Assembly: GCA_040754655.1 (NCBI GenBank)
Contig: JBFMCE010000104.1
Span: 1-12,358 of the forward strand
Direction of reading: 5' to 3'
Source of the DNA: Bdellovibrionota bacterium
GTDB taxonomy: Bacteria; Bdellovibrionota; UBA1018; UBA923
DNA length: 12,358 nt
Part shown: piece by piece, positions 1 through 12,358 of the stretch
Layout of the letters: each line of letters starts with the position of its first letter
How positions within the stretch are numbered: the first letter of the stretch is position 1
Notes under the pieces: generated by a model
What the model saw: only the letters and a program-made list of their open reading frames with translations
Database searches by the model: none
What the model was told of the DNA's origin: nothing
Made by a program: the position numbers and the translations under genes

Positions 1-604
1 CAACCAGTAACGAGATGGTCAGCCCCATTACTACGGAAATTGAGGATTCGGATACGCCGATAGTCTCTGCCAGTTTCTGAGTAACGGGATCGACCTCCCC
101 CTTCACTTTGGACTCGGTGGACGCGGCTTCGAGTTTGCGCAATTCGTCTCGGAGTTGCTGCGCCCTTTTGGACTGTTCAAGTTCGATATTCAAGGCAGCA
201 CGAACGCGCCTCTCTTTTGCATCTGCCAGTTCTGAGGCAACGACCGACATTGGGCGAGCCTGAATTTCTGACAAGGCAGCCTTTGTGGCGACAATCTGTT
301 TTTCGGTTCCGACCGAAAGTGATGAGTTTTCGGAAAACTGCTGAAGTGCTCGTTCGTTGGAGTGAACCAAGAATGTCAGGTGGCCATAGATGGCGCACAA
401 CAAACATCCAGACCAGACCACCCAACCCACCCACCTTTTAGACATGGATGGAAGCAGGTGGACGGACAGGACGATAATCACGCTGATTGAGGCGAGGAGA
501 GAACGATCCAGCCAATTCCCTCCACGATCCCAAGCCGCCACCCCGGCCATGATGCAAGCAGCCAGGGTGACGAAAGAGGCCAGCAGGATTGCAGCCGTTT
601 TCAC
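1..604 (-). CDS. Membrane protein (3 N-terminal TM helices, coiled coil, further TM); 3'-partial and absent from the supplied ORF track
   Basis: The GTG at 604 overlaps the TGA of 601..825 (GTGA coupling). The frame is open to the window edge: MKTAAILLASFVTLAACIMAGVAAWDRGGNWLDRSLLASISVIIVLSVHLLPSMSKRWVGWVVWSGCLLCAIYGHLTFLVHSNERALQQ...ELEQSKRAQQLRDELRKLEAA...DPVTQKLAETIGVSESSISVVMGLTISLLV. Confidence 0.85.
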   Translation of the reverse strand, partial: MKTAAILLASFVTLAACIMAGVAAWDRGGNWLDRSLLASISVIIVLSVHLLPSMSKRWVGWVVWSGCLLCAIYGHLTFLVHSNERALQQFSENSSLSVGTEKQIVATKAALSEIQARPMSVVASELADAKERRVRAALNIELEQSKRAQQLRDELRKLEAASTESKVKGEVDPVTQKLAETIGVSESSISVVMGLTISLLV

Positions 605-825
605 TGGGTCTCCTTCTCCAGGACGATTGCCGCTTCGGCCAGAGCATCGCCTACCGCCTGTTCAACCTTGGCAGCCTCAGCCGAAAATAGAATGGGGTGT
701 TTGGAGCACAGCTTCGCCACCATCTTCTCGATTTTGGTTCGGTTCTTCAGCGCATCTTCCTCGGCCTTAATCTGAGCAGCCAGTGCAGCTTGCTGCGCTT
801 TCAACTTTTCGAGCTTCTTTGTCAT
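601..825 (-). CDS. Small coiled-coil hypothetical protein, 74 aa
   Basis: AAGGAAA RBS upstream of the ATG, heptad-rich N-terminus (KLEKLKAQQAALAAQIKAEE), and coupling to the next gene. Confidence 0.8.
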   Translation of the reverse strand: MTKKLEKLKAQQAALAAQIKAEEDALKNRTKIEKMVAKLCSKHPILFSAEAAKVEQAVGDALAEAAIVLEKETQ

Positions 826-844
826 TTTCGTGTTTCCTTTCTGG

Positions 845-1276
845 TTAAGATTTGTTTTGAATCAGGAGCAGCTCGGTATCCATCTTCACAGGATGAGAGC
901 AGCTCTCTTGTGGGTACTGGTAGCGCGCAAAATCTCCAGAGAATGAAACCTTCACATCAACCGAACTGCGAACATCCTTGGTTCGATCAAAGGTGCAGTA
1001 GGTTTCCAAGGTCTCGGTGGACGAATTCCACTTTTTGGCGATTGGATCTCCGCCGACCGTTCCGTTTCCAAAATCGAAAGTCTTGCAGGCGACCGCGAGC
1101 GCAGATGCGAGAGCCAGTGCGCGGTCTTGATGAGAGTGAGAGAGGACGATATTTGTACCTTCTTTCGTTGATGCGTACTGGTCGGTTTCACCAGGACACA
1201 GATCCACGGCGGCAGCATGCGCTCCGGCCGAGATGATCAGGGCCAGAATGGTGGACGAGACTTTGAGCTTTTTCAT
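845..1276 (-). CDS. Secreted 4-Cys domain protein, paralogue 3 (143 aa)
   Basis: Sec signal peptide (MKKLKVSSTILALIISAGAHA), AAGGAAA RBS, and motifs DLCPG, SHxxRA, KW, FSGDFARY and CxHPV shared with 2327..2725. Confidence 0.85.
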   Translation of the reverse strand: MKKLKVSSTILALIISAGAHAAAVDLCPGETDQYASTKEGTNIVLSHSHQDRALALASALAVACKTFDFGNGTVGGDPIAKKWNSSTETLETYCTFDRTKDVRSSVDVKVSFSGDFARYQYPQESCSHPVKMDTELLLIQNKS

Positions 1277-1305
1277 GTGACTTTCCTTTTAGCTTGTTTG
1301 GTAAA

Positions 1306-1333
1306 CCCCCTCCTCTGCTATCAAAGGAGGGGG
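1306..1333 (-). terminator. Intergenic GC-rich hairpin (weak terminator or mRNA-stabilising stem)
   Basis: Perfect 9-bp stem CCCCCTCCT/AGGAGGGGG, followed by only TTT on the minus strand. Confidence 0.45.
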
Positions 1334-1343
1334 AGTTGATTTG

Positions 1344-2066
1344 TTAATCGAGGTTGGAGCCTTTTTTGATCAGGTTGTACTCTGCGGAAATCGGAACATG
1401 GTGGACGCAATAATCCGGGAGTCCTGGTGCGTTGTAGCCAAACTTCGGACGCTGAGCTTGGAAGTGGATGAAGTCGCCCTCAAAAGTTATCTTCCTCACC
1501 AAACCATCACGAATCCGCGAAGGGTCAGTTGACGGGACTGCATATTTCAGCCGCCCACCAACGCAAGAAAATTGCATCGATTTTGTTTGCTCGTCCCACT
1601 CCATCTTGAACGTACCAAATCCATTCCAGGATCTGCTTGTTACCGCATAGGCTGCATTGGGCTCTCCTTCGCAGCTTGTCCGGAAATACTCTGCGACATT
1701 TTCCGCCCGAGTTTTCTGAGACTGAGCAAGCACGGCGCGAGTGAACTCACTTCTAGTTGGGTAGAAGTCGCGCTCCGCCTTGCAGGTTTCCTCGATGGGG
1801 GGCGCATAGGAGGATGTATAGTCCTTAACGAAGTCGAGATGCGACCCACCCACTAGGACGCCAATCACTCCGGCAGCAGCCACAACAGGCGTTCCTGCAC
1901 CGGCAGCAATTAAGGCAGCACCACCACCGACCCAGTACCAAGGGTGTTCGCTCGCGCTCTGGCGCATGCTGATTGCGAGATCATCATTACTGGCGCTCGC
2001 TTGCGTAGATGCAGTAGCAGCCAATGCCAGAAGTACCGCTACAGAAACTTTTTTCGCATTTGTCAT
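1344..2066 (-). CDS. Secreted 4-Cys domain protein, paralogue 2, with an extra glycine-zipper-like hydrophobic segment (240 aa)
   Basis: Signal peptide, then WYWVGGGAALIAAGAGTPVVAAAGVIGVLVGG. The C-terminal domain aligns with its neighbours (SQKTRAENVA, FKMEW, FEGDF, CVHHVP). Confidence 0.85.
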   Translation of the reverse strand: MTNAKKVSVAVLLALAATASTQASASNDDLAISMRQSASEHPWYWVGGGAALIAAGAGTPVVAAAGVIGVLVGGSHLDFVKDYTSSYAPPIEETCKAERDFYPTRSEFTRAVLAQSQKTRAENVAEYFRTSCEGEPNAAYAVTSRSWNGFGTFKMEWDEQTKSMQFSCVGGRLKYAVPSTDPSRIRDGLVRKITFEGDFIHFQAQRPKFGYNAPGLPDYCVHHVPISAEYNLIKKGSNLD

Positions 2067-2095
2067 TTCGGATTTCCTTATTCAATTTGCAGACC

Positions 2096-2138
2096 GGCGA
2101 AATTACCAGCCTCGATATTTGTAGGAAGTAGGCGAAAA
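2096..2138 (-). promoter_or_regulatory. 43-bp conserved upstream motif, copy 1
   Basis: The minus strand reads TTTTCGCC-N17-GAGGCTGGTAATTTCGCC, ending about 30 nt before the ATG at 2066. Confidence 0.6.
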
Positions 2139-2160
2139 AAAACCGCCCGAGAGGGGCGGT
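2135..2160 (-). terminator. Rho-independent terminator
   Basis: ACCGCCC/GGGCGGT stem followed by a T run on the minus strand. Confidence 0.8.
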
Positions 2161-2176
2161 CTGGAGGGTTGATTCA

Positions 2177-2260
2177 AGTTTGGCGCTTATTCACCAAGAG
2201 CCGAATTCATACCGGCCTTGGAGCCTCGATCCAGCTTGGTGGTGGTAGATGTCTTGCTCT
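2177..2260 (-). pseudogene. Orphan 3' end of a homologue of the 362-aa gene
   Basis: Translates as KSK*SKTSTTTKLDRGSKAGMNSALGE*, compared with KSKSSEASTSTKLDRGSKAGVNSTPGE* at the end of 2844..3932. Confidence 0.85.
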
Positions 2261-2326
2261 ACTTGGATTTATACAACGCAGCGAGCGAGGCCAGAACACA
2301 GACATTAACTGCGGTTTTATGAAATA

Positions 2327-2725
2327 TCATTTATTTGCATTCAATGTTTTTACCAGCGCGTTTGCTTCCGCAACCATTGGAACTGGGTGGGCGCACTTAC
2401 CCGGATTGGAATATCGAGCGAAGTCACCACTGAAATAGATCTGAATGACATCTTTTTTCCCATCTTTCGTCGAGCAGGTGGTCGTCATCACCTCGTCCGA
2501 TTCGCTCCATTTCATCGAAAACTGTCCCCCCACCTTCTGACAGTATCTGTGAGGCATATCTGCAATGCTTTCAGCTCGCTCTTTGTGACTGACAATAAGT
2601 ACCAACTTGTTGGCCTCTTCGATGCTGGCGTAATGATCTGACTTGCCTGGACACAGATCAGTCGCATTTGAACAGCCAATTGCGGACATCATCAGTACAG
2701 CAAGTGAAGTTTTCTGAATTTTCAT
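2327..2725 (-). CDS. Secreted 4-Cys domain protein, paralogue 1 (132 aa; possible lipoprotein)
   Basis: Start reassigned to the ATG at 2725 (AAGGAAAC RBS; signal MKIQKTSLAVLMMSAIGCSNA). Homologous to 845..1276. Confidence 0.85.
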   Translation of the reverse strand: MKIQKTSLAVLMMSAIGCSNATDLCPGKSDHYASIEEANKLVLIVSHKERAESIADMPHRYCQKVGGQFSMKWSESDEVMTTTCSTKDGKKDVIQIYFSGDFARYSNPGKCAHPVPMVAEANALVKTLNANK

Positions 2726-2754
2726 TTTGGGTTTCCTTTTGGTATTGGAAGACC

Positions 2755-2797
2755 GGCGAATTTTCCGGCCTCGATACATGCATTCGGTAAGCGAAAA
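2755..2797 (-). promoter_or_regulatory. 43-bp conserved upstream motif, copy 2
   Basis: The minus strand reads TTTTCGCT-N17-GAGGCCGGAAAATTCGCC, ending about 30 nt before the ATG at 2725. Confidence 0.6.
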
Positions 2798-2818
2798 AAA
2801 CCGCCCGAGGTGGGCGGT
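2794..2818 (-). terminator. Rho-independent terminator after the 362-aa gene
   Basis: ACCGCCC/GGGCGGT stem plus a T run on the minus strand. Confidence 0.8.
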
Positions 2819-2843
2819 CTGTGACTTGATTCAAGCTGGGCTG

Positions 2844-3932
2844 TCACTCACCTGGCGTTGAGTTTACACCAGCTTTTGAGCCTCGATCCAGCTTGGTGGA
2901 GGTGGATGCCTCACTCGACTTGGACTTGGACAAAGTGGCTGTGTTTTTGCGCTCACGGAATCGCTCATCACTGTCTGACATCCTGGCGGACCTGGAGACG
3001 CTATCGTCCGATGTGCTGGAATTTTCAACCCGATAGCTATCGGACTCAGAACCACTCAGCGAGATTGTAAATGAGCGACCATCGATAGAGTCATCCGAAA
3101 GAGTCTTTCGATTTTTCACGTACATGTCGCGCCCCTTGAATTGGAAAACGGAGCAATCCATGTCGGGTTCTGTGAAATCTTTGTAATCGCCCAACCACTG
3201 AGAGCAATACGCCTGCTGATCCCAGTCATCCCTGGATTGCTGGCGAATCTGAATGAACAGCTCACCGTCGAGATCCATTTGATGGAAGACTTCTTGAATA
3301 ATTTTGACGACTTCCTGCTCGCTCTTTGGAGAAGTCCGATTCGCGAGATCACCTGCATGAGACAACCAGGCACTGGCAGTCATTCGACACTGCGCGTATC
3401 TGCGGATGTACGTGTCATTGGAGTCAACGTACAACACCACTACACCGTCCCCCCTGCTCGCGATCATGCCATTGCCGTTTCCATACATAGCTTCCGTTCT
3501 GCCTGTTACTTTTCCTTGATCGAACGACCATACCGGATAATCACTCAAAGCCGTCGAGATGGGCTTACAGGCTGAGAAATATGCCCCAGCCATACCTTCC
3601 CCTTCGGCAGTCCGTTCGTAGCGTTTAACAAACTGCTGAAGTAGGATTCCGTTGATGTTCAGGCTGACCTCTGACGACTTCGACTTCTCGAATGAACGTC
3701 CACGGCTCTCACTGTTGCTTTCGGTTTGGGACTGCTCATGGGCTCGCTCACGCGATTTTGTGATGGTCTGGCGATCACCTCTGGCTTTATCGGCAGAAAG
3801 AGACTTGTCGCGCTTCATAGAGCTTGTTGATCCGCTCTCAAAGCTTCGGCCTGCATCACTGCCCACCGATGGGTTGGCGGAGGCGCTGGCCGCCACGCTT
3901 GCGCACAGCAGAACTGCGAAAATCTTATTCAT
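2844..3932 (-). CDS. Secreted protein (362 aa) with long Ser/Arg/Glu-rich N- and C-terminal arms around a Cys-containing core
   Basis: Start reassigned to the ATG at 3932 (GAGGAGG RBS; signal MNKIFAVLLCASVAASASA). It overlaps the stop of the upstream gene. Confidence 0.85.
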   Translation of the reverse strand: MNKIFAVLLCASVAASASANPSVGSDAGRSFESGSTSSMKRDKSLSADKARGDRQTITKSRERAHEQSQTESNSESRGRSFEKSKSSEVSLNINGILLQQFVKRYERTAEGEGMAGAYFSACKPISTALSDYPVWSFDQGKVTGRTEAMYGNGNGMIASRGDGVVVLYVDSNDTYIRRYAQCRMTASAWLSHAGDLANRTSPKSEQEVVKIIQEVFHQMDLDGELFIQIRQQSRDDWDQQAYCSQWLGDYKDFTEPDMDCSVFQFKGRDMYVKNRKTLSDDSIDGRSFTISLSGSESDSYRVENSSTSDDSVSRSARMSDSDERFRERKNTATLSKSKSSEASTSTKLDRGSKAGVNSTPGE

Positions 3933-4191
3933 GGATGACCTCCTCTTCTTCGAGTTCGAGTTTTGGTTTGGAGAGCACCTGATCAATCATCAGATCGTAG
4001 TGCTTGTATTTTTGGCGGGTCTCCGGATCAGGTGTCCAAGGAGGCAGGTACGAAAACACATGACACCTGCGGTCACACATCGCATCCACGGGCTCTCCCT
4101 CTATCAAGCAGATGTGCAAGCCTCGTACCGGTACAGGATTTAGGTAAAAGCAGTTCACGCACTTTACTTTTTGGTCTTTTGGGTTCGTCAT
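3925..4191 (-). CDS. Small Cys-rich hypothetical protein, 88 aa (possible metal-binding)
   Basis: CxxC...C...CxxxC pattern, ATGA coupling to the upstream gene, and an acidic tail. Confidence 0.7.
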   Translation of the reverse strand: MTNPKDQKVKCVNCFYLNPVPVRGLHICLIEGEPVDAMCDRRCHVFSYLPPWTPDPETRQKYKHYDLMIDQVLSKPKLELEEEEVIHE

Positions 4192-4550
4192 TTTTGTGGC
4201 TCCTTGTTCTTCAGTTTTGCGAGACGCTCATCCTCTTCTTTGATGGCAGCGCGCATATCAGCGTTGTCCTCGTCGAACAATTGATCGAGGTCATCGCGCT
4301 TGGCCTTGGCAGCGGCAATTTCTCGCTTCAGGGCTTCGTTTGACTTGGAGCGTTCTTCCAGGACCTTTTGGCTTGGACGGCCTCCCCATGCGTCATCAAA
4401 AGATTGATCGAATCGTGCATCTTCAAGCTTTTGGACGGCATGCTGGTGTCGCTGCTCGTTCTTAACCTCTTCGGTTCTCATTTGAGAAAAGAACAAGACA
4501 AGAGCGGCCAGCGGAGCTGTTATTAGCAGTAGTTGGAAAATGCTTTTCAC
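4188..4550 (-). CDS. Membrane-anchored coiled-coil protein, 120 aa
   Basis: AGGAGG RBS, GTG start, N-terminal TM (IFQLLLITAPLAALVLFFS) and a charged helical remainder. Confidence 0.8.
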   Translation of the reverse strand: MKSIFQLLLITAPLAALVLFFSQMRTEEVKNEQRHQHAVQKLEDARFDQSFDDAWGGRPSQKVLEERSKSNEALKREIAAAKAKRDDLDQLFDEDNADMRAAIKEEDERLAKLKNKEPQK

Positions 4551-4572
4551 TTTTGTTCCTCCTAGAAAACAG

Positions 4573-4591
4573 GGGGGGGGATTCCCCCCCC
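4573..4591 (-). terminator. G8/C8 hairpin, putative terminator or attenuator
   Basis: GGGGGGGG-ATT-CCCCCCCC, followed by CTGTTTT on the minus strand. Confidence 0.5.
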
Positions 4592-4609
4592 AACTGGATT
4601 GCGAGTTGT

Positions 4610-5116
4610 CTATCGGATGGACTGCACGAAACCGACCTGGAACAGGCTGTCACCGCCGCCGATCTTGTGTTGGAGTTTGGTGATACCGACTCGCACTTCA
4701 CCACTTCCTGCCGGCATCAACATATCCAAGCCAGCCGCCACACCACCGCGACCGCCAGCCCAGCCGACATGCGGATTCAGGGCGATGCCGTTTCCGCTAG
4801 GCGTGATGAACAGGTTGACTTGACCGACCGGCATCATGCGGCCGTTGTAGGACAGCACACCTGCCTCGACTCCAGACTGGAAAACACCTTTGCCCACCAG
4901 TGGGGCAGCTTCGCTGCGCAACCCTGCCTTAGCAGTCAGATTGAAGGCGTTGCCAACGGTCGAGCCACCACCAGCCCCCAGAATGGCGGAGCTCGAAGTG
5001 GAAGCGTCGGACGAGTAGCTGTTCACACCACCCGATGCGCTGAAGGTGGTATCAGCAAATGCCGAGACGGAGAACAGGGATGCAAAAATGGATGCAACAA
5101 CGATAGATTTCTTCAT
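4610..5116 (-). CDS. Secreted Gly-rich protein, probable small outer-membrane beta-barrel (168 aa)
   Basis: Start reassigned to the ATG at 5116 (AAGGAAC RBS; signal MKKSIVVASIFASLFSVSAFA). Alternating Gly/hydrophobic strands and a terminal strand LFQVGFVQSI. Confidence 0.7.
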   Translation of the reverse strand: MKKSIVVASIFASLFSVSAFADTTFSASGGVNSYSSDASTSSSAILGAGGGSTVGNAFNLTAKAGLRSEAAPLVGKGVFQSGVEAGVLSYNGRMMPVGQVNLFITPSGNGIALNPHVGWAGGRGGVAAGLDMLMPAGSGEVRVGITKLQHKIGGGDSLFQVGFVQSIR

Positions 5117-5147
5117 TTCAAAAGTTCCTTTTTCAAGATTTGGGGTA

Positions 5148-5190
5148 GGCGAAATTGCCGCCCTCACCTCTTGTGTGAGGGGGGCGAAAA
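5148..5190 (-). promoter_or_regulatory. 43-bp conserved upstream motif, copy 3
   Basis: The minus strand reads TTTTCGCC-N17-GAGGGCGGCAATTTCGCC, ending about 30 nt before the ATG at 5116. Confidence 0.6.
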
Positions 5191-5192
5191 TT

Positions 5193-6122
5193 TCACGCGA
5201 CCAACAAATTGAAGAACTCTGTTTTTTGAAGGAAGCCGACGAGTGAGGGACGGAACCTCGGACTCGAACGAGTTAAACCGCATGCCGGATTCTCGAATAG
5301 GAATCGTTCTTCCAGCTCTTTCTGTTGATGGGCAGGAAGGCTTTCGAAACGAGCCCAAACTTCTTCCTGCTGAGTTTTGGCTTTTTCTGCCGACGCCTTG
5401 GCGGCGGCTTCAAGCTCAGCTTGACGCTGATTTTCCCGTTCAACATTGGCTTCGTCCCGAATGCGCCGCATTTCTACTGCAAGGTTCGATACGTAGAGCC
5501 TCTTCCCGTCCGTAGTTATGCGGCGAGCCGCTTCACGGAAATCCTCTTCAGAGTGGACATCAAGCAGCAGCAGCAGCCTTCTTTCGTCCTCCGCGTTCTC
5601 CACAATCGCGCCGTAGCTGCTGCTTCTATTTATTTGATTAAATCCTTTGCTAAAAACATCCTTTGTTAAATTCCCCTCTCCCGCATCCCTGCGCTCCGCA
5701 TCCCTGCGTTCACCATGCCTGCGTTTGGGGGGGATGGAGGTTTTACCGCCACCATCTTGGTTTTCTGAGGAAGTGGCTTCATCTTCCCCACCCTCATTAT
5801 TTTCTGGGGGGCGGGGAACAGAATCCCCTCCAAAGAGAGGAGCATCCGTAAACTCATTCAGCCAGATGAACTTTCCGCCCTCCCCCCTGAATTTAGATTG
5901 GCGAAAGTATCCTGCCTTCATGAGTTCTTTGCGCACCCTGGGCCAAGTCTTATCGGACAAACCGAGCGTTCGAGTGATGTGGCCGATGTGGAATTTCCAA
6001 CCGTTTGGACGACCCAAGACGTAGGCCACAACCTTGAAGGCCCAAGGAGAAAGTTCTTCCGTGAAGAGCTGATCCGGAACGGCAGAAAACGACATTCTCT
6101 TTGAGACGATTGCCTCGATCAT
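5193..6122 (-). CDS. Phage-type replication initiator with an N-terminal winged helix (HTH_36-like), 309 aa
   Basis: GGAGG RBS. The N-terminus FSAVPD..LSPWAFKVVAYVLGRPNGWKF...VRKELMKAGYF...GKF matches my recollection of phage replisome organisers. The low-complexity linker contains DNA repeats. Confidence 0.7.
   Translation of the reverse strand: MIEAIVSKRMSFSAVPDQLFTEELSPWAFKVVAYVLGRPNGWKFHIGHITRTLGLSDKTWPRVRKELMKAGYFRQSKFRGEGGKFIWLNEFTDAPLFGGDSVPRPPENNEGGEDEATSSENQDGGGKTSIPPKRRHGERRDAERRDAGEGNLTKDVFSKGFNQINRSSSYGAIVENAEDERRLLLLLDVHSEEDFREAARRITTDGKRLYVSNLAVEMRRIRDEANVERENQRQAELEAAAKASAEKAKTQQEEVWARFESLPAHQQKELEERFLFENPACGLTRSSPRFRPSLVGFLQKTEFFNLLVA
5626..5725. repeat. Putative replication origin inside the initiator gene: three 15-bp iterons plus an AT-rich tract
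   Basis: CCGCATCCCTGCGCT (5681), CCGCATCCCTGCGTT (5696) and CACCATGCCTGCGTT (5711), next to an AT-rich stretch with ATCCTTTGYTAAA twice (5642, 5658). Confidence 0.65.
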
Positions 6123-6132
6123 CGCCGCCTCC

Positions 6133-6537
6133 TCAAAAAAGTTTCAGTTCGTCTTGAGGACCCGATTTTGATTCTGTGAGGGCCTTCAACTTCATCTGAA
6201 CGCTTCGCTGCGAACAGCCAAGGACTTTCGAGACCGCCGAGGTGCCGCCTTCTCGGAAAACGGCCAGCAACCCCTCAAAAGATGCGGAAAGCTCAGCCAT
6301 CCGCCACCCTTCGATTTCGTCTTCCTCCTGCGCCGGAACAAAGTCGATGAGGGCGGAACCGTCTTCCATTTCGGAGTCAAGGCTTGCGCAACCGCAAGAG
6401 CGGTCGCGGAATCGCGCGAGGCGCGATGCATAGGCGGTCGTGTTGCTGATTTTTTTGCGCCGTTTTGACAGCGACGGATCGTTTTCGAGAAGCCAAAGCT
6501 CGCCAGAGAAGTCGTTGATTTTTTTTTGGTGCCGCAT
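6133..6537 (-). CDS. Small HTH protein resembling sigma-70 regions 3.2-4 (134 aa)
   Basis: Start reassigned to the ATG at 6537 (AAGGAG RBS). ASLDSEMEDGSALIDFV resembles the sigma finger, and TSAVSKVLGCSQRSVQMKLKAL resembles the region 4.2 HTH. Confidence 0.6.
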   Translation of the reverse strand: MRHQKKINDFSGELWLLENDPSLSKRRKKISNTTAYASRLARFRDRSCGCASLDSEMEDGSALIDFVPAQEEDEIEGWRMAELSASFEGLLAVFREGGTSAVSKVLGCSQRSVQMKLKALTESKSGPQDELKLF

Positions 6538-6611
6538 TTCGGAACTCCTTTCTTGAAGCAAAAAAACGAGAAAGAAGTTCCGCCCGGCCGAAACTTTGCA
6601 AAAAATGTTTA

Positions 6612-6856
6612 CGCTCGCGGAGCGCCCCACAAAAAGCGGGGCAACGCGAACGGTTTCTGGGTGACTGCGACGGGAGTCTGTTTTTGAACCAATAGGCTTA
6701 GCGGCCCCCTTGGGATGGGGGGGGGCGTCGCAAGCGACGCCTTGGAAGTTTTGAGGGCGGATTCCGCCTCGGTTGAACCCCTCTTGGAGGGGTAGCGTCG
6801 CAAGAGAAACCTTTTGTTTTTCAGGCCCAGAGTCTTTTGAGTCGGAGGCGGCCGAC
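6612..6856. other. Cluster of GC-rich hairpins in non-coding DNA
   Basis: Stems at 6612-6624, 6624-6642, 6724-6741, 6756-6768, 6777-6793 and 6841-6856. Confidence 0.7.
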
Positions 6857-7154
6857 GACTGAATTGTGCCCGTACCTCTCGCTCAAATCAACAGCGCAAA
6901 ACGTCATTATTTGATCGTTTGTGCAGATTGTTTTTTTGAGATTTCAAAAGTCAGTTTTAGGCGTTGCGCACAGCGTCCATAACCGACGAAGAACTAAGTT
7001 TCGACTGATTGCGCATTGAACAGCAGAAGGTGTTTTTCCCCGTCGCGCAGCGGCGGCACAAGGAGCGCCAGGCAGTTACATCTAAAAAACTGCATTTCCC
7101 ATAATTATAGTTATAGGAAATGAGTATGGTCGCCACCCGCAAATGACGGGCGTG

Positions 7155-7186
7155 AAAAAGCCCAGTCGCTTGCGCGAACTAGGCTT
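7155..7186 (-). terminator. Rho-independent terminator of the 45-aa gene
   Basis: AAGCCTAGT...ACTGGGCTTTTT on the minus strand, about 15 nt after the stop codon. Confidence 0.7.
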
Positions 7187-7201
7187 GGTTGTTGCAGTCA
7201 C

Positions 7202-7339
7202 TCAGGCTTGATGCGCGCCGTTGTGATGTTGCTCGTTTCGATTTCGATGATTTTCTGTGCGATGTTTTTTCGCATAGAGCGACACCAGCAGCAGACCAAT
7301 CGTTGCGATCCCAAACGCAATCAAAGATTCAATCGCCAT
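7202..7339 (-). CDS. 45-aa single-TM peptide (below the ORF-track cut-off)
   Basis: AAGGAGG RBS, MAIESLIAFGIATIGLLLVSLYAKKHRTENHRNRNEQHHNGAHQA*, and its own terminator. Confidence 0.65.
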   Translation of the reverse strand: MAIESLIAFGIATIGLLLVSLYAKKHRTENHRNRNEQHHNGAHQA

Positions 7340-7523
7340 TTTCGGCCTCCTTTAACGTCAATGGTTTGCTCATTGGATTTCCCTCTACCTTACCCGACTC
7401 ATGCTAACGATGAGTCATGCTTCCTGCGCTCAGGAGCTCAGTGATTTAATCGCTCCTTCATTTTACCTGCTGATCTAAACTTGTCTTGCCTTTCCATTGT
7501 GCAGAATTCAAGGAGCATATATC

Positions 7524-7679
7524 GTGACAATCTACTTGGAAAGATTTCGCCGCTTCGCCAATCGGAGTGGAATTGGCTTCTTCGCGCCAGTCGTGGCCAT
7601 TACCCGGATGATCAGAAAACGGCGCTTCAACTTTCGGGTATCCGGATTATTGGGTGGATTCAGGATGTTGCTTGACTGA
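7524..7679 (+). CDS. Possible small basic protein (51 aa) that reads through the first 24-bp site
   Basis: AAGGAG 8 nt before a GTG; MTIYLERFRRFANRSGIGFFAPVVAITRMIRKRR... No recognised family. Confidence 0.3.
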   Translation: MTIYLERFRRFANRSGIGFFAPVVAITRMIRKRRFNFRVSGLLGGFRMLLD

Positions 7680-7953
7680 AATTTCCTGGTATCTATAATC
7701 ACTTTCGCCTGCCGCTTCGGGCGTAAAAGACACAGAGCATTCCAACCAGCCTTCAGGCAATCGCAGTAGCAAACTCCCAGAACGATCCAAGAACGATTAC
7801 GTCTGCACTTTCTGAGCGCAGCCGCGACCTTTTTTATTGGGGTATCCGGATTAAACGGTGGATGAGCTGATGTACGGTTGCCCAGCTTTCATTTTCAGAC
7901 GACGGATTATCGGGTGGATGAAGATTTTACGGGGATCGGATTATCGTGTGGAT
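7636..7953 (+). repeat. Four direct copies of the 24-bp site (7636-7659, 7840-7863, 7903-7919 partial, 7931-7953)
   Basis: GGGTATCCGGATTATTGGGTGGAT; GGGTATCCGGATTAAACGGTGGAT; CGGATTATCGGGTGGAT; GGGGATCGGATTATCGTGTGGAT. Confidence 0.9.
7672..7699 (+). promoter_or_regulatory. Near-consensus sigma-70 promoter with no ORF directly downstream
   Basis: TTGACT-N16-TATAAT. Confidence 0.65.
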
Positions 7954-7970
7954 AGCCCTCGACATTTTGG

Positions 7971-8029
7971 CGTTTAACAATGTTTGACATTACTGGATTG
8001 CAGTGTAAAATGTCTAACATTGTTTTACG
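7971..8029 (+). promoter_or_regulatory. chpSB promoter with two palindromic operators
   Basis: TTGACA (7984)-N16-TAAAAT (8006). AATGT-N3-ACATT at 7979-7991 and 8009-8021 overlap the -35 and -10 boxes, as expected for TA autorepression. Confidence 0.75.
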
Positions 8030-8043
8030 GATGAGGCATAAAT

Positions 8044-8298
8044 ATGGAACTCGCTATCAGAAAATTGGGAAACAGCACAGGAATCATTCTGCCGCCGTCA
8101 TTACTTCGCTCAATGCATCTTGCTGTTGGCAACACAATCAATGCTGAACAAGTAAAGGGAAAGCTGGTTCTAACCCCGAACGTGAAGCCCAAATATACGC
8201 TCGCAGAATTGTTGGAGAAATGTGATTCACATGCCGCCGTCCCTCAAGATGTTCAAGAGTGGGATGCCTCTCCAGTGGTCGGAAGGGAAGGCATTTGA
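8044..8298 (+). CDS. chpS: AbrB/MazE-family antitoxin, ChpS-like
   Basis: IRKLGNSTGIILP AbrB motif, YTLAELLEKCD and the W...VGRE tail, as in E. coli ChpS. Confidence 0.9.
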   Translation: MELAIRKLGNSTGIILPPSLLRSMHLAVGNTINAEQVKGKLVLTPNVKPKYTLAELLEKCDSHAAVPQDVQEWDASPVVGREGI

Positions 8299-8639
8299 GT
8301 AAAGTGTTTGAACGGGGCGATATTGTCCGAGTTTGCCTGAATCCGACAGAAGGCAAAGAATTGCAGGGAGATTACCGACCGGCACTCGTTGTCTCTCCCA
8401 GAGTATTCAATGTTCTCGGGTTGACTATGATCGCGCCCATCACTCAGGGCGGAAACTTTTCTCGTTATGGTGGGTTTGCAGTGACTTTGATGGGTAGCGG
8501 TACTGATACTCAAGGCGTAGTTCTCGCAAACATGGTCAGATCAGTAGATTTGCAATCCAGAGGGGCTAAGTTTGTTGAAAAGGCCCCATCATCTCTGGTG
8601 GACGAGGTGTTGGCTCGAATCGCATCAATTTTTGAGTGA
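8295..8639 (+). CDS. chpB: PemK/MazF-family endoribonuclease toxin, ChpB-like (114 aa)
   Basis: The TTG start overlaps the antitoxin stop. RGDIV, RPALVVS and APITQGGNFSRYGGF closely match ChpB. Confidence 0.9.
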   Translation: MSKVFERGDIVRVCLNPTEGKELQGDYRPALVVSPRVFNVLGLTMIAPITQGGNFSRYGGFAVTLMGSGTDTQGVVLANMVRSVDLQSRGAKFVEKAPSSLVDEVLARIASIFE

Positions 8640-8649
8640 GGTCAGGGAC

Positions 8650-8835
8650 ATGAGCACCAAATCAATAATTACCCACATAACTCCTGCTGATGGGAATGTC
8701 TTTGCCGACTTAGGATTCCCGCCAGAAGAAGCTGCGAGATTGAAGGCTGAATCTGATCGTGTCATCTCAAAGGAGCTGGCGCTCAAGAATTCAGCCGAGC
8801 GTATGCAAGCTTTGGAAGAAGACGACAACGAGTAA
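8650..8835 (+). pseudogene. Truncated/chimeric XRE (HigA-type) antitoxin N-terminus without an HTH, copy 1 (61 aa)
   Basis: The motif HITPADGNVFADLGFPPEEA is typical of the N-terminus of XRE antitoxins. No HTH follows. Confidence 0.65.
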
Positions 8836-8953
8836 CAATCAACGCCCCTGCGCATCGTCAGGTGTGAATACCCTTCCACACTGGAGCTGGTTTTCGATTC
8901 AGGCAAGTTCTAACCCAAAGACCGGCTCAATCCACCCGATAATCCGGATACCC
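8674..8953 (+). repeat. Direct repeat, copy 1; near-identical to 9784..10159 apart from a 96-bp indel
   Basis: Offset is 1110 up to 8811 and 1206 thereafter. I count 3 mismatches in the last 143 bp. Confidence 0.95.
8930..8953 (-). repeat. 24-bp site, inverted copy
   Basis: ATCCACCCGATAATCCGGATACCC is the reverse complement of the consensus. Confidence 0.9.
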
Positions 8954-8954
8954 C

Positions 8955-9098
8955 AAATTTGCAGGTCAGATAATGCAATACGACCATAAGCACAGGCACA
9001 TTTCAGACAAGGGAGTGCCATACAAATTCACGAGTTCATATCAACTGCTGAAAGATTTTTTCGATGATGTGGACAAGGTACTGAAGGAGGTGGAGTGA
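8955..9098 (+). pseudogene. 5'-truncated DUF6516/TumE-like toxin remnant
   Basis: KFAGQIMQYDHKHRHISDKGVPYKFTSSYQLLKDFFDDVDKVLKEVE*. The DHxH...PYxF...LLxDF pattern matches the family C-terminus as I recall it. Its stop overlaps the next ATG. Confidence 0.7.
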
Positions 9099-9457
9099 TG
9101 AATCGTGCAAAAACACTCAGAATTGGAATAATGCCGCAGGAGCAGATCCGCGAGAGGATGTTTGCCATTGCTAGAGGCGAGTATAAGCCGAAGGCAAGCG
9201 ACCCAAAGATTTGGTTCACGTCAATGAAATCACTTTCTGAAGTTCTCAGTGACGATAACCGTGCCTTACTTCGGGTGATTAAGAGTCGCCAGCCATCCTC
9301 GATTACGTCATTAGCGGAGATAACGGGCAGAAAGCCTGGCAACTTATCTAGGACTTTGAAAACAATGTCTAATTACGGTCTGGTGAGGATGGAGCGAGAG
9401 AAATCTCACGTTCGACCAGTTGTGGATGTCACTGATTTTCAAATCATCGCCGCATAA
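9098..9457 (+). CDS. MarR-like winged-helix protein (HVO_A0114-like), putative antitoxin
   Basis: IWFTSMKSLSEVLSDDNRALL...PSSITSLAEITGRKPGNLSRTLKTMSNYGLV; TGATG coupling to the remnant upstream. Confidence 0.8.
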   Translation: MNRAKTLRIGIMPQEQIRERMFAIARGEYKPKASDPKIWFTSMKSLSEVLSDDNRALLRVIKSRQPSSITSLAEITGRKPGNLSRTLKTMSNYGLVRMEREKSHVRPVVDVTDFQIIAA

Positions 9458-9499
9458 CTGATAGTCTATGACCACGATCAAATACAAGGGCTTTGCGAC

Positions 9500-9763
9500 A
9501 TGAAAACATCGCGCTATGACGTAGCAGAACATCTTCGCACACCGGAAGAAATGGCGATGTACTTGGATGCTTGCATCGAAGAATCTGACGGCGATCCGGC
9601 TTTCATCGAAAAGGCGCGTATGGATATTGCTCGTGCTCAGGACAATCAACTTATCCTGACTCGGAGAGAGTCATTGCGCTTGCTGGAGTTAATTGAAAAT
9701 CCGCCACTCAGAAATGAAAAATTCCTTCAGGCGATGAGTCTGTATCTAAGGAACAAACAGTGA
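9500..9763 (+). CDS. Chimeric antitoxin: HI1420-type addiction antidote N-terminus fused to a DUF1778/TacA-like C-terminus
   Basis: YDVAEHLRTPEEMAMYLDAC...GDPAFI...DIARA is followed not by an HTH but by LILTRRESLRLLELIENPPLRNEKFLQAM. Confidence 0.7.
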   Translation: MKTSRYDVAEHLRTPEEMAMYLDACIEESDGDPAFIEKARMDIARAQDNQLILTRRESLRLLELIENPPLRNEKFLQAMSLYLRNKQ

Positions 9764-10041
9764 GCTCGAAACCCATCATCAAACACATAACTCCTGCGGG
9801 TGGGAATGTCTTTGCCGACTTAGGATTCCCGCCAGAAGAAGCTGCGGCTCTGAAGGCGGAGTCTGATCGTGTCATCTCAAAGGAGCTGGCGCTCAAGAAT
9901 TCAGCCGAGCGTATGCAAGCTGCGCCGCACCTCTTCACTCAGAAAGAGTGGAATGCCTTGGAGACTTATGACGGTCAAGTTGTATCCGGCGATCCAGAAG
10001 GTCGTGTTCCGGAAAATTTGGAAGCAGACGACAACGAGTAA
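9760..10041 (+). pseudogene. Truncated/chimeric XRE antitoxin N-terminus without an HTH, copy 2 (93 aa)
   Basis: GTGA coupling. Same sequence as copy 1 with 32 extra residues. Confidence 0.65.
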
Positions 10042-10135
10042 CAATCAACGTCCCTGCGCATCGTCAGGTGTGAATGCCCTTCCACACTGGAGCTGGTTTT
10101 CGATTCAGGCAAGTTCTAACCCAAAGACCGGCTCA

Positions 10136-10159
10136 ATCCACCCGATAATCCGGATACCC
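10136..10159 (-). repeat. 24-bp site, inverted copy
   Basis: Identical to 8930-8953. Confidence 0.9.
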
Positions 10160-10269
10160 AGGATTTCTTTTACACCATTTGGCGATCCAAAATCTCCGTA
10201 TGCGCACAGCGCCCAGCCAAATGAAGCCGGCTGAGTTCGTTACTGAAAAATGCCAATAGCCAATTCAGG

Positions 10270-10297
10270 TTGCTTTTAAGGCCACAAAGGTTAGAAT
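10270..10297 (+). promoter_or_regulatory. Putative promoter for a short-leader or leaderless XRE transcript
   Basis: TTGCTT-N16-TAGAAT, with the ATG 8 nt downstream and no RBS. Confidence 0.4.
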
Positions 10298-10305
10298 TTG
10301 GCATT

Positions 10306-10653
10306 ATGGATATATTTAAAGCCACTATATACAAGCAAGAACACACAGTTCAGGAATGGGAGAGCATGCTTGGAGAGCAATGCAAGAGACTGCGCCTGAA
10401 CCGCAACCAAGACCAGAAGACCTTCGCTGAAGGTGCTGGAGTAAGCGTGTCTGCGCTCAAAAATCTTGAGAATGGCAATGGTGCCTCCCTCAAGACGCTG
10501 ATCAAAGTCATGCGTTATCTTGGACGCACCGACTGGCTGCAATCCCTCTCTCCTGTAGTCTCCATCAGCCCTCTTCAACTGGCTGCGCTCAAGCATCACC
10601 GTCAGCGTGCATCCTCACCCAGAAAGGCGAAGAATGGCCAGAGCCAGCCATGA
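10306..10653 (+). CDS. XRE-family HTH regulator, HipB-like (115 aa)
   Basis: LGEQCKRLRLNRNQDQKTFAEGAGVSVSALKNLENGNGASLKTLIKVMRYLG is a cro/C1 HTH. The SP...RQRAS tail is one I recall from hipA-associated regulators. Confidence 0.85.
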   Translation: MDIFKATIYKQEHTVQEWESMLGEQCKRLRLNRNQDQKTFAEGAGVSVSALKNLENGNGASLKTLIKVMRYLGRTDWLQSLSPVVSISPLQLAALKHHRQRASSPRKAKNGQSQP

Positions 10654-10863
10654 ATACCAGGCTGCCGAAGGCTGTTACGGTTGCAACAAGTAACCAGTTC
10701 TGATCACTTCAGGTCTAGGACTCCACATCCGCGCAAAAATCGCAACTCATTGAAATTGCTTGTCATAGTAATGTTTCTGCGAAAAAAGGTCCCGCCAGCA
10801 ACCTCTATTCCCGCGAGTCAGCCATCGCCCTCCTCGGCCTTACCATATGCCAGACATCGCCTC

Positions 10864-10887
10864 ACCTACCGTTTATTTCGGATACCC
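10864..10887 (-). repeat. 24-bp site, degenerate inverted copy
   Basis: The reverse complement GGGTATCCGAAATAAACGGTAGGT matches the 7840 copy at 20/24. TTTCGGGTATCCG is a perfect 13-bp inverted match between 7632-7644 and 10879-10891. Confidence 0.7.
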
Positions 10888-10964
10888 GAAAAATCTTCAC
10901 AAACGATCATTTTTTGATGTTTTCAAATCTCAGAATCGCCTGCTTCGTTCGTTAAGATTGCCTC

Positions 10965-11207
10965 ATGAGTTCAACACAATCTCTAATGAGGTTCCTTACT
11001 AACGCAGAGCTGGCGGAGCTGACTGAGCGCAAGCGCAAAGCAGACCAGATTGCTTGGCTAAAGCGGAATAGCTTCAAGTTTGCCATCGGCGCGAACGGCC
11101 ACCCTCGGGTGCTGCATGATCACGTCCAGGCAAAGCTGTGCGGCGGAATAGTTGAGGCTGCCAATGATGTCATCCCAACTATTGAGCCAAACTGGGCTGC
11201 AATCTAA
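10965..11207 (+). CDS. Excisionase-like protein (DUF4224 family)
   Basis: FLTNAELAELT.RKR...QIAWL...F..GANGHPRV...PNWAA, immediately upstream of the integrase. The start may be the second ATG (MRFLT). Confidence 0.85.
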   Translation: MSSTQSLMRFLTNAELAELTERKRKADQIAWLKRNSFKFAIGANGHPRVLHDHVQAKLCGGIVEAANDVIPTIEPNWAAI

Positions 11208-11216
11208 ACTCGCGCA

Positions 11217-12197
11217 ATGGGCCGCAAAAGAACTATTAACCTCGATCTGCCGCCGCGCATGACAATCAAGGGGAAGTCGTATTATCACGTCTCTACAACC
11301 ATTCCCAGGAAATGGACGAACCTCGGAAAGGACCTCTCGGTTGCCAAAAGACTTTGGGCTGAGCTAGAAGGCGAACTTATTGAGCCTGACATCAAGACCT
11401 TTTCCGGCATTGCGGCCCGATACCGTAAAGAAGTATTTCCAACTAAGGCCCCTCTAACTCAACGCGACAATGAAAGAGAATTGAGTAGGCTTGAATCTGT
11501 ATTTGGTGGCATGCCAATTGATGCTATTAAGCCATTCCACATCAAGCGCTATCTTGTCGAACGGGGAAAAACTGCCAAGGTTCGCGCCAACCGCGAACGC
11601 GCACTCTTCAGTCATGTATTCAACTTCGCAAGGCAGCATGGCTACACTGATGCCACAAACCCATGTGCAGGCGTCAAGGGACACAGGGAAACGGGAAGAG
11701 ACCGTTATGTTGAAGACGATGAGTTTTTAGCTGTGTGGAACAAGGCTGACCAATCCGTTCAAGACGCGATGGACATGGCGCACCTCACAGGCCAGCGTCC
11801 ATCAGACTTACTCAAGATCAACCGCCAAGATATTCGAAACGACGCTCTATTCCTGGAACAGGGAAAGACCGGCAAGAAGTTGCGGATTGAGATTGTGGGC
11901 GAGCTGGAATATCTCATAGAACGCATCCTCAGTCGTTCATACAACTCTAAGGGATGTGATGCACTCCTTCAAAACGGAGAAGGTGAGCGGCTGTCGAAAG
12001 GAACCCTGCGCAGCCGATTCGACAAAGCCAGAAAGACAGCGGGGGTGAGTTTTCAATTCCGCGACATCCGTGCCAAGACTGCCACCGACACAGAGAACCT
12101 TGCTCATGCTCAACGCCTACTCGGCCACAAGACGAGAACTATGACGGAGCACTACACCCGAAACCGAAAAGGCGACAAAGTAAGTCCGCTCAAGTAG
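11217..12197 (+). CDS. int: Phage-type tyrosine integrase, 326 aa
   Basis: Catalytic motifs TGQRPSD (R), QGKTG (K), FRDIR, LLGH and HYTR (Y); the N-terminus MGRKR...LPPRM is typical of this group. Confidence 0.95.
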   Translation: MGRKRTINLDLPPRMTIKGKSYYHVSTTIPRKWTNLGKDLSVAKRLWAELEGELIEPDIKTFSGIAARYRKEVFPTKAPLTQRDNERELSRLESVFGGMPIDAIKPFHIKRYLVERGKTAKVRANRERALFSHVFNFARQHGYTDATNPCAGVKGHRETGRDRYVEDDEFLAVWNKADQSVQDAMDMAHLTGQRPSDLLKINRQDIRNDALFLEQGKTGKKLRIEIVGELEYLIERILSRSYNSKGCDALLQNGEGERLSKGTLRSRFDKARKTAGVSFQFRDIRAKTATDTENLAHAQRLLGHKTRTMTEHYTRNRKGDKVSPLK

Positions 12198-12358
12198 ATA
12201 AAGAACTTGCGTTTTCTGCGCTAATTCCGCTGCTCATAATGAATTAAATCACCAACTGATCTGCCGAAACACGGATCTCCTGCTAGCCATTGAGTGAATC
12301 TGGAAGTGGGTGGTCTGCACCTCAACTTCTATTCAAAATCGGAATTTTTGTAGAAAGT

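Follow-up and report, generated by a model that had tools for sequence, protein, structure and literature searches.

Analysis of the window, by which we mean the whole 12,358-nt (12.4-kb) stretch of DNA, revealed nine co-directional genes on the minus strand, all downstream of the gene for a 309-aa initiator-like protein (Table 1). ORF coordinates and a hydropathy scan, combined with reading of the sequences, predict signal peptides or TM segments in seven of the nine, confirming the layout given by a first-pass annotation. At the right end of the element lie an excisionase (DUF4224, E 1.4e-10) and a phage-type tyrosine integrase (Pfam E 5e-17, PHROG E 5e-43), the latter 45-48% identical to integrases of Xylella and Burkholderia temperate phages; the int/xis pair named in that annotation is thus solid, and TA genes are found alongside the integrase. 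Of the phage-like initiator also proposed there, only the weak similarity at the N-terminus holds, with E 5e-3 against the PHROG replication O-like family and tblastn matches to phage replication genes that cover 24-42% of its length (E 1e-5 to 6e-3). The 12.4 kb contain no transfer gene and no ATPase. The integrative element carrying the region is rare, and its host is probably a betaproteobacterium.

Table 1. Genes and sequence features in the window, numbered from its first nucleotide.
Feature	Position	Strand	Remarks
g201, N-terminal 201 aa of a longer protein	2..604	-	cut by window edge
74-aa helical/coiled-coil protein, without signal peptide	601..825	-	stop overlaps start of next gene by 4 nt
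143-aa secreted 4-Cys paralogue	845..1276	-	signal peptide
240-aa paralogue	1344..2066	-	signal peptide, 35-aa Gly/Ala-rich hydrophobic stretch, 4-Cys domain
Terminator-like hairpin and T-run	2140..2162	-	2162-2140 on coding strand; part of duplicated unit
Deletion scar	2172..2330	-	remnants of paralogue leader and 362-aa-type gene
132-aa paralogue, possible lipoprotein (AIGC)	2327..2725	-	between two terminator-like hairpins
Terminator-like hairpin and T-run	2798..2820	-	2820-2798 on coding strand
362-aa secreted protein (from ATG)	2844..3932	-	signal peptide ASA/NP (cleavage at slash)
88-aa Cys-rich protein (CxxC...C...C; 5 Cys)	3925..4191	-	without signal peptide or TM
120-aa protein	4188..4550	-	one N-terminal TM, then charged helical/coiled-coil region
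Terminator-like G8/C9 hairpin, then T-rich tail	4570..4592	-	4592-4570 on coding strand
168-aa Gly-rich secreted protein (from internal ATG)	4610..5116	-	signal peptide SAFA/DT (cleavage at slash)
309-aa initiator-like protein	5193..6122	-	context, outside module; weak N-terminal winged-helix similarity
Excisionase (DUF4224) and phage-type tyrosine integrase	10965..12197	+	right end of element

The 88-aa gene overlaps its neighbours on both sides. Given the overlapping stops and starts in the 120-88-362 aa series and between the 74-aa gene and g201, at least some neighbours work together. Nevertheless, the run as a whole is not one operon, because three terminator-like hairpins (pattern matches) on the coding strand cut it into four units; read-through across them is possible. 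Within the module, the scan called no sigma-70-like promoter.

Three of the secreted proteins had been called paralogues, and identities of 41% between the 143-aa and 132-aa proteins (E 3e-27) and 25% between the 143-aa and 240-aa proteins (E 4e-9), together with four Cys invariant across all of them, confirm this. The architecture of the 240-aa protein, with its signal peptide, conserved Gly/Ala stretch (HPW...SH) and 4-Cys domain, recurs in P0006, P0007 and P0008; its AF2 model is good for the core domain (pLDDT up to 95) and poor for the N-terminal part. A 225-nt unit occurs twice; it runs from the 3' end of the 362-aa gene through the terminator into the 5' end of a paralogue. The copies, ~75-79% identical, contain two of the three hairpins. 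At 2172-2330 lies a fusion containing an internal stop, in which what is left of a paralogue signal peptide runs in frame into what is left of the last ~31 codons of another gene of the 362-aa type. Here, tblastn aligned residues 332-362 of P0012 with 2282-2190 (71% identity, E 8e-8) and residues 1-38 of P0022 with 2330-2217 (42% identity, E 3e-5). This scar shows that the array is dynamic, and the paralogues are recent tandem cassettes.

The 362-aa protein, described earlier as long-armed and secreted, fits that description. Conserved Ser/charged-rich arms (about 20-90 and 293-362) lie on either side of a helix-rich core (~88-295) that has 4 conserved Cys, and a hypervariable patch lies at ~141-180. 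Nine relatives share 36-88% identity. Both arms show a weak period-2 S/T spacing (lag-2 autocorrelation 0.26 in each). AF2 modeled the core blocks with pLDDT 39-95, mostly >60, and the arms with <40; fold searches of PDB and BFVD returned no match. The conserved arms suggest a structural role that simple exclusion would not obviously need.

The 168-aa protein, whose mature part is 20% Gly, displays about 7-8 amphipathic beta segments and is possibly a small outer-membrane (OM) beta-barrel. This earlier assignment is weakly supported: of 500 shuffles, 1.2% reached the mean beta-amphipathic moment but 16% the window count, the C-terminus (...VQSIR) carries no aromatic residue, and no OMP family matches, the only similarity being an N-terminal one to TIGR04219 (E 0.025). 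Searches for relatives of this protein in the collections used found none, and Pfam, NCBIfam, PDB and plasmid tblastn gave no match.

As the first-pass annotation had stated, the nine proteins match no known family: none reaches the curated cut-off in Pfam or NCBIfam, none has a convincing E-value in PHROGs or PADLOC, and none matches PDB by sequence or fold (the 168-aa protein was compared by sequence). None matches a T4SS family in Pfam/NCBIfam, and similarity to TraS, TraT, Eex, Sfx, TraN or defence families was not detectable in Pfam, NCBIfam, PHROGs or PADLOC. The best PADLOC match, of the 120-aa protein to SduA (E 2.7e-4, 18 bits), covers the TM/coiled-coil part only; the remaining eight proteins gave no match or E >0.04. 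Two TM/coiled-coil proteins weakly match Rz-like spanin PHROGs (E 0.005 and 0.06), which is attributable to their coiled coils.

Any ATPase had been placed to the left of the window. The gene cut at this edge, g201, is predicted to continue as a 331-aa membrane protein without an ATPase domain, as evidenced by 199/200 identical residues in P0026 (331 aa). The part within the window has 3 TM segments and a coiled coil, in line with the multi-TM coiled-coil protein annotated before. The family comprises membrane proteins of 264-349 aa in 30 clusters, including the window's own. In an alignment of 22 sequences, 3 TM are followed by a coiled coil of ~100 aa, TM4, a variable Thr/Ser/Pro linker and, at the C-terminus, a conserved HTH-like part of ~40 aa; some residues are invariant (CxxC, His, Tyr in TM3). 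No Pfam, PHROG or PDB-sequence match was found; the PHROG search was inconsistent, with 4/22 members matching at best (E 1.4e-3). A resemblance of the C-terminus to the FtsK gamma domain, an FtsK-gamma-like winged helix, is a lead only: hhalign aligned it as expected with residues about 1278-1301 of E. coli FtsK, but P = 0.07 is not significant, and Pfam and PDB sequences gave no match. Feature neighbours in the ESM Atlas are mostly viral clusters (scores 0.91-0.93). Homologues are translationally embedded between terS and terL in the packaging operon of an Ideonella prophage, adjoin parAB-repA in a B. multivorans plasmid and, in another plasmid, come after two ogr/Delta zinc-finger genes. As g201 sits in such unrelated backbones and is absent from the relative described below, the family occurs independently of the other eight.

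One genomic relative, the 11-kb Nitrosomonadales MAG contig L001, was compared at the DNA level. It keeps three of the nine families in the same order, with homologues of the 120-aa (3032-3406; 45% identity, E 1e-25), 362-aa (41% identity) and 74-aa (5346-5651; 38% identity, E 9e-10) proteins. The other six, including the 88-aa protein, are absent, so conservation of the nine families is patchy. Lack of co-occurrence in conserved order, which the first-pass annotation had named as refuting its reading, applies to these six genes and not to the three. The cassette slot of L001 holds an unrelated 239-aa secreted protein. Directly downstream of the unit lie an RHH gene, a TraD/TrwB coupling protein (TrwB_AAD_bind, E 5e-103) and a TrwC relaxase (E 4e-73), a neighbourhood known from this single contig; no terminator-like site was called on the coding strand between module and transfer genes. 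A sister element, deduced from four proteins all reported on one 25,264-nt contig, has a g201 identical at 199/200 residues. Its 362-aa protein (P0013) is 100% identical in both arms and 35% identical in residues 141-180, and the best match of the 240-aa paralogue (P0002) is 54% identical over the domain. This pattern points to mosaic divergence between the two elements.

The first-pass annotation had read the nine proteins as a minimal new non-T4SS envelope-spanning machine for DNA transfer or contact killing. Its parts do span the inner membrane (IM), the periplasm and possibly the OM, all families are unmatched, and the conserved, Ser/charged-rich arms with their S/T spacing would suit such a structure. 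We consider it highly improbable, as hairpins split the run, the paralogues look like recent cassettes with a scar, six of the nine families are missing from L001, g201 occurs alone in unrelated backbones, and no energy source was found. What survives of the proposed link to DNA transfer is that three families adjoin a coupling-protein ATPase and relaxase in L001; that ATPase is of the TraD/TrwB T4SS type, which leaves "non-T4SS" unsupported. The same locus raises the alternative that the 120-362-cassette-74 unit is a donor-side part of conjugative transfer, either a mating-pair stabilisation adhesin or an accessory set of the relaxosome or coupling protein cooperating with TraD/TrwC. The conserved order, the uninterrupted link to RHH-TraD-TrwC and a secreted, Cys-containing 362-aa protein with one hypervariable patch are consistent with this; the tip of the TraN adhesin varies in a similar way. 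However, the proteins resemble neither TraN, TraG, TraH nor any other Tra/Trb family, the supporting locus is single, in the 12.4 kb, int/xis and an initiator-like gene are present and transfer genes absent, and such genes are missing upstream of traD in the F-type/MOBF plasmids whose TraD is most similar. We therefore regard this alternative as unlikely.

The phage-type integrase and excisionase, the O-like N-terminus of the initiator, the Ideonella g201, the mostly viral feature neighbours and the Rz-like matches could indicate that the region is the late or accessory part of a small prophage or of a phage satellite, with lysis, virion-associated or lysogenic-conversion genes, and packaging genes leftward. 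This is distinctly unlikely: PHROGs are convincing for none of the nine, Pfam and PHROGs found, across the whole window, no family for endolysin or holin (and hence no lysis cassette) or for capsid or terminase, the 362-aa protein and one g201 member found nothing by tblastn in 50,697 phage records, the BFVD search was empty, and L001 ties the unit to conjugation genes. Least of all do we expect an integrated filamentous-phage (inovirus-like) structural module. Inoviruses typically have a replication gene followed by several small signal-peptide/TM proteins and a large low-complexity secreted protein, a layout that the window, with its integrase and TA genes, resembles. Yet Pfam and PHROGs returned no pI/Zot ATPase or major-coat family, the ORF lists contain no secretin and no suitable short signal-peptide and TM ORF, a non-ATPase membrane protein occupies the expected pI position, and TraD/TrwC are found instead in L001.

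Our best explanation, held tentatively and drawn from the 12.4-kb window, with the left part of the element lying outside, is that positions 1-5116 encode accessory envelope proteins that evolve fast and probably serve exclusion or recognition, carried by a conventionally moving element. F-like plasmids keep traS/traT in the slot that the unit occupies in L001, upstream of a TraD-type coupling protein. Like these genes and Sfx of IncC plasmids and related IMEs, the module encodes envelope proteins on a mobile element, its unit in L001 directly precedes the genes for a TraD-type coupling protein and MOBF relaxase, and it diverges sharply and locally between otherwise near-identical elements. 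Unlike them, it has more genes, no T4SS gene in the window and no sequence or fold similarity; TraT, TraS, Eex and TrbK gave no Pfam or NCBIfam match, so the likeness is positional and architectural only. As the Sfx report illustrates, plasmids and IMEs continue to yield new OM exclusion factors that have no relation to those already described (PMC11493245).

SGI1-type replicative integrative mobilizable elements share the succession of int, xis, replication gene, TA system and envelope proteins; their envelope proteins reportedly act on the helper's mating apparatus (PMC7433901, PMC5389848). These are recognisable TraN/TraH/TraG homologues, whereas those of the window are not; its initiator assignment is weak and it has no known helper. 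Phage morons and lysogenic-conversion cassettes offer a parallel in the 132-aa gene between two terminator-like hairpins and in cassette-like gain and loss, with g201 scattered over prophage and plasmid backbones. However, no promoter was called, the 120-362-74 unit is multi-gene and syntenic across elements, and the Ideonella g201 sits in a packaging operon rather than a free-standing cassette.

Under the exclusion or recognition reading, the region would be no single machine but a mosaic with at least four pieces that move separately. These would be (a) the conserved unit of the 120-aa IM-anchored coiled coil, the 362-aa secreted protein, variable secreted cassette(s) and the 74-aa cytoplasmic coiled coil; (b) the cassette slot just after the 362-aa gene, where the fast-evolving secreted 4-Cys family may expand and contract via recombination between repeated terminator/5' regions; (c) g201, which has four TM segments and an HTH-like cytoplasmic tail and whose family travels among prophages, plasmids and islands; and (d) the orphan Gly-rich secreted or OM protein (168 aa). 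We infer the exclusion function from position, localisation and variability only. The proteins would act in the envelope of the element-carrying cell, in entry or surface exclusion of related elements or by blocking or recognising an incoming phage or mating partner. Specificity would lie in the 362-aa protein's variable loop and in the 4-Cys cassettes, which could be swapped. For its own spread the element would rely on conventional means, either T4SS-dependent mobilisation or conjugation, or a helper phage.

Nine genes on the minus strand fill the left part of the contig, and are referred to here by product size (168, 120, 88, 362, 132, 240, 143 and 74 aa), with g201 denoting the gene at the left edge. 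The first-pass annotation had described them as a run of envelope proteins, and this description is accurate: a hydropathy scan combined with inspection by eye found a signal peptide or transmembrane segment (TM) in seven of the nine products, and three of them (132, 240 and 143 aa) are secreted paralogues with four invariant cysteines. None of the nine has a significant match in Pfam, NCBIfam, PHROGs or PADLOC. Member-by-member scans, against Pfam for the 362-aa and paralogue families and against PHROG for the g201 family, yielded no consistent family, and neither the profiles of these three larger families nor the 168-aa protein found anything meaningful among PDB sequences. No near-identical DNA to positions 1-6700 was detected in E. 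coli genomes, phages or plasmids by megablast. Using tblastn, the 362-aa protein had no match in phages and plasmids and the 168-aa protein none in plasmids. Nor did the libraries searched yield a convincing match to any known structural protein of a T4SS or phage, an outcome that does not count against the first-pass annotation. SduA (PADLOC, E 2.7e-4) was rejected for the 120-aa protein since only the TM/coiled-coil part matched, outside the nuclease domain, and DUF333 (E 0.03) and DUF4407 (E 0.005) fell short of the cut-offs and were not reproduced across members. Judged by sequence, the protein families of the module are undescribed in the sense of having no match in any library searched, and two of the proteins, those of 168 and 88 aa, are orphans.

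The run is interrupted on the coding strand by three terminator-like hairpins, after the 168-aa, 362-aa and 132-aa genes, which are pattern matches and not proof of termination. The last two fall inside a repeated unit of ~225 nt, in which the final codons of the 362-aa gene are followed by the hairpin, by a leader that is conserved and by the first part of a paralogue. In the deletion scar that forms the second copy, the start of the ORF resembles the signal peptide of paralogue P0005/P0022 (42% over 38 aa, E 3e-5), and the ORF continues in frame, across a stop, into a copy of the 31 C-terminal residues of the 362-aa protein (71% identity, E 8e-8). Because a leader remnant is joined here to a 362-type 3' end, a second unit of 362-aa gene, terminator and paralogue was once present and has largely been deleted. 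This arrangement marks the paralogues as cassettes in a recombining slot. Elsewhere the genes are tightly packed: the 120-, 88- and 362-aa genes overlap stop to start, as do the 74-aa gene and g201, and each of these two sets is probably co-translated.

The four-cysteine family is very rare: among 1.84 billion representatives, a profile search returned 11 matches at E <=0.001, of which four are the query's own sequences and one, P0009, was set aside as a likely repeat artefact (1,867 aa, matched in seven short stretches). P0006-P0008 have the architecture of the 240-aa protein, including its conserved HPW...SH hydrophobic stretch. When an alignment of three sequences of this family was searched against genome contigs, 150 stretches matched and none was confirmed. 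The domain is modeled as two helices, a five-stranded sheet and a C-terminal helix, with core pLDDT up to 95. A Foldseek search of the PDB with this model gave nothing at E <=0.001 (best E 0.2); type IV pilins appear in its rows at E~1.

The 362-aa protein belongs to a family of nine relatives with 36-88% identity, all of metagenome origin. Its AF2 model has a helix-rich core (residues 88-295, block pLDDT 39-95, mostly >60) flanked by arms below 40. The sequence of the Ser/charged arms is conserved, and KRDKSLSADK is among its invariant positions. Foldseek found nothing at E <=0.001 for this model in the PDB or BFVD (best E 2.8 and 0.44), and the ESM Atlas offered no usable feature match and structure TM scores <=0.30.

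Since their proteins are all reported on contigs of equal size, we infer that the 362-aa homologue P0013, the paralogues P0002 and P0022 and the g201 homologue P0026 lie together on one contig of 25,264 nt, and that P0016, P0007 and P0028 share another of 12,410 nt. Contigs of 17,938, 8,771 and 8,568 nt also carry 362-aa homologues, and g201 homologues lie on contigs of 16-51 kb. Divergence from the 25,264-nt element is strikingly uneven. Its g201 is identical at 199 of 200 positions, and residues 1-120 and 301-362 of the 362-aa protein are 100% identical while residues 141-180 are only 35% identical; the best match there of the 240-aa paralogue, P0002, reaches 54% over the domain.

Two profile scans of genome contigs led to a single locus, L001, on an 11-kb contig of a Nitrosomonadales MAG. 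It begins with RadC followed by a RelE/XRE pair, after which come homologues of the 120-aa protein (45% identity) and, 5 nt later and with no 88-aa gene between them, of the 362-aa protein (41%). An unrelated 239-aa secreted protein precedes a 74-aa homologue (38%), and the locus closes with an RHH-like gene, a TraD/TrwB coupling protein and a TrwC relaxase. On that strand, the interval separating the module genes from the genes for TraD and TrwC has no called terminator-like site. The coupling protein is F-type, with 30-33% identity to TraD of Burkholderiales MPF_F/MOBF plasmids, and the 120/362/74-aa unit is absent from those plasmids. No oriT-like inverted repeats were found in L001. The content upstream of the shared unit resembles the leading region of conjugative plasmids; RadC is also located upstream of traD in pAOVO01.

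In full-length relatives of g201 (29 further clusters, 264-349 aa), three TMs are separated from a fourth by a coiled coil of ~100 aa; a variable Thr/Ser/Pro linker then leads to an HTH-like end of ~40 aa, which is conserved. No ATPase domain is present. By our reading of the positive-inside rule, the coiled coil would be periplasmic and the tail cytoplasmic. Across 22 aligned sequences, TM3 (residues ~64-78 of the protein encoded at 2-604) has W, G, CxxC, Y, H, T and F as invariant positions, and a WDRGG-like loop after TM1 is also invariant, a pattern suggestive of an intramembrane cofactor, metal or redox site. Conserved Cys quartets are also seen in several secreted proteins neighbouring g201. 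A resemblance of the tail to FtsK-gamma was dropped because the test was not significant (P 0.07). Homologues occur in 22 Burkholderiales plasmid records, and the five inspected are placed very differently: in a prophage on an Ideonella dechloratans megaplasmid (37% identity, E 2.5e-30), adjoining parA-parB-repA, after two ogr/Delta zinc-finger genes, near a PAAR gene and an IS, and near an integrase. The gap between terS and terL, occupied in the prophage, is an odd location in which to find a protein that has four TMs and ends in an HTH-like tail. None of the five loci has another of the window's families beside g201, and the data favour g201 as a free agent among mobile elements.

The window is apparently the entire 12,358-nt contig. 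The element belongs to an already known type, integrative and equipped with int/xis, a replication-like gene and TA genes. Temperate phages of Xylella and Burkholderia have integrases with 45-48% identity to the one here. Over its N-terminal ~100 residues, the 309-aa protein weakly resembles replication-initiator winged helices (PHROG E 3e-3 to 5e-2). Its tblastn matches in phages are weak and N-terminal only (E 1e-5 to 6e-3); none was obtained in plasmids, and nothing meaningful among PDB sequences. Lambda-type origins sit within the O gene linker, and the linker of the initiator-like gene contains short tandem repeats. The motif with core GGATTATYGGGTGGAT could represent origin iterons or operator sites of an HTH regulator, and the duplicated segments together with the gene between them look like remnants of TA genes, decayed or duplicated. 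Neither the Rfam scan nor the tRNA scan of the window returned a match.

Positions and content of features in the window and in related loci
Sequence	Feature	Position	Content
Window	module	2-5116	nine minus-strand genes
Window	g201	2-604	cut at the left end of the window
Window	~225-nt unit, two copies	2051-2276; 2710-2933	~75-79% identity
Window	deletion scar	2172-2330	second copy of the unit, downstream of 132-aa gene
Window	start of leftward gene run		165-aa ORF, then 309-aa initiator-like protein
Window	initiator-like gene	5193-6122	309 aa
Window	15-nt tandem repeats, two	5681-5710	in low-complexity linker of initiator-like gene; encode repeated ERRDA motif
Window	non-coding stretch		1.4 kb, iteron-like repeats; left of regulators/TA genes
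Window	24-27-nt motif	7633-7953; 8930-8956; 10136-10159; 10874-10899	four direct copies in the non-coding stretch, upstream of leftward operon; three further copies inverted, one just upstream of xis
Window	regulators and TA genes		XRE and winged-helix regulators, MazE/ChpB-type TA pair, antitoxin-like fragments; left of xis/int
Window	TA pair	8044-8639	MazE/ChpS-like antitoxin overlapping ChpB-family MazF toxin (161 bits against ChpB equivalog, cut-off 129 bits)
Window	duplicated segments, ~160/150 nt	8651-8960; 9761-10166	90-96% identity
Window	small ORFs from the duplication	8572-8835; 9760-10041	similar to each other, no family match
Window	gene between duplicates	9500-9763	matches only N-terminal half of HI1420-type antitoxin model, E 6.5e-9
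Window	xis and int		excisionase DUF4224 and phage-type tyrosine integrase; right end
L001	upstream of shared unit	88-2344	RadC, two ORFs without match, RelE/XRE pair
L002	DsbD-N-terminal-like thiol:disulfide protein	11168-11626	between traD and relaxase position; L002 and L003 are the two Burkholderiales MPF_F/MOBF plasmids closest by TraD
L003	DsbD-N-terminal-like thiol:disulfide protein	10995-11450	same placement
L004 (Ideonella prophage)	g201 homologue	9926-10783	between terS and terL, overlapping each by 4 nt

The first-pass annotation had proposed that the nine proteins could form one new non-T4SS machine for DNA transfer or contact killing. The parts list and the empty library searches speak for it, but the proposed apparatus is not supported: hairpins split the run, the paralogues behave as cassettes, and a conjugation-type element has a unit of three families in common with the window. 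The data instead favour a mosaic accessory region, in which this unit is common to both elements and cassettes are replaced rapidly in their slot. We suggest surface exclusion or recognition as the most economical function of such a mosaic, on four grounds: the proteins are located in the envelope, the unit stands upstream of traD/trwC in L001, there is one hypervariable patch, and the secreted cassettes are swappable. There is no homology behind exclusion or recognition, and we place the combined reading somewhat short of an even chance, an estimate that also covers its well-supported part, that this is not one machine.

Several less probable rivals stand beside this reading. A role on the donor side of conjugation would fit the uninterrupted placement ahead of the coupling protein and relaxase in L001, and the related MPF_F/MOBF plasmids do without the unit. 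That the genes are an accessory region of a prophage or satellite is consistent with the phage-type integrase and with g201 between terminase genes; an inovirus-like module would likewise suit an integrating element, and the PHROG search, which gave no convincing match for any of the nine module proteins, counts against both proposals. Finally, the conserved unit could be the core of a new periplasm-spanning conduit replacing the VirB-type channel, which we regard as very improbable. The alternating Ser/charged arms of the 362-aa protein, at ~70 residues each and roughly 200 Å when fully extended, would pair as a long beta-ribbon or, as an oligomer, form a hydrophilic tube. An inner-membrane-anchored 120-aa coiled coil and an outer-membrane partner would hold this tube between them, a TraD-type coupling protein, plus the HTH-tailed g201 where present, would feed DNA, and the four-cysteine cassettes would serve as exchangeable tip or recognition subunits. 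A TraD/TrwC system using a non-VirB channel would be a major finding, unlikely on present evidence.

Overall, the module offers a number of clear-cut orphan families whose evolution is suggestive, together with a hypothesis that can be tested. Its cassette slot, where terminator/leader units are repeated and a deletion scar can still be seen, illustrates compactly how specificity genes are shuffled in nature. If the genes do act in surface exclusion or recognition, three or four undescribed families, namely the 362-aa armed secreted protein, the swappable four-cysteine cassettes and the 4-TM HTH-tailed protein of prophages, plasmids and islands, would join the few envelope factors known to control the entry of particular mobile elements into a cell. 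The families occur in environmental Betaproteobacteria, for which there has been essentially no study of such systems.

Follow-up and report, generated by a model that had tools for sequence, protein, structure and literature searches.

In the description available for the ISL3 family, these insertion sequences move in a copy-out-paste-in mode through a circular intermediate (bioRxiv 10.1101/2023.06.07.543989). Among the members compared, the group closest to the locus considered here is that of ISPpu12, ISPst2 and IS1396. Imperfect 24-bp repeats and 8-bp duplications are given for ISPpu12 (PMC3735179), and the entries for ISPst2 and CLJ-ISL3 list 24-bp repeats, GGGTATCCGGAATTTCTGGTTGAT and GGGTATACGGATTTAATGGTTGAT, with 8-bp direct repeats (PMC6305408, Table 3; bioRxiv 10.1101/452334). 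Toxin-antitoxin (TA) genes are known from another group of elements, the Tn3 family. Lima-Mendez et al. 2020 (PMC7157771) describe type II TA pairs of several unrelated families at one fixed position beside the Tn3-family transposase gene, a position that differs from that of ordinary passenger genes, and propose a regulatory link between the TA promoters and tnpA. The concept of the mobile insertion cassette (MIC) is mentioned in the same paper. Integron arrays and pdif modules, too, consist of small modules, often TA pairs, that are set off by short conserved sites, and they bear a superficial likeness to the present locus.

The window, which is the whole analysed stretch of 12,358 nucleotides, comes from a bacterial assembly of 3.78 Mb (196 contigs, 90% complete). 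A sequence-only reading of it had noticed a 24-bp site around the TA genes and offered two explanations: nested ends of a non-autonomous element, or sites of a recombinase that collects TA modules. The first was essentially right. The sites are very probably the terminal inverted repeats of an ISL3-family element related to ISPpu12/ISPst2, and the units in the window are its nested, decayed, transposase-less derivatives. This assignment is based on the identity of the ends, the link to an ISL3 transposase, the 8-bp duplications of the relatives and the remnants of tnpA and antitoxin genes.

Element ends and gene remnants in the window

All seven copies of the site listed by the sequence-only reading, four direct on the left and three inverted, are present at the positions it gave. 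The consensus GGGTATCCGGATTATCGGGTGGAT matches four of them, S1 (1 mismatch), S2 (3), S5 and S6 (0 each), with a chance expectation of 0 in 200 shuffles. The seven copies amount to a complete left end, a second left end in which the two repeats are fused, two right ends, both preceded by the last 12 tnpA codons, and two ends that are degenerate; they surround mazEF, a truncated DUF6516 gene and antitoxin fragments. The features are listed below; L numbers denote related loci in other sequences.

7636..7659, + strand: S1, left-end repeat, 1 mismatch to the consensus
7660..7839, + strand: leader of a full-length element, 77-85% identical to the leaders of L011, L019 and L025
7840..7863, + strand: S2, outer repeat (IRL) in a complete left end, GGGTATCCGGATTAAACGGTGGAT, an identical 24-mer in relatives
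7896..7919, + strand: S3, inner (subterminal) repeat belonging to the left end of S2, with 56 bp between their starts
7930..7953, + strand: S4, degenerate extra copy (repeat comparison)
8044..8639, + strand: cargo mazE (8044-8298; Pfam MazE_antitoxin, 4e-06) and mazF (8301-8639; PemK_toxin, 1e-22)
8650..8835, + strand: remnant ORF, 61 aa (tblastn 68% identity, E 6e-17)
8875..8913, + strand: last 12 codons of an ISL3 tnpA (STLELVFDSGKF) and its stop, 16 nt before the right end
8930..8953, - strand: S5, right-end repeat (IRR), GGGTATCCGGATTATCGGGTGGAT, 0 mismatches
8973..9457, + strand: truncated DUF6516 ("TumE-like") gene (8973-9098, C-terminal 41 codons), then its HVO_A0114-type HTH partner (9098-9457)
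9500..9763, + strand: chimeric ORF, 87 aa (tblastn 83% identity, E 6e-24)
9760..10041, + strand: 93-aa paralogue of the 8650-8835 remnant with the same antitoxin N-terminus (tblastn 77.5% identity, E 2e-18)
10081..10119, + strand: second tnpA 3′ remnant (tblastn and DNA comparison)
10136..10159, - strand: S6, second right-end repeat (IRR), 0 mismatches
10864..10887, - strand: S7, degenerate solo left-end-type repeat that faces left, 79-85% identical to the IRL of L011, L013 and L022
10965-12197: DUF4224 excisionase-like gene and phage-type integrase, adjoining the last site

The copy placed earlier at 7903 is a repeat, but only the 17 nt of 7903-7919 match exactly, and the full 24-nt inner repeat begins at 7896 (6 mismatches over 24). 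S4 differs by 6 substitutions, a number that falls to 3 differences when a single 1-base deletion is admitted, and S7 has 4 mismatches in 30 against the left-end type of repeat. The core of the site, ATCCGGAT, is palindromic, as had been noticed. The window repeats conform to the ISL3-type 24-bp ends, GGGTATCCGGA...GGT(G/T)GAT, with the left type and the right type inverted around 7840-8953. At up to 3 mismatches, the window's own assembly holds four matches to the site, all on the contig of the window; a search of this assembly with the end sequences found nothing outside that contig, and 60 related genomes gave one weak match (3 mismatches). A genome-wide REP-like repeat, which the sequence-only reading had named among the findings that would speak against it, was rejected, as the site and its adjoining sequence are confined to one contig of the assembly.

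The 24-mer of S2 is identical at the left ends of L011, L013, L019, L025, L037 and others, and matches the published IRR of ISPst2 at 20/24 positions. Its 56-bp spacing to S3 recurs in L011, L013, L017, L018, L025, L037, L039 and L054, and in pWW0 the ISPpu12 copy likewise has a left end of two repeats, with the inner repeat at 56 bp. In S1, the first bases of the outer repeat (GGGTATCC) are joined to the remainder of the inner repeat and the sequence downstream of it; S1 aligns with the inner repeat of L011 and L025, and the leader follows directly. From this alignment, S1 is best read as a left end that would have lost the 56 bp between its two repeats. The leader carries a promoter-like site at 7672-7699 (TTGACT-16-TATAAT, 11/12 in the promoter scan) and a consensus fold of 29 pairs, 7 with compensatory changes, derived from 7 sequences; it had no match in Rfam. 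It ends in a terminator-like stem with a T-run, whose last base is 7839, and the next insertion cuts it there.

The passenger genes are followed by fragments of genes that are complete in the relatives. A promoter-like site for mazEF (7984-8011) lies within an inverted repeat (7971-7991/8009-8029). Downstream, the first ~47 residues of ORF 8650-8835 are the N-terminus of the HTH_37/XRE antitoxin of L025/L037-type elements; the full-length antitoxin matches Pfam HTH_37, and the remnant had no Pfam match. ORF 9500-9763 begins with 47 residues from the N-terminus of an antidote of HI1420 type that L011-type elements carry; Pfam dnstrm_HI1420 covers residues 3-47 alone, and the remainder is unrelated. 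The same chimera is present in L013, and window positions 9486-10160 are 80.5% identical to the L013 element over 693 bp. The translation of 8875-8913 agrees with the C-terminus of the L019 tnpA product at 10/12 residues (tblastn E 0.17 with this short query), and the DNA of 8875-8953 is 81-99% identical to the tnpA-3′/IRR regions of L011, L013, L016, L018 and L019. The S5 24-mer also forms the right ends of L011, L013, L018, L019, L037 and L043. The statement that the window holds no transposase is correct for the window itself, where only the last 12 tnpA codons occur, twice, at an equal distance of 16 nt from either right end, and no Pfam transposase match was obtained. As only the ends of tnpA are left, the units are derivatives and not autonomous insertion sequences.

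Related elements and the enzyme that accompanies the repeats

The exact site pattern was found on 33 contigs, of which 13 come from genomes, 19 from metagenomes and 1 from a virus. The site co-occurs with an ISL3 DDE transposase: 14 of the 33 contigs carry a relative of the enzyme of L019, and the ISL3 transposase occurs in 19 of the 42 site-bearing loci. The transposases between these ends match Pfam DDE_Tnp_ISL3, Zn_ribbon_ISL3 and HTH_Tnp_ISL3, and the full copies encode ~450 aa; such a DDE_Tnp_ISL3 gene lies between the ends in L011, L018, L019, L037, L043 and the plasmid copies. An intact element consists, in order, of a left end (outer repeat and an inner repeat 56 bp in), a promoter, a structured leader of roughly 150 nt with a terminator-like stem, a two-gene TA module, tnpA, and a right-end repeat 16 nt past the tnpA stop codon.

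Among ten independent complete elements outside the window, eight are flanked by a perfect 8-bp target duplication of 75-100% A+T: GAAATTTC in L011, ATTTTATT in L013, TATTTTTC in L018, AAGATTAT in L019, TTTAATTG in L029, CTAAAAAC in L037, GATTTTAT in L043 and AACATAAC in L039b. The remaining two, L027 and L039a, have none. L011 and L019 are 99.88% identical over 2510 bp and occupy different sites with different duplications. Transposase-less relatives with hicAB also occur at two sites, in L013, with its duplication, and elsewhere in L039a/L040. Several matches, those in L016, L017, L021, L041, L049 and L053, are no farther than about 100-330 bp from the end of a contig, as is typical of multi-copy insertion sequences. 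The assembly of the window itself gave no transposase with matching ends; the single ISL3 transposase there (contig C145) shares 24.5% identity with that of L019 and has different ends. With a threshold of E<=1e-60, no close relative of the transposase of L019 was present in any of 127 genomes of the class of the window, its own included.

The comparison with described elements places the repeats, at the level of family and group, among the terminal repeats of known insertion sequences, an outcome that the sequence-only reading had named as one that would refute it. The published repeats of ISPst2/CLJ-ISL3, as listed, and the sites of the window agree at 18-20 of their 24 positions. With the ISPpu12/ISPst2/IS1396 group the clade shares imperfect 24-bp repeats starting with GGGTATCCGGA or GGGTATACGGA, 8-bp target duplications (in the relatives of the window), an internal promoter, passengers upstream of tnpA in the same orientation, and the second repeat 56 bp inside the left end. 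However, the passengers of that group are metal-related regulator, transporter and lspA genes, whereas those of the clade are TA pairs; the ISPpu12 transposase is only 38.7% identical to that of the clade, and the copies in the window have neither a transposase gene nor target duplications.

Three other explanations of the sites were weighed against these data. In the first, the adjacent tyrosine integrase, or a recombinase acting in trans, would use the sites to gather TA cassettes in an integron- or pdif-like manner. The excisionase-like and integrase genes adjoin the last site, the TA blocks are punctuated by the site, and its core is palindromic. Homologues of the integrase or of DUF4224, however, occur in 0 of the 42 site-bearing loci, against 19 with an ISL3 transposase, and the integrase has its nearest relative in L063 (79% identity), which has only the xis-int genes in common with the window and no sites. 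Moreover, left- and right-end repeats are inverted around each unit, where cassette sites would be direct, and the elements elsewhere have 8-bp target duplications. Target duplications are a mark of DDE transposition and not of conservative site-specific recombination. The collecting recombinase is thus very improbable. The window integrase matches the generic Phage_integrase and Phage_int_M domains and is paired with the DUF4224 gene; an integron cassette/attC system was rejected on account of this phage-type integrase and the inverted sites. Unlike integron arrays and pdif modules, the window has no link to IntI or XerCD, and its relatives have target duplications. In agreement with the earlier reading, no attC-like or dif-like structure was seen when the sequence was read by eye.

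In the second, a Tn3-type transposase would mobilise a derivative of the Tn3 family (TIME or MIC), and the sites would be its ends. These begin with GGG(G); according to PMC7157771, many transposons of the Tn3 family include TA pairs as an integral part, and MICs without a transposase are known among them. On the other hand, the conserved repeat is 24 bp long, against the 38-40 bp (GGGG...TAAG) described for Tn3 ends; the duplication is 8 bp in 8/8 cases having one, against 5 bp in the Tn3-family examples of PMC6305408, Table 3; and the full copies encode a roughly 450-aa ISL3 transposase, against a Tn3 TnpA of roughly 1000 aa. This origin is extremely improbable. The Tn3-family TIME/MIC was rejected on the repeat and duplication lengths.

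In the third, the sites would be operators or iterons, bound by a regulator or a replication protein that belongs to the host element, and would have been reused around the promoters of TA genes. The four direct copies are clustered at 7636-7953, upstream of promoter-like sites, and a possible replication-type gene, with no family match, lies to their left. Yet the sites bound insertions on at least 33 contigs, in several bacterial groups and unrelated genomic contexts, and the homology between the window and its relatives stops exactly at the outer end of the sites; such a function as the origin of the sites is highly unlikely. The inner repeat, which stands beside the promoter, may have a secondary regulatory role.

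Breakpoints and proposed formation of the nested units

Terminal inverted repeats of an ISL3-family element also account for the breakpoints. Two segments are duplicated in the window, 8651-8811/9761-9921 (90% identity) and 8811-8960/10017-10166 (96%). Their homology stops at the outer site ends, 8953 and 10159, and the few matching bases beyond belong to the AT-rich flank. For the ORF of 41 codons at 8973-9098, similarity is confined to the last third of a DUF6516 protein (121 aa) from a Cupriavidus plasmid, and to positions 61-92 of 95 in PHROG 16135. As only the C-terminal part is matched, the gene is broken within 26 bp of the outer end of S5. Both breakpoints that the sequence-only reading had placed at outer ends of the site, that of the duplication and that of the TumE-like gene, are therefore located there.

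The reading was also correct that the window itself has no target duplication. Its left flanks are CAACTTTC and TTTTATTG, its right flanks CAAATTTG, AGGATTTC and GAAAAATC, and no pairing of ends gives an 8-bp duplication. The window units are therefore rearranged remnants, and the transposition of these particular units is hypothetical. Like MICs and MITE-like derivatives, they are bounded by IS inverted repeats, hold passengers and lack a transposase, and 7840-8953, with IS-type repeats at both ends, fits such a derivative. Among the relatives, the hicAB element of L013 is an example of this class; it is flanked by an 8-bp duplication, and L039a has a near copy of it at another site. In contrast to such derivatives, the window units are rearranged and without duplications, their ends occur only on this contig in their own assembly, and mobilisation in trans is putative.

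The following course of events is proposed. A DDE transposase would bind and cut the 24-bp repeats, and insertion would duplicate 8 bp of an AT-rich target. The unit 7840-8953, with a complete left end, mazEF, an antitoxin stub, 12 tnpA codons and a right end, would have inserted exactly past the terminator in the leader of another element, the one that has its left end at 7636. The truncated DUF6516 gene to its right would fit an IS-mediated adjacent deletion. Farther to the right there are a second right-end block, up to 10159, and a solo left end in decay, at 10864. The cassette-like pattern would thus arise because elements of the same group share their ends, swapped and then lost internal genes and inserted into or beside each other, and because the deletions they cause stop exactly at element ends. 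The units would be immobile unless a matching transposase came in trans. Simple insertion does not explain the extra copy S4 or the inverted, not direct, flanks of 7930 and 10864: the outer flank of S4, TGAAGATTTTAC, is an inverted copy of the S7 flank, and S7 adjoins host sequence that is an inverted copy of 6898-6932.

The toxin-antitoxin slot upstream of tnpA

A TA-like pair lies directly upstream of tnpA in 10/10 readable elements of this ISL3 clade. At least five unrelated TA types occupy this slot: Gp49+HI1420, Gp49+HTH_37, DUF4160+DUF2442, RelE/ParE+XRE, and HigB with a regulator. Literature searches returned no description of five unrelated TA types in an ISL3 slot upstream of tnpA, and this constitutes a modest novelty. 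The fixed position next to the transposase gene is shared with the TA pairs described for Tn3-family transposons, whereas the transposase, the ends (24 against 38-40 bp) and the duplications (8 against 5 bp) differ, and the ISL3 clade has no resolvase or res site.

We tentatively suggest, as a possibility that is somewhat less than even, that the TA operon is an integral and exchangeable part of the transposition module, co-transcribed with tnpA, so that autoregulation by the antitoxin would gate the transposase and the toxin would penalise loss of the element. Transposase-less descendants with further TA pairs (hicAB, mazEF, DUF6516+HTH), moved in trans, would then pile up. If true, TA arrays would form along a transposon-based route, one that parallels integron cassette arrays and Tn3-family TA modules in function.

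The results remove a candidate novel recombination system: the site that punctuates the TA blocks is the ordinary end of an insertion sequence, and breakpoints along the outer edge of such an end are the expected products of insertion and of IS-mediated deletion. An annotation pipeline to which only TA genes and short ORFs are visible would miss the fused antitoxin and transposase fragments found here. An ISL3 subgroup is described whose left end has two repeats, whose leader is conserved and which has, before tnpA, one fixed slot for exchangeable TA pairs. The idea of TA genes within the transposition module, argued so far for Tn3-family transposons, may thereby be extended to a simple IS family, as a proposed mechanism for the spread and clustering of TA genes in mobile elements.

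Copies, breakpoints and identity of the repeated site

The segment 7400–11100 of the window was read directly, together with repeat and pattern searches. The pattern search finds the consensus GGGTATCCGGATTATCGGGTGGAT at 7636–7659 (+ strand, 1 mismatch), 7840–7863 (+, 3 mismatches), 8930–8953 (−, 0) and 10136–10159 (−, 0), and no match occurs in 200 dinucleotide-preserving shuffles. For the copy that a sequence-only reading had placed at 7903, the exact match covers 17 nt within a 24-nt repeat at 7896–7919, and the copies at 7930–7953 and 10864–10887 are degenerate, still recognisable. The searches confirm the seven copies of that reading and also its two breakpoints. The duplicated segments 8651–8811/9761–9921 (90% identity) and 8811–8960/10017–10166 (96%) stop at the outer site end, and a 41-codon ORF at 8973–9098 corresponds to the final third of a 121-aa DUF6516 protein, whose gene is broken at most 26 bp from the outer end of the 8930–8953 site. 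The window is one entire contig of a 196-contig, 90%-complete assembly, and the site with its adjoining sequences was found nowhere else in that assembly; such confinement excludes a genome-wide repeat of the REP type, the alternative considered earlier.

Exact-pattern scans of public collections place the site on 13 genome contigs (Gallionellaceae, Sideroxydans, Nitrosomonas, Rhodoferax, a Saprospiraceae MAG, Salinicola and other proteobacterial MAGs), 19 metagenome contigs and one viral contig. A DNA search with 7400–11000 gave no match in the phage collection, and in the plasmid collection only individual toxin-antitoxin (TA) genes and one ISPpu12-type left end were matched. Two types of end can be distinguished. 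The left end is GGGTATCCGGATTAAACGGTGGAT, with a second copy, (C/T)AGACTCCGGATTATCGGGTGGAT, always 56 bp further in; the right end is GGGTATCCGGATTATCGGGTGGAT, then TGAGCC..TTTGGGTTAG. Complete elements carry one end of each type, inverted, 1.0 to 2.5 kb apart. Outside the window, 8 of the 10 complete elements that are independent of one another are bordered by perfect 8-bp direct repeats of an AT-rich target; the other two (L027 and L039a) lack a target duplication.

Perfect 8-bp target duplications of complete elements at loci (L numbers) from the public collections
L011: GAAATTTC
L013: ATTTTATT
L018: TATTTTTC
L019: AAGATTAT
L029: TTTAATTG
L037: CTAAAAAC
L043: GATTTTAT
L039b: AACATAAC

The L011 and L019 elements are 99.88% identical over 2510 bp and occupy different sites with different duplications, which points to recent transposition of an element of this type.

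The target duplications in relatives and the inverted orientation of the ends contradict a cassette system driven by an integrase or another recombinase. The window integrase and its DUF4224 excisionase-like gene (xis-int, 10965–12197) adjoin the last site; their homologues are found in none of 42 site-bearing loci drawn from the 33 contigs, and the closest relative of the integrase (79%, locus L063) has only xis-int in common with the window. The other half of the earlier proposal holds: the sites are nested ends of non-autonomous elements. A Tn3-family derivative is likewise contradicted, by duplications of 8 bp rather than 5 bp, by the 24-bp repeat and by a transposase of another type. A role of the sites as operators or iterons would not account for their forming, in unrelated contexts, the boundaries of insertions with duplicated target; the inner repeat, which lies beside the promoter, may have a regulatory function in addition.

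The long elements encode a protein of about 450 aa with the Zn_ribbon_ISL3, HTH_Tnp_ISL3 and DDE_Tnp_ISL3 families (Pfam, E 1e-52 to 6e-57), and 16 nt separate the stop codon of its gene, tnpA, from the right-end repeat. On 14 of the 33 site-bearing contigs there is a relative of this ISL3 transposase. In Table 3 of PMC6305408, ISPst2 is listed as an ISL3-family element of 2,985 bp with two passenger genes, the ends IRL GGGTATCCGGAATTTCTGGTTGAT and IRR GGGTATACGGATTTAATGGTTGAT, and 8-bp direct repeats. The available text of bioRxiv 10.1101/452334 gives CLJ-ISL3 repeats identical to those of ISPst2 and 99% identity to ISPst2, ISPpu12 and IS1396, and passages of PMC3735179 ascribe to ISPpu12 imperfect 24-bp repeats, 8-bp duplications and an internal promoter. 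The window sites agree with the published ISPst2/CLJ-ISL3 repeats at 18–20 of 24 positions. ISPpu12 on plasmid pWW0, found via RefSeq annotation, has ends of the window-site type, and its left end likewise contains an inner repeat at a distance of 56 bp; the identity between its transposase and the L019 transposase is 38.7%. Because both the published repeats and the pWW0 ends match the window sites, the site is the terminal repeat of an ISL3-family IS, in a subgroup related to ISPpu12 but distinct from it. As a kind of site it is thus known, and a terminal repeat of a known IS is the outcome that the sequence-only reading had named as refuting its proposal.

Composition and probable origin of the array in the window

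Full copies are ordered as left end (outer and inner repeat), sigma-70-like promoter, leader, two-gene module, tnpA and right end.

Parts of the array in the window, from left to right
7636–7659 (+): putative fused left-end repeat, which starts like the outer repeat and aligns with the inner repeat of full elements
7660–7839: leader, 77–85% identity to L011/L019/L025, promoter-like site at 7672–7699
7840–7919: complete left end, 90% identity to the L013 left end
7930–7953: degenerate extra repeat copy
8044–8639: mazE and mazF
8650–8835: 61-aa ORF, its initial ~47 residues the N-terminus of the HTH_37/XRE antitoxin of L025/L037-type elements (E 6e-17)
8875–8913: tnpA remnant, final 12 codons
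8930–8953 (−): right end
8973–9457: truncated DUF6516 gene and HVO_A0114-type partner
9500–9763: 87-aa chimera, its initial 47 residues from the antidote (HI1420 type) that L011-type elements carry (E 6e-24)
9760–10041: 93-aa paralogue of the antitoxin stub
10081–10119: second tnpA stub
10136–10159 (−): second right end
10864–10887: decayed solo left-end-type repeat, opposite orientation

The repeat at 7636–7659 would be a left end without the 56 bp between its two repeats, both of which share CCGGATTA. The leader at 7660–7839 is cut off exactly after its T-run. Elements of this IS group appear to insert into AT-rich runs, and for the unit 7840–8953 the target would have been the T-run in the leader of another element. 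The right end of this unit adjoins the DUF6516 gene in mid-sequence, with no duplication, which suggests intramolecular transposition or an adjacent deletion starting from that end. Internal deletions would have taken out the toxins and tnpA and joined the antitoxin fragments. The checking of every left-type and right-type site pair in the window revealed no 8-bp target duplication; the closest pairing, CAACTTTC versus CAAATTTG, agrees at 6 of 8 positions, which is ascribed to the AT-rich target preference.

No transposase with matching ends was found in the window's own assembly. Its only ISL3 transposase, on contig C145, is 24.5% identical to that of L019 and has different ends. This transposase (L026 1483–2784) is a 408-aa frame adjoining a tRNA gene; one of its ends, GGGTCTCCTCGATTGATGGTGGAT, has in common with the window sites the general ISL3 pattern GGGT.TCC...GGTGGAT. 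Since no pairing has a duplication and no matching transposase was found in the assembly, the array is read as fossils, which would be mobile only if a cognate transposase arrives. The window's class, sampled by 127 species genomes including its own, contains no close relative of the L019 transposase (E<=1e-60), yet the IS fragments of the window share 80–99% identity with copies from a Gallionellaceae MAG. The 12.4-kb contig may therefore have been recently acquired by horizontal transfer or been mis-binned. No relative of the 309-aa protein left of the array was found in viral contigs.

The block 9486–10160 aligns over 693 bp, at 80.5% identity, with the right half of L013, a transposase-less hicAB element of which a near copy (L039a/L040) occupies another site. 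Transposase-less derivatives of the lineage are thus present in several genomes. The 87-aa ORF occurs in two genomes (window 9500–9763 and L013 6700–6963) with an antidote N-terminus and an unrelated C-terminal half, and could be either a fragment left by decay or a small protein that is new. Locus L039 also carries, at 1842–2852, a 1,011-bp MITE-like element with no long ORFs, variant repeats GGGTATCCGGATTTTCCGGTGGAT and the perfect 8-bp duplication AACATAAC. Its insertion point lies 12 bp past the right end of a hicAB element, so that elements of this IS group cluster elsewhere too.

The whole IS/TA region is bracketed by a 35-nt host inverted repeat (80%) at 6898–6932 and 10889–10923. Part of this motif recurs beside the degenerate 7930 and 10864 copies, whose outer flanks (TGAAGATTTTAC / GAAAAATCTTCA) repeat it in inverted rather than direct orientation, the flank beside the 7930 copy lying at 7919–7930. 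Three explanations were considered (a target that is palindromic, inversion between two copies, duplication of a junction), and none fits cleanly. The left half of the contig contains tandemly duplicated segments (2051–2276 and 2710–2933, 75–93% identity), which include a terminator-like GC hairpin (2136–2163/2794–2821), and the ORFs 845–1276 and 2327–2779 of this duplication encode paralogous, secreted-looking small proteins. No Pfam family was found among the ORFs of this half, and a PHROG search gave one weak match (ORF 4188–4550, phrog_31957, unknown function, E 6e-4).

The TA slot and leader of the IS clade

A TA-like gene pair lies directly upstream of tnpA in all ten elements counted, namely those readable upstream of tnpA whose transposases share 53% or more identity with the L019 protein. 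The rearranged element pair L041, in which a PemK toxin gene adjoins a partial tnpA, was left out. The pairs belong to five unrelated types.

Gene pairs directly upstream of tnpA
Gp49 and HI1420 antidote: L011, L019
Gp49 and HTH_37: L025/L055, L037
DUF4160 and DUF2442, putative TA: L018, L043
RelE/ParE and XRE: Azonexus plasmid
HigB and regulator: Stutzerimonas, Azospira and Aeromonas plasmids (the Aeromonas record lists the toxin gene only)

L011, L037 and L018 have the left end and leader in common at 75–81% and tnpA with the right end at 86–88%; the intervening 650–770 bp are unrelated between the elements. From this comparison, the slot is evidently modular in these three. In distant ISL3 relatives (~44% identity) the passengers are a methylase, a pRiA4b ORF-3 protein or hypothetical proteins. 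At locus L010 (2991–6024), a solo right-end-type repeat adjoins two genes in which Pfam recognises PRTase-CE and ORC-CDC6-like domains; this pair may be defence-type cargo or a mere neighbour.

Full-text literature searches gave no description of TA pairs as ISL3 passengers, and the available portions of PMC4226512, PMC10214660 and PMC10886379 hold nothing relevant to them. The closest published concept, as far as the available text of PMC7157771 goes, is that of TA pairs embedded in Tn3-family transposition modules. Judged by these literature searches, the TA slot of this ISL3 clade may be previously undescribed.

In these elements the inner left-end repeat is followed by the leader, and the leader by the TA slot; the sigma-70-like promoter is at window 7672–7699. 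It is conserved, about 150 nt long, and terminates in a terminator-like stem and T-run.

Leader copies
Window: 7660–7839
L011: 8215–8430 (−)
L025: 2760–2975
L037: 1842–2060
L018: 3712–3925
L043: 3340–3530 (−)

The consensus fold over seven sequences comprises 29 pairs, of which 7 show compensatory changes. Its features are a GC hairpin whose loop is CUUCGG and a long stem, terminator-like and followed by TTTTTAT. Neither the leader nor the sites matched an Rfam family when the window and three full elements were scanned. A possible function of the leader is to control TA-tnpA expression, as an attenuator or as a small RNA. The site by itself is of low interest; in this IS clade it is the leader and the TA slot that merit modest follow-up.
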